Positions 1 to 64,000 of a DNA stretch of 64,000 nt are shown in pieces. The notes below the pieces were generated by a model that did not search any database, was not told where the DNA came from, and was given only the letters and a program-made list of their open reading frames with translations. Source of the DNA: Limnohabitans sp. (lineage in GTDB: Bacteria; Pseudomonadota; Gammaproteobacteria; Burkholderiales; Burkholderiaceae_C); the NCBI GenBank assembly GCA_046052765.1, contig JAVLFQ010000052.1; one strand, given 5' to 3'. The position numbers were made by a program, and so were the translations under genes. How positions within the stretch are numbered: the stretch's first letter is position 1; the number at the start of each line of letters is the position of its first letter.

Positions 1-1129
1 CCACGGTTTGACCAGGCTGAATCTCACCACTTAGACCAGCCAGCGCCAAGGTTTGCGGCCTTGACGGGTAATGAAAATCCAGCGTTTGCAATGACAACGA
101 CGAGCCTTGTTGCGGCCAGACTGCTTGCAAAGGGTTTTCGGGGGAACTGACCACAGAGCGTGTGTTGAGCAACTCCATCAAGCGCTCGGTGGCACCTGCG
201 GCGCGCAGCAAATCGCCATATACCTCGCCAAGTACGGCAAATGCACTGGCCAGCAAAATCACATAGACCACCGTTTGGCCGAGTTCACCGGCGCTCATGC
301 TGCCGTCGCGTACCGCCATGGTCCCTTGGTACAAGCCCCACAACAAAGCCGCGCTGCTGGCCAGAATAATGAAGCCGACCAGCACCGAACGCGCTAAAGC
401 GCGGCGTAGCGAAGTTTTCACGGCTTGTTCAGTGGAATCGACAAAGCGCGTCGCTTCGCGTTGTTCGGCGGTATAGCTTTGCACCACAGGAATCGCGTTC
501 AACACTTCGGCAGCCAGCGCACTCGCGTCTGCCACACGGTCTTGGCTGGCGCGTGACAGGCGGCGCACGCGTCGACCCAAAGTCACACTTGGCCAAACCA
601 CCAACACCAGCAAGCCAATGACTTGCACCATCAACATCGGGTGGTTCCACACCAGCATCAACAAGGCACCAGTACCCATCACCAAATTGCGCAAGCCCAT
701 GGACAGCGACGAGCCGACCACGGTTTGCACGAGCGTGGTGTCATTGGACAAACGTGACAAGACTTCGCCGGTTTGTGTGGTTTCGAAAAACGCCGGACTT
801 TGTTGCAGCACATGGCCGTAAACAGCATTGCGAACATCGGCAGTGATGCGCTCACCCAGCCAAGTGACGGTGTAAAAACGCGCTGCTGAAAACAAGGCCA
901 GCGACGCCGCCACACCAAACAGTTGCATGAATTGACCGGCAAGGCGTTCGGCGCTGCCCGGCCCGGTCAGGCCTTGGTCAATCAATTGGCGCAGCGCCCA
1001 AGGAAACGCCAGCGTGGCCCCAGCGGCCAGCAGCAAAAACAAACCGGCCAGCGCAATGCGGCCTTTGTAAGGTCTGACAAACGGCAGCAGACCCGACAGG
1101 GATTGGGGAGAGGAGGTCACAGGGTTCAT
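1..1129 (-). CDS. MsbA-related ABC transporter permease/ATP-binding protein (5' part; runs off the left edge)
   Basis: Not in the ORF track. Manual translation from the ATG at 1129 gives MNPVTSSPQSLSGLLPFVRPYKGRIALAGLF...TWLGERITADVRNAVYGHVLQQSPAFFETTQTGEVLSRLSNDTTLVQ...LDFHYPSRP, an ABC exporter transmembrane domain leading into the NBD. Confidence 0.88.
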   Translation of the reverse strand, partial: MNPVTSSPQSLSGLLPFVRPYKGRIALAGLFLLLAAGATLAFPWALRQLIDQGLTGPGSAERLAGQFMQLFGVAASLALFSAARFYTVTWLGERITADVRNAVYGHVLQQSPAFFETTQTGEVLSRLSNDTTLVQTVVGSSLSMGLRNLVMGTGALLMLVWNHPMLMVQVIGLLVLVVWPSVTLGRRVRRLSRASQDRVADASALAAEVLNAIPVVQSYTAEQREATRFVDSTEQAVKTSLRRALARSVLVGFIILASSAALLWGLYQGTMAVRDGSMSAGELGQTVVYVILLASAFAVLGEVYGDLLRAAGATERLMELLNTRSVVSSPENPLQAVWPQQGSSLSLQTLDFHYPSRPQTLALAGLSGEIQPGQTV

Positions 1130-1190
1130 GGGTTCTGAGAGAAGGGAAACACGTACAAGCTAAGATGCTTACTCGATGAACAGCAAGACA

Positions 1191-1388
1191 TTAAAAATAA
1201 CACCACACACCGGTACACACACCGGTAGCCAGTTGTATCAGGCCATCCATCAACATGCCGATGGCCAACAGGGGCAAGCCAAGGTAAATCAGTGCCCACC
1301 ACACCGCCATGCCGGTCAAACGTGGTTCTGGAATGCGGTATCCCATCACGGTTTGCACCGGGTGGCGCTTGAACAATTTTTTCCACAT
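1191..1388 (-). CDS. Small hypothetical membrane protein (65 aa)
   Basis: Internal ATG of the 98-aa track ORF: MWKKLFKRHPVQTVMGYRIPEPRLTGMAVWWALIYLGLPLLAIGMLMDGLIQLATGVCTGVWCYF. One long hydrophobic segment; fills the gap between two real genes. Confidence 0.65.
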   Translation of the reverse strand: MWKKLFKRHPVQTVMGYRIPEPRLTGMAVWWALIYLGLPLLAIGMLMDGLIQLATGVCTGVWCYF

Positions 1389-1411
1389 ACCTGCATGGTA
1401 ACCAAAACAGG

Positions 1412-2344
1412 ATGGCTGGCGTGAAAGTCGATTGGGGCACGCAAGACATGACGGCTTGGGACCAGGCACACGCAACTGCCGCAGCACCGTTGCAGCAGGA
1501 TTGGGCGTATGGCTCCACCATGGTGTCTGTGGGTGCGCGCGTATGGCGGGCCCGCATCGAGGCTGATGGCGTCGCGGTGGCTCAGGCGCAATTCATTGTG
1601 CGTAAATTTGCAAAATATGTGTCGCTGGCTTTGTGTACACGCGGACCCTTATGGCTGCAAGAAGTGAGTGCCAAGGACAAGGCCGCCGCCTATAAAGAAA
1701 TGCGCCAAACACTTCCCTTGGATGGCTTGCGCTTCATGATGGTCACCCCCAACGAAGCGCTGGATGACAAGCTCGGCTTGCCTGCGCTGCGACGCATCAT
1801 GTCGGGTTACAGCACTGTGATGCTCGACATCAGTCAACCCATGGATGTACTTCGCGCACAACTCGATAAACGCTGGCGCCACCGCTTGGGTGGCGCAGAA
1901 AAATCAGAGCTCAATGTGCAACGCATGGGCACCAACCCAGGCCAATACCGTTGGCTGTTGGACGCTGAAATGCAGCAACGTGCAGACCGTGGCCTGGAAG
2001 GCTTGCCCCTGATCTGGTTCGAGCGTTATGCCGAGTCCCGCAAACAACCTTCGCGCAATTTGTTGTCTTTGCGCGCCGATGTCGGACGTGATCGCGTGGC
2101 AGGCATGATGTTTTTGATCCACGGCGAAGCCGCTACTTATCAAGTGGGCTGGACGTCTGACGTCGGACGCGATTTGCATGCACACAATCTGATGCTGTGG
2201 CGTGCCATCGAAGCATTGCGCGAACGCGGTGTGCGCAGTCTTGATTTAGGTGGCGTCAATACGCAGCGCAGTGCAGGTATCGCACGTTTCAAAATGGCCA
2301 CTGGTGGTAAGGTGATACAGCTGGCTGGCAGTTACTTGTTATGA
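1412..2344 (+). CDS. FemAB-like / GNAT-family acyl(aminoacyl)transferase
   Basis: 310-aa ORF with N-terminal LQQDWAYG and C-terminal AHNLMLWRAI...LDLGG...GIARFK motifs typical of FemABX-like GNAT proteins. The true start may be the GTG at 1421 (AGGA upstream). Confidence 0.75.
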   Translation: MAGVKVDWGTQDMTAWDQAHATAAAPLQQDWAYGSTMVSVGARVWRARIEADGVAVAQAQFIVRKFAKYVSLALCTRGPLWLQEVSAKDKAAAYKEMRQTLPLDGLRFMMVTPNEALDDKLGLPALRRIMSGYSTVMLDISQPMDVLRAQLDKRWRHRLGGAEKSELNVQRMGTNPGQYRWLLDAEMQQRADRGLEGLPLIWFERYAESRKQPSRNLLSLRADVGRDRVAGMMFLIHGEAATYQVGWTSDVGRDLHAHNLMLWRAIEALRERGVRSLDLGGVNTQRSAGIARFKMATGGKVIQLAGSYLL

Positions 2345-2967
2345 GCGATGTCGTTCTGCAAGTATTGAATGCGACATGTGAACGCGGGGGGCGTGCCTTG
2401 TTCGCACCGGTGAGTTTCACCTTGCTTGCCGGTCAGGCCATGCATTTGCAAGGCGATAACGGCGCCGGTAAAACAAGCTTACTGCGCAGCTTGTGCGGTT
2501 TATCCTCGCTTTCTCAAGGACAGTTGCTTTGGTTGGGTCAACCCGTGTCACTGGTGCGTGAAGTTTTTTGGCGCGACGTTTTTTACCTGGGTCATGCGCT
2601 GGGTTTGAAAGACGAGCTCAGTGCTTTAGAAAATTTGCAGCTATGCGCTGCCCTTGCGGGCCAATCCTTGAGTGCCAGCGATGCCGGGCAAGCCTTGGGC
2701 GAGCAAGGTTTGGGCGGGCGTATGCATTTGCCATTGCGCGTGCTGTCACAAGGGCAAAAGCGGCGAGTGGCGTTGGCCCGTTTACAAGTATCAACCGCGC
2801 GTTTATGGGTGTTAGATGAGCCGTTGGTGGCGCTGGACGCTGCGGCGCAACACGCTTTGACCGCGCTGCTTCAAACGCATATCCAACAAGGCGGCATGTT
2901 GTTGTTCACCAGCCACCAGTCATTGGATGTGGGCAACGCGATGCAGGTGTTGAGGTTGCAGCCATGA
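2341..2967 (+). CDS. ccmA: Heme ABC exporter ATP-binding protein CcmA
   Basis: Walker A GDNGAGKT, signature LSQGQKRR, Walker B WVLDEP; first gene of the ccm cluster. Confidence 0.95.
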   Translation: MSDVVLQVLNATCERGGRALFAPVSFTLLAGQAMHLQGDNGAGKTSLLRSLCGLSSLSQGQLLWLGQPVSLVREVFWRDVFYLGHALGLKDELSALENLQLCAALAGQSLSASDAGQALGEQGLGGRMHLPLRVLSQGQKRRVALARLQVSTARLWVLDEPLVALDAAAQHALTALLQTHIQQGGMLLFTSHQSLDVGNAMQVLRLQP

Positions 2968-3629
2968 ACATTTTTTTCACCTTGGTGCAACGCGATCTTC
3001 GTTTAGCCATGCGGCGCAAAGCCGAGGTGTTGAACAGCGTGTTTTTCTTTGTGGTGGTCGCCACTTTGTTTCCACTGGCTATCGGCCCCGAGCCCGCCAT
3101 GCTGCGGCAAATCGGACCTGGCGTGTTATGGGTCGGAGCTTTGCTGGCCACCATGCTGGGCTTGAGCCGCATGTTTGAAGGCGATTACCGTGACGGCAGC
3201 CTTGAGCACATGCTGTTGTCCCCTCATTCCTTAGGGCTTATGGTCCTTGGGAAAATCACCGCCCATTGGCTGCTGTGCGGGGTGCCCTTGGTAATATTGG
3301 CGCCTGTACTGGGTTTGCAGTTTGACCTCAGTGAAGAAGCACTCTGGATGTTGTCCTTGTCTTTGCTGCTTGGCACACCTGTGTTGTCCTGTGTCGGTGC
3401 CATTGGTGCTGCATTGACGCTCGGTGTGCGCGGCGGCGGTATCTTGATTTCCCTGCTGGTGTTGCCCTTGTTTGTACCGGTGCTGGTGTTTGGTGCAGGT
3501 GCTGTGCAAGCGCTTGAGTCTGGTGTGGGTGCGCAAGCCCATGTGTCGATTTTGCTGGCCATGCTGCTGCCTGCACTGTTTTTCAGCCCTTGGGCTTGCA
3601 GTGCAGGTTTGCGCATCGCCTTGGAATGA
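2964..3629 (+). CDS. ccmB: Heme exporter protein CcmB
   Basis: LFPLAIGPEP, DYRDGSLE, KITAHW and LLVLPLFVPVLVFG motifs; 4-bp overlap with ccmA. Confidence 0.95.
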   Translation: MNIFFTLVQRDLRLAMRRKAEVLNSVFFFVVVATLFPLAIGPEPAMLRQIGPGVLWVGALLATMLGLSRMFEGDYRDGSLEHMLLSPHSLGLMVLGKITAHWLLCGVPLVILAPVLGLQFDLSEEALWMLSLSLLLGTPVLSCVGAIGAALTLGVRGGGILISLLVLPLFVPVLVFGAGAVQALESGVGAQAHVSILLAMLLPALFFSPWACSAGLRIALE

Positions 3630-3633
3630 ATGA

Positions 3634-4383
3634 ATGGCTATTCGCTGGTTTTATTACGCTGCACCGCCAACTTTTTACGCGCTGGCAGCCCGTTTATGGC
3701 CTTGGTTAGCCATGCTGGCCGCGGCTTTGGGTGTGGCGGGATTGTGGATAGGGTTTGCGCTGGCCCCGACTGACGCGCAACAAGGCGAGGGTTACCGCAT
3801 TATTTTTGTTCATGTGCCTGCTTCTTGGATGTCCATGGTGATTTATCTGGCCATGGCTTTTTGGAGCGTGCTGGGCCTGACATTCAACACCCGTTTATCC
3901 GGCATGATGACCCGCGCACTGGCACCCACTGGAGCGATGTTTGCCTTTTTGTCATTGTGGACTGGCGCCTTGTGGGGCAAGCCCATGTGGGGCACTTGGT
4001 GGGTCTGGGATGCACGGCTCACGTCTGAGTTGATATTGTTTTTTCTCTACCTCGGTTACATGGCTTTAACATCTGCGATTGACGATGTACGCCGCGCCGA
4101 CCGCGCGGGTGCGTTGATCGCGATTGTGGGCGCCATCAATGTGCCCATCATTTATTTTTCGGTCAAGTGGTGGAATACCTTGCACCAAGGTGCATCGGTG
4201 TCGCTCACGCGTTCACCCAGCATGGCGCAGTTGATGTTGTGGGGTATGTTGCTCATGGCCTTGTCTTTTTGGGCTTACACCTTGGCCATTGTTTGTTACC
4301 GGGTTCGCAGTCTGATCATCGAGCGCGAACGCCACACCGAATGGGTACAGGCTTTGCCTGAAGTCTCTGGAGTCAAAGCATGA
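3634..4383 (+). CDS. ccmC: Heme exporter protein CcmC
   Basis: HVPASW and the WWD motif WGKPMWGTWWVWDARLT; LHQG. Confidence 0.97.
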   Translation: MAIRWFYYAAPPTFYALAARLWPWLAMLAAALGVAGLWIGFALAPTDAQQGEGYRIIFVHVPASWMSMVIYLAMAFWSVLGLTFNTRLSGMMTRALAPTGAMFAFLSLWTGALWGKPMWGTWWVWDARLTSELILFFLYLGYMALTSAIDDVRRADRAGALIAIVGAINVPIIYFSVKWWNTLHQGASVSLTRSPSMAQLMLWGMLLMALSFWAYTLAIVCYRVRSLIIERERHTEWVQALPEVSGVKA

Positions 4384-4550
4384 GGTGGGAAAGCTGGTCA
4401 CAGTTTTGGGACATGGGCGGCTACGGCCTGTATGTCTGGGGCAGCATGGGCGTGACGGCCGTGTTCATACTGCTTGAAATCTGGCAGGCCAGACAAGCGC
4501 ATTTGAGCGCATTGGCGCTGGCCCGTGCTGAAGTGCAGGAGCCTTCATGA
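4380..4550 (+). CDS. ccmD: Heme exporter protein CcmD (56 aa)
   Basis: Below the ORF-track cutoff. [36 protein letters not shown]... carries the MGGY..YVW motif; ATGA overlaps with both ccmC and ccmE. Confidence 0.93.
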
Positions 4551-4999
4551 ATTGGAGTCCGCGTCAAAAACGCTTGGGATTGATCGCTGCCGGAGTGCTG
4601 GTGTTGTCAATAGCCGCTGCTTTTGTGCTGAATGCGTTCAACAGCAACTTGGTGTTTTTCTTCACGCCCACCCAAGTGCTCAATGGTGAAGCGCCGCGCA
4701 ACAAAACCTTTCGCATCGGCGGTATGGTCAAGGCCGGCAGTTTGCAACGCGACGGCACCCTGGTGTCATTTGTTGTCACCGACACCATGCACGATATGAA
4801 GGTGCATTACAGTGGCTTGTTGCCTGATTTGTTCAAAGAAGGCAAGGGCGTGGTCGCCCAAGGCAAGTTGGATGAACAAGGTGTGATGACCGCCAGCGAA
4901 GTACTGGCCAAACACGACGAAAATTACATGCCGCCCGAAGCCCAGCACGCGCTGGACAAGGCGGCCCAGGCGCGTGCCGCCCAATCTGTCAAACCTTGA
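4547..4999 (+). CDS. ccmE: Heme chaperone CcmE
   Basis: [21 protein letters not shown], and the canonical LAKHDENY (HxxxY) heme-binding motif. Confidence 0.97.
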
Positions 5000-5012
5000 A
5001 AGCAAAGTCGGA

Positions 5013-6971
5013 ATGATTCCTGAACTCGGTCAATTTGCGTTGATTCTCGCCACCATGCTGGCGCTGTTGCTGGGCATATTGCCTTTGTGGGGTGCGGTCA
5101 ATCGCAACATCGTATGGCAATCGCTGGCGCGTCCGGCTGCGTTTTTGCAGTTCGCGCTGGTGGTGTTGTCGTTTGCTTGTTTGGCAGCCTCTTTTTTGAG
5201 CAATGATTTTTCGGTCAAGTATGTGGCTGAACATTCCAACCGTTTATTACCACGCGCATACCAGTTTGCTGCAGTATGGGGCGGTCACGAAGGTTCGTTG
5301 TTGTTATGGGTGTTGATGCTGACGGGTTGGACCGCCGCCGTGGCTTTGTTCTCGCAAAGCCTGCCTTTGAACATGGTGGCGCGTGTGCTCGGCGTACTGG
5401 GTTTGGTGGCTGTGGGTTTCATGGCTTTCATCTTGATCACCTCCAACCCGTTTGACCGCTTGTTTCCGATTCCGGCTGATGGCCGTGACCTGAATCCCTT
5501 GTTGCAGGACCCGGGTTTGGTGATGCATCCCCCCATGCTGTACATGGGTTATGTGGGTATGTCAGTGGCGTTTGCTTTCGCGATTGCCGCGCTGATATCT
5601 GGTCGCTTGGATGCCGCCTGGGCGCGTTGGTCGCGTCCCTGGACTGTCATTGCGTGGTCCTTTCTCACGTTTGGTATCGGGCTGGGTTCATGGTGGGCTT
5701 ATTACGAATTGGGTTGGGGCGGTTGGTGGTTTTGGGACCCGGTGGAAAACGCCTCCCTCATGCCTTGGTTGGTCGGTACCGCTCTCATTCATTCCTTGAT
5801 GGTGAGTGAAAAACGCGGCAGCTTCAAGGCGTGGACTGTGTTGCTGGCCATCGCTGCTTTTTCCTTGTCGCTGCTGGGCACATTTTTGGTTCGCTCGGGC
5901 GTGCTCACATCAGTGCATGCGTTTGCAACCGACCCTGCGCGAGGCATTTTCGTGTTGTGTTTTCTCGCCATAGTCATCGGCGCATCTCTCACTTTGTTTG
6001 CTTGGCGCGCGCCTGCTGTCACGCTGGGCGGCAGCATGGGTTTGGTGTCGCGCGAATCATTTTTGCTGCTCAATAGCGTGTTGCTGGTGGTCGCCACTGG
6101 TGCTGTCTTGCTGGGCACCTTGTATCCATTGATCATTGACGCACTCAACCTAGGCAAGTTATCCGTCGGGCCGCCTTATTTCAATTTGGTGTTTGCGCCT
6201 CTCATGGTGCCCTTGTTGTTTGTGCTGGTGCCGGGCACTGTGGCGCATTGGCGTGAAGCCCGTTTGAATGACATGGTGCTGCGCTTGCGTTGGATCGCCT
6301 TGGCTGCTTTTTTGTTGGCTATCGGTTTGCCGTTCTTGTTCGGTGAATGGTCTGCTGGAACTGCGTTAGGTGTATTTCTCGGCATGTGGGTGGCTTTGGG
6401 CAGTTTGCAGCATGTGGTTGAACGCATACGCAAACCCGGACGCATAGGCGGCTCTTTCTGGGGCATGCACTTGGCGCATTTCGGCATGGCGGTGCTGGTG
6501 CTGGGTATCACCGGTGTCAAGTCGTTTGAGGTTGAGCGTGATGTGCGCATGGCCTTGGGCGACACCGTCACGATTGCACCCTACACCTTCCGTTTGGCTG
6601 ATATGGTGGATGTGAAGGGACCAAATTACAAAGCCATGCAAGCCCATGTGGAAGTTTTAAAGAACGATCAAGTGATTGAAGTTTTGTACCCAGAAAAACG
6701 GCGTTATTTCTCCAGCGCTATGCCAATGACCGAAGCTGCCATTGATTCAGGCGTGCTGCGCGATTTGTATGTTTCCTTGGGCGACCCCTTGCCGGGTGAC
6801 ACGCCCAGTTGGAGCATGCGTGTGTATTACAAACCTTTTGTGCCTTGGTTATGGGCCGGTGTGTTGATGATGGTGCTCGGTGGTGTGCTGGCTGCACTGG
6901 ACCGGCGTTACCGCCGTGGCAGCGTGTCACCGTTACAAACGGCGGGTGAGGCCTTGTCTTCTGCGTCTTGA
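5013..6971 (+). CDS. ccmF: Cytochrome c heme lyase CcmF
   Basis: MIPELGQ start, WGGHEGS, HPP, WGGWWFWDPVEN, SVHAF. Confidence 0.97.
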   Translation: MIPELGQFALILATMLALLLGILPLWGAVNRNIVWQSLARPAAFLQFALVVLSFACLAASFLSNDFSVKYVAEHSNRLLPRAYQFAAVWGGHEGSLLLWVLMLTGWTAAVALFSQSLPLNMVARVLGVLGLVAVGFMAFILITSNPFDRLFPIPADGRDLNPLLQDPGLVMHPPMLYMGYVGMSVAFAFAIAALISGRLDAAWARWSRPWTVIAWSFLTFGIGLGSWWAYYELGWGGWWFWDPVENASLMPWLVGTALIHSLMVSEKRGSFKAWTVLLAIAAFSLSLLGTFLVRSGVLTSVHAFATDPARGIFVLCFLAIVIGASLTLFAWRAPAVTLGGSMGLVSRESFLLLNSVLLVVATGAVLLGTLYPLIIDALNLGKLSVGPPYFNLVFAPLMVPLLFVLVPGTVAHWREARLNDMVLRLRWIALAAFLLAIGLPFLFGEWSAGTALGVFLGMWVALGSLQHVVERIRKPGRIGGSFWGMHLAHFGMAVLVLGITGVKSFEVERDVRMALGDTVTIAPYTFRLADMVDVKGPNYKAMQAHVEVLKNDQVIEVLYPEKRRYFSSAMPMTEAAIDSGVLRDLYVSLGDPLPGDTPSWSMRVYYKPFVPWLWAGVLMMVLGGVLAALDRRYRRGSVSPLQTAGEALSSAS

Positions 6972-6975
6972 TGCC

Positions 6976-7560
6976 ATGAACAAAAAATTCCTCATCCCTT
7001 TGGGCTTGTTTGCTGCGCTGGTGGTTTTTCTGGCGGTCGGTCTCACGCGAGACCCGCGTGAAATCCCATCGCCTTTGGTAGGTAAACCTGCGCCTGATTT
7101 CAGCCTGCCGGTGCTGGCAGGCGACAAGCCTTTCAGTCCGGCGGACATGAACGGCAAAGTCTGGTTGTTCAACGTCTGGGCGACTTGGTGTGTCGCATGC
7201 CGCGAAGAACACCCTTTGCTGGTGGAATTTTCTAAAAACAGCAAAGTGCCGGTGGTGGGTTTGAGCTACAAGGAAATTCAACCACAGGACATGGCCAACG
7301 GCCCCATGAAAGACGCCGAAAAATTGCAGTTGGCGCGAGAACGCAGTCTGCGTTTTTTACAGCGCCAAGGTAACCCCTACAGTTTGTCAGTGCTAGACCT
7401 TGATGGCCGAGTAGGCATTGACTACGGGGTGTATGGTGTGCCGGAAACTTATCTCATCGACAAGCAAGGCGTCATCCGTTACAAACGCGTCGGCCCACTC
7501 ACTCCACAAATATTGCAAGACACCTTGTTACCTCTGATACAGAAATGGGAAGCTTCATGA
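6976..7560 (+). CDS. ccmG: Thiol:disulfide interchange protein CcmG/DsbE
   Basis: MNKKFLIPL start, WATWCVACREE (CxxC), GIDYGVYGVPETY. Confidence 0.95.
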   Translation: MNKKFLIPLGLFAALVVFLAVGLTRDPREIPSPLVGKPAPDFSLPVLAGDKPFSPADMNGKVWLFNVWATWCVACREEHPLLVEFSKNSKVPVVGLSYKEIQPQDMANGPMKDAEKLQLARERSLRFLQRQGNPYSLSVLDLDGRVGIDYGVYGVPETYLIDKQGVIRYKRVGPLTPQILQDTLLPLIQKWEAS

Positions 7561-8000
7561 AGTGGATGTTGGGGTTCGCCATGCTGATGGCCTGCGTTGT
7601 TCGGGCGGGCGATGCCCCGCCCATGGCAGAGGACCCGCAGGTCGAAGCACGCTTGGTGGTGATAGCCGAGGAATTGCGTTGTCTGGTTTGTCAGAATGAA
7701 TCGCTGGCTTCTTCCCACGCCGAGCTGGCCGAAGATTTGCGACGCGAAGTGCGCAAGCTCATCCGTGAGGACAAATCCGATGCTGAAATCAAAACTTACC
7801 TGGTTGATCGTTACGGTGACTTTGTGTTGTACCGGCCGCAGGTCAAACCGCTGACCTGGCCGTTATGGTTTGGTCCTTTTTTGATGTTGCTGTTGGCTGT
7901 ATGGGGTTTGTGGCGTTATTTGCAGTTGCGTAAAAACGCATTGCTTGCACAAGCCGAACCGCAACACGAACCGATTGTTGATACGCGCGCCAAGGATTGA
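7557..8000 (+). CDS. ccmH: Cytochrome c biogenesis protein CcmH
   Basis: LRCLVCQNES and RYGDFVLY motifs; ATGA overlap with ccmG. Confidence 0.95.
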   Translation: MKWMLGFAMLMACVVRAGDAPPMAEDPQVEARLVVIAEELRCLVCQNESLASSHAELAEDLRREVRKLIREDKSDAEIKTYLVDRYGDFVLYRPQVKPLTWPLWFGPFLMLLLAVWGLWRYLQLRKNALLAQAEPQHEPIVDTRAKD

Positions 8001-9290
8001 ATGAACAACGCACAGCTATTTCTTTTGTTGGCACTGGCCATGAGCTTGCTGGTGGCGCTGGTTCTAGGCTGGTCGGCCCACCGCGCCGCCAAAGCCATCG
8101 CCATTGGGCAAGAGCGCGACCACGTGATGTCGCACATCACCGTGTATCGCGAGCAACTTGCTGAACTTGAACGTGAACTCCACCAAGGCAGCTTGGACCA
8201 AGCAGGGTTTGATTTGTCTCACCAAGAGTTGACCCAACGCTTGATGGAAGACGCGCCTGCCAACGACTCGGCCCCAGAGACCAAGCCCGTACCTCGTGTG
8301 CGCTGGTTGATTGCCTTGATGGCGCTGCTGCTGCCATTGGCTGCGCTTGGCGTGTATTTCTTCGTCGGTACGCCGGTTGCGCTGGACCCTGCTTTGATTG
8401 CACAAGCCAATGGCGATGAGCAAATGACGCCACAAAAACTCGAAGCCATGGCAGTACAACTTAGCCAACGTCTGGAGAAGGAACCCCAAAACGCAGAAGG
8501 CTGGGTCATGTTGGGCCGCATACAACGGGCGTTGGCGCGTTACGACCAAGCAGATGCAGCGCTGCAAAAAGCGCTGGCACTGGAGCGCAACGACGATATT
8601 TTGATTGAACGCGCCGAAGTGCTGGCGCAAAAAAACGAGGGCAGTTTCAAAGGCGAACCATGGGCCATCATCAACGGGGTGCTCAAAGCCGATCCGCAAA
8701 ACGGCAATGCCTTGTTGCTTGCTGGCAGTGCAGCGTTCTCTGAAGCTCGTTTCAAAGACGCACTGGCCTATTGGGAAAAAGTGCGTGGTCTGTTGCCTGC
8801 GTCTTCGCCTGATTTACCCGCACTCGCAGAGGCGATTGACAAAGCACGTGAGCATTTGGGCTTGCCGCCGCTTGCGCCTTTATCCACCGCCAACGCCCCG
8901 GCAAGCGCAGGTGTCATGGCCAAATCTGCATCCGACGGCACCGAGCGTTTGAGTGGTCAGGTGGCAATGGCGCCCGAGTTGGCAGCGCAAGTGTCACCCA
9001 AGGACACCGTGTTTATTTATGCCAATGCAGCCGACGGCCCACGCATGCCTTTGGCCATCATCCGCACCACGGTCGACAAATTGCCCTATGACTTTGTGCT
9101 CGACGACAGCTTGGCTATGAACCCGCAAATGAAACTCTCGCAGGTCAAGTCGGTGATGGTGCGCGCCCGCATCTCCAAAACTGGTAACGCCATGCCGCAA
9201 GCCGGTGACTTCGGCGCCAGCGTCGGCCCGGTCACGCCGGGCAGCCCGGACAAATTGCAGTTAACGATTTCTAAAGCCTTGACACCGTGA
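8001..9290 (+). CDS. ccmI: Cytochrome c biogenesis protein CcmI/CycH (TPR)
   Basis: YREQLAELERE, TPR-like EGWVMLGR...A...W segments, and a C-terminal PRMPLA...ARISK domain. Confidence 0.92.
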   Translation: MNNAQLFLLLALAMSLLVALVLGWSAHRAAKAIAIGQERDHVMSHITVYREQLAELERELHQGSLDQAGFDLSHQELTQRLMEDAPANDSAPETKPVPRVRWLIALMALLLPLAALGVYFFVGTPVALDPALIAQANGDEQMTPQKLEAMAVQLSQRLEKEPQNAEGWVMLGRIQRALARYDQADAALQKALALERNDDILIERAEVLAQKNEGSFKGEPWAIINGVLKADPQNGNALLLAGSAAFSEARFKDALAYWEKVRGLLPASSPDLPALAEAIDKAREHLGLPPLAPLSTANAPASAGVMAKSASDGTERLSGQVAMAPELAAQVSPKDTVFIYANAADGPRMPLAIIRTTVDKLPYDFVLDDSLAMNPQMKLSQVKSVMVRARISKTGNAMPQAGDFGASVGPVTPGSPDKLQLTISKALTP

Positions 9291-9365
9291 GCACCTTTTC
9301 ATAGGACTGTTGCGACAACAGCGCTTGATGAAAACCACACCCGCGGTGAAGACCGTTTGAAAGTC

Positions 9366-9393
9366 AAAAAAACCGGCCTAGGCCGGTCTTTTT
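9366..9393. terminator. Bidirectional intrinsic terminator
   Basis: AAAAAAA-CCGGCC-TA-GGCCGG-TCTTTTT between the convergent ccmI and response regulator genes. Confidence 0.8.
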
Positions 9394-9416
9394 GGGGGAG
9401 CTGCAGGTGAAAAAGA

Positions 9417-10019
9417 TCAACCCATCAACAAACCGTGTGTGCGTGCAAAGTGCAAGGTTTGTGTACGGCTTTTCACACCTAGGCGGCGGAACAGGCGCCA
9501 CAGGTGCACCTTGACGGTGTGCTCGCTGATGTTGAGCTCTGCGGCTATGTCTCGGTTGGATAAACCGCGGTCAAGCATGAGAATGAGTTGCTTTTGGCGC
9601 TTGGACAATTTGATGTCACCAATAACCACGGCATCCGCATCCACATCATCATCATCAGACTTCAAAATATCTTGGATGGCGGTTGATATTTCAGAGGTAT
9701 CGGTGGATTTCTCAATATACAGGTCGGCGCCGGCCTCCAGACAAGCGTCACGTGCTTCGCCAGATGGCATGGCAGACAACACGACCAACGGCACATCGGG
9801 ATACATTTTTTTCACATCGGAGATGGCTGTCGCACCTTTGACGCCAGGCAACAGCAAATCCAATACAAACAATTCGGGTTCACCATTTTTGATGAGTGCG
9901 GCTTGTAACTCGCTGAATTTTTCCAACTCCACCACCTTGGAGGCGGGGCGAAGTCTGCGCAGCAACATACCAATCATCTGGCGAACCATCGGGTGGTCAT
10001 CAATCACGTATAAGCTCAT
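9417..10019 (-). CDS. NarL/LuxR-family response regulator
   Basis: Receiver (IDDHP, DLLLPG, LSAM, IEK) plus C-terminal HTH LSKRQ...GLSNRDIAAELNISEHTVKVH. Confidence 0.92.
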   Translation of the reverse strand: MSLYVIDDHPMVRQMIGMLLRRLRPASKVVELEKFSELQAALIKNGEPELFVLDLLLPGVKGATAISDVKKMYPDVPLVVLSAMPSGEARDACLEAGADLYIEKSTDTSEISTAIQDILKSDDDDVDADAVVIGDIKLSKRQKQLILMLDRGLSNRDIAAELNISEHTVKVHLWRLFRRLGVKSRTQTLHFARTHGLLMG

Positions 10020-10035
10020 AGTTATTCTCCGGGTG

Positions 10036-11232
10036 TCAATAGTTCAGGCCCATGGCCTCGCGCACATCGCGCATGGTGTCTTGCGCAGTGGCACGAGCAT
10101 GCTGCGTTCCAGCATCAACGATATCACGAACAAGGCGGGGGTTGGAAACAAAAGGCTCAGCCCGCTCCAGCATGGGTTGCTGCTCAGCGATGATGGCCTC
10201 GATGATCGGTTGCTTGCATTCCAAACAACCAATACCTGCGCTGGTGCATTCGGTTTTCACCCATTGACGGGTGTTTTCCGGTGAATACACCAAGTGGAAT
10301 TGCCAGACCGGACAACGCTCAGGGTTGCCTGCGTCAGTCCTTTTGACCCGTGCCGGGTCGGTCGGCATGCGTTTGATTTTGGTCTCTATGCTGGCCTTGT
10401 CTTCGCGCATGGCAATGGTGTTGTGATAGCTTTTGCTCATTTTGGCGCCATCCAAACCGGGCAGTTTGCTGGCCTCGGTCAATAGGGCATGCGGTTCTGT
10501 CAACACCGATTTCCCGGTTCCTTTGAAATAGCCTTCCAAGCGTTCGCGGTCTTTGTCTGTCAATTCAGGTGCGGTGTGCAAATAACCCATGGCACCTTCG
10601 AGTGCCTTGGCGTCGCCTGTTTCTTGGAACTGCTTGCGGGACTTTTCCAAGCGTTTGACGCTGTCTTTTGGCAGTTTGGCCAGACAGACCTGCACCAAAG
10701 AGTCGAAATCTGGTTCGCGGCCATACAAATGGTTAAAGCGGCGTGCTGCTTCGCGTGTGAGTTCGACATGGCTGGCCTGGTCTTCGCCGACAGGCACATG
10801 CTTGGCTTTGTAAATCAATATATCCGCCGCTTGCAACAGGGGATAGCCCAGAAAACCATAGGTGGTCAGGTCTTTGTCCTTGAGCTTTTCTTGTTGGTCT
10901 TTGTAGGTCGGGACACGCTCCAACCAACTGATAGGCGTGCCCATGGCCAGCAGGGTGAACAACTCGGCATGCTCGGGAATGCGGCTTTGTAAAAACAGGG
11001 TGCATTTGTTGGGATCGAGTCCGGCGGCCAGCCAGTCGATCACCATTTCATACACATTTTTCTCTATCACTTCGCGGCTTTGGTAGTGCGTGGTGAGCGC
11101 ATGCCAATCGGCAACAAAGTAAAAACAATCCATGTCGGATTGCAAGCGCACCCAGTTTTTCAGGGCGCCGTGGTAGTGGCCCAGATGAAGCGCGCCGGTG
11201 GGACGCATGCCAGAGAGTACGCGATCGGTCAT
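10036..11232 (-). CDS. trpS: Tryptophan--tRNA ligase
   Basis: SGMRPTGALHLGH (HIGH-like), GYPLLQAADIL, VPVGEDQ, KMSKS; start trimmed to MTDRVL. Confidence 0.97.
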   Translation of the reverse strand: MTDRVLSGMRPTGALHLGHYHGALKNWVRLQSDMDCFYFVADWHALTTHYQSREVIEKNVYEMVIDWLAAGLDPNKCTLFLQSRIPEHAELFTLLAMGTPISWLERVPTYKDQQEKLKDKDLTTYGFLGYPLLQAADILIYKAKHVPVGEDQASHVELTREAARRFNHLYGREPDFDSLVQVCLAKLPKDSVKRLEKSRKQFQETGDAKALEGAMGYLHTAPELTDKDRERLEGYFKGTGKSVLTEPHALLTEASKLPGLDGAKMSKSYHNTIAMREDKASIETKIKRMPTDPARVKRTDAGNPERCPVWQFHLVYSPENTRQWVKTECTSAGIGCLECKQPIIEAIIAEQQPMLERAEPFVSNPRLVRDIVDAGTQHARATAQDTMRDVREAMGLNY

Positions 11233-11909
11233 GGGGTAGGCAATTGCAAATAATTTGCCAAGGGCTGCAGCAGCCATTGGATAGACACCATGGAAGCCGT
11301 CATGATCGGCAGCATCCACAAGGTATTGACAATACCCATCAATACCAAACCCATGACGATGAAAAACCCGTACCGCTCTACCCTGGAGTAGCTAATGGCT
11401 AAGCGCAAGGGCAGCAAGCCAACCACAATTCGACCGCCGTCCATAGGTGGCACAGGAAACAGATTGAAAGCAAACATGACCAAATTGGTCAATACACCAG
11501 CCTGCGCCATGTCAAAGAAAAAACGCTCTTCCGCGCCAAACCCATTTAAGACGTAGATGGCAATTGCCCATACCAAGGCCTGGATCAAATTGGATGCGGG
11601 ACCTGCCAAAGCGACCCAGACCATGTCGCGTTTGGGATGACGCAATCTGGAAAAATCAACCGGCACAGGCTTGGCATAACCAAACAAAAAACTGCCGCTA
11701 GTGGCAACGTACAAAAGAAGCGGCATAACGATGGTGCCGATGGGGTCTATGTGTGGAAACGGGTTGATGGTCACGCGCCCCAAAGCCCAAGCCGTGTTGT
11801 CGCCAAAAAGCTTGGCGACAAGCCCGTGCGCCGCCTCATGCAAGGTAATTGCCAGTAATACCGGCAATGCATGGGTGGTGATTGTTTGAACTATTTCATT
11901 GAAAGTCAC
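11229..11909 (-). CDS. Site-2 protease (peptidase M50)
   Basis: TLHEAAH (HExxH), ALAGPASN, FNLFPVPPMDG; GTG start. Confidence 0.93.
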   Translation of the reverse strand: MTFNEIVQTITTHALPVLLAITLHEAAHGLVAKLFGDNTAWALGRVTINPFPHIDPIGTIVMPLLLYVATSGSFLFGYAKPVPVDFSRLRHPKRDMVWVALAGPASNLIQALVWAIAIYVLNGFGAEERFFFDMAQAGVLTNLVMFAFNLFPVPPMDGGRIVVGLLPLRLAISYSRVERYGFFIVMGLVLMGIVNTLWMLPIMTASMVSIQWLLQPLANYLQLPTP

Positions 11910-12023
11910 TGTTTGATTCTCTCATTAAACCTGAGACAAATAATATCGAAATAACAAATATCTGTAATATTTTTAATATAAGCTGGGAATGTACTTGCCT
12001 TATAAAGACAACCCTTGCAAGGA

Positions 12024-12659
12024 TTAAAGTCCCAAAAGGCTTACATCGCCTGCGCCCAACCGTACCAATACCGGGTCGCCTCCTGCTCCCATGTTTGTCA
12101 AATCGACCACGCTGGTGGCCTGCATAGCGCAAGCGCCAGCATCGATGACGGCGGCAAGTTGGTGTTCAAACCGTTGGCGTATTTCCAAGGCATCGTTCAT
12201 CGGTTCAGTGTCATCAGGGGGAATCAAGGTGGTGGCCAACAGCGGCGCACCGTGCAATTCGAGCAATTGCAGCAAGCACAGGTGCTCAGGCACCCGCAAG
12301 CCTATGGTTTTTCGCTGTGGGTGGGCCACGCGCCTTGGCACTTCCTTGGTCGCTTCCAAAATAAAAGTGTAGGCGCCGGGGGTGGCCGCTTTGAGCAAAC
12401 GAAATTGGCGGTTGTCCACCTTGGCATACAAAGCCAATTCACTCAGGTCGCGACACAGCAGAGTGAGATGGTGTTTGTCGTCTACCCCGCGAATGCGGCG
12501 CATGTGATCGATAGCGGTTTTATCGTCCAAATGGCAAACCAAGGCGTAGCTGGAATCGGTGGGCACTGCCAGCACACGGCCTTGACTGAGCAAGGCCACG
12601 GCCTGTTTCAGCAAACGCGGTTGCGGATTGTCAGGATGAACTTGCAGCCATTGGGCCAT
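12024..12659 (-). CDS. yciO: Sua5/YciO/YrdC family protein (threonylcarbamoyl-AMP synthase-like)
   Basis: HPDNPQPRL, PTDSSYAL, KRKTIGLR-like RKTIGLRVP. Confidence 0.9.
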   Translation of the reverse strand: MAQWLQVHPDNPQPRLLKQAVALLSQGRVLAVPTDSSYALVCHLDDKTAIDHMRRIRGVDDKHHLTLLCRDLSELALYAKVDNRQFRLLKAATPGAYTFILEATKEVPRRVAHPQRKTIGLRVPEHLCLLQLLELHGAPLLATTLIPPDDTEPMNDALEIRQRFEHQLAAVIDAGACAMQATSVVDLTNMGAGGDPVLVRLGAGDVSLLGL

Positions 12660-12683
12660 GGATAAAAACGCACAATGCCGCGG

Positions 12684-13538
12684 TTATTGGATACGGTCTG
12701 CCAGCAATTCCCACACGGGGGTCAAATCTCCGGGTAGCCATGGCAGAGAGCCGAGGTCAGTGTGGCTTTCATTTGGGCTGTGGAAATCGCTGCCACGCGA
12801 CGCAGCCAAGTCAAATTCACGCGCCATGTCTGCGTAGACGATGGCTTCTTGCGCCGAATGGCTACCAGTCACCACTTCGACCGCCTGACCCCCATGGTTT
12901 TTGAATTCGGTGAACAAGGCAAATTCTTCGGTCGGCGTAAAGCCATAACGTGCCGGATGGGCAATGACGGCAACGCCTTGGCATTCGCGAATCCAACGGA
13001 TCGCGTCTCCAAGAGAGGCCCAGCGGTGAGGCACAAAACCAGGTTTGCCCTCGGTGAGAAAACGCCGAAACACTTCGTGCGTGTCTTTACAGACGCCGGT
13101 TTCCACCAAAAAGCGTGCGAAGTGGGTGCGTGAAATCAAATCCGGGTTACCGGCGTAGGTCAGTGCGCCTTCAAAGCCGCCGTGTATGCCGACCTTGGCC
13201 AGTCCTGCGGCCATGTCTTTGGCACGTTCATGTCGGCCACCGCGCGTGGTTTTCAGGCCTTCAACCAAGCGCGGGTCTTCGGTATCAAAACCCAGGCCGA
13301 CAATATGCACGGTGTGGCCTGCGAAAGAAACAGAAATTTCGGTGCCGCTTAAATAGCCCATGCCTAAAGCCTTGGCGGCGGCGGCGGCGCGGCGTTGGCC
13401 ACCAATTTCGTCATGGTCGGTGAGTGACCAAAGTTCAACCCCGTTGGCATGCGCACGGGCAGCCAGTGCTTCGGGCGTGAGGGTACCGTCAGAGATGACG
13501 GAGTGGCAATGCAAATCGGCGTTAAGAATGTTCACCAT
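12684..13538 (-). CDS. PHP-domain 3',5'-nucleoside bisphosphate phosphatase (YciV/TrpH-like)
   Basis: DLHCHS..SDG, LTDHD, HIVGL, AHPARY, GSDFH. Confidence 0.92.
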   Translation of the reverse strand: MVNILNADLHCHSVISDGTLTPEALAARAHANGVELWSLTDHDEIGGQRRAAAAAKALGMGYLSGTEISVSFAGHTVHIVGLGFDTEDPRLVEGLKTTRGGRHERAKDMAAGLAKVGIHGGFEGALTYAGNPDLISRTHFARFLVETGVCKDTHEVFRRFLTEGKPGFVPHRWASLGDAIRWIRECQGVAVIAHPARYGFTPTEEFALFTEFKNHGGQAVEVVTGSHSAQEAIVYADMAREFDLAASRGSDFHSPNESHTDLGSLPWLPGDLTPVWELLADRIQ

Positions 13539-13544
13539 TCGATT

Positions 13545-15254
13545 CTAGGCGGAGCGCATGTTTTCCACATGCAGTTTAAGTTTGCGTTGGCCTTGCCAAC
13601 TGTCTAGCACCAACCGGTAGGCGAGTTCGGCATAGTTGGGTAGCGCCTGTGTATGACCAAACCAGATGCCGTCAATCGCTTGACCATGCAGTTTGAGCTT
13701 GAGCGACAAATGCTTGTCAGCGACGATGCGCTGACTGAGCACTTCAACTTTGTCTTGGAATACAGGCTCGGCAAAACCCTGGCCCCAGACCTGGTTTTGC
13801 AATTCCGTTGCCACATCGGGTCGCAAATACTCCTTGGCCAGCGGCCCGTCCGTGGCCAGCGATTGCGCCAGGGTGGCCGCGTCCAGCCATTGTGCGGCGA
13901 TGTGTTGCAGTGAGGCTTCAAATGTGGCCAGATCGTCTTCCCGCAAAGTGCAACCGGCTGCCATGGCGTGGCCGCCAAAACGCAGCAACAACCCGGGGTG
14001 CAGTTTGACCACCGCGTCCAAGGCATCGCGTAAGTGAAAACCGGGAATCGAGCGACCCGAGCCTTTCAAGACTGCTTGGCCTTCGGACTCGCTGGCGGCA
14101 AACACAAAGCAGGGCCGGTAATGCAAATCCTTTAAGCGTCCAGCGACGATGCCCACCACCCCTTCGTGGAACTCTTCGTCATAGACGCACAATGCTGGCG
14201 GCGGCGCGTCTTCACTGTCCATCAGCGATTCGGCGATCAACAAAGCTTGTTCGCGCATGCCGCTTTCCAGCGTGCGGCGTTCGCGGTTGATGGCATCGAG
14301 TTGCTGGGCGAGATGCAAAGCCAGTGCGGCGTCATCGGTGCGCAGACATTCAATGCCCAGACGCATATCTGACAACCGGCCGGCGGCATTGATGCGCGGG
14401 CCCAACGCAAACCCCATGTCTTGGCTAATGGCTTGTGACGTTTCGCGTCCGGCGACTTGAAACAGCGCTGCCATTCCAACAGGCAATTGGCCGCGGCGCA
14501 TACGCTGCAAGCCTTGCGCCACCAAACGGCGGTTGTTCGCATCAAGTTTCACCACATCGGCTACCGTGCCCAGTGCTACCAGCGGCAACAAACCATCGAG
14601 GCGCGGTTCGGTGTCTTTGTTGAACACACCGCGTTGGCGCAACTCGGCGCGCAGCGCTAGCAGCACGTAAAACATCACACCTACACCGGCAATGCTTTTG
14701 CTCTCAAAGTGGCAGCCCGGTTGGTTGGGGTTGACCAAGGCATCGGCGGCGGGAATCTCGGGCCCTGGCAAATGGTGATCAGTGACCAGCACTTGCAAAC
14801 CCAGTCGCTGTGCCTCGGCAACACCCTCTACGCTGGCAATGCCGTTGTCTACGGTGATCAACAGTTGTGCGCCGCTGGCATGCACGCGTTCAGAAATCGA
14901 AGGTGTGAGGCCATAGCCATCGACCACGCGGTCGGGCACGATGAAGTCCACCTGCTGCGCCCCCAGTAAGCGCAGTCCGCGCAAAGCCACGGCGCAGGCA
15001 GTGGCGCCATCGCAGTCGTAGTCAGCAACGATGCACAACTTTTTTTGCTGAGATATGGCGTTGGCCAACAGGCAAGCCGCATCCGTCATGCCTTTCATGC
15101 TGTCAGGCGGCAGTAGGTGCGTCAAAGAGGTGTCCATGTCTTTGGCATCGCTGATACCGCGCCCTGCGTACAAGCGAGCCAACAACGGATGTACACCAGA
15201 TTGTTCTAAGGTCCAGACGGCGCGTGGCGGTATATCTCGGGCGATGAACTTCAT
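13545..15254 (-). CDS. recJ: Single-stranded DNA exonuclease RecJ
   Basis: DYDCDG, ITVDNG, TDHH (DHH), PRINAAGR, KGSGRS, FGGHAMAAG; start trimmed to MKFIARD. Confidence 0.97.
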   Translation of the reverse strand: MKFIARDIPPRAVWTLEQSGVHPLLARLYAGRGISDAKDMDTSLTHLLPPDSMKGMTDAACLLANAISQQKKLCIVADYDCDGATACAVALRGLRLLGAQQVDFIVPDRVVDGYGLTPSISERVHASGAQLLITVDNGIASVEGVAEAQRLGLQVLVTDHHLPGPEIPAADALVNPNQPGCHFESKSIAGVGVMFYVLLALRAELRQRGVFNKDTEPRLDGLLPLVALGTVADVVKLDANNRRLVAQGLQRMRRGQLPVGMAALFQVAGRETSQAISQDMGFALGPRINAAGRLSDMRLGIECLRTDDAALALHLAQQLDAINRERRTLESGMREQALLIAESLMDSEDAPPPALCVYDEEFHEGVVGIVAGRLKDLHYRPCFVFAASESEGQAVLKGSGRSIPGFHLRDALDAVVKLHPGLLLRFGGHAMAAGCTLREDDLATFEASLQHIAAQWLDAATLAQSLATDGPLAKEYLRPDVATELQNQVWGQGFAEPVFQDKVEVLSQRIVADKHLSLKLKLHGQAIDGIWFGHTQALPNYAELAYRLVLDSWQGQRKLKLHVENMRSA

Positions 15255-16216
15255 GACAAATGACGCACCAAAGACACGGGTTTGAACCAGCGAATAAAAC
15301 GCTGCAGCGCATGGTCTGGTAGAGCTTGCAGATAAAGTGCATGGTCGGGACTGCACAGTACCAGTGGCCAACCTTGTTGCAGCGCAGGCTGCATGATTTT
15401 TTCTGCCAATGCTTGCCAAGCCAGTGCCCATGCCGCAGGATCGGCATGCATCCAAGGCTCACGTAATTCCTGATGCAATACCACTGAGCGATGCGGCAAG
15501 GTGGGCAAGTCACCGCAACCACTGACCCAGAATGAATTGATGGTGATATCGCGTTCATCGTTTAGCGCATGGGTATAGAGCAGCATTTGCATTTCATTTT
15601 GCAAACGTCTAAGCAGGCGTTGTGCGGCAGTTTGCGCCGTCACCTGATGGGTCTCTGTCAGCGCATGCATGCCGCGCAAACAAACCCGCTCCAGACTGAC
15701 ACAAGGCAACTGCTTAAAAACAGTGGCATGTGCCAAAAACCGGCCGGGTGAAACCGTATGCAAGCTGATACCGTCTTCTGTGAAAAAAGGCAGCATGGCT
15801 TGGCACAGGGTTTCGGATTCTTGTGCGGTCAAATCTGGGGGCAAACTGACCCTTATCTGCCCTTGGTCAAACTGCCCATGGACCAAATCGATGAAGGCCC
15901 ATCCGTGGTCAACGGGACAATGCATGTTCAATTGCGCCGCTAGCAACGCTGCTTCAGGCAGTACATCGCAGGCCATGGGCCAGCCTCGGGCTTGCGCCAC
16001 CACCGATTCATGCGCCAAACAAGCGCTGTCCATGTCCGCCACAAGTTGGTCTGTGATGCGGGTGTTGGCCACGCTTGCAAGCGCTGGCGAATGGGGTCGG
16101 GCTTGCAACGCGTCTTGCCAAGCTGTGGCGCTTTGATGCGTGGCGGTACCGCTTATGTCGGGAGGCCACAAGGCATAGGCAACCACGTGCACAGTTGCTG
16201 AATCGGTGAATGTCAT
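15251..16216 (-). CDS. Conserved hypothetical protein upstream of recJ (sometimes labelled phosphoglycerate mutase-like)
   Basis: About 320-aa ORF with RRLQNEMQMLLY and INSFWVSGCG motifs; ATGA-coupled to recJ. Confidence 0.75.
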   Translation of the reverse strand: MTFTDSATVHVVAYALWPPDISGTATHQSATAWQDALQARPHSPALASVANTRITDQLVADMDSACLAHESVVAQARGWPMACDVLPEAALLAAQLNMHCPVDHGWAFIDLVHGQFDQGQIRVSLPPDLTAQESETLCQAMLPFFTEDGISLHTVSPGRFLAHATVFKQLPCVSLERVCLRGMHALTETHQVTAQTAAQRLLRRLQNEMQMLLYTHALNDERDITINSFWVSGCGDLPTLPHRSVVLHQELREPWMHADPAAWALAWQALAEKIMQPALQQGWPLVLCSPDHALYLQALPDHALQRFIRWFKPVSLVRHLS

Positions 16217-16252
16217 ACAAGGGATTGTGCCGTGATGCCACAATCACGGCCA

Positions 16253-17518
16253 ATGACACATTCCAAATGGCCTTTTGAGTGGTTGATCGGCTGGCGCTAC
16301 ACGCGGGCAGGTCGTGCCGCCCGTCGCAACCGTTTCATCTCTTTTATTTCTTCGGTGTCCATGTTGGGCATTGCACTGGGGGTGGCTGCGCTCATCATCG
16401 TGTTAAGCGTGATGAATGGTTTTCAAAAGGAGGTGCGTGACCGCATGCTCGGCGTGTTGTCGCACATGGAGGTGCTGGCTTACACCAGTTCTTCATTACA
16501 GGACGTCACTGGCATTCAGCAGCAATTAAAGCAACACCCGCAGGTCTTGGCCAGTGCGCCCTTTGTGTTGTCACAGGTGCTGCTGGCACAAGGCGAGGAC
16601 ATGCGTGGTGCGGTGGTGCGAGGCATCGATCCGGCGCAGGAAGTGTCGGTGACAGAAGTGGTAGCGGGCATGCCGTCTGCGTTACTCGCACAACTGAAAC
16701 CCGACTCCTATGCCGTGGTGTTGGGGGCTGAGTTGGCACGAACGCTGGGTGTCAAAGCCGGCGATCAGGTGACATTGGTAGCGCCTGGTGGTCAGGTGAC
16801 TCCCGTCGGTGTGGTGCCTAGGTTGAAGCAATTGCACGTGCTTGGCGTGCTCGACACCGGTCATTTCGAATACGACGCCAGTTTGGCCTTGCTCAATATC
16901 CAGGATGCCGAGCGTATTTTCAGGCTCGAAGGACCCAACGGCATCCGAGTGAAATTGAAGAACGCACAGCAGGCGCGCGAAGTCGCTGCCGAGGTGGCGC
17001 CTTGGCTTGGTAACGATGTGCTGGTGCGCGATTGGACGCGCGCCAACCGCACTTGGTTTACAGCGGTTCAAATTGAAAAGCGCATGATGTTCATCATCCT
17101 CACCTTGATCGTGGCGGTGGCGGCTTTCAATCTGGTCAGCACCTTGGTGATGACGGTGACGGACAAACGGGGCGACATTGCCATATTGCGCACACTGGGT
17201 GCGAGCCCAGCCAGCATCATGGGCATATTTGTGGTGCAGGGAGCGCTGGTAGGCGTCATAGGCACCTTGTCTGGCTTGGTCATGGGTCTGTTGGTGGCTT
17301 TCAATATTGGCAGTATCGTGCCGGCCATCGAGCGTGCTTTGGGTGCCAGTTTTTTACCCAAGGATGTGTACCTGATCAGCCGCATGCCCAGCGATCCGCA
17401 ATGGGCAGACATAGGACCGGTGGTCATCATTGCACTGGTCATGGCTTTGGCTGCAACGCTTTACCCCAGCTGGCGTGCCAGCCGCATCGATCCGGCGGAG
17501 GCATTGCGTCATGAATGA
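16253..17518 (+). CDS. lolC: Lipoprotein-releasing ABC transporter permease LolC/E
   Basis: [53 protein letters not shown]. Confidence 0.95.
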
Positions 17519-18188
17519 AAACATATTGCAAGCGCGGGGATTGGGGCGACGATTTCACGATGGTGAAATCGATGTGACGGTCTTACAGAATGTGGATTTG
17601 CATATTCACGCCGGTGAAACACTGGCAGTGGTTGGTGCGTCAGGTTCAGGCAAAAGTACCTTGTTGCATTTGCTGGGCGGCTTGGACACGCCCACTACCG
17701 GATCTGTGCATTTGCTCGGTCAGGCGCTGGCCGGTCTGGACCCGACGACCTTGGGTCGATTGCGTAACAAACACCTGGGCTTCGTCTACCAGTTTCACCA
17801 TTTACTGCCCGAGTTCAGTGCGCTGGACAACGTCGCCATGCCCTTGTGGATACGACGCATGCCGCGCGATCAGGCCGCGACCCAAGCCCACGACATGCTC
17901 AAAGCGGTGGGACTGGGCGAGCGCATACATCACACCCCGTCAGAGCTGTCCGGCGGCGAACGCCAACGGGTAGCGATTGCACGCGCCTTGGTCACGCAAC
18001 CGGCTTGCGTGCTCGCCGATGAACCCACCGGCAACCTGGACCGCAGCACGGCGGACAAGGTGTTTGAGTTGATGATGCAGTTGGCGCGACACCAAGGCAC
18101 CGCTTTTGTGTTGGTCACGCATGACGATACATTGGCCGCCCGTTGCGACCGTCATTTGCGACTGGTTGCCGGGCGCTTGCAAGACTGA
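17511..18188 (+). CDS. lolD: Lipoprotein-releasing ABC transporter ATPase LolD
   Basis: [37 protein letters not shown]. Confidence 0.95.
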
Positions 18189-18201
18189 ATAAGCCGCCGC
18201 T

Positions 18202-18864
18202 TCAATCCTTGCCGTGGTTGGGCGATCGGGGCCCGTACAACATGCCGCCCGAGTGCGGTGTGAGTAAGCGGGCGCTGGTCAGTTTGGATAAGCGGTAGCC
18301 GGGGTTGCCGATGTTGCTGGCCAATTGGTGAATCACAGAGGTCAGCAACACTCCGACCAAACCATTGTTGTTATCCCGTCCCTCCGCGTCAGAAGCGCTG
18401 GCCCGAGCTTGCCATAAAACGGTACCAGTACGTGCGTCCACCAGACGGGCTTGGGCGGTGACCACGGTTTGGCTGTCTAACACCACATAGCTGCTACCGT
18501 ATTTCTCCAAAGTGATGTAGAGCACTGCATCAGCACCAAAAATACTTTGCAATTTGGACAACGGCGCTTCATGGATCTGGTCTGGCAATGGCAAACCGTT
18601 TTCTTTGAACGTAGCCTCGACCATGGCCACCGGGAAGACGTAATAACCGGCCTCAGACAGCGGTTGGGTGACAGTGGCTAAAAAGCTCAGGCTGCCACGG
18701 ATGTCGGTGGATAGGTTGACAGGCGGCAAAACCAGAATGGATGTCGGCCGGCTGTTTCTGAACGCGGATTGGTCAGGTTGAGAAGGCGCAGCGCAACCGA
18801 CCAGAATCACCAGCGCCAGCCAAACAGCTGTCTTTGACACTTGGGTGAGTAAGTGCAGTTTCAT
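18202..18864 (-). CDS. DUF799-family (GNA1162-like) lipoprotein
   Basis: Lipobox LVGC; SILVLPPVN, PLSEAGYYV, FGADAVLYI, LYGPRSP. Confidence 0.85.
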   Translation of the reverse strand: MKLHLLTQVSKTAVWLALVILVGCAAPSQPDQSAFRNSRPTSILVLPPVNLSTDIRGSLSFLATVTQPLSEAGYYVFPVAMVEATFKENGLPLPDQIHEAPLSKLQSIFGADAVLYITLEKYGSSYVVLDSQTVVTAQARLVDARTGTVLWQARASASDAEGRDNNNGLVGVLLTSVIHQLASNIGNPGYRLSKLTSARLLTPHSGGMLYGPRSPNHGKD

Positions 18865-19217
18865 GGCTTTTTCAATTTACCGATGACAAAGTCCATGTAA
18901 ACGGATGACTCAGGGAATTGTTTTTTTTCATTTTCAAAAGCCACGACAGCTTGGTCCGATTGACCGGTTTGGAAAAACAAATACCCCATGTGCGCTTGAA
19001 AACCCGGAGGCAAGGCCTTGCCATGGGATGCGGCTTTTTGTTGTTCCTGCTGCAATTGCTGCAATTGCTTTTCAGGGGAAGTGTTGCCGTTTTCTACGCG
19101 AAAGCCTTCGTACAAGGTGTCTTGGTAAGCGCCCCAGTGGTAGAGCGCGTGGTCTTGGGTGGCACAAGCGTTAAGCAGCAGCAATGCGGTCGCGCACCCT
19201 AGCCAACGGCAGTTCAT
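18861..19217 (-). CDS. DUF4810-family lipoprotein
   Basis: Lipobox LNAC; LYHWGAYQ, PPGFQAHMGYL, EKKQFPES. Confidence 0.85.
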   Translation of the reverse strand: MNCRWLGCATALLLLNACATQDHALYHWGAYQDTLYEGFRVENGNTSPEKQLQQLQQEQQKAASHGKALPPGFQAHMGYLFFQTGQSDQAVVAFENEKKQFPESSVYMDFVIGKLKKP

Positions 19218-19885
19218 GAGCCGCGCTTCCACTGTCCTAGCTCAACGCCTGTGACCAATTTATTCACGCCTTCACGGATGGCCAGATCCAGCACCTTGCC
19301 CGTCAAGGTGGCGTCATAACTTGCCGTGCCGCCAAACCCGATGACCTCGCGGTTTGATAGCGCAAATTCACCTGCGCCTTGCACTGAATAGACCACTTCA
19401 GCATTGGCTGCGTTCACCACATTGAGCGTGACCTTGGCATAGGCTATCTGTGTTTTACCGCGACCCAGTAAACCGAATAACTGCTGGTCGCCGACTTCCT
19501 TGCGACCGAATTCGGTGATGTCACCGGTGATCAAAAACTCAGCGCTCTTGAGCGTTTGCGTCTTACCTTCGATTTCCTTTTCAAATTTGGCTTCGCCCAG
19601 GTTGTCACGGTCCATCACTGAAAAGCGATTGGCTTGTTGCAGATGTGCGATCAAAATGGTTTTGGACTGGTTGCCCAATCGATCGACTCCATCAGAAAAC
19701 AACCCGCGCAAAAAGCTTGAACGGTTTTCGAACTTGCCAATCACCAAAGCGTAACGAGGCCCGTTGTAAGCGCTGCCTGCGCTGGCGACTTGCGGTGTAG
19801 AAAGCGCTTGCGAGGTTTCCGTGGCGCAACCGGACATGACAGCGGCAACAACACTGAGCGATAAAGCAGCGTGAATGGTTTTCAT
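19214..19885 (-). CDS. CsgG/HfaB-family outer-membrane lipoprotein
   Basis: Lipobox MSGC; GKFENRS, RFSVMDR, GDITEFGRKE. Confidence 0.88.
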   Translation of the reverse strand: MKTIHAALSLSVVAAVMSGCATETSQALSTPQVASAGSAYNGPRYALVIGKFENRSSFLRGLFSDGVDRLGNQSKTILIAHLQQANRFSVMDRDNLGEAKFEKEIEGKTQTLKSAEFLITGDITEFGRKEVGDQQLFGLLGRGKTQIAYAKVTLNVVNAANAEVVYSVQGAGEFALSNREVIGFGGTASYDATLTGKVLDLAIREGVNKLVTGVELGQWKRGS

Positions 19886-20031
19886 AGATGACGTCCTTGG
19901 CAACAAAGCGGATAGAGCAATGCAATCCACACTGTGGCTGAATATAAGTGATCAGAGCCAAGCCTGATCGTGTCAGAGGTTGAGCCTGGCTGGCAAAGCC
20001 CTTCACCACGCCATCTTGTCACAATCTATGC

Positions 20032-20835
20032 ATGAATTGGATTGACAGCCATTGCCATTTGGACGCCGAGGAATTTGCCGCAGAGCGCGACGCGGTGCGC
20101 TTGGCTGCACGCGCGGTAAAAGTGCTTACCTGTGTGATTCCAGCGGTTCAAGCGTCCAATTTCGACACAGTACGCCTGCTGGCGCATCAATATGGTGACG
20201 TGTATGCCCTCGGCATACACCCCATGTACACGCCGCAAGCAACTGAGGCCGACTTGCCAACGCTTGACGCGCAATTGCATCAGCACCGCAGCGACCCGCG
20301 TTTGGTGGCTGTGGGTGAAATCGGTCTTGATGGCTTTGTGCAGGGCTTGGACATGGCGCGTCAGCAACTGTTTTACAAAGCCCAACTGAGATTGGCGCAA
20401 CAACACGACTTGCCCGTCATCTTGCATGTGCGGCGCAGCGCAGACTTGCTGCTGCAAGGTCTGCGTCAGACGCCCGTCAAAGGCGGTATCGCCCATGCGT
20501 TCAACGGCAGTTTGCAGCAGGCGCAGCAATTCATAGACATGGGCTTCAAACTCGGTTTTGGCGGTGCGCTCACCTATGACCGGGCCTTGCAATTGCGCCG
20601 CTTGGCGATTGAGTTGCCGCTGAATGCGCTGGTGCTGGAGACCGACTCGCCAGATATCCCGCCGCACTGGTTGTATGTGACGGCGCAGCAGCGCGAGGCG
20701 GGTGTGGCGCAAGGCCGCAACACGCCCGAGCAGGTGCCGCGCATCGCGCAAGTGCTGGCTGAATTACGGGGTGTGTCAGTTGAGGAAGTGCAGCAAGCAA
20801 CGACTGAAAATGTGCGGCAGGTGTTGGGTTTGTGA
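20032..20835 (+). CDS. tatD: TatD-family DNase
   Basis: IDSHCH, VGEIGLD, PVILHVR, AHAF, LETDSP. Confidence 0.93.
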   Translation: MNWIDSHCHLDAEEFAAERDAVRLAARAVKVLTCVIPAVQASNFDTVRLLAHQYGDVYALGIHPMYTPQATEADLPTLDAQLHQHRSDPRLVAVGEIGLDGFVQGLDMARQQLFYKAQLRLAQQHDLPVILHVRRSADLLLQGLRQTPVKGGIAHAFNGSLQQAQQFIDMGFKLGFGGALTYDRALQLRRLAIELPLNALVLETDSPDIPPHWLYVTAQQREAGVAQGRNTPEQVPRIAQVLAELRGVSVEEVQQATTENVRQVLGL

Positions 20836-20853
20836 TTTGAAGACAATCCCACC

Positions 20854-21609
20854 ATGACAGCTACTCCCCTCAAACTCCCGCCAGTCAATGTATCCGAGCA
20901 TGGCAAGGTGCGTTATTTGCACTTGGGTACCGTGTGGATTCAGGGCTCGATGATGCTGAACAAACCCAACGACATTGAGCTCGACTATGTGCAACGCATG
21001 CAGGCCTGGCTGTTGTTTCATGAGGCTGACGAGGTCGATGGCATGCACGCCATGCAATTCGGTCTGGGCGCTGCGGCTTTGACCAAAAATTGCCACCAGG
21101 TGCTGAAGATGCGCACCACTGCTATCGAACTCAACCCACAGGTTATTGCTGCTTGCCGCACTTGGTTTGAATTGGCTGCGGACGATGAACGACTGAGTGT
21201 GGTGTTGGGTGACGCGGCCGAGGTCGCGGCGCACGAGCACTGGCAGCAGCAGGTCGATGTGCTGCATGTGGATTTGTACGACGATGAAGCCGCCGCACCT
21301 GTGTTGGATGATGCCGGGTTTTATGCCGATTGCCGACAGCTGTTGACCTCGCGAGGTTGCTTATTGGTGAATCTGTTCGGGCGTTCGTCCAGCTTTGAGC
21401 GCAGTCTGGGACATATCACCCAAGCTTTCGGTGCTGATGCGGTGTGGGCGTTCAAGCCGACGCGGGAAGGAAATACCGTGGTGTTGGCGTTGCGCAACCC
21501 GCAACATCCAAGTGATGAAGTTTTGCAAGCACGGGCCACGGAGATTCAAAGACGCTGGCGCTTGCCGGCGCCTCAGTGGTTGCGAATGTTCAAGCCGGTA
21601 TTGGCATAG
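20854..21609 (+). CDS. Spermidine synthase-like SAM-dependent transferase
   Basis: VRYLHL, GLGAAAL (motif I variant), IELNPQV, GDA, VDLYD. Confidence 0.8.
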   Translation: MTATPLKLPPVNVSEHGKVRYLHLGTVWIQGSMMLNKPNDIELDYVQRMQAWLLFHEADEVDGMHAMQFGLGAAALTKNCHQVLKMRTTAIELNPQVIAACRTWFELAADDERLSVVLGDAAEVAAHEHWQQQVDVLHVDLYDDEAAAPVLDDAGFYADCRQLLTSRGCLLVNLFGRSSSFERSLGHITQAFGADAVWAFKPTREGNTVVLALRNPQHPSDEVLQARATEIQRRWRLPAPQWLRMFKPVLA

Positions 21610-21647
21610 GTGACAATCACACTTCAACGCAATTCAGGAGTTTCGAC

Positions 21648-22145
21648 TTGTCGATCAAGAGCCAAAAAGATTTCACTTCAGGCGCACTGTTCACTTTGAC
21701 GGGTGCGGCATTCGCTTGGAGTTCGGCCACTGATTTCAGCGTGGGCGCTGCCAGTCAAATGGGGCCAGGTTATTTCCCCTTGGTACTGGGTTTGTTGCTG
21801 GTGCTGCTGGGCGGCTTCATCATGTTTTTTTCATTGGTGGTGGAAACACCCGATGGAGGCGTGATGGGTAGCGTGGCATGGCGACCGCTGGTTTGTATTT
21901 TGGGTGCCAATTTGGTGTTTGGTGTTTTTCTCGGGGGGCTGCCGATGCTTGGATTTCCCTCTTTGGGTTTGATTGCCGCCATCTATGGTTTATGCGGCTT
22001 GGCCTTGCTAGCTGATGCCTCCAGTTTCACTTTCAAACGATGGTTGGTGCTGGCCAGTGTGCTGGCCGTAGGCAGTTATCTGGTGTTTATTTACCTGTTG
22101 AAACTGCCATTGCCGTTATGGCCTGTATTCATCAACCAGAATTGA
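21648..22145 (+). CDS. tctB: Tripartite tricarboxylate transporter small subunit TctB
   Basis: IKSQKDF.SGALF and MGPGYFP; probable TTG start at 21648 after an AGGAG ribosome-binding site. Confidence 0.85.
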   Translation: MSIKSQKDFTSGALFTLTGAAFAWSSATDFSVGAASQMGPGYFPLVLGLLLVLLGGFIMFFSLVVETPDGGVMGSVAWRPLVCILGANLVFGVFLGGLPMLGFPSLGLIAAIYGLCGLALLADASSFTFKRWLVLASVLAVGSYLVFIYLLKLPLPLWPVFINQN

Positions 22146-22155
22146 TCGGATACCT

Positions 22156-23667
22156 ATGGATTTGCTCGCTAACCTCGCCACCGGATTTGCTGTTGCAGGC
22201 ACGCCCATCAATTTGTTGTATGCGCTGATTGGCTGTTTATTGGGCACGCTCATCGGCGTACTGCCTGGTATAGGGCCAGTCGCCACGATTGCCATGCTGC
22301 TGCCCGCCACCTACGCCTTGCCGCCGGTGTCAGCATTGATCATGCTCGCAGGGATTTACTATGGTGCGCAGTATGGTGGTTCGACCACCGCCATTTTGGT
22401 TAACTTGCCTGGCGAATCTTCGTCGGTGGTCACCACACTCGATGGTTACCAAATGGCGCGTCAAGGGCGGGCAGGACCTGCGTTGGCAGCAGCTGGGTTG
22501 GGTTCTTTTTTTGCAGGATGCGTTGGCACCTTGTTGCTGGCTGCGTTTGCGGCGCCTTTGACCACCGTGGCTTTTGCTTTCGGTCCTGCTGAGTATTGTG
22601 CGTTGATGGTCGTTGGTCTGGTAGGTGCCGTGGTGCTGGCCTCAGGTTCTTTGCTCAAAGCCATTGCCATGATCATCTTGGGGCTGTTGCTGGGGCTGGT
22701 TGGTACTGATTTGAATTCGGGTGTGGCACGTTTCAGTATGGACATCCCTGAGCTTGCTGACGGCATCGGTTTTGTAGCAGTGGCCATGGGCATGTTTGGC
22801 TATGGCGAAATCATCACCAATCTGGCCAAAAGTGAAAACGAGCGTGAAGTATTCACTGCCAAAGTGCAGGGCTTGTTCCCGACCCGCGAGGATGTCAAAC
22901 AAATGATGCCCGCCGTATTGCGCGGCACGGCGCTGGGCTCGGTGCTGGGCGTACTGCCGGGCGGAGGCGCGGTACTGGCATCGTTTGCTGCTTATACCTT
23001 GGAGAAAAAAATCAAGCTCAAGGCAGGCGAAGTGCCACTGGGTCAGGGCAATATCCGAGGCGTGGCGTCGCCCGAATCGGCCAACAACGCAGGCGCCCAA
23101 ACTTCATTCATTCCTTTGCTCACTTTGGGGATACCGCCCAATGCGGTCATGGCTTTGATGGTCGGCGCCATGACCATACACAACATACAACCTGGCCCGC
23201 AAGTGATGACGGTCAATCCCGAGTTGTTCTGGGGTTTGATCGTGTCGATGTGGATTGGCAACTTGATGCTCATCATTTTGAATCTGCCAATGATTGGTAT
23301 TTGGATCAAACTGCTGACCGTGCCCTACCACTATTTGTTTCCGGCCATTGTGTTGTTTTGTGCGATTGGCGTCTACACCACCAACAATGCCACGTTTGAT
23401 ATTTGGTTGGTGGCCTTGTTTGGATTAGCTGGGTATGTGTTCACCAAGCTCGGCTGTGAACCCGCGCCTTTGTTGCTCGGCTTCATACTGGGTCCGATGA
23501 TGGAAGAGTATTTGAAACGCGCCTTGAAGTTGTCACGCGGGGACTGGTCGGTGTTCATTACCCGTCCCTTGTCTGCGGCTTTGCTGGCGCTGGCGGTGGC
23601 CTTGTTGTTGCTGGTATTGCTGCCGGCCATCAAGTCCAAAAGAGAAGAAGCATTTGTTGAAGATTGA
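22156..23667 (+). CDS. tctA: Tripartite tricarboxylate transporter large subunit TctA
   Basis: GVLPGIG, IYYGAQYGGS, NLPGE, PESANNA, LTLGIP. Confidence 0.95.
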   Translation: MDLLANLATGFAVAGTPINLLYALIGCLLGTLIGVLPGIGPVATIAMLLPATYALPPVSALIMLAGIYYGAQYGGSTTAILVNLPGESSSVVTTLDGYQMARQGRAGPALAAAGLGSFFAGCVGTLLLAAFAAPLTTVAFAFGPAEYCALMVVGLVGAVVLASGSLLKAIAMIILGLLLGLVGTDLNSGVARFSMDIPELADGIGFVAVAMGMFGYGEIITNLAKSENEREVFTAKVQGLFPTREDVKQMMPAVLRGTALGSVLGVLPGGGAVLASFAAYTLEKKIKLKAGEVPLGQGNIRGVASPESANNAGAQTSFIPLLTLGIPPNAVMALMVGAMTIHNIQPGPQVMTVNPELFWGLIVSMWIGNLMLIILNLPMIGIWIKLLTVPYHYLFPAIVLFCAIGVYTTNNATFDIWLVALFGLAGYVFTKLGCEPAPLLLGFILGPMMEEYLKRALKLSRGDWSVFITRPLSAALLALAVALLLLVLLPAIKSKREEAFVED

Positions 23668-23676
23668 GATTGGCGC

Positions 23677-24957
23677 ATGAAAGAACATGTTTTACGCCGT
23701 GCACTGCACAACGAAGTGCATGCCCGTCCGCCTGAGCCTATGCGCGCGCCGCTGGCCATCACCCATGTGGTGATGCTGGCCGATGCCTCTGCCCGCGAAG
23801 CCAGCCGAGAACATTTGCTGGCCTTGCTGCGGGATCACCATTTGCCGGTGCCCGATGCGCAGGCCAACCATTTGCGAATCGATCTGGGTCGTTGGCGATT
23901 GCGCTGGGAGCTGCACACCGAGTTTGTCACCTGGACCTTTATGGTGGATGGCACTGCCGGTTTGCCCAAGCAAGAAGATTACGGTTTGGCTTTACACGCC
24001 ATTCCTCAACAATGGTTGGAGGCCTTGCCTGGCGAATGTTTATCGCGTATTCATTTATGGGCCAAGCAAACAGACAATCTCGCTGACCGCGAGGAACTGC
24101 ATCAGCAGTTTCGTGAAGACAGTTTGGTGGTCTGTCAACTTGCTGAAGGTTCTGCCACCTTGCACACCGATTTTCAAATTGACCCGAATGGTTTTTCTCG
24201 CATGTTGTTGCGTGTCGCTCAGTTATCGCAGCGAAGATTGGGTCGTTTGGTGCAGCGATTGTTAGAGATTGAAACCTACCGCATGATGGCATTGTTGGGT
24301 TTGCCGGTGGCTCGCACTGCCGCTCCCGCACTGGCGCAGGCCGAGCAGGAATTGGCGGATTTGGCTCAAGCCATACGCAGCGCACACCATGACGAAGAAG
24401 CAGATTTGCTTGAGCGATTGACCCGTCTGGCTGGCCAAGTCGAAGGCCAATATGCATCACAACATTCACGCTTTTCTGCCAGCAAGGCGTATTTTGAATT
24501 GGTGGACAGACGCATCCAAGATATCCGTGAAACACGCCTACCAGGCTTTCAATCTATCGGTGAATTCATGGACAGGCGTTTGTCGCCTGCACGCAGCACT
24601 TGTGACTGGGTGGCCAAGCGCCAAACCGCATTGTCCGAACGCGTTTCGCGCATGAGCAATTTATTGCGCACCCGGGTCGATTTCCAACAGGAGCAAAGCA
24701 GTCAAGCTCTGCTGACAGCGATGAACCAACGCCAAGGCATGCAATTGAAACTGCAAACCACGGTGGAAGGTTTGTCGGTCGCTGCCATCACTTATTACAT
24801 CGCAGGTTTGATGCACTATGTGGCTGAGGGATTGCAGGCCAAAGGTTGGATCAATGACCCGAGCTTTGTCACCGCCATGGCGGTGCCTGTGATTGCCTTG
24901 GTGGTTTGGCGTATCACGCGGCATTTGCATTTCAAGGTGTTACGCACTGACACTTGA
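23677..24957 (+). CDS. DUF3422-family membrane protein
   Basis: LHNEVHARP, WELHTEF, QRLLEIETYRMMALLG, LQTTVEGLSVAAITYY. Confidence 0.85.
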   Translation: MKEHVLRRALHNEVHARPPEPMRAPLAITHVVMLADASAREASREHLLALLRDHHLPVPDAQANHLRIDLGRWRLRWELHTEFVTWTFMVDGTAGLPKQEDYGLALHAIPQQWLEALPGECLSRIHLWAKQTDNLADREELHQQFREDSLVVCQLAEGSATLHTDFQIDPNGFSRMLLRVAQLSQRRLGRLVQRLLEIETYRMMALLGLPVARTAAPALAQAEQELADLAQAIRSAHHDEEADLLERLTRLAGQVEGQYASQHSRFSASKAYFELVDRRIQDIRETRLPGFQSIGEFMDRRLSPARSTCDWVAKRQTALSERVSRMSNLLRTRVDFQQEQSSQALLTAMNQRQGMQLKLQTTVEGLSVAAITYYIAGLMHYVAEGLQAKGWINDPSFVTAMAVPVIALVVWRITRHLHFKVLRTDT

Positions 24958-25007
24958 CATTTTTACCTCGGGCAGTGTCACCCTTTTGTTATCCCTCAAA
25001 GTCAACC

Positions 25008-26630
25008 ATGCATTTCAATTTCAATAATCCTTACAGCAGCACACGCCTTCCTGTTTTTGCCCGCAATATTGTTTCTACTTCGCACCCGTTGGCAGCGCAG
25101 GCTGGTTTGCGCATGCTGTGGCGCGGCGGCAATGCGGTCGACGCTGCCATTGCAGCGGCTGCGGTACTGACCATTGTGGAGCCGGTCAGCTGCGGTCTGG
25201 GTTCAGACGCATTTTGTATTTTGTGGGATGGTCAGCAGCTACACGGCTTGAATGCTTCCGGGCGCGCACCGCAGGCTTGGACACCGGCGTATTTCCAGCG
25301 CAAATACGGTGACAACGCCATGCAACCACCTAAGCGCGGCATCGACTCGGTGACCGTGCCTGGCGCGGTCGCTGGTTGGGTGGCATTGAGCGAGCGCTTT
25401 GGCAAATTGCCTTTTGAAGAGTTAATGCAACCTGCGATTGAGACAGCCGAGCGCGGTTTTTTATTGAGCGTGGTGGTGCAGGAAAAATGGGCGGCGCCAG
25501 TGGAAGAACTTAAAGGCCAGCCCGGTTTTGCCCAAGCTTTTTTGCCGCGTGGGCGCGCCCCTGAGGTCGGCGAATTGTTTCAATTCGCCGCGGCAGCCCA
25601 GGGACTGCGAGCCATTGGAAAAACCAAAGGCCAAGCGTTTTACGGCGGCGAAATCGCCGAAGCTCTAGAGCGTTTTTCGAATACGCATGGCGGTTCGTTG
25701 AAAGCCTCTGACTTTGCCGCTTACCAAGCCGAATGGGTCAAGCCGATTGCCATGGATTACCGCGGTCATACGCTGCACGAAATACCACCCAATGGGCAAG
25801 GCATTGCTGCGCTGATTGCCTTGGGCATATTGGATAACTTTGATCTGGCGGCGTTGCAGCGCGATGGCGTGGATTCTCAACACGTGCAAATCGAAGCCAT
25901 GAAACTCGCGTTTGCCGATGTTTACCGTTATGTGGCAGAAGAAAGCAGCATGGAAGTCACCGCCGCACAAATGCTGGACAAGTCCTATTTGAAAGAGCGT
26001 GCCAAGTTGATTGATATGCAACGTGCACAAGACTTTAAAGCCGGTAATCCAGCCAAAGGCGGCACCATCTACCTGACGGCAGCCGATGAAAACGGCATGA
26101 TGGTCAGTTTTATCCAAAGCAATTACATGGGTTTTGGTTCAGGGTGCGTTGAACCGACATTCGGCGTGAGTTTGCAAAACCGTGGCCATGCGTTCGCTGT
26201 GCGCTCTGGTGGTTTGAACCCGGCCAATCTGGTGGCGCCGGGCAAACGACCGTTTCACACCATCATTCCGGCGTTTCTCACCCAAGACGGCCAACCCGTG
26301 ATGAGCTATGGCGTGATGGGTGCGAACATGCAACCGCAAGGCCATGTGCAAACCTTGGTGCGTATGTTGGATTACGCGCAAAACCCGCAAGCCGCGTGTG
26401 ACGCACCGCGTTGGCGCTACAACGAAGGCTTGGTGATCAATGTGGAAGCCGGTATGGATGCGCACACCGTGCAAGGTTTACAGCAGCGTGGGCACGCCAT
26501 GGAAGTCATCAACGACAGTTACCAGGACTTCGGTTCTGGTCAATTCATTTGGCGCATGGGCGACCCCAAGGTGCAAGGCTATGTGGCGGCCAGCGATTCA
26601 CGCCGCGATGGATTGGTCGCTGGTTTTTAA
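25008..26630 (+). CDS. ggt: Gamma-glutamyltransferase family protein
   Basis: GGNAVDAAIA, catalytic GGTIYL, SFIQSNY, RPFHTIIP, MQPQGH. Confidence 0.93.
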   Translation: MHFNFNNPYSSTRLPVFARNIVSTSHPLAAQAGLRMLWRGGNAVDAAIAAAAVLTIVEPVSCGLGSDAFCILWDGQQLHGLNASGRAPQAWTPAYFQRKYGDNAMQPPKRGIDSVTVPGAVAGWVALSERFGKLPFEELMQPAIETAERGFLLSVVVQEKWAAPVEELKGQPGFAQAFLPRGRAPEVGELFQFAAAAQGLRAIGKTKGQAFYGGEIAEALERFSNTHGGSLKASDFAAYQAEWVKPIAMDYRGHTLHEIPPNGQGIAALIALGILDNFDLAALQRDGVDSQHVQIEAMKLAFADVYRYVAEESSMEVTAAQMLDKSYLKERAKLIDMQRAQDFKAGNPAKGGTIYLTAADENGMMVSFIQSNYMGFGSGCVEPTFGVSLQNRGHAFAVRSGGLNPANLVAPGKRPFHTIIPAFLTQDGQPVMSYGVMGANMQPQGHVQTLVRMLDYAQNPQAACDAPRWRYNEGLVINVEAGMDAHTVQGLQQRGHAMEVINDSYQDFGSGQFIWRMGDPKVQGYVAASDSRRDGLVAGF

Positions 26631-27569
26631 ATGTTCGATGCACTGGGTATGCGTTTGGGGCGTTTGTCGCCCTACACCTTAGGCATTTTGTTGGCCTTGT
26701 CTGGGGCGATTGCATTCAGCGGCAAAGCCATTATTGTCAAACTGTCTTACCGTTACGGCGTTGATGCCGTCACGGTCATCATGTACCGCATGTTGTTTGC
26801 CCTGCCGTTTTTTATCGCCATGACTTGGTGGGCTTCACAACAACCCCACGCACGAGCACATCCGTTGGACCGACGCGATCTGCTGGCGATTGCCGGTCTG
26901 GGTTTTTTGGGTTACTACTTGGCCAGCTTTCTGGATTTTCTGGGATTGCAAACCATCACAGCGAGCTTAGAGCGGTTGATCTTGTATTTGAACCCGACCT
27001 TGGTCATGTTGCTCAGTGCTTTGCTTTACCAACACCGCATACTCGCGCGACGAGCCTGGGCCATGGCCATCAGCTATGCCGGTGTGTTGGTGGTGTTCGG
27101 ACACGAGGTTAGCTTCAGCGGTAACGGCGTGGTGGTGGGTTCGGCCTTTGTCTTCACCAGTGCTTTGTCATACGCGCTGTATTTGATGTTCAGTGGCCAA
27201 ATGGTCAAACGCATAGGCGCATTGCGCTTGGTCGGCATGGCTTCCATCGTGGCCTGTGTCTGTTGTTTGCTGCAATTTGTCATACTCAGGCCTTGGTCGG
27301 CTGTGTGGGTGCAGCCGCAGGTGCTGACCTTGGCCTTGATGAATGCAACGGTTTGCACGGTAGCGCCTGTCGTGTGCATCATGATGGCGATAGAGCGTAT
27401 CGGCGCTGCGTTGACGTCGCAGGTTGGCATGGTGGGCCCCATATCCACCCTGACATTGGGTGTGTGGGTGTTGGGTGAGCCGGTCAACGGCTGGATTGGC
27501 ATGGGCACTTTGCTGGTGCTCGCTGGTGTGTATATGGCTTCGCAATCAGGAGAAAAAACATGGACTTAG
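26631..27569 (+). CDS. EamA/DMT-family transporter
   Basis: About 10 hydrophobic segments with an internal duplication; LERLILYL; VLGEP. Confidence 0.88.
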   Translation: MFDALGMRLGRLSPYTLGILLALSGAIAFSGKAIIVKLSYRYGVDAVTVIMYRMLFALPFFIAMTWWASQQPHARAHPLDRRDLLAIAGLGFLGYYLASFLDFLGLQTITASLERLILYLNPTLVMLLSALLYQHRILARRAWAMAISYAGVLVVFGHEVSFSGNGVVVGSAFVFTSALSYALYLMFSGQMVKRIGALRLVGMASIVACVCCLLQFVILRPWSAVWVQPQVLTLALMNATVCTVAPVVCIMMAIERIGAALTSQVGMVGPISTLTLGVWVLGEPVNGWIGMGTLLVLAGVYMASQSGEKTWT

Positions 27570-28354
27570 GCATCAAAGGTAAATGGGCGCTGGTGGGCGG
27601 CGCGAGCAAGGGTTTGGGCTGGGGGTGTGCCAGTGCGCTGGCGCAAGCTGGCGTCAATTTGGTGATGGTGTCGCGCGGCGCTGCTGTGTTGGAGGCTGCC
27701 GCAGCAGGGCTGCGTCAACACGGTGTGACGGTTTTGACGGTGGCTGAGGACATCACCTCCGAAGCTGGACGTGCAGCCATTTGGTCAGTGGCTGGGGGAC
27801 CAGCAAATAACTTTGATATCGTGGTGACCAACGCCGGTGGCCCGCCCAGCGGCGACTTTCGCGAATGGGACCGGGACGCTTGGATCAAGGCCGTGGATGC
27901 CAATATGCTGACCCCGATCGAACTGATGAAAGCCACCATTGATGGCATGGCAGCACGTGGCTTTGGGCGCATAGTCAACATCACCTCTAGTGCGGTCAAA
28001 GCACCCATCGATATTTTGGGTTTGTCCAATGGCGCGCGCAGCGGTCTGAGCGGATTCGTTGCCGGTTTGTCTCGCAACCCTTCTATTGCCAAGCACAATG
28101 TCACCATCAATAATTTGCTGCCAGGTGCGTTTGACACTGACAGGCTCAAAGGTATTTTGCAAACGACAGCCGAAAAAACCGGCAAGAGCGTGGAAGAGCT
28201 TGCGCAAGCACGCCGTGCCAGTGCCCCTGCCAACCGGTTTGGTACGCCTGAGGAGTTCGGTAACACCTGTGCATTTTTGTGCAGCCAGCATGCAGGTTTT
28301 ATCAATGGTCAAAACATATTGATCGACGGCGGTGCTTACCCGGGGGCTTACTAA
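27560..28354 (+). CDS. SDR-family oxidoreductase
   Basis: GASKGLG, TNAGG, TINNLLPG, LIDGG. Confidence 0.9.
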   Translation: MDLGIKGKWALVGGASKGLGWGCASALAQAGVNLVMVSRGAAVLEAAAAGLRQHGVTVLTVAEDITSEAGRAAIWSVAGGPANNFDIVVTNAGGPPSGDFREWDRDAWIKAVDANMLTPIELMKATIDGMAARGFGRIVNITSSAVKAPIDILGLSNGARSGLSGFVAGLSRNPSIAKHNVTINNLLPGAFDTDRLKGILQTTAEKTGKSVEELAQARRASAPANRFGTPEEFGNTCAFLCSQHAGFINGQNILIDGGAYPGAY

Positions 28355-28400
28355 CCTTGGGTTTAGTAGCCAAGGGCTTACTAAAGTAGTGGGATGTGGA

Positions 28401-30278
28401 CTAAGAGGCGTTGGCTGGTGTTAGGGTGGTCTGCGTTTGTTGTTGATACACATGCACAACCAATGCCTTTTGCAATTCTTTCAACTGCACCGGTTTAGCT
28501 ATGAACGCATTGATACCGGCAGAGACGGCGTTTTCGCGGGTTTCTTTGAACACATCAGCCGTCAATGCAATCACTGGAATCTGTGCTTTTTGACAAGCCA
28601 TCGACCTGATCGCTCGCGTAGCTGTCAAGCCGTCCATCACCGGCATGTGTATGTCCATCAGCACCACATCGAAATCCTGTTGATCCAGTGCTTGCAACGC
28701 CAGTTCGCCGTTTTCACAAAAGGTGGCGTGGTGGCCAAGCTGCTGCAATAGAAACGCCAAAAACTTTTGGTTAACCGGATGGTCTTCGGCGACCAATACA
28801 CGCAGTGTTTCATTCTCTTTGATGCCAATGACTTGCTCAGTTCCCGTGTCTTCAACGACAGGCGCAGGCATTGGCACCCATGGCATACGAAACGTGAAGC
28901 TAGACCCTTGTCCAGGCTGGCTTTGCACGTGTATGTCCCCGCCAAGTAATCGCGCCAGCGCCATGGAGATTTCCAATCCCAGGCCAATGCCCGAGGATTT
29001 GCGTGATAAACCTGAGTCAACTTGGTAGAAAAGTTGAAACAGTTTGCTCATGGAAGTTTTGTCTAAACCTATGCCCGTATCGCTGACGGTAAATTCAAAA
29101 AAACGCGCCTGTCCTTCGTCGCTTGAGTGGTGAAAGTGCAGGCTAACTTCACCTTGCTGCGTGAATTTGATGGCGTTGTTTAGCAGGTTAAGCAATATCT
29201 GGCGTAGCCGTGTGCCGTCAGATTTCACCCAGAACGCCTCATCAGGTAAGTTGTGTAACGAGATGGACAGGTTTTTTTGTACGGCCAGAGGCCGCATGAT
29301 GGCCTCGACATTCAGCATCAACGATGCCAAGTCAACCGCTTCGGTGTGTAAGCTCATCTTGCCTGACTCGAGCGCAGACATGTCAAGAATGTCATTGAGC
29401 AACTTCAGAAAATGATCAGCTGAATCGTTCACGGTGTGAACCAAGTCGATCTGTTCCTGGGTCAGCGGGGTTTTGGCTAAGACGCCCAACATACCAACGA
29501 TACCGTTAAAAGGGGTACGCAACTCATGGCTCATGTTGGCCAAGAACAGGCTTTTGCCGCGACTGGCTGACTCTGCATCTTGTTGTGCTTGACGCAGTTG
29601 CTCATTCAACGCAGTCAAGGCGGCTTTTTCTCTTTGCAGCGACCGATGACGGTACAACAGACCAGCGGCTGTTGCCATTAACACCACCAATTGCACCAGA
29701 GTCAACCAAGTGATTTGCTGGTTTTGTGACAGCAATTCTGCATTTTGCTGTTCCATTAAGAGGGAGGCAATTAAATCTGCTGAATTACCAAGGGTCCGGT
29801 TGTTCTTAAAGAAATTTTGCATGTCTGCCAGCAGCAAACGAAGTTCGGTGTTGCTACTGGGTTCTTGGTCTAATTCATGTTGTGCACGTTGCACATACGT
29901 TTGCATGATGTTGAAGGTTGCAACGTTTTCTGGGTTTTTAAACAAGTAGGCCGAGCCCGGTGCATCGCGCACGGTATCTACTTTGCTCGACAGTAAATCG
30001 AGCCGTGTTTGTAATTCAGCCTTGGACACAGGCTGGCGCGAATCTAAATGCAATTGCAGCGCATGTTGAAAGCGTTGGAATTCACTGTCCAATATAAAAG
30101 CAGGCGCGGACAGCGAGTCAATTTTGACCGCATTTTGTTCAAGCAAGGACTTGCGTTGCGCCAGTTCGAACACTAGCAACGCCGCCATGACCAAGGCAAT
30201 CACGGCGGTGACCAAGAACAGCCGGATACAGAAGGGAACAGACAGTTGACGTAACGACATTGATGTGCGGTTATTCAA
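28401..30278 (-). CDS. Membrane-bound hybrid sensor histidine kinase (periplasmic sensor-HisKA-HATPase-REC)
   Basis: Two TMs flank a roughly 150-aa periplasmic domain. H-box FLANMSHELRTP, N-box NLLNNAIKFT, DTGIG, GIGLGL; receiver AEDHP...LMDIHMPVMDG...AKP. Confidence 0.95.
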   Translation of the reverse strand: MNNRTSMSLRQLSVPFCIRLFLVTAVIALVMAALLVFELAQRKSLLEQNAVKIDSLSAPAFILDSEFQRFQHALQLHLDSRQPVSKAELQTRLDLLSSKVDTVRDAPGSAYLFKNPENVATFNIMQTYVQRAQHELDQEPSSNTELRLLLADMQNFFKNNRTLGNSADLIASLLMEQQNAELLSQNQQITWLTLVQLVVLMATAAGLLYRHRSLQREKAALTALNEQLRQAQQDAESASRGKSLFLANMSHELRTPFNGIVGMLGVLAKTPLTQEQIDLVHTVNDSADHFLKLLNDILDMSALESGKMSLHTEAVDLASLMLNVEAIMRPLAVQKNLSISLHNLPDEAFWVKSDGTRLRQILLNLLNNAIKFTQQGEVSLHFHHSSDEGQARFFEFTVSDTGIGLDKTSMSKLFQLFYQVDSGLSRKSSGIGLGLEISMALARLLGGDIHVQSQPGQGSSFTFRMPWVPMPAPVVEDTGTEQVIGIKENETLRVLVAEDHPVNQKFLAFLLQQLGHHATFCENGELALQALDQQDFDVVLMDIHMPVMDGLTATRAIRSMACQKAQIPVIALTADVFKETRENAVSAGINAFIAKPVQLKELQKALVVHVYQQQTQTTLTPANAS

Positions 30279-30795
30279 TGATTAAGGCTTTGAGTTGCCA
30301 AACCGAACGCTGGTAGTACCGCACGCTTTGCAATTCTTTTTTACTGTCATAGGGATACACCACAAACAAGGGGCCTTTGTTTTTCATGCTTATTTGTTCA
30401 CCATTTAAAGAGTGGGCCAAGATGACATCAAAATTCATCGCATCACTGAACGGCAGTGTGTCTTTGTAATCATCCAAGGCGATCGCAGTGATGCTGTGGC
30501 CTTTTACCTTGGCTGCATTCAAAATATCTCTTAGCAAAGGGCCTGTGAACGCGACAGCGCTTTGATGCCAAGGCGTGTGGGTGGTGAATGTGTGTGGTGG
30601 TAATTTTTTCAGACTCGCCATGTCAAACTCCATCACCAATGTGGGCGCTTGCGATTTGTCGGCGGCCTGCTGGAAAACTTGCAACACCTTGTCGGTGGGC
30701 TTGGGCTCTTTGGCCATTACTTTCGACGGCACGAGCACCGTCAGAGTAAAACAAATGCAAGCAAACACAGTCAGCCAATGTTTGATCGAGTTCAT
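30271..30795 (-). CDS. Periplasmic sulfite-oxidase-fold protein without Moco Cys (PruR-like, candidate pterin-binding protein)
   Basis: Signal peptide then TPW, FTGPLLRDIL, ALDDY, KGP..VVYP, VWQL; overlaps the kinase start by 8 bp. Confidence 0.8.
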   Translation of the reverse strand: MNSIKHWLTVFACICFTLTVLVPSKVMAKEPKPTDKVLQVFQQAADKSQAPTLVMEFDMASLKKLPPHTFTTHTPWHQSAVAFTGPLLRDILNAAKVKGHSITAIALDDYKDTLPFSDAMNFDVILAHSLNGEQISMKNKGPLFVVYPYDSKKELQSVRYYQRSVWQLKALIIE

Positions 30796-30819
30796 AGGAT
30801 GAATAAGCATTGAACGGTG

Positions 30820-30960
30820 AAGATTTATTTCAAAAATATATTTTATATACCAATAAATCAACTTTTAGTTTTAAATATGGCAAATTATTCAACTATATTA
30901 ATTATTCTAATTAAATAGAAAACAATACTATTTTGTTGAAACTTTACATATCTGACAGTT
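30820..30960. promoter_or_regulatory. Very AT-rich upstream region of the PruR-like/kinase operon
   Basis: About 140 bp almost devoid of G/C between the DMT stop and the periplasmic gene start. Confidence 0.55.
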
Positions 30961-31890
30961 TCAAGGTTTGCGGGAGGAAACCCAAATACCGCCAACGATC
31001 AATACAAACGCCAGTCCGTGGAAAAAACGCGGTGTTTCGCCCAACACCAAGGTAGAAATCAAAGCAGCGAATAAAGGTGTGAGGTTGGCAAAAAACCCAG
31101 CGATATTAGGACCAACGCGTTGTATGCCCAAGCCCCAACTGCGGTAGGCCAACAAGGCCGGTCCCAACGCCACATACACCACACTGGCGGCCAATGGCCA
31201 GCCCCACACAATCTGCGGGTTGTTGCTCAAACGCCACTCGGCAGCGGTGAATGCACCGCTCCAAAGCAATCCAAACACCATTTGCGCGGTCAAAAAATAG
31301 GTCCAATTGCCGCGGATTTCTGGCGCATCCACGGGCAGGGACACCAACCAGCTGTACCAGGCCCAGCAAACCACCGCGATCAGAATGTAGATGTCGCCAA
31401 CCACCAGTTGCACCCGCATCAATGTGTCCCAATCGCCACGCCCCAGCACGCACAAAACGCCGGCAATGGACAAAGAGGCGCCCATTAACTGGCGCAAAGT
31501 GACGGATTGTTTGTAGAAAACGGCGCCCATGGCCAGCATGAACACCGGCACACTCGCACCCACCAAGGTCACGTTGATCGGCGTGGAGGTATGCAAAGCC
31601 AAATATTGGAAACTGTTGTAGCAGCCCACCCCAAGCAGACTCATCAAGGCATAGCGCCGCCAATGTGACCACATCGGACTAGAGGGTTTGAGTACTGGGT
31701 AGGACCAGGGCAATAACAAAGCAAACGCCAGCAGCCAGCGAAAAAAATTCAAGGTAATCGGCGGCACCATATCGGCCACGACACGACCCAATACGCTGTT
31801 ACCAGCCCACACCAAAGGAGGCAGCAACAGCAAGCCGGCGGTGGCTAAATCCAAGCTGGGTTTGGCTGGAGAGGGGGAAGTTTCAGACAT
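30961..31890 (-). CDS. EamA/DMT-family transporter
   Basis: WAGN..GR, PPITLNFFRW, LQYLAL-like FQYLAL, NLTPLF, VLGE. Confidence 0.9.
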   Translation of the reverse strand: MSETSPSPAKPSLDLATAGLLLLPPLVWAGNSVLGRVVADMVPPITLNFFRWLLAFALLLPWSYPVLKPSSPMWSHWRRYALMSLLGVGCYNSFQYLALHTSTPINVTLVGASVPVFMLAMGAVFYKQSVTLRQLMGASLSIAGVLCVLGRGDWDTLMRVQLVVGDIYILIAVVCWAWYSWLVSLPVDAPEIRGNWTYFLTAQMVFGLLWSGAFTAAEWRLSNNPQIVWGWPLAASVVYVALGPALLAYRSWGLGIQRVGPNIAGFFANLTPLFAALISTLVLGETPRFFHGLAFVLIVGGIWVSSRKP

Positions 31891-31981
31891 GACAAGGACT
31901 CTAACCGAGTTGCGTGGACAATCGCAATGGGGGCTTGGCAGTTGGCCAGCCCATTTACAACTATCCAGACAGGAGCCAGCC

Positions 31982-32965
31982 ATGAGCAAAGCCATTCAAT
32001 TCAAACATACCGGTGGACCCGAGGTATTGCAACTCGCTGACGTGAGCGTTGGCGCCCCCGGCCCTGGCGAAGTGCGGATCGCTCACAAAGCGGTCGGCTT
32101 GAATTACATAGACGTTTACCACCGCACTGGCTTGTACCCCTTGCCGCTGCCGCACGGTTTGGGCATGGAAGGCGCTGGTGTGATTGAAGCTGTGGGCGAA
32201 GGCGTCACCCACTTGCAAGCAGGCGACCGCGCGGCATACGCCAGCGCCCCGCCAGGAAGCTATTGCGAAGCGCGTGTCATGCCAGCCAAAAACGTGTGCA
32301 AATTGCCGGACAGTATTTCGTTTGAAACAGCGGCTGGCATGATGCTCAAAGGCATGACGGTGCAGTATTTGCTCAAGCGCACCTTGCCGCAAGCCGGTTT
32401 ACATGCAGGCGATTTGATTTTGTTCCACGCCGCTGCCGGTGGCGTGGGTCTGATTGCCTGCCAGTGGGCCAAGGCCTTGGGTTTACAACTGATTGGTACT
32501 GCAGGCAGCGATGAAAAATGCGCACTCGCCAAAGCCAATGGCGCCGCCCATGTGATCAATTACAACAAGGAAGACTTTGAAGCGCGCGTCAAAGACATCA
32601 CCAACGGCAAAGGCGTCAAAGTGGTGTATGACTCGGTTGGCAAAGATACCTGGGACAAATCGCTCAACTGTTTGTCACCCTTTGGCTTGATGGCCAGTTT
32701 CGGCAATGCCTCAGGCCCGGTCGAACCATTTGCACCTGGCTCACTCGGCGCCAAGGGTTCGATTTACGTGACACGCCAAACCTTGTTCACCCATATCGCC
32801 ACCCGCGAGACCAACCAGCAAATGGCCGAAGATTTGTTTGATGTGGTCGGCAGCGGCAAGGTGAAAATTCATATCGAACAACGCTACGCGTTGGCCGATG
32901 CAGCACAAGCGCACCGCGACTTGGAAGCACGCAAAACCACCGGCAGTACTTTGCTGACTGTCTAA
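31982..32965 (+). CDS. qor: NADPH:quinone oxidoreductase (zeta-crystallin)
   Basis: GLNYIDVYHRTG, HAAAGGVG, YDSVGKDT, FGNASG, RKTTGS. Confidence 0.93.
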   Translation: MSKAIQFKHTGGPEVLQLADVSVGAPGPGEVRIAHKAVGLNYIDVYHRTGLYPLPLPHGLGMEGAGVIEAVGEGVTHLQAGDRAAYASAPPGSYCEARVMPAKNVCKLPDSISFETAAGMMLKGMTVQYLLKRTLPQAGLHAGDLILFHAAAGGVGLIACQWAKALGLQLIGTAGSDEKCALAKANGAAHVINYNKEDFEARVKDITNGKGVKVVYDSVGKDTWDKSLNCLSPFGLMASFGNASGPVEPFAPGSLGAKGSIYVTRQTLFTHIATRETNQQMAEDLFDVVGSGKVKIHIEQRYALADAAQAHRDLEARKTTGSTLLTV

Positions 32966-33025
32966 CTGGCACAAACAAGCACCGCCGGTGAAAGCTGGCG
33001 GTATTGACACTGAACAGGTCTATTT

Positions 33026-34723
33026 GTGGATCGCCATTCCAACAGCTTTATCGACGCCTCATTGCGCCCGCACCTGCTGGCTTGGATATGCCTGACATTG
33101 CTTGTCAATGCGCTGATACTGTTGACGCCTATCCTGAACGAAGGTGACTCGGTTTTGTATGCAGCCTTGTCGCAACATATGGTCAGCACTGGCAACTGGA
33201 ATGACTTGGTATTGGATGGGCGGGACTGGTTGGACAAACCGCATTTCCCGTTTTGGATAGGGGCCTTGTCGTTCAAATTGCTCGGTGTCAGTGTGTTTGC
33301 CTACATGTTGCCGGGTTATCTGTTTCATGTGCTGGGCGCTTATTACACCTACCGCATAGCGCGTTTGTTTCACGCACGAGAAACCGGGCTGATCGCTTTG
33401 TTGGTGTATGTTTCGGTCTACCATTTGATGTACACCACCACCGCCTTGAAAGCCGAGGCATTTTTGACCGGCAGCATCATGGCCGCGTGTTACCACTGGT
33501 TGCGCTATGACGCACAGAGTGGCTTGAAACATCTGTTGCTTGGTGCCATATTTAGCGGCATCGCTGTGATGACCAAAGGTGTGTTTACCTTGATCACCAT
33601 CAGCAGTGGTTTGCTGTGTATGTGGGTATACCAAGGGCGCTGGCGCGAGTTGCTACGCTTGAAATGGCTGTTGGCTTTGCTGTTGACCATGGTGTGCGTA
33701 TTGCCGGAGTTATGGGCTTTGTACCGGCAGTTCGATATGCATCCGGAAAAAACCATTTTCAATCAAACCGGCGTGTCAGGCATACGCTTTTTTCTGTGGG
33801 ACAGCCAGTTCGGGCGTTTTTTCAACGTTGGCCCGATCACCAACACGGGCGGCAACAAACTTTTTTTCGTGCTGGTGTTTCTGTGGGCGTTTTTACCTTG
33901 GGTGGCGGCGTTTGTGATGGCCTGTGGAAGCGTTCTAAAGCATTTCAGTACGCAAGAAGACATACCGCGTTCACAGCATGTGTATGTACTCAGCAGCTTT
34001 TTCATCAGCTTCTTGATGTTCAGTCTGACTGGTTTTCAATTGGATTACTACACCGTCATCGTTTACCCGTTTGCCGCTATTTTGATTGCGCCTGTGCTTT
34101 TGGCTAGCCTTGCCGACAAGACGGCGAAAGGTGTGCGCAGGGCGCAATTAGGCATGGGCTTGCTCACTTTGACGCTGGCCGTGTGGCTCAGTCTCAAGAT
34201 CGGGCATGTCGCGTTGCAATTGCTGTCAGGCATGGGGCTGCTGGTCTGGTTGATTTACGCACGTCTACAAAAAAAACAATGGCACGCTTTGAGTGTGATG
34301 GTGTATCCGGTGATGGCGGTCAACCTGTTGTATCTGGTGCTCGAAGGCATGACCTTGATAGCCCATACGCGCTACAGCATTCCCCATAACGTTTTGACAT
34401 CCATGGCAAACGAGCAGAATGTACCGGTGGTGGTGTACCGGCTTGACCCTCCGGTCACCTATGAACTCGGTCTTTACCGCCAAACCGCGCCAGTGTTGCG
34501 CATTGATAAACCTGAAGACTTGCCGCCCCAAAGTGATAACTATTTTTTGTTGACCCGTACCGCTGAAGCGGTCAAGTTAAAAGAACGCATAGGCTTAATG
34601 ACCGCGGTGCAGCAGGGCGATTGGGTAGACCACAAGACGGGCACCTTGCCCCGACAAATTGAATTGGCTGCCGGCCGTGCTGCTTTGGAGAGTTTCAGCG
34701 TATACAAAGTCTCGCCGCGCTGA
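33026..34723 (+). CDS. ArnT/PMT-family GT-C glycosyltransferase
   Basis: EGDSVLYA, WLDKPHFPFW, AVMTKG, LDYYTVIVYP; polytopic membrane protein. Confidence 0.85.
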   Translation: MDRHSNSFIDASLRPHLLAWICLTLLVNALILLTPILNEGDSVLYAALSQHMVSTGNWNDLVLDGRDWLDKPHFPFWIGALSFKLLGVSVFAYMLPGYLFHVLGAYYTYRIARLFHARETGLIALLVYVSVYHLMYTTTALKAEAFLTGSIMAACYHWLRYDAQSGLKHLLLGAIFSGIAVMTKGVFTLITISSGLLCMWVYQGRWRELLRLKWLLALLLTMVCVLPELWALYRQFDMHPEKTIFNQTGVSGIRFFLWDSQFGRFFNVGPITNTGGNKLFFVLVFLWAFLPWVAAFVMACGSVLKHFSTQEDIPRSQHVYVLSSFFISFLMFSLTGFQLDYYTVIVYPFAAILIAPVLLASLADKTAKGVRRAQLGMGLLTLTLAVWLSLKIGHVALQLLSGMGLLVWLIYARLQKKQWHALSVMVYPVMAVNLLYLVLEGMTLIAHTRYSIPHNVLTSMANEQNVPVVVYRLDPPVTYELGLYRQTAPVLRIDKPEDLPPQSDNYFLLTRTAEAVKLKERIGLMTAVQQGDWVDHKTGTLPRQIELAAGRAALESFSVYKVSPR

Positions 34724-34810
34724 AGCTGTGCTGAATGCTCAGAGGCGCGGACAAAAAGCTTGTCGGCTGTTTATCTGCACTTGTGATCGGTCACAGCAAC
34801 AAACAGACGT

Positions 34811-35320
34811 TCAAGCAGCGCGTCTGACCCGCAGTAACTCATCGAGTATCAAACACACTGTGCCCACACTGATGGCGCTGTCTGCCAGGTTAAACGCAGG
34901 AAAATGGCCTTGGTAAAAAAGCGGGGCCAACCCATCCCAATGGAAATCTAAAAAATCAATCACATAGCCCCACAGCACGCGGTCGATCACATTGCCCACT
35001 GCACCGCCCAGCACCAGTGACAACGCAAAACAAAACAATTTTTGGTTTGGATGACTGCGCAGCAACCAAATGATGAAGCCCGCTGCACCCAAACCAATGC
35101 CAGTGAACAACCAGCGTTGCCAACCGGAGGCGGAAGATAAAAACGAAAACGCTGCGCCGCTGTTGTGCACCCGCACCAGGTTAAAAAACGACGTCACCGT
35201 GTGGCTGTCACCGAGCTGAAAACTGCCGATGATCAACACCTTGGTGATTTGATCGGCCAGCAAAATGGTCAAGGCGATACCTAGCCATACAAACAAAAAA
35301 CGTTGTGCGTTGCGTGCCAT
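34811..35320 (-). CDS. lspA: Lipoprotein signal peptidase II
   Basis: [30 protein letters not shown]. Confidence 0.96.
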
Positions 35321-35374
35321 GGTCAGAAATTTTCAGGTGAGCTTGGAGGAAAAGATGGAGACACAAACAAGGCT

Positions 35375-38287
35375 TTAGGCATACATGCGCTGCTCACCGC
35401 TACCGTGCAGGTTGCTGTCGCAACGTCCGCAAATCGTTGGGTGCGCGGCAATGCTGCCGACGTCGGCGCTGTAATGCCAGCAACGCTCACACTTGGTACG
35501 TGCTGAGGGTACTACTTCAACTGTGAGTTCGCTGCCGGTTTTGAGTTCCATGCTGGAGACGATGAAGACAAATTTCAAGTCATCGCCCAAGCTATGGAGC
35601 AAGGCCATATCGGCAGGATTGAGCGTCAATACAGTTTGTGCTTGCAGAGGCGAGCCGACCAAGCCTTGCGCGCGCACCACTTCAATTTCTTTGTTCACGG
35701 CTTCGCGAATTTCACGTATGCGCGACCATTTGTCCAGCAATGTGGTGTCTGGCGCAGGCAGTTGCACATAGGTGTCTTTGAAGATGGTGTTGCCCAAGCC
35801 GAGCACACCCCAAGCTTCTTCAGCGGTGAAGCTCAAAAACGGCGCCATCCAGCGCAGCATGGCTTGGGTGATGTGCCACAAAGCGGTTTGTGCACTGCGT
35901 CGCGCATGCGAAGCGGCAGCGGTGGTGTAGAGCCTGTCCTTCAAGACGTCAAGGTAAAACGCGCCTAAGTCCTCAGAGCAATAGATTTGCAGTTTCGAGA
36001 CCACGGGGTGGAACTCGTAACGCCCGAAATGGCCGCCTTCGAACACCTTGGTCTGCGGGTTGAAGTGACCGACGATATCGGTTTGCAGTTGCGCAGCGCG
36101 GCTGATGGCGTAGCGGTCAACTTCCAGCATCTGCGCCCATGGCACCGCGTGGGTAGCGATATCAAAGTCGCTGGTGTTGGCCAGCAAAAACTTCAGCGTG
36201 TTGCGCACCCGACGGTAAGTGTCGACCACGCGTGCCAAAATTTTGTCGTCGATGTTCAAGTCGCCCGAGTAGTCGGTAGACGCCACCCACAGGCGCACGA
36301 TTTCAGCACCTAGTTTGTCAGTGACTTCTTGCGGCACCACGGTGTTGCCCAGACTTTTGCTCATCTTGCGGCCTTGGCCATCGGTGGCAAAACCGTGCGT
36401 CAACAGACCACGGTAAGGCGCGCGATCGTAAAGCGCACAACCGAGCAACAGCGAACTGTGAAACCAGCCTCGGTGCTGGTCGTGGCCTTCCAAATACAGG
36501 TCAGCCTCGGGGCCGTTGTGGTGGAAAGGTGGACGGTCGTATGCATCTTTGTGGCTGCCGCGAAGTACGTGTTCAAACGTAGAACCCGAGTCGAACCAGA
36601 CCTCCAAAATATCGGTGCTTTTGCTGTAGTCGTCAGCTTGGGCGGTTTCACCTTTGCCATGTGCATTCAGCAATGCTTGAATATGGTTTACATCCGCGCG
36701 GCTCCAGGCTTCAATGCCGCCTTCTTCCACCATACTGGCTGCAATGTCCAAAATGTCCATGGTGTCCGGATGTAATTCGCCGCTGTCTTTGTGCAGCAAA
36801 AATGGCACCGGCACGCCCCAACTGCGCTGGCGCGAAATACACCAGTCGGGACGGTTGGCAATCATGTCGCGCAAACGGGTTTTGCCGTTTTCGGGATAGA
36901 ACTTGGTTTGCTCAATCGCGTCCAACGCCAACTGTCGCAATGTTTTTGACGCTTTGTCTTGGGTGAACACACCCTCGCCTTCGTCCATGCGCACAAACCA
37001 TTGGGCCGCCGCGCGGTAAATCACTGGCGTCTTGTGGCGCCAGCAATGAGGGTAACTGTGCGTGATACCGTGCGTCGCCATCAAGCGATGGGCATTTTTC
37101 AAAGTCTCCAAAATATTCTGCACAGCTTTCCAAATGTGCTGCCCGCCGAACAACGCAAAGTCGGCGGCATACGCGCCGTTGCCTTGCACCGGGTTGAGGA
37201 TGTCGTCATAAGGCAGGCCGTGTGCGACGCAGGAATTGAAGTCATCTACGCCATACGCAGGAGCGCTGTGAACAATACCGGTGCCGTCAGCGTCGGTGGC
37301 GTAGTCCGCCAAGTACACAGGCGCAGTGCGCTTGTATGCAGCATCCACATGAGACAGCGGGTGGTGAAACTCAATCAAATCCAGCGACTGGCCTTGGCAA
37401 GTCGCTATGGCTTTACCGCTGAGTTGCCAGCGCTCTAAACATTTTTCCACCAGTGATTCAGCGCACAAGAAATAACCTCGCTCGGTATCCACCAAGGCAT
37501 AGGTCAATTCGGGGTTGAGGTTGAGCGCTTGGTTGGCGGGAATGGTCCAAGCGGTGGTGGTCCAGATGACCGCAAACGCTTCTTTGTCGAGCTTTGTCAG
37601 GCCAAAGGCTTGGGCCAGTTTGTCGGGTTGGGCACATAAAAAAGCCACATCCAGCGTGTCACTTTTTTTATCTGCGTATTCAATTTCAAATTCAGCCAAG
37701 GACGAGCCGCAATCGAAACACCAATACACAGGCTTCAAGCCACGGTAGACAAACCCACGCTCGATCACCCGTTTGAAAGCACGGATTTCACCGGCTTCGT
37801 TGGCAAAGTCCATGGTGCGGTAAGGCCGCTCCCAGTCGCCCAAGACCCCTAAGCGTTTGAAGTCTTCGCGTTGCTGATCGATTTGCTCGGTAGCAAACGC
37901 GCGGCTCTTGGCCTGCATGTCGTCACGTGACAACTTACGGCCGTGCAGTTTTTCAATCGCGTTTTCAATCGGTAATCCGTGGCAATCCCAACCGGGGATG
38001 TACTGCGCGTCAAAACCGGCAAGTTGGCGGCTTTTGACGATCATGTCTTTGAGCACTTTGTTCAGTGCATGGCCGATGTGCAGTTTGCCGTTGGCGTACG
38101 GAGGGCCGTCATGCAACACAAACAAAGGTTGGCCGTGGCGTGCCATGCGCAGTTGTTTGTACAGGCCTTGCTCGGTCCAGCTTTGGGCCCAAGCGGGTTC
38201 GCGCTTGGGCAGATCGCCGCGCATAGGAAAAGGCGTGTCGGGCAGGTTCAAGGTGGCGCGGTAATCGGTGGTGTTCGCTTCGGTCAT
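35375..38287 (-). CDS. ileS: Isoleucine--tRNA ligase (type 1)
   Basis: [26 protein letters not shown]-terminal CERC...CGRC zinc finger. Confidence 0.98.
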
Positions 38288-38398
38288 GTCAATTCAGGGT
38301 CAATGTATGTCATCGGATGAAGGTCTGACACTGCGTCATCAGTGGCAGTGGTCAGTCGAATCAAGAGACGCGGGGCAAGGTGCGTCATGCAGGCCCAG

Positions 38399-39406
38399 TC
38401 AAATTCGGGCGGCCAGCCAGGCGCGCGCATCTTCGCAATCGCGCTGTATGCCCTGGTTCAAAGCATCCAAGCTTTCATATGTCAATTCGTCATGTAATTT
38501 ATGCAGCAGTTCCACCTTGATGAGTTTACCGTAGCCCCCCTCCGGGCCCAGATCAGCAGGCCAGTTCAGGCAATGCGTTTCCAGCAATACCTGACCGCGG
38601 TTCACATCGTTGGCGTCCAGAGATGGGCGCACGCCGAAATTCGCCACACCCGGCAGCGGCTTGTCGCTCAGCCCATGGACTTGCGCTACAAAAATACCGC
38701 TGGCTGCTGGCTTGTCATGGGCGAATCGCAGATTCAAGGTGGGGCAGTTGAGTTCACGTCCGAGCTTGCGCCCATGCACCACATGGCCCGAGAGTGCATA
38801 CGGACGACCCAGCAGCAACGCAGCCTGACGCATATCCCCATCGGCCAATGCTTGACGCACTGCCGAGCTGGAGACTCGCACGCCGGTCACGCTTGGTTTG
38901 TTGGCTGAAGCCGGTTCTGATATTTCATAACTGTTCATGCGAGCGACTTCAAAGCCATGTTGAAGTCCACTGCGCGACAAAGAGGCGTAGTCTCCCGCGC
39001 GTTTGGCGCCATAGCAAAAATCGTCGCCGACCAGCACATAGCGCACGCCCAAGCCATGCACCAACATACGTTGCACAAAATCGTCCGGACTCAAACAGGC
39101 CAATGCTTGGTTAAACGGTAGCACCACGCATTGGGCAATACCGCAGGCTTGCAGTTCAGCCAATTTGTCGCGTAATCCGGCGATACGCGCAGGCGCCAAC
39201 GAGGGTTGATGAGACAGCTTGGCAAAAAAATCGCGCGGATGCGGCTCGAAAGTCATGACGCAAGACGGCACCCCGCGCTGTCGTGCTTCGTTGTGCAACA
39301 AAGCCAACATCGCCTGGTGACCGCGGTGCACACCATCGAAATTACCGATAGTTAGCGCACAGGCTGGGGCAATGCCGCCGTGATGAATACCTCTGAAAAT
39401 TTGCAT
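38399..39406 (-). CDS. ribF: Bifunctional riboflavin kinase/FAD synthetase
   Basis: GNFDGVHRGH, TFEPHP, VSSSAVR, GRELNCPTLN, LETH. Confidence 0.96.
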   Translation of the reverse strand: MQIFRGIHHGGIAPACALTIGNFDGVHRGHQAMLALLHNEARQRGVPSCVMTFEPHPRDFFAKLSHQPSLAPARIAGLRDKLAELQACGIAQCVVLPFNQALACLSPDDFVQRMLVHGLGVRYVLVGDDFCYGAKRAGDYASLSRSGLQHGFEVARMNSYEISEPASANKPSVTGVRVSSSAVRQALADGDMRQAALLLGRPYALSGHVVHGRKLGRELNCPTLNLRFAHDKPAASGIFVAQVHGLSDKPLPGVANFGVRPSLDANDVNRGQVLLETHCLNWPADLGPEGGYGKLIKVELLHKLHDELTYESLDALNQGIQRDCEDARAWLAARI

Positions 39407-39496
39407 GTGATTCGCAGTCTTGTCAAAGTGCTGTCTTGGAAACAGGTTATATTGTCACGGATTGACGTCAGTGCTCGCTTATCTCACTGGAGGTGA

Positions 39497-40057
39497 ATGT
39501 TGAAGGTCTTGAAGCTGTCTGCCCAAGGATTACCGCAATCTTGGATTTCGCTCGAACAAGCCGTGACCCATTACGCGGCGGACGAGGTGCGCTGGGAAGC
39601 TGGTGTGGAAGTCGCCGTTTACCGCGGCGGCTACAACGCTGTCACTGGCATACAGTCAAAAATTGTTATCAACAGCATCATCGGTACCAAAGGCGTGCCT
39701 CGCATCAACCCCTTTGATTTGAAACCGGGTCTGACCAACAGCAAATTGTTTGCCCGCGACCGCAACCTGTGCGCTTATTGCGGCGATGATTTTCACGAAA
39801 CAGACCTGACCCGCGAACACATCATTCCGTTTGGCCAACACGGGCAAGACACGTGGATGAACGTGGTCACTGCGTGTCAGAGTTGTAACCACCGCAAAGC
39901 CAACCGCACGCCCGAGCAAGCCCGCATGCCCTTGCTGTACACGCCTTATGTGCCTACGTTGTGGGAGGACTTTATATTGCGTAACCGCCGCATCTTGGCC
40001 GACCAAATGGAATTTTTGATGGCGCATTTGCCGCGCAATTCAAGGTTGGCAGCATAA
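39497..40057 (+). CDS. HNH endonuclease
   Basis: LFARDRNLCAYCG, TREHIIP, NVVTACQSCNHRK. Confidence 0.9.
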   Translation: MLKVLKLSAQGLPQSWISLEQAVTHYAADEVRWEAGVEVAVYRGGYNAVTGIQSKIVINSIIGTKGVPRINPFDLKPGLTNSKLFARDRNLCAYCGDDFHETDLTREHIIPFGQHGQDTWMNVVTACQSCNHRKANRTPEQARMPLLYTPYVPTLWEDFILRNRRILADQMEFLMAHLPRNSRLAA

Positions 40058-40078
40058 GCATTTCAGCCCGTGAAGCGT

Positions 40079-40339
40079 TCAAGCGGGATCGCTCAGTTCT
40101 CTGAATCTGGGCACACTCACCCCGTCCACCCACACTTCTTCGTTGAACATGGCAAACGGCCTGACCCACAGGCCTTGTTCGCCGTACAGCGCTCTGTATA
40201 AAACCAACGGCTCTAGCGTTTCGCTGTGGCGCACCACACCGATCACCTCGTAATCCAGTTGTTTGTAATGGCGGTATCGCCCAACGGGCAGGGTAGGCAA
40301 TGGTGGCAGATCGGTATCAGACATCGTATGAGTATCCAT
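40079..40339 (-). CDS. DUF1653-domain protein
   Basis: GRYRHYK...HSETLEPLVLYRALY...LWVRPFAMF...PRF. Confidence 0.85.
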   Translation of the reverse strand: MDTHTMSDTDLPPLPTLPVGRYRHYKQLDYEVIGVVRHSETLEPLVLYRALYGEQGLWVRPFAMFNEEVWVDGVSVPRFRELSDPA

Positions 40340-40369
40340 CTGATGGGAAGGTTGACAAAAAACTTCAAT

Positions 40370-40975
40370 TCAATCGATGGACGATTGGGACTTTAAATAC
40401 TCTTCAATCGCTTGCGGATAAATCAGATGCTCTTGGGTCAACACGCGTGCGGCCAAACTTTCTGCATGGTCATCTGGCAAAACTGGAACCACGGCTTGCG
40501 CCAATATCGGGCCATGGTCTAACTCGGTGGTGACTTGATGGACTGTGGCACCGGCAAAACGGCAACCAGCATCAAGGGCGCGTTGGTGTGTGTGAAGTCC
40601 CGCAAAAGCAGGCAACAGTGAAGGGTGGATATTCAGCAAGCGTCCGTCGTAATGCACCACAAAACCCGCCGTCAGTATGCGCATGAAACCGGCCAACACC
40701 ACCAATGACGGTTCATAGGCGTCAATGGTTTGTCGCAACACATCATCGAACGCAGTGCGTGGATCTGACCGGTCGTTGAATGCGGTGTGGTCCACCACTT
40801 GCGTGGCCAAACCCATGTCTGCTGCAATTTGCAATCCACGCGCGTGTGGGCGGTTACTGATCACTGCCGCGATGCGGGCATTCCATTTATCTTCCCAATG
40901 GTTGAGAACACAGGCGCGGGCAATCGCGGCCATGTTGGAGCCACCGCCGGAAATCAGAATGACTATATGTCGCAT
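40370..40975 (-). CDS. purN: Phosphoribosylglycinamide formyltransferase
   Basis: ISGGGSN, LAGFMRIL, NIHPSLLP, GATVH, LDHGPI, EHLIYP. Confidence 0.96.
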   Translation of the reverse strand: MRHIVILISGGGSNMAAIARACVLNHWEDKWNARIAAVISNRPHARGLQIAADMGLATQVVDHTAFNDRSDPRTAFDDVLRQTIDAYEPSLVVLAGFMRILTAGFVVHYDGRLLNIHPSLLPAFAGLHTHQRALDAGCRFAGATVHQVTTELDHGPILAQAVVPVLPDDHAESLAARVLTQEHLIYPQAIEEYLKSQSSID

Positions 40976-41092
40976 GTGGCAATTATGACGAAACACTGGC
41001 TTGTCACCTTTGTTTGCATCAAAATCGCACGGTCGTGCTAAAACACGTTCCTCGTCTCACAAGATACGTCATTGCGCCTACGGAGAATTCAC

Positions 41093-42271
41093 ATGGATCT
41101 GGCATTCACGCCTGAAGAACAGGCTTTCAGGGAAGACATACGCAGTTGGGTCAAAGCCCATTTGCCGCAAGCAATTTCCCATAAAGTACATCATGCGTTG
41201 CGGCTCACGCGTGAAGACATGCAAGCTTGGGCGCAAATTTTGGGCAGCAAAGGTTGGCTGGGTTATGGTTGGCCGCAGCAGTTTGGTGGCCCAGGTTGGA
41301 ACGCGGTGCAAAAGCATTTGTTCGAAGAAGAATGTGCCCTGGCCGGTGCGCCGCGTGTGGTGCCATTTGGCCCGGTGATGGTGGCACCTGTCATCATGGC
41401 TTTTGGCAACGCCGAGCAGCAACAACGATTTCTGCCTGGAATTGCCAGCGGCAAGGTCTGGTGGAGCCAAGGTTACAGCGAGCCCGGTTCAGGTTCAGAT
41501 TTGGCGTCATTGAAAACCCGCGCTGAACGCGTTGGCGACAAATACATTGTGAACGGTCAAAAAACCTGGACCACACTGGGTCAGTTTGGCGAATGGATTT
41601 TTTGTTTGGTGCGCACCAGCACAGAAGGGAAACCGCAAACAGGTATTTCATTTTTATTGATAGACATGAAATCTCCTGGCGTCAGTGTGCGGCCTATCAA
41701 GCTGCTGGATGGTGAATGCGAAGTGAATGAAGTCTGGTTTGACAATGTGGAAGTTCCTGCGGAAAACCTGGTTGGTCAAGAAAACAAAGGCTGGGATTAC
41801 GCCAAATATTTGCTGGCGCACGAGCGTACCAATATCGCAGATGTGAACCGCGCCAAGCGCGAACTCGAGCGTTTGAAGCGCATCGCCAAGGCAGAAGGTG
41901 TTTACGACGACATGCGATTCCGTGACGAGATCGCCAAACTTGAGGTGGACATCATCGCTTTGGAGATGATGGTGTTGCGCGTGCTCAGCGCCGAAAAATC
42001 AGGCAAACAATCGATGGATATTGCCGGTTTGCTGAAGATTCGCGGCTCGGAAATTCAGCAGCGCTACAGCGAACTGATGATGTTGGCGGCTGGGCCTTTC
42101 AGTTTGCCATTTATTCAAGAAGCCATGGATGCAGGCTGGCAAGGCGACCATGTGGGCGCAGCGCATTGCCCGCCATTGGCCTCCACCTATTTCAATTTGC
42201 GCAAAACCACGATTTACGGCGGCTCTAATGAGGTGCAACGCAACATCATCGCTAAAACCGTGCTCGGCTGA
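41093..42271 (+). CDS. Acyl-CoA dehydrogenase (PimC-like large subunit)
   Basis: QGYSEPGSGSDLASL, NGQKTWT, TIYGGSNEVQRNII. Confidence 0.9.
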   Translation: MDLAFTPEEQAFREDIRSWVKAHLPQAISHKVHHALRLTREDMQAWAQILGSKGWLGYGWPQQFGGPGWNAVQKHLFEEECALAGAPRVVPFGPVMVAPVIMAFGNAEQQQRFLPGIASGKVWWSQGYSEPGSGSDLASLKTRAERVGDKYIVNGQKTWTTLGQFGEWIFCLVRTSTEGKPQTGISFLLIDMKSPGVSVRPIKLLDGECEVNEVWFDNVEVPAENLVGQENKGWDYAKYLLAHERTNIADVNRAKRELERLKRIAKAEGVYDDMRFRDEIAKLEVDIIALEMMVLRVLSAEKSGKQSMDIAGLLKIRGSEIQQRYSELMMLAAGPFSLPFIQEAMDAGWQGDHVGAAHCPPLASTYFNLRKTTIYGGSNEVQRNIIAKTVLG

Positions 42272-42291
42272 CTATTTATACAAGGATTGAC

Positions 42292-43407
42292 ATGGACTTC
42301 GATTTTTCTGACGAACAAGAGCAACTGCGCGACGCGGTTCGCAAATGGGTGGACAAGGCATATACCTTTGACGAGCACCGCCGCACCGTGGCCGATGGAG
42401 GATTTTCTGCACCTACCTACCAAGCGTTGGCAGAGTTGGGCCTGACCGGTTTGTATGTGCAAGATGCCTACGGCGGTATGGCCATGGGTCCGGTCGAAGG
42501 CATGGTGGTGATGGAAGAGTTAGGACGTGGCATGTTGCTAGAACCGCTGACGCATGCCTGGATCAGCAGTGCCGTATTACAAGGATTTGCAGCTGAAGAT
42601 TTAAAGCAGGCATGGTTGCCGCGCATCGCTGGCGGTGAAGCACTGGTGGTGTTGGCGCATCATGAGCAGGGCCAGCGCTACCACTTGGACAAATGCCACA
42701 CTAGCGCCAGCGAGCACAACGGTGTTTGGCATGTCAGCGGCCACAAAAGCCTGGTCGCCGCTGGTGACCACGCTGATGCGTTTGTGGTGCCGGCCATGTA
42801 CCAAGGGCAACTGGCCATGTTGCTGGTGCCGCGCAGTGACGCAACCGATACCCGCCAACATTACCTGGCTCAAGACGGCAGCCGCATGAGCGAATTGCGG
42901 CTCAACAACGCACCAGCTGAGTTGCTGTCATTGCAAGGCTTTGCTGCATTACAACTGGGCGTAGATGTGGGCATTGCCGCACTGTGTGCCGAGTCTGTCG
43001 GTTTGATGGAAAAAACACTGGCGATCACCGTGGACTACATGAACACCCGCAAGCAGTTCGGCGTGCCCATCGCCACTTTTCAAGCGTTGCAACACCGCGC
43101 CGCTGACATGAAGATGCAACTCGAGTTGGGGCGCTCCATGAGCTATTACGCCAGCTTGAAACTGAACGCGTCCGCAGACGAGCGCAGCGTTGCGCTGTCG
43201 CGTGCCAAATTACAAATGGGCAGATCTACCCGCCATGTGGGTCAAGAAGCGGTGCAATTGCACGGCGGTATTGGTGTGACCGATGAATACATCGTCAGCC
43301 ATTGCTTCAAGCGCCTGACGCAAATGGAAATGACCTTCGGCGATAGCCTGCACCACTTGGGGCAGGTATCAGCGCAGATGCAGGAGACGGCGGGCGTGTT
43401 TGCTTAA
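42292..43407 (+). CDS. Acyl-CoA dehydrogenase (PimD-like partner subunit)
   Basis: RKQFGVPIATFQALQHRAADM, QLHGGIGVTDE. Confidence 0.88.
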   Translation: MDFDFSDEQEQLRDAVRKWVDKAYTFDEHRRTVADGGFSAPTYQALAELGLTGLYVQDAYGGMAMGPVEGMVVMEELGRGMLLEPLTHAWISSAVLQGFAAEDLKQAWLPRIAGGEALVVLAHHEQGQRYHLDKCHTSASEHNGVWHVSGHKSLVAAGDHADAFVVPAMYQGQLAMLLVPRSDATDTRQHYLAQDGSRMSELRLNNAPAELLSLQGFAALQLGVDVGIAALCAESVGLMEKTLAITVDYMNTRKQFGVPIATFQALQHRAADMKMQLELGRSMSYYASLKLNASADERSVALSRAKLQMGRSTRHVGQEAVQLHGGIGVTDEYIVSHCFKRLTQMEMTFGDSLHHLGQVSAQMQETAGVFA

Positions 43408-43499
43408 TTGATTGTTTGATGGTGCAGACAGAACAGTCAATATATGTTGTTCAACGTCTGCGCCATGGCGTCAGATGATCAAGGTGGGACAATAGCCGA

Positions 43500-44819
43500 A
43501 TGCACCCTAAAGCCCTGCTCGACGCCTGTACCGAACTCACCCGCCTCTTGTTACGTTTTGAACACCCCGCTGACAGCGTGGTGTCCAAGTATTTCCGCGA
43601 GCAACGCAAGACCATGGACCTGGGCCCGCGCGAGCGCAGTGTGTTGGCCGAAACTGTTTATAACGTGTTGCGGCAAAAGCTGCGGTTCGAGCATTTGGCC
43701 AAATCTGGTACTGGCGTGCGCGAGCGGCGACTGGCCATTTTGGGCTGGGCTGCGCACCTTGACGCACAAGCGCGGCAACAGCAGCCGCAACTCAAACACG
43801 GTGACCGTGGCTTCATGAAAGCCGCCATGAGCGAGATGGAGTTCAAGTGGTTGAGCGACTGCGATGCCGCCACCGAAGACGATTTCCTCGCCCCGCACAA
43901 ACACAATTTGCCGCCTTGGCTGGCCGAGGCCTTGGAAGCACAACTGGGTGAGAATTTTTGGCCTTTGGTCGACAGCTTGCAGCAAACCGCCGGGCTGGAT
44001 GTAAGGGTCAACACCTTGCTGGCCAAGCGAGCCGATGTGTTGGCGCAGTTGAAAGCCGCCGGTATCCAAGCGTTTGACACACCGTTTTCACCTTGGGGCT
44101 TGCGCATGCCAGCCAAACCCAATCTGAGCAAACTGGCATTGTTCGAGCAAGGGCATATCGAGGTGCAAGACGAAGGCTCGCAATTGCTGGCGCTGCTGGT
44201 GTATGCCAAGCGCGGTGAGATGGTGGCCGACTTCTGTGCCGGTGCCGGCGGCAAAACCCTGGCCTTGGGCGCGAGCATGCGCAACACCGGCCGCTTGTAC
44301 GCGTTTGACACCTCGGCGCACCGGTTGGACGCGCTCAAACCCCGCCTCGCACGCAGCGGTTTGTCAAACATACACCCGGTTGCGATTGCGCACGAACGCG
44401 ACGAACGCATCAAGCGCTTGCGCGGCAAGATGGATCGGGTGCTGGTCGACGCGCCGTGCACGGGTTTGGGCACATTGCGACGCAACCCTGATTTGAAATG
44501 GCGACAAACGCCACAAGCGGTGGCCGAATTGGTGGTCAAGCAAACAGCCATTTTGGCGTCGGCTGCGCGTCTGCTCAAACCGGGTGGTCGCTTGGTCTAT
44601 GCCACCTGCAGCTTGCTGCGCGAAGAAAACGAACTGATTGCTCAGGCTTTCAGCGCGGCGCACCCCCAGTTCAAGCCACTGCCGGTCAACCCATTGCTGG
44701 CGGGTCACGACGTGGCGCAGGCAGACACTTTGTGCACGCCCGATGGTTTGTATTTGCGTTTGTGGCCGCATTTGCACGCCACCGATGGTTTCTTTGCAGC
44801 GGCTTGGTCTTTGTCATAA
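43500..44819 (+). CDS. RsmB/NOP-family RNA m5C methyltransferase
   Basis: EVQDEGSQ, DFCAGAGGKT, DAPCTG, YATCS, DGFFAA. Confidence 0.93.
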   Translation: MHPKALLDACTELTRLLLRFEHPADSVVSKYFREQRKTMDLGPRERSVLAETVYNVLRQKLRFEHLAKSGTGVRERRLAILGWAAHLDAQARQQQPQLKHGDRGFMKAAMSEMEFKWLSDCDAATEDDFLAPHKHNLPPWLAEALEAQLGENFWPLVDSLQQTAGLDVRVNTLLAKRADVLAQLKAAGIQAFDTPFSPWGLRMPAKPNLSKLALFEQGHIEVQDEGSQLLALLVYAKRGEMVADFCAGAGGKTLALGASMRNTGRLYAFDTSAHRLDALKPRLARSGLSNIHPVAIAHERDERIKRLRGKMDRVLVDAPCTGLGTLRRNPDLKWRQTPQAVAELVVKQTAILASAARLLKPGGRLVYATCSLLREENELIAQAFSAAHPQFKPLPVNPLLAGHDVAQADTLCTPDGLYLRLWPHLHATDGFFAAAWSLS

Positions 44820-44857
44820 GCCCGTTTTAAAATCAACCGGATTTTGAATTTTTAAGG

Positions 44858-46075
44858 ATGCATATGGTCTTACCTGCATGGCCTTGGTTGGATGTGGTGC
44901 TCAATTGGCTGGCACATGGCTCATGGCAATTGAGCGTTTGGCAACTGGTTTTATTCACTTTGTTGATGACGCACATCACGATTGCCTCGGTGACGATTTA
45001 CCTGCACCGTCATCAGGCCCACCGTTCACTGGATTTGCATTGGCTACCTGCGCATTTTTTCCGACTCTGGCTGTGGTTGACTACCGGCATGACCACCAAA
45101 GCTTGGGCGGCGATTCACCGCAAACACCACGCCAAATGCGAGTCTGAAGAAGACCCGCACAGCCCGCAGGTAATGGGTATACAAACCGTTTTCTGGCAAG
45201 GCGCCGAGTTGTACCGCCGCGAAGCCAATAACGCCGAAACCTTGCGCAAGTACGGCCATGGCACACCCGACGATTGGCTGGAAAACCATGTGTATGCGTA
45301 TTTCCCTTGGCAAGGTGTAGGTGTGATGCTGGTCATAGACTTGGCTTTGTTTGGTGCCATCGGTTTGACAGTTTGGGCGGTACAAATGCTGTGGATTCCA
45401 GTGACCGCTGCGGGCGTCATCAATGGCATTGGCCACTACTGGGGTTACCGTAATTTTGAAGCGCCCGACGCCAGCACCAATATCTCGCCTTGGGGCATCA
45501 TCATCGGTGGCGAAGAGCTTCACAACAACCATCACACCTATCCCACGTCAGCCAAGTTATCTGTCAAGCCCTACGAATTTGACATTGGCTGGTTATACAT
45601 ACGTATCTTGGAAACATTCGGATTGGCGACTGTGAAAAAAACACCGCCCAAACTTCATTACGCTGATCGACAACCGATGGCAGACGAACGCACGCTTGAA
45701 GCACTGATCACCAACCGTTACGAAGTCATGGCGGGCTTTGCGCGTCAATTGCAAACTGCTTTGAAGCAGGAAATTGCTGCCATGCCCAAACTGCCCGCTG
45801 ACGCCGTAGTGAGTGCGGCCAAGCGCTGGATGCACCGTGACGAGGTGCAGGTGCCTGTGCAATTTCACGCCTTGCTCCAGCAGGCACGTGACGCATTGCC
45901 GAATGTGGACACCATGGTGCGTATGCGCGAAGAACTGCGTCAGATGTGGCTGAATACAAACGCGAGTCGCGCCCAACTGGCCTTGGAATTACAGCAATGG
46001 TGTTTGCGTGCCGAGCAAAGCGGTGTGGTTGCGTTGCGTGATTTTTCTATGCAACTAAGGGCAGTGCGACTATGA
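44858..46075 (+). CDS. Fatty acid desaturase (delta-9 type) with C-terminal extension
   Basis: His boxes HRHQAH, HRKHH, HNNHH. Confidence 0.92.
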   Translation: MHMVLPAWPWLDVVLNWLAHGSWQLSVWQLVLFTLLMTHITIASVTIYLHRHQAHRSLDLHWLPAHFFRLWLWLTTGMTTKAWAAIHRKHHAKCESEEDPHSPQVMGIQTVFWQGAELYRREANNAETLRKYGHGTPDDWLENHVYAYFPWQGVGVMLVIDLALFGAIGLTVWAVQMLWIPVTAAGVINGIGHYWGYRNFEAPDASTNISPWGIIIGGEELHNNHHTYPTSAKLSVKPYEFDIGWLYIRILETFGLATVKKTPPKLHYADRQPMADERTLEALITNRYEVMAGFARQLQTALKQEIAAMPKLPADAVVSAAKRWMHRDEVQVPVQFHALLQQARDALPNVDTMVRMREELRQMWLNTNASRAQLALELQQWCLRAEQSGVVALRDFSMQLRAVRL

Positions 46076-46213
46076 GCGTGAGCCAGTGACAGCCAGCCAA
46101 GGCAATGGCGGTGTGTGCCAGTTTTTGCACCATGGCATTTGCTGATTAATCCTTTAAATGCAATTCTGTAGCGCAAGCTTGGTCAGCGCCATCAACGACA
46201 AATGTCATGTTCG

Positions 46214-46245
46214 GTTGACCAAGATAAATATTTATTTCAGTCAAC
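46214..46245. promoter_or_regulatory. 32-bp dyad, candidate transcription-factor operator
   Basis: GTTGAC-caag-ATAAATATTTAT-ttca-GTCAAC, symmetric about 46229/46230. Confidence 0.55.
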
Positions 46246-46322
46246 AGCTTGTATTCGGTAGCCGTTGAAGAATCACTCCAAGGCTTTGGAGGTTTTCTTC
46301 CTCAACCACTGAAAGGTACGTC

Positions 46323-46577
46323 ATGAAAAAAATGTCTGCGCTGTTAATTTCTACTGTGTTTGCTGCCGGTTCTTATGCGGCAACCCCAGCAGCTGCTCCC
46401 GCCACTGCCGCCGCGCCTGCTACCACTGCCGCACCGGCGGCCAAAGCGACAACAACGGCTGCAACACCTGCTGCCAAGCCTGCCGCTGATAAAGTGAAAA
46501 AACATAAAGTAGCGCACAAAGCGTCTAAGAAAGAGGCAGCACCTGCTGCAGTTGCCAGTACGCCAGCGATCAAATAA
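46323..46577 (+). CDS. Small secreted Ala/Pro/Lys-rich low-complexity protein
   Basis: Signal peptide MKKMSALLISTVFAAGSYA, AAP repeats, KKHKVAHKASKKE; GAAAGG RBS upstream and its own terminator. Confidence 0.8.
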   Translation: MKKMSALLISTVFAAGSYAATPAAAPATAAAPATTAAPAAKATTTAATPAAKPAADKVKKHKVAHKASKKEAAPAAVASTPAIK

Positions 46578-46602
46578 ACACTGACGCCTTTATGTCGGGA
46601 CG

Positions 46603-46632
46603 AAAAAAAACCGCCGTGAGGCGGTTTTTTTT
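46603..46632. terminator. Bidirectional intrinsic terminator
   Basis: AAAAAAAA-CCGCC-GTGA-GGCGG-TTTTTTTT between the small protein gene and rpmG. Confidence 0.9.
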
Positions 46633-46647
46633 GAACGACAAGAAAAC

Positions 46648-46818
46648 TCACTTGAGTTTGATTTCCTTGTATTCGACATGCTTGCGAGCTTTGGGGTCGA
46701 ACTTCATGATCGACATTTTTTCGGGCATGGTTTTTTTATTTTTGCTGGTCGTATAAAAATGACCGGTGCCAGCTGTTGATTCCAGCTTGATTTTTTCGCG
46801 TCCGCCTTTGGAAGCCAT
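46648..46818 (-). CDS. rpmG: 50S ribosomal protein L33
   Basis: Not in the track (56 aa): [56 protein letters not shown]. Confidence 0.97.
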
Positions 46819-46848
46819 GGTGAAAGTCCTTTAAAAGTCGGTGAAAAA

Positions 46849-47082
46849 TTAAGCTTGACCGCGTGCCCGCATGTCTGCGAGCACCACTTCAATACCTTTT
46901 TTGTCGATCAAGCGCAATGCTGCGCTGGATACACGTAAACGCACCCAGCGGTTTTCGCTTTCCACCCAAAAACGGCGGTGTTGCAAATTGGGCAAGAAAC
47001 GGCGCTTGGTTTTGTTGTTGGCATGGGAAACGTTGTTGCCAACCATCGGGGCTTTGCCCGTTACTTCACATACACGTGCCAT
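46849..47082 (-). CDS. rpmB: 50S ribosomal protein L28
   Basis: [10 protein letters not shown]...[20 protein letters not shown]. Confidence 0.98.
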
Positions 47083-47242
47083 CAGACACTCCTTGTTAAC
47101 AGCCGGTACTTCCGACTTGACCTCGCCTTTGAAGGGGGCGGTATCCCTGGAACCGATCAACCTAAGGTTGAGTCTGGGTCCAAACTCAGCCAGATATTAT
47201 AGCTTGCTGGGACATGGGGCAGTCCAATCAGGCGTGGAGTAC

Positions 47243-48244
<1,002 letters not shown>

Positions 48245-48300
48245 TTAGGCCTTCGTTGCAAGCCGTCAGCCTGTCGCTGCTGTTAAGCTTACGTCCGGCA

Positions 48301-50634
48301 ATGACTTACTCACTCAATACGCTTAGCAACCGCAAAGAAGACCCGCCCGCAATCAGCGGTTGGCAGCGCTTTGTCCAGGAAATTGCACTGTCGTTGGGCT
48401 TTGTGTTTTTATTGTTCTGGCTGGTGGCCATGCTCAGCCATTCTGCCCAAGACCCGGCTTGGACCACTTCGGGCTCCAGCGCAGTGCCGCGCAACTGGGG
48501 CGGACGCATAGGCGCGGCTATCAGCGATCTGGGTTTTTTTGTGGCGGGCTATTCCATCATTTGGTGTTTTCTGGCGGCATTTACCAGTTGGTTGCAAGCT
48601 TTGGCGAATCGGTTGCGAAGCGAGGAACTCCCGGCGGCTCATGCACAAATTTGGCGTTTAACCCGGTGGGCTTTTTGGAGCGGGTTGGTGTTGTTGATGA
48701 TCTCCAGTACCGGGCTTGAATTCACCCGTCTCTACCGTTTCGACCCCCAATTGCCCGGTCACCATGCTGGCGGTATTTTGGGGTTTTTGGTGGGTGGAGC
48801 AGCAAACAAATGGCTGGGCTTTAACGGCTCAGCCTTGGTGTTTATTGTGTTCATGTTGGTTGGGCTGTCATGGACTTTTGGATTTTCATGGGTGGAGCTG
48901 GCTGAAAAAATCGGTGCAGGTATGGATCAAGCCCTCATCAACTGGCGCGAACGACGTGAAATGGCCGAAGACTTGGCATTGGGTCAGGCGGCAGCCCGTG
49001 AACGGGCAGAGGATGTGCATATTGAGCGTGTAGATACGGAGGACGCTGCGCCACGCCCTGTTCGAATATTGGTCGATCCAGAACCACAGGCTGCGCCAAA
49101 AAGCGAACGCATGGCGCGTGAAAGGCAAAAGCCTTTGTTCAATGACATGCCTGATTCCCGCTTGCCACAGGTTGACTTGCTGGACGAGTCTCACGCCAGA
49201 CAGGACCCGGTCGATTCAGAAACCATCGAATTCACCAGCCGTTTGATTGAGAAAAAATTACGCGATTTCGGTGTCGAGGTCAAGGTGTTGGCTGCGGCTC
49301 CAGGTCCGGTGGTGACCCGTTATGAAATTGAACCAGCCACCGGTGTCAAAGGTTCGCAAATTGTCAATCTGGCCAAAGACTTGGCAAGATCGCTCAGCAT
49401 GGTGTCCATCCGTGTGGTGGAAACGATTCCTGGTAAAAATTTCATGGCGCTGGAATTGCCGAATGCCAAGCGTCAGTCCATCCGTTTGAGTGAAATTCTG
49501 GGTTCCGAGATTTATAACGAAGCCAAGTCCATGTTGACCATGGGTTTGGGCAAGGACATAGGCGGCCATCCGGTGGTGGCAGATTTAGCCAGAATGCCGC
49601 ATGTATTGGTAGCGGGTACCACTGGCTCAGGTAAATCTGTGGGCATCAACGCCATGATTTTGAGCCTGCTCTACAAAGCCGAGGCGCGCGATGTACGCCT
49701 TTTAATGATTGATCCGAAAATGCTGGAGATGTCGGTTTACGAAGGCATTCCGCATTTACTCGCGCCTGTTGTCACCGACATGCGGCAAGCCGCGCATGGT
49801 TTGAATTGGTGTGTGGGAGAAATGGAGCGCCGTTACAAGTTGATGAGCAAGTTGGGCGTTCGCAACTTGGCAGGCTACAACCACAAGATTGAAGAGGCGC
49901 TGGAAGCAGGCCATTCCATGCCCAATCCGTTCAGCCTCACACCCGATGACCCAGAGCCTTTGGAACGCTTGCCGCATATCGTCGTCGTGATCGATGAATT
50001 GGCAGACCTGATGATGGTGGTCGGCAAAAAAATCGAAGAGTTGATTGCACGGTTAGCGCAAAAAGCAAGGGCTGCAGGTATACATCTGATACTGGCGACA
50101 CAACGCCCGAGTGTCGATGTGATCACCGGTTTGATCAAAGCCAATATTCCAACGCGTATCGCTTTTCAAGTCAGCAGCAAAATTGACAGTCGCACCATCC
50201 TAGACCAGATGGGTGCCGAGGCTTTGCTGGGCATGGGAGACATGTTGTATTTGCCCAGCGGCACCGGTTTTCCCATTCGAGTTCACGGCGCATTTGTCAG
50301 TGACGAAGAAGTGCACCGCGTGGTCAGTTACCTGAAAACCCAAGGCGAACCGAATTACATCGAAGGCTTGCTCGAAGGCGGTACGGTCGATGGCGAAGCC
50401 TACGGGCCTGACTTGTTTGGTGAAACGCCAAGTGAAAAAGACCCGATGTATGACCAAGCCGTTGAAGTGGTGTTGAAAAACCGCAAGGCCAGTATTTCTT
50501 TGGTGCAGCGCCATTTGAAAATTGGCTATAACCGCGCCGCCCGCTTGGTGGAGGACATGGAAAAAGCAGGCATGGTCAGCGCCATGAGCAGTAACGGTCA
50601 GCGTGAAATTCTGGTGCCCACACGTCAGGATTGA
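48301..50634 (+). CDS. ftsK: DNA translocase FtsK
   Basis: N-terminal TMs, [27 protein letters not shown], gamma domain IGYNRAARL. Confidence 0.97.
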
Positions 50635-50690
50635 TTCTCAAGCCTTCACCGATGCTGACATATTCGATAAACACATTGCAGGAGTCGCTC

Positions 50691-51383
50691 ATGAAACTTT
50701 TCAATCCAAAGGTACGTATCAGCGCCTTCGCCTACAGTTTTCTTCGTTGTGCATTGTGGGTGTGTTTGCCCTTATGTATGAACGCGCATGCGGACAGTAT
50801 CAGCAGTTTGTCACTTTTCTTGAAGAATGCCCACAGCATGAGAGCCGAATTTGTGCAGTCTGTGACCACGCCAGCCAAAGAAAACCGGCCATCCAAAACC
50901 AAGACTTCGTCAGGGACTTTTGCATTTGTCCGGCCTACTGCTTTCCGTTTCGATTACGCCAAGCCGTTTGTACAAAACATCATTGCCGATGGCCAGCACC
51001 TGTGGTTATATGACGTCGATTTGAATCAGGTCACCCAACGCGTACAAGCACAAGCACTTTCAACCACACCTGCTTCTCTGATTGCCTCAGCCAGTGATGT
51101 GGCTACATTGGAAAAAGAATTTGTTTTACAAGCGCAGCCTGAGGCGGAAGGCTTGCAATGGATTGCTGCTATACCTAAAACGCAGGACGGCAGTTTGCAA
51201 CGCGTGCGCATTGGTTTGCGGCTAGATGGTGAACAAGTTCAATTGGCGCAACTGGATATTCTTGACGCTTTTGGTACGCGTTCATTGATTAAATTTGAGC
51301 GTACAGAAATCAACCCGAAAAACCTGACTTTGGCGCAATTTAATTTCGTGCCACCCAAAGGTGTTGACTTGATCAAACCTTGA
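50691..51383 (+). CDS. lolA: Outer-membrane lipoprotein carrier LolA
   Basis: RPTAFRFDY, ADGQHLWLYDVDLNQVT, FVPPKGVD; position after ftsK. Confidence 0.92.
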   Translation: MKLFNPKVRISAFAYSFLRCALWVCLPLCMNAHADSISSLSLFLKNAHSMRAEFVQSVTTPAKENRPSKTKTSSGTFAFVRPTAFRFDYAKPFVQNIIADGQHLWLYDVDLNQVTQRVQAQALSTTPASLIASASDVATLEKEFVLQAQPEAEGLQWIAAIPKTQDGSLQRVRIGLRLDGEQVQLAQLDILDAFGTRSLIKFERTEINPKNLTLAQFNFVPPKGVDLIKP

Positions 51384-51384
51384 C

Positions 51385-51897
51385 GTGCTGCAAGGCCTGG
51401 CACCGCTGTATGCTGAGCAAACAAGGCTGCTGATATTAGGCAGTTTTCCGGGCGTGGCTTCTTTGGAAAAACAGCAGTATTACGGTCATTCGCGTAACCA
51501 TTTTTGGAAAATTTGCGCTAAGCTATTGACCACTGATCCTGAACCAGTGATGAGTTTGGATTACGCAAGCCGTTGTGATTGGCTGCTGACTCACGGCATT
51601 GGTTTTTGGGATGTGTATGCAGCCTGCGAACGTCAAGGCAGTTTGGACAGCCATATTCGCAATGCACAGCCAAACGATTTGTCTTTGTTATCAGTGGCGT
51701 GTCCTCAATTACAAGCCATTGCACACAATGGAGGTGAGAGTTTCAAGCACGCCAAACACACGCAAACTTTGGGTGTGCCGGTTTACCTTTTACCTTCCAG
51801 CAGTCCGGCCAATGCGACTTGGTCGTTTGAGCGCAAATTGAAAGCTTGGCGAGATGTGTTTATGCAAGCAGGTTTGTCTGTGATAAGTTCGCCCTAG
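51385..51897 (+). CDS. Uracil-DNA glycosylase superfamily protein (family 6, hypoxanthine-DNA glycosylase-like)
   Basis: LILGSFPG...QQYYGHSRNHFW, GSLDSHI, LPSSSPANA. Confidence 0.85.
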   Translation: MLQGLAPLYAEQTRLLILGSFPGVASLEKQQYYGHSRNHFWKICAKLLTTDPEPVMSLDYASRCDWLLTHGIGFWDVYAACERQGSLDSHIRNAQPNDLSLLSVACPQLQAIAHNGGESFKHAKHTQTLGVPVYLLPSSSPANATWSFERKLKAWRDVFMQAGLSVISSP

Positions 51898-51910
51898 TTC
51901 AGACACGACC

Positions 51911-53215
51911 ATGCATACACCTACTCCCATTCCTCATTCACCTTTGGCCGAGCGCTTGCGCCCGCGCAAACTTTCTGAGGTCGTGGGACAGCAGCATATT
52001 TTGGGCGAAGGTATGGCGCTGCGCGTGGCGTTTGAGTCTGGGCAGCCACACAGTTGCTTGTTATGGGGGCCGCCAGGCGTTGGCAAAACCACGATTGCAC
52101 GGTTGATGGCGGATGCGTTTGATGCGCAATTTCTCTCCATCAGCGCGGTATTAGGCGGTATCAAAGAAATACGCGAAGCCGTAGAGATGGCGCAAGCCGC
52201 CAGAGACTCTTTAGAGCAACGACGAACCATTGTGTTTGTCGACGAGGTACACCGTTTCAACAAAAGCCAGCAGGATGCTTTTTTGCCGCATGTGGAGTCC
52301 GGCTTGTTCACCTTCATCGGGGCAACCACGGAGAACCCGTCGTTTGAAGTCAACTCCGCCTTGTTGTCTCGCGCTGCGGTATATGTGTTGCAACCTTTGT
52401 CTGATGCCGACTTGACGCAAATCGTCGAGAAGGCGCGCGCCATCGACGCTGTGCCCGAACTCGAAGACGCAGCGCAGGAGCGCTTGATTGCTTATGCCGA
52501 CGGCGACGCCAGACGTTTGCTCAATACCTTGGAAACATTGGCCGTGGCGGCGCAGCGAGAGCAGTTGCAACGGGTGACCGATGTGTGGCTCATGAAAGTG
52601 TTGGGTGAAGGCATGCGTCGTTATGACAAAGGCGGTGAACAGTTCTACGACACCATCAGTGCCCTACACAAATCAGTGCGTGGCTCCGATCCGGATGCCG
52701 CTTTGTATTGGCTGGTTCGCATGCTTGATGGTGGCGCAGAACCTAAATATATGGCGAGGCGCATGATTCGCATGGCTGTCGAGGACATTGGACTGGCTGA
52801 TCCGCGTGCGTTGCGTTTGGCTTTGGATGCCGCTGAGGTCTACGAACGTTTGGGCTCACCCGAGGGTGAACTCGCTTTGGCTGAATGCGTGGTGTATCTG
52901 GCCATCGCACCTAAATCGAATGCAGTTTATAAAGCATATAACCATGTACGCAAACTCATCAAGTCCGACGGTACAAGGCCTGTGCCCATGCATTTACGCA
53001 ATGCGCCGACACAATTGATGAAGGACTTGGACTACGGGAAAGCGTACAGGTACGCGCATGATGAACCCGATGCATTTGCCGCAGGTGAAAACTACTGGCC
53101 TGACGGCATGAAGCCACCCGTGTTGTATGAACCGGTTGAGCGCGGCATGGAAATCAAGATCGCTGAAAAAATGCGCCTGTTGCGTGACAAAAACACACAA
53201 GCCCCAAAAACTTAA
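51911..53215 (+). CDS. rarA: Replication-associated recombination protein A (MgsA)
   Basis: GPPGVGKTT, DEVHRFNKSQQD, GATTENP, SALHKSVRGS, VPMHLRNAPT. Confidence 0.97.
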   Translation: MHTPTPIPHSPLAERLRPRKLSEVVGQQHILGEGMALRVAFESGQPHSCLLWGPPGVGKTTIARLMADAFDAQFLSISAVLGGIKEIREAVEMAQAARDSLEQRRTIVFVDEVHRFNKSQQDAFLPHVESGLFTFIGATTENPSFEVNSALLSRAAVYVLQPLSDADLTQIVEKARAIDAVPELEDAAQERLIAYADGDARRLLNTLETLAVAAQREQLQRVTDVWLMKVLGEGMRRYDKGGEQFYDTISALHKSVRGSDPDAALYWLVRMLDGGAEPKYMARRMIRMAVEDIGLADPRALRLALDAAEVYERLGSPEGELALAECVVYLAIAPKSNAVYKAYNHVRKLIKSDGTRPVPMHLRNAPTQLMKDLDYGKAYRYAHDEPDAFAAGENYWPDGMKPPVLYEPVERGMEIKIAEKMRLLRDKNTQAPKT

Positions 53216-54243
53216 AGCTTGTCTGCTTCGCTGGTGAACGAATCAGCGAAAAATTCATCGGCAGCTAAACCATGCGCTAAGTAATCACGCTGAGCCGCGT
53301 CAATCACCACCGGTGCGCCGCAGGCATATACCTGATGACCAGACAAATCGGCGTTGTCTTGCAGCACAGCCGCATGCACAAAACCGGTTCTGCCTGTCCA
53401 GTTATCTTCTGGCAATGCGTCGGACACGACGGGTATGTATTGCAGATTCGGCATCTGAGTCAATTGCGCCATGACCCATTCGTTCATATACAAATCTGAA
53501 GGACGGCGACCGCCCCAATACAAACAGGCAGGACGTTGTGTGTTTTTATGTTGCATATGTTCTATCAATGCCTTGATCGGGGCAAAGCCGGTGCCAGACG
53601 CCAGCAATACGATGGGCTTGTTGCTGTCTTCGCGCAGGTAAAAACCACCAAAGGGAGCTTCAATACGTTGAATCTCTTTTTCTTTCATGGCACCGAACAC
53701 ATGGTCGGTGAATTTGCCGCCCGGCATGTGCCGTATGTGTAACTCAATCACCGGGGTACCTGCCACCAAGGTGTGCGGTGCATTGGCGATAGAGTACGCA
53801 CGGCGTGAACCGTCACGCAATAAAAATTCCACATATTGCCCGGCATGGAATTGCATGTTTTCTGTAGAAGGTAATTGCAGTTGTATGCGCATCACGTCAT
53901 GCGACAATTTTTCCAATGATGCAATGCGCACGGGCATTTTGCGAATAGGAAATGCGTCAGCACTGGTGACTTGGCGCGATTCGAGCACCACATCACTTAA
54001 GGCGGTTGCACGGCAGGTCAGCACCATACCTTTGGCCAACTCTTCGTCGCTCAAAGCTTTGCTCTGGTAATTGCCCATTTGAATCTCACCAGAGACTTTC
54101 AAGCATTTGCAAGAACCACAGGCGCCGTCTTTGCAACCGTAAGGTAGTCCCACCCCTTGGCGTATGGCAGATGACAAAATCGTTTCGTTTTCATCTACGC
54201 TGAAAGACCGCCCACTGGGTTGCACTGAAACTTGAAAAGTCAT
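53212..54243 (-). CDS. 2Fe-2S/FAD/NAD(P)H oxidoreductase (CDP-6-deoxy-delta-3,4-glucoseen reductase-like)
   Basis: CKDGACGSC...C ferredoxin, RAYSIA, ASGTGFAP, YACG. Confidence 0.88.
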   Translation of the reverse strand: MTFQVSVQPSGRSFSVDENETILSSAIRQGVGLPYGCKDGACGSCKCLKVSGEIQMGNYQSKALSDEELAKGMVLTCRATALSDVVLESRQVTSADAFPIRKMPVRIASLEKLSHDVMRIQLQLPSTENMQFHAGQYVEFLLRDGSRRAYSIANAPHTLVAGTPVIELHIRHMPGGKFTDHVFGAMKEKEIQRIEAPFGGFYLREDSNKPIVLLASGTGFAPIKALIEHMQHKNTQRPACLYWGGRRPSDLYMNEWVMAQLTQMPNLQYIPVVSDALPEDNWTGRTGFVHAAVLQDNADLSGHQVYACGAPVVIDAAQRDYLAHGLAADEFFADSFTSEADKL

Positions 54244-54286
54244 GCTTGCTATCCTTGGATTTTTATAAACAACGAAAGACTGGATT

Positions 54287-55213
54287 TTGCCCTCAAACCA
54301 AAACCCTCTCGGTGCACTGCCATCGCGCTTTAAAAGACCGCGCATATTGATCGTTGGTTGCGGTGATGTAGGTTTGCGTGCCGCCAATTTATTAAAGAGT
54401 TCAAGCCGTGTTTATGCGTTAACCAGCAACGCATCGCGTATATCAATTTTGCAGCAGCAAGGTATCACGGCTTTGCAAGGCAATCTGGATGAACCGGCCA
54501 GTTTGCGACGGTTGGCAGGTATAGCCACGCACATCATTCACATGGCGCCTCCTCCTTCACAAGGCATCACCGATCAACGCAGTAAAGCCTTGGTGCAAGC
54601 TATGATGCGGCGCTCTTCTCCCTACGCAGTGGTGTATGGCTCAACCAGTGGCGTGTATGGCGACTGCGGCGGCGCATGGATAGATGAAACACAACCATTG
54701 AAGCCGCAAACAGATCGCGCTTACAGACGTGTCGATGCTGAGGCTTGGTTGAACGCCTGGGGCTCGCGGGGTTTTCCGCGTATCAGCGTGTTGCGTATTC
54801 CCGGTATTTATGCGCTGGACCGAGAGGGCGGCACACCGCTCGAACGCTTACACCGTGGCACGCCGGTGCTGCAAGCCAGCGATGATGTGTATACCAACCA
54901 CATCCATGCCGACGATCTGGCGCGTGCGACCGTGCTGTGTGTGTGGCGCGGCAACACCTTGCGGCCTTTGCATGTGAGCGATGACAGCCATATGTTGATG
55001 GGCGATTACATGGACATGGCCGCAGACCTGTGGCAGTTGCCACGCCCACCGCGCATCAACAGGGCGCAAGCGCAAACCGCATTGCCTGCCATGACATTGA
55101 GTTTCATGAGCGAATCCAGACGTATGCACAACCAGCGTTTGAAAAACGAGTTGCGCATGAAGTTGTGCTATCCCACCGTGCGCGAAGGCTTGCAGGGCAA
55201 GCCGGTTTTTTAA
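54287..55213 (+). CDS. NAD-dependent epimerase/SDR (YeeZ-like)
   Basis: GCGDVG, YGSTSGVYGD, LRIPGIY, TNHIHADDLA; TTG start. Confidence 0.88.
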   Translation: MPSNQNPLGALPSRFKRPRILIVGCGDVGLRAANLLKSSSRVYALTSNASRISILQQQGITALQGNLDEPASLRRLAGIATHIIHMAPPPSQGITDQRSKALVQAMMRRSSPYAVVYGSTSGVYGDCGGAWIDETQPLKPQTDRAYRRVDAEAWLNAWGSRGFPRISVLRIPGIYALDREGGTPLERLHRGTPVLQASDDVYTNHIHADDLARATVLCVWRGNTLRPLHVSDDSHMLMGDYMDMAADLWQLPRPPRINRAQAQTALPAMTLSFMSESRRMHNQRLKNELRMKLCYPTVREGLQGKPVF

Positions 55214-56334
55214 CGCATGCCGATTTTGGCGTCGCCAAATATGCCGGTGACTTCGCGCGGCAGGCTGCGCCAATATTGCTGTGTGGCTTGCACCTGACCG
55301 CCAAGCGCGGCGGCAGCTTCCCAACCCCAACGCGGTTTGTATAAAAAGCTGCGACCTAAGGCAATCATGTCTGCGTCCCCAGCTTGCAAAACTTCCTCTG
55401 CGTGTCGTGGTTCGGTGATCAAACCGACAGCAATGGTGGGTAATCCAGTTTCTTGCTTAATGTGTTTGGCGAAATGCACTTGGTAGCCAGGGCCGATGGT
55501 GATTTTTTGCTGCGGAGAGATACCACCGGAAGACACGTGTACAAAGTCTGCACCGGCTTGCTTTAACTGTTTGGTGAAGTCTGTGGTTTGCTCCAAATCC
55601 CAGCCGCCTTCTATCCAATCGCTGGCAGATAAACGCATACCGAGTACGCCGTGAAACACTTTGCGAACGGCATTGAAAACTTGCAAAGGAAAGCGCGCGC
55701 GGTTGGCGAAATTGCCGCCGTAGTTGTCGTTGCGTTGGTTGGCGATGGGCGATAAAAATTCGTGCAACAAATAACCATGCGCACCGTGCAATTCCAGCAT
55801 CTCCAAGCCCATGGCTTGGGCGCGTTGCGCGGCTTTGACAAACGCTTGTTCAATCGCTAGCAAACCGGCGGCATCGATTTCATGCGGCGGCGCTTCGCCA
55901 GGCAACAGGTTGATGGGCGAGGGTGCCAAGGTTTCCCAACCGCCATGCGCTTTGTCTATCAGCATGCCGCCGTTCCAAGGTTGAGCGCTGGAGCCTTTGC
56001 GGCCAGCATGCGCAATTTGCAAGCAAACAGGCACGGGGGGCGCGAGTTTGCGCGCGCGCGCCAAGGTGTCGGCAAGCGCATCAGCGGTCGCATCGTCCCA
56101 GATACCCAAACAATTCGGTGTGATGCGGCCTTGTGCTGTGACTGCAGTGGCTTCGATCATGAACACACCAGCGCCGCTATTGAGCAAATTGGCCCAGTGC
56201 ATCAAATGCCAGTCGTTCGCCTTACCGTCCAAATGACAAGCGTATTGGCACATGGGTGCCACCACGATGCGGTTGGGTAATGTCAACGGGCCGCGTGGAG
56301 ATTGGAGTGTGATGGGGGTGAAGAGAAGGCTCAT
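55210..56334 (-). CDS. NADH:flavin oxidoreductase (Old Yellow Enzyme family)
   Basis: PMCQY, QIAHAGRK, HGAHGYLLHEF, NQRNDNYGG. Confidence 0.94.
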   Translation of the reverse strand: MSLLFTPITLQSPRGPLTLPNRIVVAPMCQYACHLDGKANDWHLMHWANLLNSGAGVFMIEATAVTAQGRITPNCLGIWDDATADALADTLARARKLAPPVPVCLQIAHAGRKGSSAQPWNGGMLIDKAHGGWETLAPSPINLLPGEAPPHEIDAAGLLAIEQAFVKAAQRAQAMGLEMLELHGAHGYLLHEFLSPIANQRNDNYGGNFANRARFPLQVFNAVRKVFHGVLGMRLSASDWIEGGWDLEQTTDFTKQLKQAGADFVHVSSGGISPQQKITIGPGYQVHFAKHIKQETGLPTIAVGLITEPRHAEEVLQAGDADMIALGRSFLYKPRWGWEAAAALGGQVQATQQYWRSLPREVTGIFGDAKIGMR

Positions 56335-56403
56335 AGTGCAATGTGAAGGGTAAATCAAATAACGCCATCTTAAAGCGAGCCAGAAGTGATCACAGACAGA
56401 CAT

Positions 56404-56429
56404 AAAAAAAACGACCCTTGTGGGGTCGT
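56404..56429 (-). terminator. Intrinsic terminator downstream of tRNA-Leu
   Basis: Minus strand ACGACCC-CACAA-GGGTCGT followed by a T tract. Confidence 0.8.
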
Positions 56430-56447
56430 ATTTTCATTGCCATCATC

Positions 56448-56535
56448 TGGTGCCGGAGGCCGGAATCGAACCGGCACGGTGTTTTGCACCGGCAGATTTT
56501 GAATCTGCTGCGTCTACCTATTTCGCCACTTCGGC
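56448..56535 (-). tRNA. tRNA-Leu (CAA)
   Basis: GCCGAAGTGGCGAAATAGGTAGACGCAGCAGATTCAAAATCTGCCGGTGCAAAACACCGTGCCGGTTCGATTCCGGCCTCCGGCACCA: anticodon CAA, long variable arm, TTCGA T-loop, encoded CCA. Confidence 0.96.
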
Positions 56536-56557
56536 TAAAGTGTTGAAGACCTGTATT

Positions 56558-57475
56558 ATGACATATTCAAGAACAAAATTCCCGACCTTGGCTGACGCGA
56601 TCGGTAACACGCCCTTGGTTCGGCTGCAAAGAGTTGAGCAAGCAACGCTTTTACGCCATTCCAATGTGGTTTTGGGTAAATTGGAAGGCAACAATCCGGC
56701 CGGATCGGTCAAAGACCGTCCCGCCCTTTCGATGATTGCAAGAGCCGAGGAGCGAGGAGACATCCAACCCGGCGAGACACTCATTGAGGCGACATCGGGT
56801 AACACGGGTATCGCCTTGGCCATGGCCGCGGCCATCAAAGGTTACCACTTGATTTTGATCATGCCTGAGGACTTGTCCATTGAACGCGCACAGACCATGA
56901 AGGCTTTTGGGGCTCAACTGATCTTGACGCCTAAAACAGGGGGCATGGAGCACGCCAGGGATTTGGCTTTGAGGATGCAGTCAGAGGGACGGGGAAGGGT
57001 TTTGGATCAATTTGGCAATCCTGACAACCCCAGGATCCATTATGAAACAACCGGGCCAGAGATCTGGAGAGACACGCATGGAGAGGTCACTCATTTTGTG
57101 AGCGCCATGGGCACGACGGGCACCATCACAGGCGTTTCAAGGTATTTAAAAGAACAAAATCCCCAAGTAAAAATCATTGGTGTACAACCTTCTGAGGGCT
57201 CGAGAATTCCTGGGATTCGAAAATGGTCCAAGGAGTATGTGCCCTCCATCTATGATCCAAGCCACGTGGACGAGTTGGTGTATGTGAGCCAAAGCGACGC
57301 TGAACAGATGTGTAGACGCCTGGCCAAGGAGGAGGGCTTGTTTGCCGGTGTGTCGGCCGCAGGTGCGTGCTGGGCTGCTCTGGAAATTGCAAAGAAAGTT
57401 CACCATGCCACGGTGGTTTTCATCGTCTGTGATCGAGGAGATCGCTACTTGTCTACGGGGGTCTTTCCCGCATGA
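56558..57475 (+). CDS. cysM: Cysteine synthase B
   Basis: IGNTPLV, NPAGSVKDR (PLP lysine), MGTTGT, IPGIRKW; start trimmed to 56558 so it does not overlap the tRNA. Confidence 0.95.
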   Translation: MTYSRTKFPTLADAIGNTPLVRLQRVEQATLLRHSNVVLGKLEGNNPAGSVKDRPALSMIARAEERGDIQPGETLIEATSGNTGIALAMAAAIKGYHLILIMPEDLSIERAQTMKAFGAQLILTPKTGGMEHARDLALRMQSEGRGRVLDQFGNPDNPRIHYETTGPEIWRDTHGEVTHFVSAMGTTGTITGVSRYLKEQNPQVKIIGVQPSEGSRIPGIRKWSKEYVPSIYDPSHVDELVYVSQSDAEQMCRRLAKEEGLFAGVSAAGACWAALEIAKKVHHATVVFIVCDRGDRYLSTGVFPA

Positions 57476-58008
57476 GTGATTACACCTACTGTCCCATGTG
57501 CAAAGAAGCCTTGTCCCTGATCGCTCGGCAAGAGGATGGACTGGCGGTCACGCGCCTCAGATGCAAAGCGTGTGAGTGGACCCATTGGAACAATCCAACG
57601 CCCGTGTTGGCGGCGATTGTGCAGTGGGAGGGGAAAATTTTGCTCGCAAGAAATGCCGCTTGGGCCCAAAGGCGCTTTGCTTTGATCACGGGCTTCATGG
57701 AAGCCCACGAGACGCCCGAGGGCGGTATCACCAGGGAGATCAAGGAGGAGACCCATCTAGAGGTGCAAGATTTGAGTTTGGTTGGGGTCTATGACTTTCA
57801 AAAGAAAAATCAAGTGCTGATCGTTTATCATGCGCACACACAAGGTGTGATTCAACTCAGTGAAGAGTTGCTGGAGTACAAACTCTACGAGCCTCATGAG
57901 ATCGTTTGTTGGCCCTCAGGCACGGGTTATGCTGTTGCGGATTGGCAAAGGAAAAGAGGCATAGAGCCCGTTTTTAAAGCCTGGGAAGATCGCAGCGAGA
58001 ACGAATGA
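57472..58008 (+). CDS. Zinc-ribbon NUDIX hydrolase
   Basis: YCPMC...CKAC ribbon; TGFMEAHETPEGGITREIKEET Nudix box. Confidence 0.9.
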   Translation: MSDYTYCPMCKEALSLIARQEDGLAVTRLRCKACEWTHWNNPTPVLAAIVQWEGKILLARNAAWAQRRFALITGFMEAHETPEGGITREIKEETHLEVQDLSLVGVYDFQKKNQVLIVYHAHTQGVIQLSEELLEYKLYEPHEIVCWPSGTGYAVADWQRKRGIEPVFKAWEDRSENE

Positions 58009-58048
58009 AACACATCTTCAATGAAATGACCAACCAAACATCATCATC

Positions 58049-58276
58049 ATGCACGTTCACCAAGAATTAGATACATCTGGGCTCAATTGCCCTTTGCCTA
58101 TTTTGAAAACCAAAAAAGCCCTCTCCAGCATGCAAAGTGGAGAGATTTTGAGGGTGCGCTCAACGGACCCAGGTGCGAGCAGAGATTTCCAGGCCTTTGC
58201 CAAGCAAACGGGGCATGTGCTTCTCGAGAATTCGGCGAGTGGTCAAGAGTTTGTCTTTGTCTTGCAAAGAAAATGA
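58049..58276 (+). CDS. tusA: TusA/SirA-family sulfur carrier
   Basis: LDTSGLNCPLP motif; TDPG. Confidence 0.9.
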   Translation: MHVHQELDTSGLNCPLPILKTKKALSSMQSGEILRVRSTDPGASRDFQAFAKQTGHVLLENSASGQEFVFVLQRK

Positions 58277-58292
58277 GCCTCAAGCCTGGACT

Positions 58293-59183
58293 TCAAACAG
58301 AAGTCTTGAACGCATTCAAATATGCTTTGAAGTCTTGAGCCACCTCGGGGTGTTTCAAGGCCAACTCCACGGTGGCTTGAAGAAAGCCTAACTTAGAGCC
58401 ACAGTCAAATCGCTTGCCTTGGTAGTTGTAAGCAATCACGCCCTCGTGCTTTAACAATTCAGAAATGCCATCGGTCAGTTGAATTTCTCCAAGCGCCCCT
58501 TTGCCTGCGGTTTTGATCCGGTCAAAGATATGCGGGCTCAAAATGTAGCGCCCAGCCACGGCCAGTCGTGAATCGGTTTGTTCGGCTCTGGGCTTCTCTA
58601 CGATGCGTTTGACTTGCGTTTTGCCTTCGCCAAGCGCGTCACCAGAGACGATGCCATAGCGGTGCACTTGTTCACTTGGAACCTCTTGCACAGCCAAAAT
58701 GGACTGCTGGGTTTCAAAAAAGACCTCTGCCATTTGGGTCAAGATGCCTTTGCCGTTCTCAAGCCCAATCATCAAGTCATCGGCCAATAAAACAGCAAAG
58801 GGCTCATGGCCCACCAGCTTTTCTGCGCAAAGCACAGCGTGTCCAAGACCCAACGCACGGGGTTGACGGATGTAAGAGCAAAGCATGTCAGAGGGTTGAA
58901 CGTCTCTGATCAAGGACAAGAGAGATGCTTTGCCGGCCATTTCAAGTTCATTTTCCAATTCGTAAGCCGTGTCAAAGTGATCTTCAATGGCACGCTTACT
59001 TCTTCCGGTGACAAAGATCATGTGCCGAATGCCCGCCTCATACGCTTCTTCGACCGCGTATTGAATGAGGGGCTTGTCAACAATGGGCAGCATTTCTTTG
59101 GGTTGTGCTTTGGTGGCAGGCAAGAATCGCGTTCCCAAGCCTGCAACGGGAAACACAGCTTTGGTTAAGGTGGAAGGGTTCAA
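58293..59183 (-). CDS. galU: UTP--glucose-1-phosphate uridylyltransferase
   Basis: AVFPVAGLGTRFLPATKAQPKEMLP, VEKP, GEIQLTD, DCGSKLG. Confidence 0.97.
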   Translation of the reverse strand: MNPSTLTKAVFPVAGLGTRFLPATKAQPKEMLPIVDKPLIQYAVEEAYEAGIRHMIFVTGRSKRAIEDHFDTAYELENELEMAGKASLLSLIRDVQPSDMLCSYIRQPRALGLGHAVLCAEKLVGHEPFAVLLADDLMIGLENGKGILTQMAEVFFETQQSILAVQEVPSEQVHRYGIVSGDALGEGKTQVKRIVEKPRAEQTDSRLAVAGRYILSPHIFDRIKTAGKGALGEIQLTDGISELLKHEGVIAYNYQGKRFDCGSKLGFLQATVELALKHPEVAQDFKAYLNAFKTSV

Positions 59184-59259
59184 AGTTTTTGCTCCAAAGT
59201 AATTGATTCATCAAAGCGACGCATCAAGGCTATTCATCAAGCCTATACATCAAGGCGAT

Positions 59260-62211
59260 TCATACAGCTGATATGCGCTTGAGTTGATCTTTGACCTTGG
59301 CCAAAGTCGATGTGAATTCCTCAATCCTCAGTTGCTCTTGCTCGATGACTTTGGCCGGTGCTTTGGCGACAAAAGCCTCGTTGCTGAGTTTGGCCTGCGC
59401 TTTGCTGAGTTCCGTCTCTAATCTCAAGACCTCTTTGCTAAGACGAGCGGTTTCAGCGGCCTGATCGATCTCGATGAACAAGCACACCCTGGACTGACCC
59501 AAAACGGCGACCGGGGCATTTTGAGCGGCGCTTTGCCACGCCCCTTCATCCTCAAAGGTTTTGATCTCTTGGAGTTTGGCCAAACTTTTGAGAACTGGCG
59601 CCATGTTTTGAATGAAACTGCTCTCCTCAGCGTTGCCCACCAAGATGTACAAAGGCACCTTGGTCGCGGGGGAGATGTTCATCTGACCTCTTAAGTTGCG
59701 GCAACCTTCGACCCAGTTCTTCAACTGGGCAATGGCGTGCTCGGCCAGAGGATCTATTTTGGCGGGTTGTGAGACAGGATAGTCGCAAACGCTCACAGAT
59801 GCTCGGTCTTGGTCTTTGGGCCAAAGTCCCGCAACAGGTGCGACCTTTTGCCACAATTCTTCCGTGATGAAGGGGATCAAGGGGTGACTCAAGCGAAGGA
59901 TGGCCTCAAGGGTGCGAATCAACGTGCGCCTTGTGGCACGTGCTTGCGCGGGGCTGCCTTGTTGAATTTGTACTTTAGCAATCTCCAAGTACCAATCACA
60001 GAACTCATTCCAGACAAATTCGTAGATGGCGTTGGCCACCAGATCGAGTCGATAGTCTTTGAAGCCTTGCGCAACTTGCGCTTCCACGCGTTGGAGCATG
60101 GAACTCATCCAACGGTCGGCTTGACTGAATTGCATGTAACCATGAAAGGGTCCACCAGGAGCGCATTGCTCTTTGGAGTGTTGTTCCAGACCACAGTCTT
60201 GCCCCTCGCAATTCATCAGGACAAAACGTGTGGCGTTCCATAGCTTGTTGCAAAAGTTGCGGTAGCCCTCGCAGCGCTTGGTATCGAAATTGATGCTTCT
60301 CCCAAGGGACGCCAAGGCTGCAAAGGTGAACCTCAACGCGTCAGCACCGTACGACGGGATGCCCAGTGGAAACTCTTTCTCTGTGTTTTTCTTGACCAAG
60401 GGTGCGGTCTCGGGACGGCGCAACCCCGTGGTCCTTTTGGCAAGCAAGGGTTCGAGTTCAATGCCATCAATCAAGTCGACGGGGTCAAGAACGTTGCCCT
60501 CAGACTTGGACATCTTCTTGCCTTGTGCATCGCGCACCAAGCCGTGGATGTACACATCTTTGAAGGGCACTTTACCTGTGAAGTGGGTGCTCATCATGAT
60601 CATCCGGGCCACCCAAAAGAAGATGATGTCATAGCCCGTGACCAACACGGAACTGGGCAAGTACAAGTGAAAGTCCTCGGTCTCTTTGGGCCAACCCAAT
60701 GTTGAAAAAGGCACCAAGGCGGAGGAGAACCAGGTGTCCAACACATCGGCGTCTTGGGTGAGTTGACGACCTGGGCCTGCTTCATCTTGAGCTTGAGTCA
60801 AACTTTCTGCCACATAGACGTGACCGTCTTCGTCGTACCACGCGGGAATTTGGTGCCCCCACCAAAGTTGTCGGCTGATGCACCAGTCTTGAATGTTCTT
60901 CATCCACTGGTTGTAAGTGTTGACCCAGTTTTCTGGCACAAAACGAACTTCACCCAATTCAACCGCTCGGATGGCCTTTTCTGCAATGGACAGTCCCTTG
61001 GGATCCAACTGGCTTTTTTCAGTCATGGCCACAAACCATTGATCGGTCAGCATCGGCTCAATGATTTGTCCGGTTCTCTCACATCTTGGGACCATGAGGG
61101 TGTGGGCTTTGACGTCGACCAAGAGACCCGCTTCTTTCAAATCTTGCACAATGTGCTCGCGTGCTTTAAAGCGGTCCAGTCCCTGATAGGCCTTGGGGGC
61201 TTGGTCATTGACACTGGCATCCAAATTGAAAATATTGATTTGCGGCAACTGGTGACGCACACCGACGGCAAAGTCATTGGCATCGTGTGCAGGGGTGACC
61301 TTGACCACGCCCGTCCCAAAGTCCTTGTCCACGTAGGCATCGGCAATCACGGGGATCAATCGCTCGCACAAAGGCAAATGCACCCGTTGACCGATCAAGT
61401 GTTGGTACCTGGCGTCTTCGGGGTTGACCATGACCGCCACGTCGCCCAGCATGGTCTCTGGGCGGGTGGTCGCCACCACCAAGCGTTCATTGGAGTTCTC
61501 GATGGGATAGGCGATGTGCCACATGAAGCCTTTTTCTTCTTGGCTTTCCACTTCCAAGTCGGAGACAGCTGTTTTAAGGATGGGGTCCCAGTGAACAAGG
61601 CGTTTGCCCCGGTAGATGAGGCCTTCCTTGTAGAGTTGGACAAAAGCCTTGGTCACGACCTCGCTTCTTGGCTCATCCATGGTGAAGTACTCGCGACTCC
61701 AGTCCACGCTGTCACCCATGCGGCGCATTTGTTGGGTGATGGTTTTGCCACTTTTCTCCTTCCATTCCCAAACTTTAGCGATGAAGTTTTTTCTGGAGAC
61801 CTGCTCTGTGGGGCCAAGGGTGTGCTTGGACAGGCCTTGCTCTTGGAGTTGCCGCTCAACCACAATTTGAGTGGCGATCCCCGCATGATCGGTGCCTGGG
61901 ATCCATGCGGTGTTGGCGCCAGACATGCGGTGATAGCGGGTCAAGCTGTCCATGATCGTTTGATTGAAGGCGTGCCCCATGTGCAAAGTACCCGTCACAT
62001 TGGGAGGTGGGAGTTGAATGCAAAACCCAGGCGCACCAGGCTTTGCTATGTGTGTACCTTTGAAGCCAGCCACACCGTAGCCACGGGCTTCCCATTCTGG
62101 GCCCCAGTGGGCTTCAATTTCAGCGGGTTCAAAGGATTTGGACAGGCTCTGTAAGGCGGGCTGGTTGATGGGCGCAACTGGTGCAGTCGATTCTTTGGAG
62201 GCAGAGTTCAT
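59260..62211 (-). CDS. valS: Valine--tRNA ligase
   Basis: [30 protein letters not shown]-terminal coiled-coil arm. Confidence 0.98.
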
Positions 62212-62234
62212 AAAGACCCATGAAGGCGGAAAAA

Positions 62235-62265
62235 GAAAAGTACAAAAAGTACAAAAACTACAAAA
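62235..62265. repeat. Short tandem repeat (about 3 x 9 bp) in the valS leader
   Basis: AAAAGTAC-AAAAAGTAC-AAAAACTAC-AAAA. Confidence 0.7.
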
Positions 62266-62398
62266 GGACCGTATGGGGGTTCTTTTTGTAAAAGATCATG
62301 TCATTTTAACCGTGCTTCATGCACTTCAAGAAGCGCTCAGAGAATGGGCCTTGGTGTGGGTCCAAGGCGCAGGTTCGCCAAAGGTTTTGCGCAGAACC

Positions 62399-63037
62399 TT
62401 ACTTTTTAGAAAATTCAGGCCTGTCGTTTCTCTCAGGTTTGAGCTTGCCTTGAACGCCTGAGCTTGCTTTCTCGGCTCGCCAAATTTCTTTTCTTTGGGT
62501 CCAAAGTTTCAGCCTCTCGTGGGCATCCAGGCTTTCTTTGTGCATGGTCTCTTTGCTGCCCGTTTGAACGGTCAATTCAAGACGGATGCCATTGGGGTCA
62601 AAGAAGTAAATGCTTTGAAAGACATGGTGATCGGTCACGCCCAACACCTCAATGCCATGGGCTTGCAGCCGCGCTTTGGCGCGCTCGAGTTCCTCGATGG
62701 TGTTGACCCTGAACGCAATGTGATTGACCCAAGCTGGCGTGTTCGGTGAGGGCAGCGCCGCTTGGTCGTCTCCCAAGTCAAAAAAGGCGATGAAGGAGCC
62801 GTCCAGCAGTCTGAAGAAAAAATGCGTGTAGGGGCAATACTCGCCAGTGCTCGGCACATGATCGCTTTGAATGATGTGGTACAAAGGCAAACCCAAAATG
62901 TCTTCATAAAAATGTCTCGTCTCTTCTGCATCCCTGGCGCGATAAGCGTACTGATGCAATTGCTGTATGTCAGCCGCCTTTGGTAAGGACTCCAAATGCG
63001 GGGTGCTCAGTGTGAAGGGGACCGTTTGAGAGGACAT
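62399..63037 (-). CDS. VOC/glyoxalase-family protein
   Basis: ETRHFYEDILGLPL, HIAF, SIYFFDPNGIRLEL; GGAG RBS before MSSQ. Confidence 0.88.
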   Translation of the reverse strand: MSSQTVPFTLSTPHLESLPKAADIQQLHQYAYRARDAEETRHFYEDILGLPLYHIIQSDHVPSTGEYCPYTHFFFRLLDGSFIAFFDLGDDQAALPSPNTPAWVNHIAFRVNTIEELERAKARLQAHGIEVLGVTDHHVFQSIYFFDPNGIRLELTVQTGSKETMHKESLDAHERLKLWTQRKEIWRAEKASSGVQGKLKPERNDRPEFSKK

Positions 63038-63274
63038 GGTGTCTCCGAATGTTAAATTCATGTCACGCAAGTGTAAGTCGGCTTGAGCTTTTAAGGGTGT
63101 AAAAAAACACAAGAAATGAGTATAAAACACTTACATAAAGCTTGGGCATCGTTTTCTTGTCTTGGATGGGTTAATCTATCGACTTGGATCAAGGAGAGAC
63201 TCTTTTCAGTGGGGGTCCTAAAAAAATAGAAATCGGTGCCCATGTCGCGCGTTCATTACAAGGAAAAATAGATC

Positions 63275-63697
63275 ATGTCCACACTCAAGGGCTCCAAGAC
63301 CGAAAACAATTTGAAAGAGGCTTTCTCGCAAGAGTCCCAAGCCAATCGGCGATATTTGTACTTTGCAAACAAAGCCGACATTGAAGGGCAGCAAGATGTT
63401 GCGGCCTTGTTTCGCTCTACCGCAGGAGGAGAGACGGGACATGCGCACGGCCACTTGGAGTGGCTCGAGCAGTGCTCAGACCCTGTGACAGGCTTGCCCT
63501 TTGGCTCCACGCGCGACAATTTGGCCGCTGCCGTGGCCGGAGAAACGCACGAGTACGCTGACATGTACCCTGGCATGGCCAAGACCGCTCGGCAAGAGGG
63601 TTTTGATGAAATTGCAGACTGGTTTGAAACTTTGGCCAAGGCAGAGCGCTCGCATGCGATGCGCTACACCAAGGCTTTGCTTGAGTTCAAAGATTGA
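63275..63697 (+). CDS. Rubrerythrin (short, no rubredoxin domain)
   Basis: ESQANRRY, ETGHAHGH, GETHEYADMYP, AERSH diiron motifs. Confidence 0.93.
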   Translation: MSTLKGSKTENNLKEAFSQESQANRRYLYFANKADIEGQQDVAALFRSTAGGETGHAHGHLEWLEQCSDPVTGLPFGSTRDNLAAAVAGETHEYADMYPGMAKTARQEGFDEIADWFETLAKAERSHAMRYTKALLEFKD

Positions 63698-63768
63698 GTT
63701 TAAAAACGGGTCTGCCTTGGTGCTGCATGGCGCTGGCGATGAAGCATGGTGATCAAAGGGCGTGCCAC

Positions 63769-64000
63769 ATGAAAAAACTGGGATACATTGGACTTGACAA
63801 TTTGATGACGCTAGAGGCTTATGCCAAGTACAGGCAGCAGCACCGTGCGGATCTCATGGCGCACAGGCAGCTCAGAAGCATCTCTTTGGGAGAGCACATG
63901 ACGGTTCAGTTTGAGAGTGAACTGACCCTTCGATATCAAATTCAAGAGATGCTCAGAATAGAAAAGATTGTTGATGAAATCGGTGTTCAAGCACAGATCG
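63769..64000 (+). CDS. DUF3501-family protein (5' part; runs off the right edge)
   Basis: Manual translation: MKKLGYIGLDNLMTLEAYAKYRQQHRADLMAHRQLRSISLGEHMTVQFESELTLRYQIQEMLRIEKI... Confidence 0.85.
   Translation, partial: MKKLGYIGLDNLMTLEAYAKYRQQHRADLMAHRQLRSISLGEHMTVQFESELTLRYQIQEMLRIEKIVDEIGVQAQI

Follow-up and report, generated by a model that had tools for sequence, protein, structure and literature searches.

The 64,000-nt stretch of DNA analysed here (the window; Limnohabitans sp., assembly GCA_046052765.1, contig JAVLFQ010000052.1) carries on its minus strand a two-gene cassette, in which the gene for a secreted protein belonging, by its sequence, to the PruR family is followed by the gene for a hybrid histidine kinase. 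Quite probably, these two genes form a cassette of the PruR-DTB kind, i.e. a pterin receptor together with a hybrid kinase that feeds a His-Asp relay. This pairing has been known since 2024 under the name PruR-DTB; the find is real and mildly new, its twist being the clade-wide loss of a Trp residue described as "invariant", and the current understanding is not overturned by it. The PruR-DTB class, defined bioinformatically (PNAS 2024, PMC11194511), comprises a PruR and a TorS/BaeS-like histidine kinase to which a DcpA-type periplasmic domain is fused; it makes up 23-29% of approximately 5,600 PruR pairs, is dominant in Betaproteobacteria, and frequently has response regulators proximal to the pair (PMC11194511). 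A 2026 review gives an example kinase of this class from Ruegeria pomeroyi (PMC13259868). An earlier note, made from the window's sequence, had presented the pair as a poorly described system. As an architecture it is a published one (PMC11194511, PMC13259868), although our literature search found no experimental study on any PruR-DTB kinase. With the class accounting for about a quarter of the PruR-linked regulators, each well-annotated example therefore helps in the choice of a model. The features of the cassette are as follows:

28401..30278 (-): hybrid histidine kinase, 625 aa from TTG 30278 or 619 aa from ATG 30260
28461..28799 (-): C-terminal receiver (Response_reg, Pfam), residues 494-606, with D542, T573 and K595; no HPt after it
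28881..29219 (-): HATPase_c (Pfam), residues 354-466; N, G1 and G2 boxes intact
29361..29555 (-): HisKA (DHp; Pfam), residues 242-306, phospho-accepting H251
29643-29711 (-): TM2, kinase residues ~190-209
29712..30167 (-): DcpA-type periplasmic sensor, residues ~38-189 between TM1 and TM2; predicted helical bundle
30081..30107 (-): A58-X7-E66, counterpart of the WX7E motif; Glu kept, Trp replaced by Ala (partner alignment and library profile search)
30168-30233 (-): TM1, kinase residues 16-37
30271..30795 (-): pruR-like gene, 174-aa secreted SUOX-fold protein, predicted pterin binder (Pfam, PDB, Foldseek)
30796..30960 (-): AT-rich leader, 165 bp, GC 0.21 vs 0.54 for the window; from the end of the DMT transporter gene to pruR

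The PruR-family protein

The open reading frame of the pruR-like gene extends over 30271-30861(-), and the ATG at 30795 gives a product of 174 aa, matching the lengths of its homologues (173-180 aa); if translation began at an alternative in-frame ATG, 15 nt further upstream, the product would have 179 aa, the length of the database protein P0001. As read from the sequence, residues 1-28 are a signal peptide (K5/H6, hydrophobic core 7-22, cleavage after VMA28 and before K29), which leaves a mature, single-domain protein of 146 aa. All of the motifs quoted in the earlier note (viz. TPW, GPLLRDIL, ALDDY, KGP..VYP and VWQL) are present in this protein, and the mature region is indeed devoid of cysteine, C13 and C15 both lying inside the signal peptide.

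If this protein were a catalytic, Moco-binding member of the sulfite oxidase/MsrP family, then its adjacency to a kinase gene would be incidental. Its placement by Pfam in nothing narrower than the general family PF00174 (41.5 bits), and weak NCBIfam matches to SorA and SoxC, are in accord with such a reading. However, the mature protein is short and has no Cys, and the position of the Moco-binding Cys is occupied by W76, within the Pro-Trp motif T74-P75-W76. When PDB sequences were searched with phmmer, the A. tumefaciens PruR structures 7kos (E=1.3e-31) and 7rkb (E=1.4e-29) were recovered, and PruR structures were the only matches at E<=1. The earlier note had proposed that the fold of the small protein be compared with that of PruR, and here too PruR is favoured: the top 7 Foldseek matches are every one PruR structures, five PruR entries (7kos, 7rkb, 7kou, 7kom and 7kp2) matching at E values of 2e-12 to 2e-10 with TM(target) of 0.73-0.78, whereas sulfite oxidases (~1e-6) and YedY (~1e-4) lag 5-8 orders of magnitude behind and are covered by their matches over just 22-39% of their lengths. 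Further, the genome contains a second PF00174 open reading frame (contig C16, 350 aa, 108.9 bits), which is likely the true MsrP-type enzyme, and the PruR and kinase genes keep their order throughout the phylum. The catalytic reading is thus effectively refuted, and the protein is placed by its sequence in the PruR family.

On the basis of sequence and fold, PruR is predicted to be exported to the periplasm, where its truncated SUOX fold would bind free pterin, with Tyr110 on one side of it and Trp166 on the other. In the alignment to 7kos both of the pterin-stacking residues are kept, Y110 (of ALDDY) corresponding to Y104 and W166 (of VWQL) to W160. The position of the pterin-hydrogen-bonding Asn102 is occupied by D108 (of ALDDY), and in the segment KNKGPLFVVYP residue K138 stands in place of the Arg of R.KGP.

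The hybrid kinase, its sensor domain and the operon

The description of the second protein as a two-TM hybrid kinase was borne out. Its HisKA, HATPase and receiver domains are intact, with H251, the N, G1 and G2 boxes, D542, T573 and K595 all retained, and the periplasmic domain passes into the DHp-CA-REC part through a coiled-coil linker, with neither a HAMP nor a PAS domain. In NCBIfam the protein matches best the cytoplasmic portions of TorS, BarA, LuxQ and ArcB, in each case under the cut-off; the highest score is that of TorS (TIGR02956), with 365.5 bits for the stretch from kinase to receiver, which is short of the full-length cut-off, and LuxQ scores 318 bits. The C-terminal HPt of TorS is not seen here, as a Pfam scan of the 625-aa protein detected no Hpt domain, and this kinase lacks the fused HPt-like C-terminal extension present in the kinases of four related loci (L053, L057, L065 and L081).

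The 8-bp overlap of the two genes given in the earlier note applies if translation of the kinase starts at TTG 30278 (spacing of -8 nt), but not if it starts 18 nt downstream at ATG 30260, where the database protein P0121 (99% identical, 619 aa) begins and which leaves a spacer of 10 nt. The spacing among relatives ranges from -8 to +19 nt, and the genes are tightly coupled whichever start is used. The leader preceding pruR presumably serves the cassette as promoter or regulatory region; a consensus scan of its minus strand gave no convincing sigma-70 site, and promoter and terminator scans gave nothing exceeding the shuffled expectation.

The pairing occurs far more often than chance would allow, as an H-box kinase of 610-650 aa is located directly downstream of the PruR gene in ~70 of 80 related (Comamonadaceae) loci. 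A PruR homologue was present in 43 of 400 evenly sampled Pseudomonadota genomes, and the gene downstream of it in the 29 loci that were fetched encodes an H-box kinase in 22 cases and a GGDEF protein in 5. Open reading frames with a receiver domain lie near the PruR-kinase pair in only 8 of the 80 related loci, at no fixed position. In the window itself, as had been stated earlier, neither an HPt nor a response regulator accompanies the cassette: its neighbours are a generic SDR (27560-28354) and a DMT/EamA transporter, and the nearest gene with a receiver domain encodes an orphan NarL-type regulator ~18 kb away. The lack of a linked response regulator, in this copy as in most relatives, counts against the preferred explanation.

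The sensor domain of the kinase is, judging from sequence profiles, homologous to DcpA-type periplasmic domains. As a stand-in for A. tumefaciens DcpA, an HMM was built from 5 GGDEF-linked sensors that are partners of PruR homologues, and when the 11,600 open reading frames of this genome were searched with it, this kinase was the sole match (E=3.2e-7). A profile of the clade's sensors gave, in hhalign, a probability of 97.3% against the GGDEF-linked profile and of 99.6% against Trp-containing kinase sensors, and the alignment of partner sensors agrees around DS..[W/A]x7E and RLD..S. The AlphaFold model of the domain is all helical (pLDDT 83); its top Foldseek matches are four-helix-bundle periplasmic sensor domains, weak in score (E>=0.13), and a sequence-profile search for a solved structure of the domain returned none at E<=0.5. 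The relationship to DcpA-type domains that was to be checked is therefore present, and the segments DSEFQRF (containing E66) and RLDLLSSK (containing R92) both lie in the periplasmic stretch, as claimed. The only Trp within kinase residues 1-215 is W191, at the TM2 boundary.

The pair resembles the PruR-DTB class in that pruR precedes the kinase gene in a tight operon; the PruR is secreted and without the Moco Cys; the two-TM sensor has a helical periplasmic domain of ~150 aa in which the motif Glu is kept; the cytoplasmic part is a TorS/BaeS-like HisKA-HATPase module with a receiver; and the host is betaproteobacterial. It differs from the class at three residues (Ala at the position of the WX7E Trp, Asp at that of Asn102 and Lys at that of the R.KGP Arg), and in lacking both a PAS domain and an adjacent response regulator. 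[quoted passage not shown] The present pair shares with it a homologous receptor (E=1e-31) and sensor domain and the same operon layout, and a PruA/FolM-like reductase is also encoded in this genome. However, DcpA is a GGDEF-EAL protein of c-di-GMP turnover, whereas the output here would be a His-Asp phosphorelay, and the present pair has no Trp at the Trp40 position and Asp at that of N102.

Residue changes of the clade and distribution of the cassette

The Trp of the WX7E motif (W40 of DcpA) is called invariant or conserved in the PruR-DTB literature (PMC11194511, PMC13259868). In an alignment of 98 partner sensors, all 67 aligned partners from the Comamonadaceae clade, including the present kinase with its Ala, have A, S or T at this position, whereas Trp is kept in 27 of the 28 aligned partners from the even phylum sample. 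A word-indexed homologue search with the sensor region returned 23 matches, close relatives only, and an exhaustive profile search was used instead; among its top 150 library representatives, approximately 60 have Ala and 44 have Trp at this position. The Glu of the motif (E66, E48 of DcpA) is invariant in alignment A2 and kept in ~136 of the 150 representatives. As the Trp is dispensable in a large natural clade and the Glu is not, the features on which the receptor-sensor interface can depend are narrowed, and motif-based censuses may undercount such pairs.

Asp at the N102 position is found in one clade of 34 loci, and Asn in 59 of the 60 other PruRs that were classified. Locus L072, from the cultivable relative Rhodoferax lacus IMCC26218, is of the Asn type. 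The D-type PruRs form a single clade (support 99/95) nested in a 100/100 clade, in whose two main sub-clades the partner sensors lack the WX7E Trp; the R-to-K change at R.KGP goes along with the N-to-D change. Hence the departures pointed out in the earlier note (Asp instead of Asn, Lys instead of Arg, and a sensor without Trp) are all real, but they are traits of a whole clade rather than of one copy. By sequence, the Ala for the WX7E Trp across a large Comamonadaceae clade and the Asp for Asn102 in a sub-clade of it are modestly new. The possibility that the N-to-D and W-to-A changes were coupled was considered and rejected: because 32 Asn-type PruRs already have Ala-type partner sensors, Trp was lost before Asn gave way to Asp, and the two changes are not a coupled pair.

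Two residues that are conserved or invariant in the literature are thus changed here (Asn102 to Asp108, and the WX7E Trp to Ala58), an observation that stands against the preferred explanation. It could be proposed that the Asp108/Ala58 clade recognises another ligand (a pterin of another species or redox state, or a heterocycle that is not a pterin), or that it docks differently on its kinase, and is insulated from the Asn-type pairs. The monophyly of the D-type PruRs within the clade of Trp-less partners is in line with this proposal, as is the accompanying R-to-K change. N102 matters in A. tumefaciens, where the LN102AA mutant of PruR lost its function (PMC11194511). Moreover, an Asn-type pair (L064) occurs alongside an Asp-type one (L018) in the MAG assembly CAMBFN01, as would be expected of specialised paralogues; since one genome can hold pairs of both types, the Asp-type sub-clade also offers a natural experiment on specificity. 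However, the stacking residues, the PW motif and the overall PruR fold are all kept, the two changes are uncoupled as described above, and, with respect to the hydrogen bonds made to a pterin, the exchange of Asn for Asp is a conservative one, since in DHFR-type sites the 2-amino/N3 edge of the pterin is bound by a carboxylate. A diverged pair of this kind is in our estimation unlikely, and the shifted ligand hinted at in the earlier note is not supported, as Asp can hydrogen-bond a pterin as Asn does.

A different interpretation is suggested by the occurrence of the cassette within the genus, viz. that it is a decaying or silent accessory island, fast-evolving, patchy and low in GC, which has no dedicated regulator and whose signalling has been lost. 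PruR is found in 13 of the 81 species genomes sampled from Limnohabitans, and the site of the cassette is a fixed one that shows presence/absence polymorphism, the empty site being intact in congeners. The GC content of the cassette is 0.47-0.49 vs ~0.55 for its flanks, and this PruR is at most 66% identical to the other copies in the genus, whereas the syntenic neighbours are 89-97% identical. However, both reading frames are intact, the divergence is spread over both proteins with no frameshifts or stops, all catalytic and ligand-stacking residues are kept, and the conserved columns of the sensor (E66, D94, S98 and others) are held across 35 diverse partners. Loss of function is accordingly judged very improbable.

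The predicted signalling route

The claim that the same receptor pair is wired here to a His-Asp relay gains support from the identity of PruR, the homology of the sensor to DcpA-type domains and the intact kinase and receiver. Under the preferred reading of a pterin receptor coupled to a relay, pterin-loaded PruR would dock on the periplasmic bundle of the kinase and shift its kinase/phosphatase balance, as homology with the PruR-DcpA pair of A. tumefaciens suggests. The ligand, again by homology, is probably a reduced pterin of the monapterin or neopterin type, which may be made by a PruA/FolM-like reductase, whose gene adjoins a FolB/FolX-like one elsewhere in the genome, or taken up from the surroundings. 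The search for such a reductase in the genome (2.6 Mb, a 90-contig assembly rated 100% complete) yielded one open reading frame over the NF006597 cut-off (289.7 bits), with pteridine reductase as the next best family, the TGX3RXG motif present, and a FolB/FolX-like open reading frame next after it; the label PruA-like is given because of the family scores and the motif, and does not denote orthology to Atu1130.

From the gene content, the phosphate would pass from H251 to D542 within the kinase and, this kinase being without an HPt, from D542 to the genome's only HPt. The genome-wide search for HPt proteins gave this single match, a stand-alone open reading frame at C65:136282-136659 (~115-125 aa, HTLKG motif) with weak similarity to LuxU and the BarA HPt, and it is taken as the candidate relay partner because it is the sole HPt detected in the 90-contig assembly. 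The genome encodes four hybrid kinases, none with an HPt, and the HPt is probably shared with the other three in a LuxQ/LuxU-like funnel. The relay would end at a response regulator. The genome has 16 of these, and the orphans among them are the candidates, including the NarL-type regulator at window positions 9417-10019 and those at C33:39946-40584, C88:8097-8810 and C31:17533-18474. With one HPt, four hybrid kinases and few orphan regulators, the downstream pathway is a tractable one.

In the Vibrio LuxP-LuxQ-LuxU system, a periplasmic binding protein controls an HPt-less hybrid kinase that signals to a shared stand-alone HPt. As in that system and in TorT-TorS, a periplasmic ligand-binding partner would here control a two-TM hybrid kinase, and as in LuxQ-LuxU, the kinase has no HPt of its own and one small HPt probably serves several hybrid kinases. 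The differences are that PruR has a SUOX fold where LuxP has that of a type-I periplasmic binding protein, that the kinase has a helical bundle as its sensor where LuxQ has a tandem PAS, and that TorS, unlike this kinase, has its own HPt.

It is conceivable, although we assign it a low probability, that the lineage with Trp-less sensors and Asp108 receptors, which is common in planktonic Comamonadaceae of fresh water (Limnohabitans, Rhodoferax), forms a branch of pterin sensing with a function of its own, which reads another pterin or redox state, possibly pterins released by phytoplankton or neighbouring cells, and joins three membrane-embedded hybrid kinases in a single HPt funnel. If this were true, then the pterin would be a community or environmental cue integrated like a quorum-sensing input, and not a private biofilm switch.

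The SDR gene next to the cassette (27560-28354) was considered as a source of the PruA-like reductase and rejected, as its product lacks TGX3RXG and has only generic, sub-cut-off SDR/FabG-type matches in NCBIfam. This gene adjoins the cassette in the syntenic relatives and in one further locus (L056), and it occupies the same place in congeners without the cassette.

Identity of the PruR-like protein and its partner kinase

The earlier note, a reading of the sequence alone, proposed that a pterin-sensing PruR-like protein is coupled in this region to a hybrid histidine kinase. The observation is confirmed by the present analysis, and its interpretation, viz. that a PruR pair is wired here to a His-Asp relay, is supported. 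The two genes concerned are as follows:

30271-30861, minus strand: first ORF of the cassette (ORF call), upstream of the kinase ORF
28401-30278, minus strand: hybrid histidine kinase ORF, 625 aa, directly after the pruR-like ORF

From the ATG at 30795, the product of the first gene is 174 aa long, matching the length of its homologues; by sequence it starts with what looks like a Sec signal peptide, cut after VMA28, and the remaining mature protein of 146 aa is free of cysteine, as had been claimed. It matches the Pfam family Oxidored_molyb (PF00174) with 41.5 bits (cut-off 24), and when its sequence was compared with every PDB chain, the only matches were five "pterin binding protein" PruR entries, among them the A. 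tumefaciens structure 7kos (E=1.3e-31) and the K. pneumoniae structure 7rkb (1.4e-29); no catalytic enzyme was matched. When an AlphaFold model of the protein (14 homologues as input, pLDDT 73) was compared using Foldseek, the same five PruR structures ranked first (E 2e-12 to 2e-10, TM 0.73-0.78), ahead of sulfite oxidases (~1e-6) and YedY (~1e-4). As the PruR structures are the best matches by both sequence and fold, the possibility raised at the outset that this protein aligns better with catalytic MsrP or sulfite oxidases is not borne out. The sole other PF00174 ORF in the same genome, of 350 aa, is probably a true MsrP-type enzyme.

The kinase contains HisKA (242-306), HATPase_c (354-466) and Response_reg (494-606) domains, in which H251, the N, G1 and G2 boxes, D542, T573 and K595 are all intact, and no HPt domain was detected in its 625 aa by Pfam. 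The model of its residues 1-215 (pLDDT 83) shows TM1 (16-37), a helical periplasmic domain of ~150 aa and TM2 (~190-209), in agreement with its description as a two-TM hybrid kinase. The reported 8-bp overlap with pruR holds if the kinase starts at a TTG, but not if it starts at the ATG 18 nt downstream, which is the start of a 99%-identical database protein and leaves a 10-nt spacer. Some relatives of the kinase (L053, L057 and L065, 777-785 aa, and the Pseudomonas protein L081, 1014 aa) carry, as judged by eye, an HPt-like extension C-terminal to the receiver; the HPt is thus part of the kinase in some lineages and a protein of its own in others. L081 also has two receivers and retains the Trp of the WX7E sensor motif.

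To examine how the kinase sensor relates to the DcpA-type domain, the proteins paired with PruR homologues were gathered at 80 genome loci and across 400 evenly sampled Pseudomonadota genomes, 43 of which contain a PruR homologue. Thirty loci were taken from this sample, including that of the window; among the 29 others, which were classified, the protein downstream of PruR is an H-box kinase in 22 and a GGDEF protein (DcpA type) in 5. All of the partner sensors align to the window sensor at DS..[W/A]-x7-E and R-[LF]-D-[IL]-[LF]-x-S. A profile built solely from the five GGDEF-linked sensors has a single match among the 11,600 ORFs of the genome, viz. the window kinase (E=3.2e-7), and profile-profile comparisons gave 97.3% probability over 188 columns with the GGDEF-linked group and 99.6% with the Trp-containing kinase sensors, which upholds the suggested relationship to DcpA. 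No solved structure is related in sequence to this domain; the best matches in a fold search were weak and consist of four-helix-bundle periplasmic sensor domains, including the partner-controlled domains of QseE (with QseG) and LytS-N (with XylFII).

Relation to the published PruR-DTB class

Kinases linked to pruR have been named PruR-DTB and are dominant in Betaproteobacteria (PMC11194511; restated in a 2026 review, PMC13259868), so this architecture is already known and the window locus is a further example of it, contrary to its earlier description as a poorly described system. A literature search found no experimental work on any PruR-DTB system, and the window system is a variant of this published, experimentally untested class.

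W40 and E48 of DcpA (WX7E) have been described as the two invariant sensor positions, and N102, Y104 and W160 of PruR as conserved residues of the pterin site; the LN102AA mutant loses function (PMC11194511). The Glu of the motif (E66) is likewise present in the window kinase, whereas the Trp is replaced by Ala58; similarly, Y104 and W160 are matched by Y110 and W166, whereas Asn102 corresponds to Asp108. Together with Lys138 in place of the Arg of R.KGP, these are the three deviations pointed out in the earlier note. A shifted ligand, at which the note took them to hint, is at most a possibility. Asp is a conservative substitute for a hydrogen-bond partner of the pterin.

These deviations are not unique to the window copy. 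The Trp position is occupied by A, S or T in all 67 aligned partners of the Comamonadaceae clade, and Trp is present in 27 of the 28 aligned partners of the even phylum sample. Searching 1.8 billion cluster representatives exhaustively with a profile gave 1,301 matches at E<=1e-3. Of the best 150, ~136 keep the sensor Glu; at the Trp position, 44 have Trp, ~60 have Ala and ~20 some other small residue. The chief contribution of this system is to show that natural sensors can do without the Trp of WX7E; it also reveals a natural Asn/Asp split at the pterin site of PruR. In the PruR tree, the window protein lies within an Asp clade of 34 loci (support 99/95), which is nested in a 100/100 clade that also takes in 33 Asn/Ala loci, grouped as a clade, and two of the Asn/Trp type. 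The Trp was therefore lost earlier and the N-to-D change followed, and the two do not form a coupled pair. An Asp-type pair (L018) and an Asn-type pair (L064) occur together in one Comamonadaceae MAG assembly (CAMBFN01), which hints at specialised paralogues.

Candidate relay partners and pterin route in the genome

The genome assembly (2.6 Mb, 90 contigs, rated 100% complete; contigs denoted C) was searched for an HPt and for a PruA-like reductase, and a candidate for each was found. The sole Hpt match is a stand-alone ORF, at most 125 aa long, between smc and dapD (C65:136282-136659, minus strand), with an HTLKG motif and weak similarity to LuxU and the BarA HPt. An iterative search within the genome recovered 16 kinase cores and 20 REC ORFs. 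Four hybrid kinases lack an HPt, viz. the window kinase and three with multi-TM membrane sensors, and the C65 ORF is likely their shared relay. The other three (587-630 aa; C51:30346-33880 and C22:38211-40103, both minus strand) include two in overlapping tandem; all three lack an HPt and have no regulator beside them. Four response regulators are orphans, with no kinase closer than 3 kb, including the following:

9417-10019 of the window, minus strand: orphan NarL/LuxR-type regulator, 200 aa, directly downstream of trpS, beside cytochrome c maturation genes

Like the other three orphans, this regulator could be the output of the relay. As judged from gene content only, the simplest wiring would lead from the four hybrid kinases to one HPt and from it to one or more of the orphan regulators. 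A 313-aa ORF at C31:17533-18474 (minus strand) combines an H-box/DHp-like segment with a receiver but has no ATPase domain, and it may be of the phosphotransfer or pseudokinase type.

The SDR adjoining the cassette was considered as a pteridine reductase and rejected, being a generic SDR. The candidate reductase is an SDR at C67:28115-28963 (minus strand), which contains the TGX3RXG motif (TGAGKRLG) of FolM/PTR1-type reductases and scores 289.7 bits against NF006597, above the cut-off, the next best families being pteridine reductase and dihydromonapterin reductase; immediately after it comes a 124-aa FolB/FolX-like ORF (pair C67:27739-28963, minus strand). The family scores, the motif and this neighbour make it plausible that the pair supplies a reduced pterin of the monapterin or neopterin type in a PruA-like way.

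Distribution and genomic site of the cassette

Relatives are MAGs of freshwater Comamonadaceae that carry the label Limnohabitans or Rhodoferax. Within the genus, PruR is present in 13 of 81 sampled species genomes (6 of 36 high-quality ones), each with one copy of <=66% identity to the window PruR. In 7 of 8 PruR-less congener sites the 3' ends of both the SDR and the DMT-transporter genes are covered; these convergent genes lie 8-40 bp apart in six of the seven, with a 444-bp gap in the seventh (L123). As the two genes mostly abut in PruR-less congeners, the 2.6-kb cassette (28401-30960) is polymorphic, being either present or absent at one fixed site. Its GC content is 0.47-0.49 versus ~0.55 in the flanks, and in comparison with the closest relative, syntenic neighbours are 89-97% identical versus 71% for mature PruR and 70% for the sensor. 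The cassette includes the following leader:

30796-30960: AT-rich leader upstream of pruR, 165 bp, 21% GC versus 54% in the window

This leader, in which no convincing match to the sigma-70 consensus was seen, may have a regulatory role. At the Iodobacter and Janthinobacterium loci L077 and L082, the PruR homologue is followed by a BioF-like (8-amino-7-oxononanoate-synthase-like) ORF with no sensor protein, and these PruRs may have their partner elsewhere or be orphans.

Follow-up and report, generated by a model that had tools for sequence, protein, structure and literature searches.

Chimerism of contigs and bins in metagenome assemblies is among the subjects addressed by GUNC (PMC8201837), and metagenome chimerism is also addressed by DeepMAsED (10.1101/763813). 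In the known inter-genome chimeric contigs, related co-occurring genomes share an identical stretch inside which the assembler switches from one to the other; the two sides differ in their relatives, codon usage and tetranucleotides, and single-copy markers are duplicated in the bin. Two biological systems come close to this picture. Inter-species recombination with core-gene replacement keeps synteny, can have its crossover in a conserved tRNA core and can leave a hybrid allele. The tRNA-associated islands, integrated by an integrase at the 3' end of a tRNA gene, show an abrupt compositional break exactly at that gene.

The locus described here lies towards the end of contig C52 (JAVLFQ010000052.1) of a metagenomic bin, of which a stretch of 64,000 nt, hereafter the window, was analysed. 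X designates the bin's own organism (Limnohabitans-like, Burkholderiales) and Y another species represented by the MAG GCA_037134015.1 (G031). Judged from sequence comparisons, C52 is very probably an inter-species chimera, produced by the assembly rather than by any biological process, in which two Limnohabitans-like species are joined inside a tRNA-Leu gene. It has in common with the known chimeric contigs the identical stretch at the join (a 62-nt tRNA core), sides that differ in relatives and composition, and a single-copy marker (valS) duplicated in the bin. Unlike in those contigs, the source genomes of C52 are syntenic at the join, so that the gene order looks normal and gives no warning; here, moreover, the hybrid tRNA has lost one pair of its acceptor stem, and a reciprocal mis-join, on contig C8, is found in the same bin. 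Among the three readings put forward in the initial annotation, that of a contig chimeric at the conserved tRNA is thus retained, whereas a homologous replacement and a chromosome domain with a distinct bias are not.

The abrupt codon-usage break at the tRNA-Leu(CAA) gene, first noticed from hand counts as accompanied by little change in GC, is borne out by pooled counts, codon likelihoods and tetranucleotides. Over the 56 kb to the left of the tRNA, the Arg codons AGA and AGG (AGR) amount to 68/995 (6.8%), GAG to 278/783 (35.5%) and GGA to 7.2%, versus 44/127 (34.6%), 99/175 (56.6%) and 16.1% over the 8.9 kb to its right (Fisher p = 1.4e-16, 3.7e-7 and 5e-4, respectively), with GC nearly flat (~0.54 left, 0.51-0.53 right). 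A recount within exact gene bounds agrees with the hand counts for the flavin oxidoreductase (0/18 AGR, 3/16 GAG) and cysM (11/21 and 15/21), and gives 5/34 AGR in rarA, for which a non-zero background of about 5 of 35 had been reported. The counts given for 'qor' (0/11 and 2/15) are not recovered, the ORF at 54287-55213 yielding 4/31 AGR and 3/8 GAG; this mismatch does not change the overall picture of the codon break.

A per-gene codon log-likelihood ratio was computed between model X, trained on the bin's other large contigs, and model Y, for which an unrelated contig from the donor species served as training set. It is negative in 47/47 scored genes on the left and positive in 6/6 on the right, all six lying at or above the bin's 99th percentile. 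The tetranucleotide distance dX-dY is +10.7 in the right segment, and 0/377 other 6-kb windows of the bin rise above -1.8. Both scores flip sign exactly at the tRNA; the computed profile proposed as a check therefore turned out as expected for two genomes. Among 1743 seven-gene runs in the bin, the combination of AGR >= 0.28 and GAG >= 0.5 occurs only at the C52 end and in one place of contig C88 (30-38 kb). The latter was considered as further Y DNA and rejected, as it has no DNA match in G031 and is therefore something other than Y DNA. The features surrounding the junction are listed in Table 1.

Table 1. Features on both sides of the junction and their basis (window coordinates).
Feature	Coordinates	Strand	Basis and remarks
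OYE1, Old-yellow-enzyme-type NADH:flavin oxidoreductase	55210..56334	-	Pfam Oxidored_FMN, E 9e-56; last gene of the X part
tRNA intrinsic terminator, X-type	56405..56440	-	Hairpin GACCCCACAAGGGTC then T-run on the minus strand; read from sequence
tRNA-Leu(CAA), hybrid allele	56448..56535	-	ARAGORN, one tRNA-Leu(CAA) found
Putative X-to-Y switch interval	56457..56518	.	62 nt identical between X and Y tRNA genes
cysM, PLP-dependent cysteine synthase, species Y	56558..57475	+	Pfam PALP
NUDIX hydrolase, species Y	57472..58008	+	Pfam NUDIX
TusA-like small protein, species Y	58049..58276	+	Offset-mapped from locus L022 (99.7% identical), with its gene call and Pfam TusA
galU, UTP-glucose-1-phosphate uridylyltransferase, species Y	58293..59183	-	Pfam NTP_transferase
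valS, species Y, 983 aa	59260..62211	-	Pfam tRNA-synt_1, Anticodon_1, Val_tRNA-synt_C
Glyoxalase/dioxygenase-superfamily protein, species Y	62399..63010	-	Pfam Glyoxalase
Rubrerythrin, species Y	63275..63697	+	Pfam Rubrerythrin
DUF3501 protein, species Y	63769..64000	+	Pfam DUF3501; continues past the window

The two sides of the tRNA have different relatives. The left-hand genes of the window mostly display 83-97% amino acid identity with G010 and G015, the closest relatives (93% for OYE1 with G010), LolA standing at 66-69%. The same comparison gives only 64-86% for the right-hand genes of the window, versus 79-100% for their counterparts on contig C8 of the same bin. The terminator hairpin preceding the switch is the same in G010, G015 and the independent X assemblies described below, with one T-run position unlike G010 and G015; it is missing in Y and different in C8 and in a third lineage, V.

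From position 56448 to the end of C52, which falls inside the DUF3501 gene 314 nt past the window, the sequence matches contig JBAXNB010000061.1 of GCA_037134015.1 with 24 mismatches over 7867 nt (99.7% identity). This match begins exactly at the 3' end of the tRNA and reaches the last base of C52. To the left of its tRNA, JBAXNB010000061.1 carries a different flank with an RHH_5 gene and ends 517 nt from the tRNA. The G031 orthologues of the left-hand genes of the window are found on a separate contig and share only 50-84% amino acid identity with them; that contig (AGR 0.34, GAG 0.60, GC 0.52) has the very signature of the right side of the window. The Y arrangement is also present in an independent JGI contig of 152 kb (L160), with a Y-type tRNA, a Y-type left flank and a right flank 99.67% identical to that of the window. 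CysM of the window is identical to the protein of GCA_037134015.1, and galU is placed as in G014 and G031, unlike in X, G010 and G015. In gene trees, OYE1 and the Fer2 reductase of the window group with the X assemblies, G010 and G015 (98-100% support), whereas its ValS and CysM group with G031 and G014, and the C8 copies with the X assemblies (98-100% support); the grouping of window ValS with G031 is supported at 100/100. The trees on the two sides, another check suggested at the outset, are thus incongruent, as expected for two genomes.

The sequence that naturally follows the left side can be recognized elsewhere. C8 carries cysM, nudix, valS, glyoxalase and rubrerythrin genes in matching order together with a tRNA-Leu(CAA), and its copies show X-like codon usage (AGR about 0.10, GAG about 0.30). 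Compared with them, the window proteins are 77% (CysM), 65% (NUDIX hydrolase, with AGR 6/10 and GAG 15/20 in the window gene), 74% (glyoxalase-superfamily protein) and 86% (rubrerythrin) identical. The search for second copies of valS and galU in the assembly, also proposed initially, found a valS of 1010 aa on C8 and the bin's own galU, 67% identical to that of the window, at the end of contig C46. The displaced native sequence is therefore still in the same assembly (C8:1-10382 and the C46 galU).

Five independent X assemblies (JGI Ga0136641_1000115; ENA ERZ28594354, ERZ28594619, ERZ28594063 and ERZ28593643; contigs of 24-120 kb) cross the tRNA. OYE1 from JGI locus L129 was the exact-protein query that worked, and look-ups with RarA of the window and CysM of C8 gave no exact-protein match. 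All five are 99.0-99.3% identical to the left side of the window up to 56447, with OYE1 directly beside the tRNA; they continue with an unmixed X-type tRNA and then with 9.8 kb at 98.8-99.1% identity to C8 (C8:1-10382), whereas they share only 67-75% identity with the right side of the window. The X-left/Y-right junction is present in 0/5 of them. Both parental arrangements are thus uninterrupted in independent data, X in these five assemblies and Y in G031 and L160.

As the break falls at a tRNA gene, a classic island boundary, it might be read as the border of a tRNA-targeted genomic island, or of an X chromosome domain subject to a mutational or selective bias of its own; there is next to no likelihood of either. 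The biased-domain reading fails on two counts: the right side is DNA of another species (99.7% identity), whose sampled unrelated contig has the same signature, and the true X right side, in C8 and the five assemblies, has ordinary X codon usage. Unlike in tRNA islands, the segment contains core genes that are syntenic with the native locus and duplicate native genes elsewhere in the bin. Its 12 called genes belong to ordinary metabolic and housekeeping families, with 0 integrases and no recombinase among them. The tRNA sequence occurs in the bin only on C52 and C8, without any direct repeat of the tRNA end at a far border, and the foreign segment stands on the 5' side of the tRNA, not on the 3' side as for an island. 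The early remarks on the missing integrase and on the 5' location of the segment were correct, and fit an artefact.

The tRNA-Leu(CAA) of the window is itself composite. It combines an X-type 3' acceptor strand (G at 56456) with a Y-type D-loop and 5' acceptor strand (T at 56519 and 56531), and the union of both types in one tRNA results in an A5·C68 mismatch. In alignments, positions 5 and 68 are paired in the X, Y and V alleles and the pair is broken in that of the window. The diagnostic sites 56456 (X-type) and 56519 (Y-type) bound the switch, so that the junction falls within the stretch identical in both source genomes (56457-56518). In the JGI metagenome contigs, 61 loci carry four other, unmixed alleles and 0 match the hybrid allele exactly; this is weak negative evidence because X itself is rare there (one match).

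C8 also departs from the X arrangement at this tRNA. Its flank beyond the tRNA has a GC of 0.64 and is 98.3% identical to JGI contig L125, whereas the cysM side of L125 is only 80.5% identical to C8. Since the flanks match while the cysM sides diverge, the comparison indicates that C8 is also mis-joined, being attached at the same tRNA-Leu to the left flank of the third lineage, V. The FadH-like flank of C8 was also considered as the mark of an island whose integration had duplicated the tRNA end, the left part of C52 and C8 then forming one genome with two tRNA copies. This reading was rejected: in G007 a FadH-like gene separates the tRNA from OYE1 and no tRNA repeat is present, OYE1 adjoins the tRNA in all five X assemblies, and the FadH flank of C8 matches lineage V, whose cysM differs.

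A hybrid tRNA is also the product expected from a crossover within the 62-nt core, by which an X strain would have gained at least 8.9 kb of Y DNA in a real and very recent replacement, C8 then coming from a co-occurring non-recombinant strain. The X/Y gene order is conserved across the junction, so homologous recombination is mechanically possible, and a 62-nt identical stretch could suffice for RecA-mediated exchange. Such a replacement is nevertheless very improbable. It fails because the native gene copies are kept on C8 and because the junction is unrecombined in 5/5 independent X assemblies (99% identity). Indeed, in contrast to described cases of inter-species recombination, the native right-side alleles remain in the bin (C8 and C46), with C8 at the same 99% identity level, and the hybrid, with its acceptor-stem mismatch, is absent from both the five assemblies and the JGI metagenome contigs. 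Y sequence moreover runs throughout to the C52 end without a return crossover. Because C8 is joined to a third lineage at this very tRNA, there is a second swap to account for, and a replacement would require two independent recombinants in one sample. It is equally hard to believe that the bin strain (G000) truly carries at least 8.9 kb of Y-like core genes, from cysM to DUF3501 and including valS, as a recent acquisition 99.7% identical to its donor and with an uncompensated A5·C68. A Campbell-type integration of a Y circle was rejected as well: it would leave a reciprocal junction with Y-left next to the 5' half of an X-type tRNA, and the bin has no such junction.

In the chimeric contig that we favour, the first ~57.6 kb of C52 (window 1-56456) would come from X and the last ~8.9 kb, starting at window ~56519, from Y. 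Both genomes share the order OYE1, tRNA-Leu(CAA), cysM and onward to valS, and the assembler path probably switched from one to the other inside the 62-nt identical tRNA core. This core accounts for the mis-join only if k was at most about 62, or with an iterative-k assembler carrying small-k contigs forward. The true X continuation is on C8, itself joined to the V left flank at the same tRNA, which suggests that paths were swapped in round-robin fashion at one repeat node of the assembly graph. The same outcome could have been reached after assembly, if scaffolding, contig merging, bin refinement or reference-guided extension had joined X and Y contigs at the tRNA. A contig-end overlap within the 62-88-nt tRNA would allow an overlap-based merge, and the Y contig of GCA_037134015.1 does end close to the tRNA; the sequence has no run of N at the junction, however, and we regard a post-assembly origin as extremely unlikely.

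With CheckM-style statistics of 100% completeness and 2.29% contamination, the bin scores well; even so, at least two of its contigs, C52 and C8, are mis-joined, both at one tRNA. Three signs may help to spot such joins: a hybrid tRNA in which a compensatory pair is broken, single-copy genes duplicated on a short contig, and a codon and tetranucleotide sign flip exactly at a conserved gene. If C52 is a chimera, the codon break is the ordinary difference between the genomes of two species placed end to end. It is then biologically unimportant because the "foreign" housekeeping genes belong to another organism, and horizontal gene transfer, valS phylogeny or codon-usage evolution inferred from C52 would mislead.

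Contig C52 of the Limnohabitans sp. assembly GCA_046052765.1 is very probably chimeric, its codon-usage break at tRNA-Leu(CAA) being the seam that joins DNA of two species. C52 counts 65,449 nt, with the window at its positions 1136-65135, and belongs to a metagenome-assembled genome (the bin) of 90 contigs and 2.6 Mb, with a completeness of 100% and a contamination of 2.29%, placed by its RarA relatives among Limnohabitans-like Burkholderiales. X refers here to the bin's own organism, Y to a second species represented by GCA_037134015.1 (G031) and V to a third lineage, left and right being the sides of the tRNA.

On exact gene bounds, the hand counts of the initial annotation were reproduced for OYE1, the old-yellow-enzyme-type flavin oxidoreductase beside the tRNA (AGA/AGG, or AGR, 0/18; GAG 3/16), and for cysM (11/21 and 15/21), as was the AGR background of rarA (5/34). 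Those given for "qor" (AGR 0/11, GAG 2/15) did not recur, the ORF at 54287-55213 having 4/31 and 3/8; as the gene's sole Pfam matches in related assemblies are weak ones to Epimerase/TrkA_N, this ORF may be no quinone oxidoreductase. Pooled by side, the AGR share of Arg codons rises from 6.8% on the left to 34.6% on the right (Fisher p = 1e-16), the GAG share of Glu codons from 35.5% to 56.6% (p = 4e-7) and the GGA share of Gly codons from 7.2% to 16.1% (p = 5e-4), GC showing a small change (~0.54 to 0.51-0.53). The break is indeed abrupt, as first described: the X-versus-Y codon log-likelihood ratio, negative in all scored left genes and positive in all scored right genes, switches sign at the tRNA in a step without gradient, and tetranucleotide distances change sign at the same place. 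None of the 6-kb windows elsewhere in the bin is tetranucleotide-similar to the right segment. The bin's only other multi-gene stretch with high AGR (0.28-0.30) and GAG (0.53-0.54), on contig C88 (30225-38334; locus L027:6000-14365), has no DNA match in G031 and is thus not further Y DNA; candidate sources are a phage, an island or a further contaminant.

An exact copy of the window's CysM protein is encoded on JBAXNB010000061.1 of GCA_037134015.1. From 56448, where the tRNA begins in window coordinates, to its very end, C52 differs from this contig by 24 mismatches in 7867 nt. The flank of JBAXNB010000061.1 left of the tRNA is unrelated and includes an RHH_5 gene. The ftsK-lolA-rarA...OYE1 block of G031 stands on a separate contig, and its proteins are only 50-84% identical to those of the window's left genes. 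Since this unrelated contig displays the same signature (AGR 0.34, GAG 0.60, GC 0.52), the "foreign" codon usage of the window fits that of the second species Y as sampled there. The Y arrangement is also found in an independent 152-kb JGI contig (L160), whose right flank is 99.67% identical to the right side of the window.

Searching the bin for second copies, as had been proposed, revealed another valS on the 11.8-kb contig C8 and another galU at the end of contig C46. C8 carries copies of cysM, NUDIX, valS, a glyoxalase-family gene, rubrerythrin and tRNA-Leu(CAA), ordered as in the window and with the ordinary codon usage of X. Two readings are thereby excluded, as the right side itself matches Y: a tRNA-targeted island and a chromosome domain of distinct mutational bias, the latter offered by the initial annotation. 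Identity to G010 and G015, the nearest relatives, is mostly 83-97% for the left genes and 79-100% for the C8 copies, the right genes reaching only 64-86%. In X, G010 and G015, genes for an FAD-binding protein and DsbA lie between valS and the glyoxalase gene, with no galU there; Y and the related genome G014 are devoid of both genes, their galU lying between tusA and valS. The right side of the window follows the Y layout. Trees from both sides, another proposed check, give 98-100% support for the groupings. In those of OYE1 and the Fer2 reductase, the window falls beside the X assemblies, G010 and G015; in those of ValS and CysM, its neighbours are G014 and the near-identical G031, and C8 joins the X assemblies.

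A degenerate search for tRNA-Leu(CAA) in JGI metagenome contigs yielded 61 loci. In one of them, Ga0136641_1000115, the left flank shares 99.35% identity with that of the window and the right flank has the C8 sequence. Its OYE1 protein led to five assemblies from five samples (contigs of 24-120 kb), each matching the window at 99.0-99.3% identity as far as 56447. Right of a purely X-type tRNA, they are 98.8-99.1% identical to C8:1-10382 over 9.8 kb and only 67-75% identical to the window. These independent assemblies settle the true join, which is that of the X left side to C8.

Three diagnostic sites tell the tRNA alleles apart. The window's sole tRNA is X-type at 56456 and Y-type at 56519 and 56531, so the switch falls within 56457-56518, 62 nt identical in X and Y. 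Its acceptor stem opposes A5 to C68, the parental alleles having G5-C68 (X) and A5-U68 (Y). This exact allele was not found in JGI metagenome contigs, and a mixed allele of its kind occurs in 0 of the 61 related loci.

Flanks and alleles of tRNA-Leu(CAA), with its position in the window
Source	Left flank	tRNA allele	Right flank	tRNA position	Strand
X (five assemblies)	X	GGAC	X		
Y (G031, L160)	Y	AGTT	Y		
V (L125)	V	GAAC	V		
Window (C52)	X	GGTT, hybrid	Y	56448-56535	minus
C8	V	GAAC	X		

At C8:10383-11774 (locus L026), the 1.3-kb flank past the tRNA has a GC of 0.64 and contains the first part of a FadH-like oxidoreductase gene. JGI contig Ga0214921_10036224 (L125) matches this flank at 98.3% identity, but the cysM side of L125 is only 80.5% identical to C8; therefore, C8 unites V-left with X-right, as C52 unites X-left with Y-right. 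C8 is mis-joined at its own tRNA-Leu(CAA), and outside that flank it holds the genuine X sequence that follows on from the left side of the window. Two such swaps at a single tRNA within one assembly are what a mis-resolved repeat node would yield, whereas real recent recombination would need two independent recombinants and is highly improbable; the little weight left goes to an X-Y join created after assembly. The chimeric contig, one of the readings initially offered, is thus upheld by the Y origin of the right side, the native right side on C8 and the hybrid tRNA.

Only 22 nt (56536-56557) separate the tRNA 5' end from the start codon of the divergent cysM, which means that the promoter of the tRNA must overlap with the 5' end of cysM; the same gap exists in Y's own genome (locus L022), and X is similarly tight. 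The spacer between the tRNA 3' end and OYE1 (window 56335-56447; loci L014, L016-L020, L029) varies across the genus, with ~0.1 kb in X and G015, 1.4-2.4 kb in G001, G009, G010, G012 and G014, 7.4 kb including a FadH-like gene in G007, and an RHH_5 gene at this position in G031. The tRNA 3' side looks like a variable spot. ValS counts about 1010-1040 aa in X, G001, G006, G008, G010, G011, G012 and G015, and this longer form matches the query in two pieces with a break near residue 509 (window 59260-62211 versus C8:5471-8503), which suggests an insertion there relative to Y and G014, whose ValS has 983 aa.

Codon usage in G031 (loci L022 and L025; AGR 0.33-0.34, GAG 0.58-0.60) stands at one end of the sampled loci, G014 (L019) being intermediate (0.19 and 0.48) and the others, among them X, G010 and G015, showing AGR of 0.04-0.11 and GAG of 0.25-0.43. 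Synonymous usage genuinely differs between species of one genus at near-equal GC.
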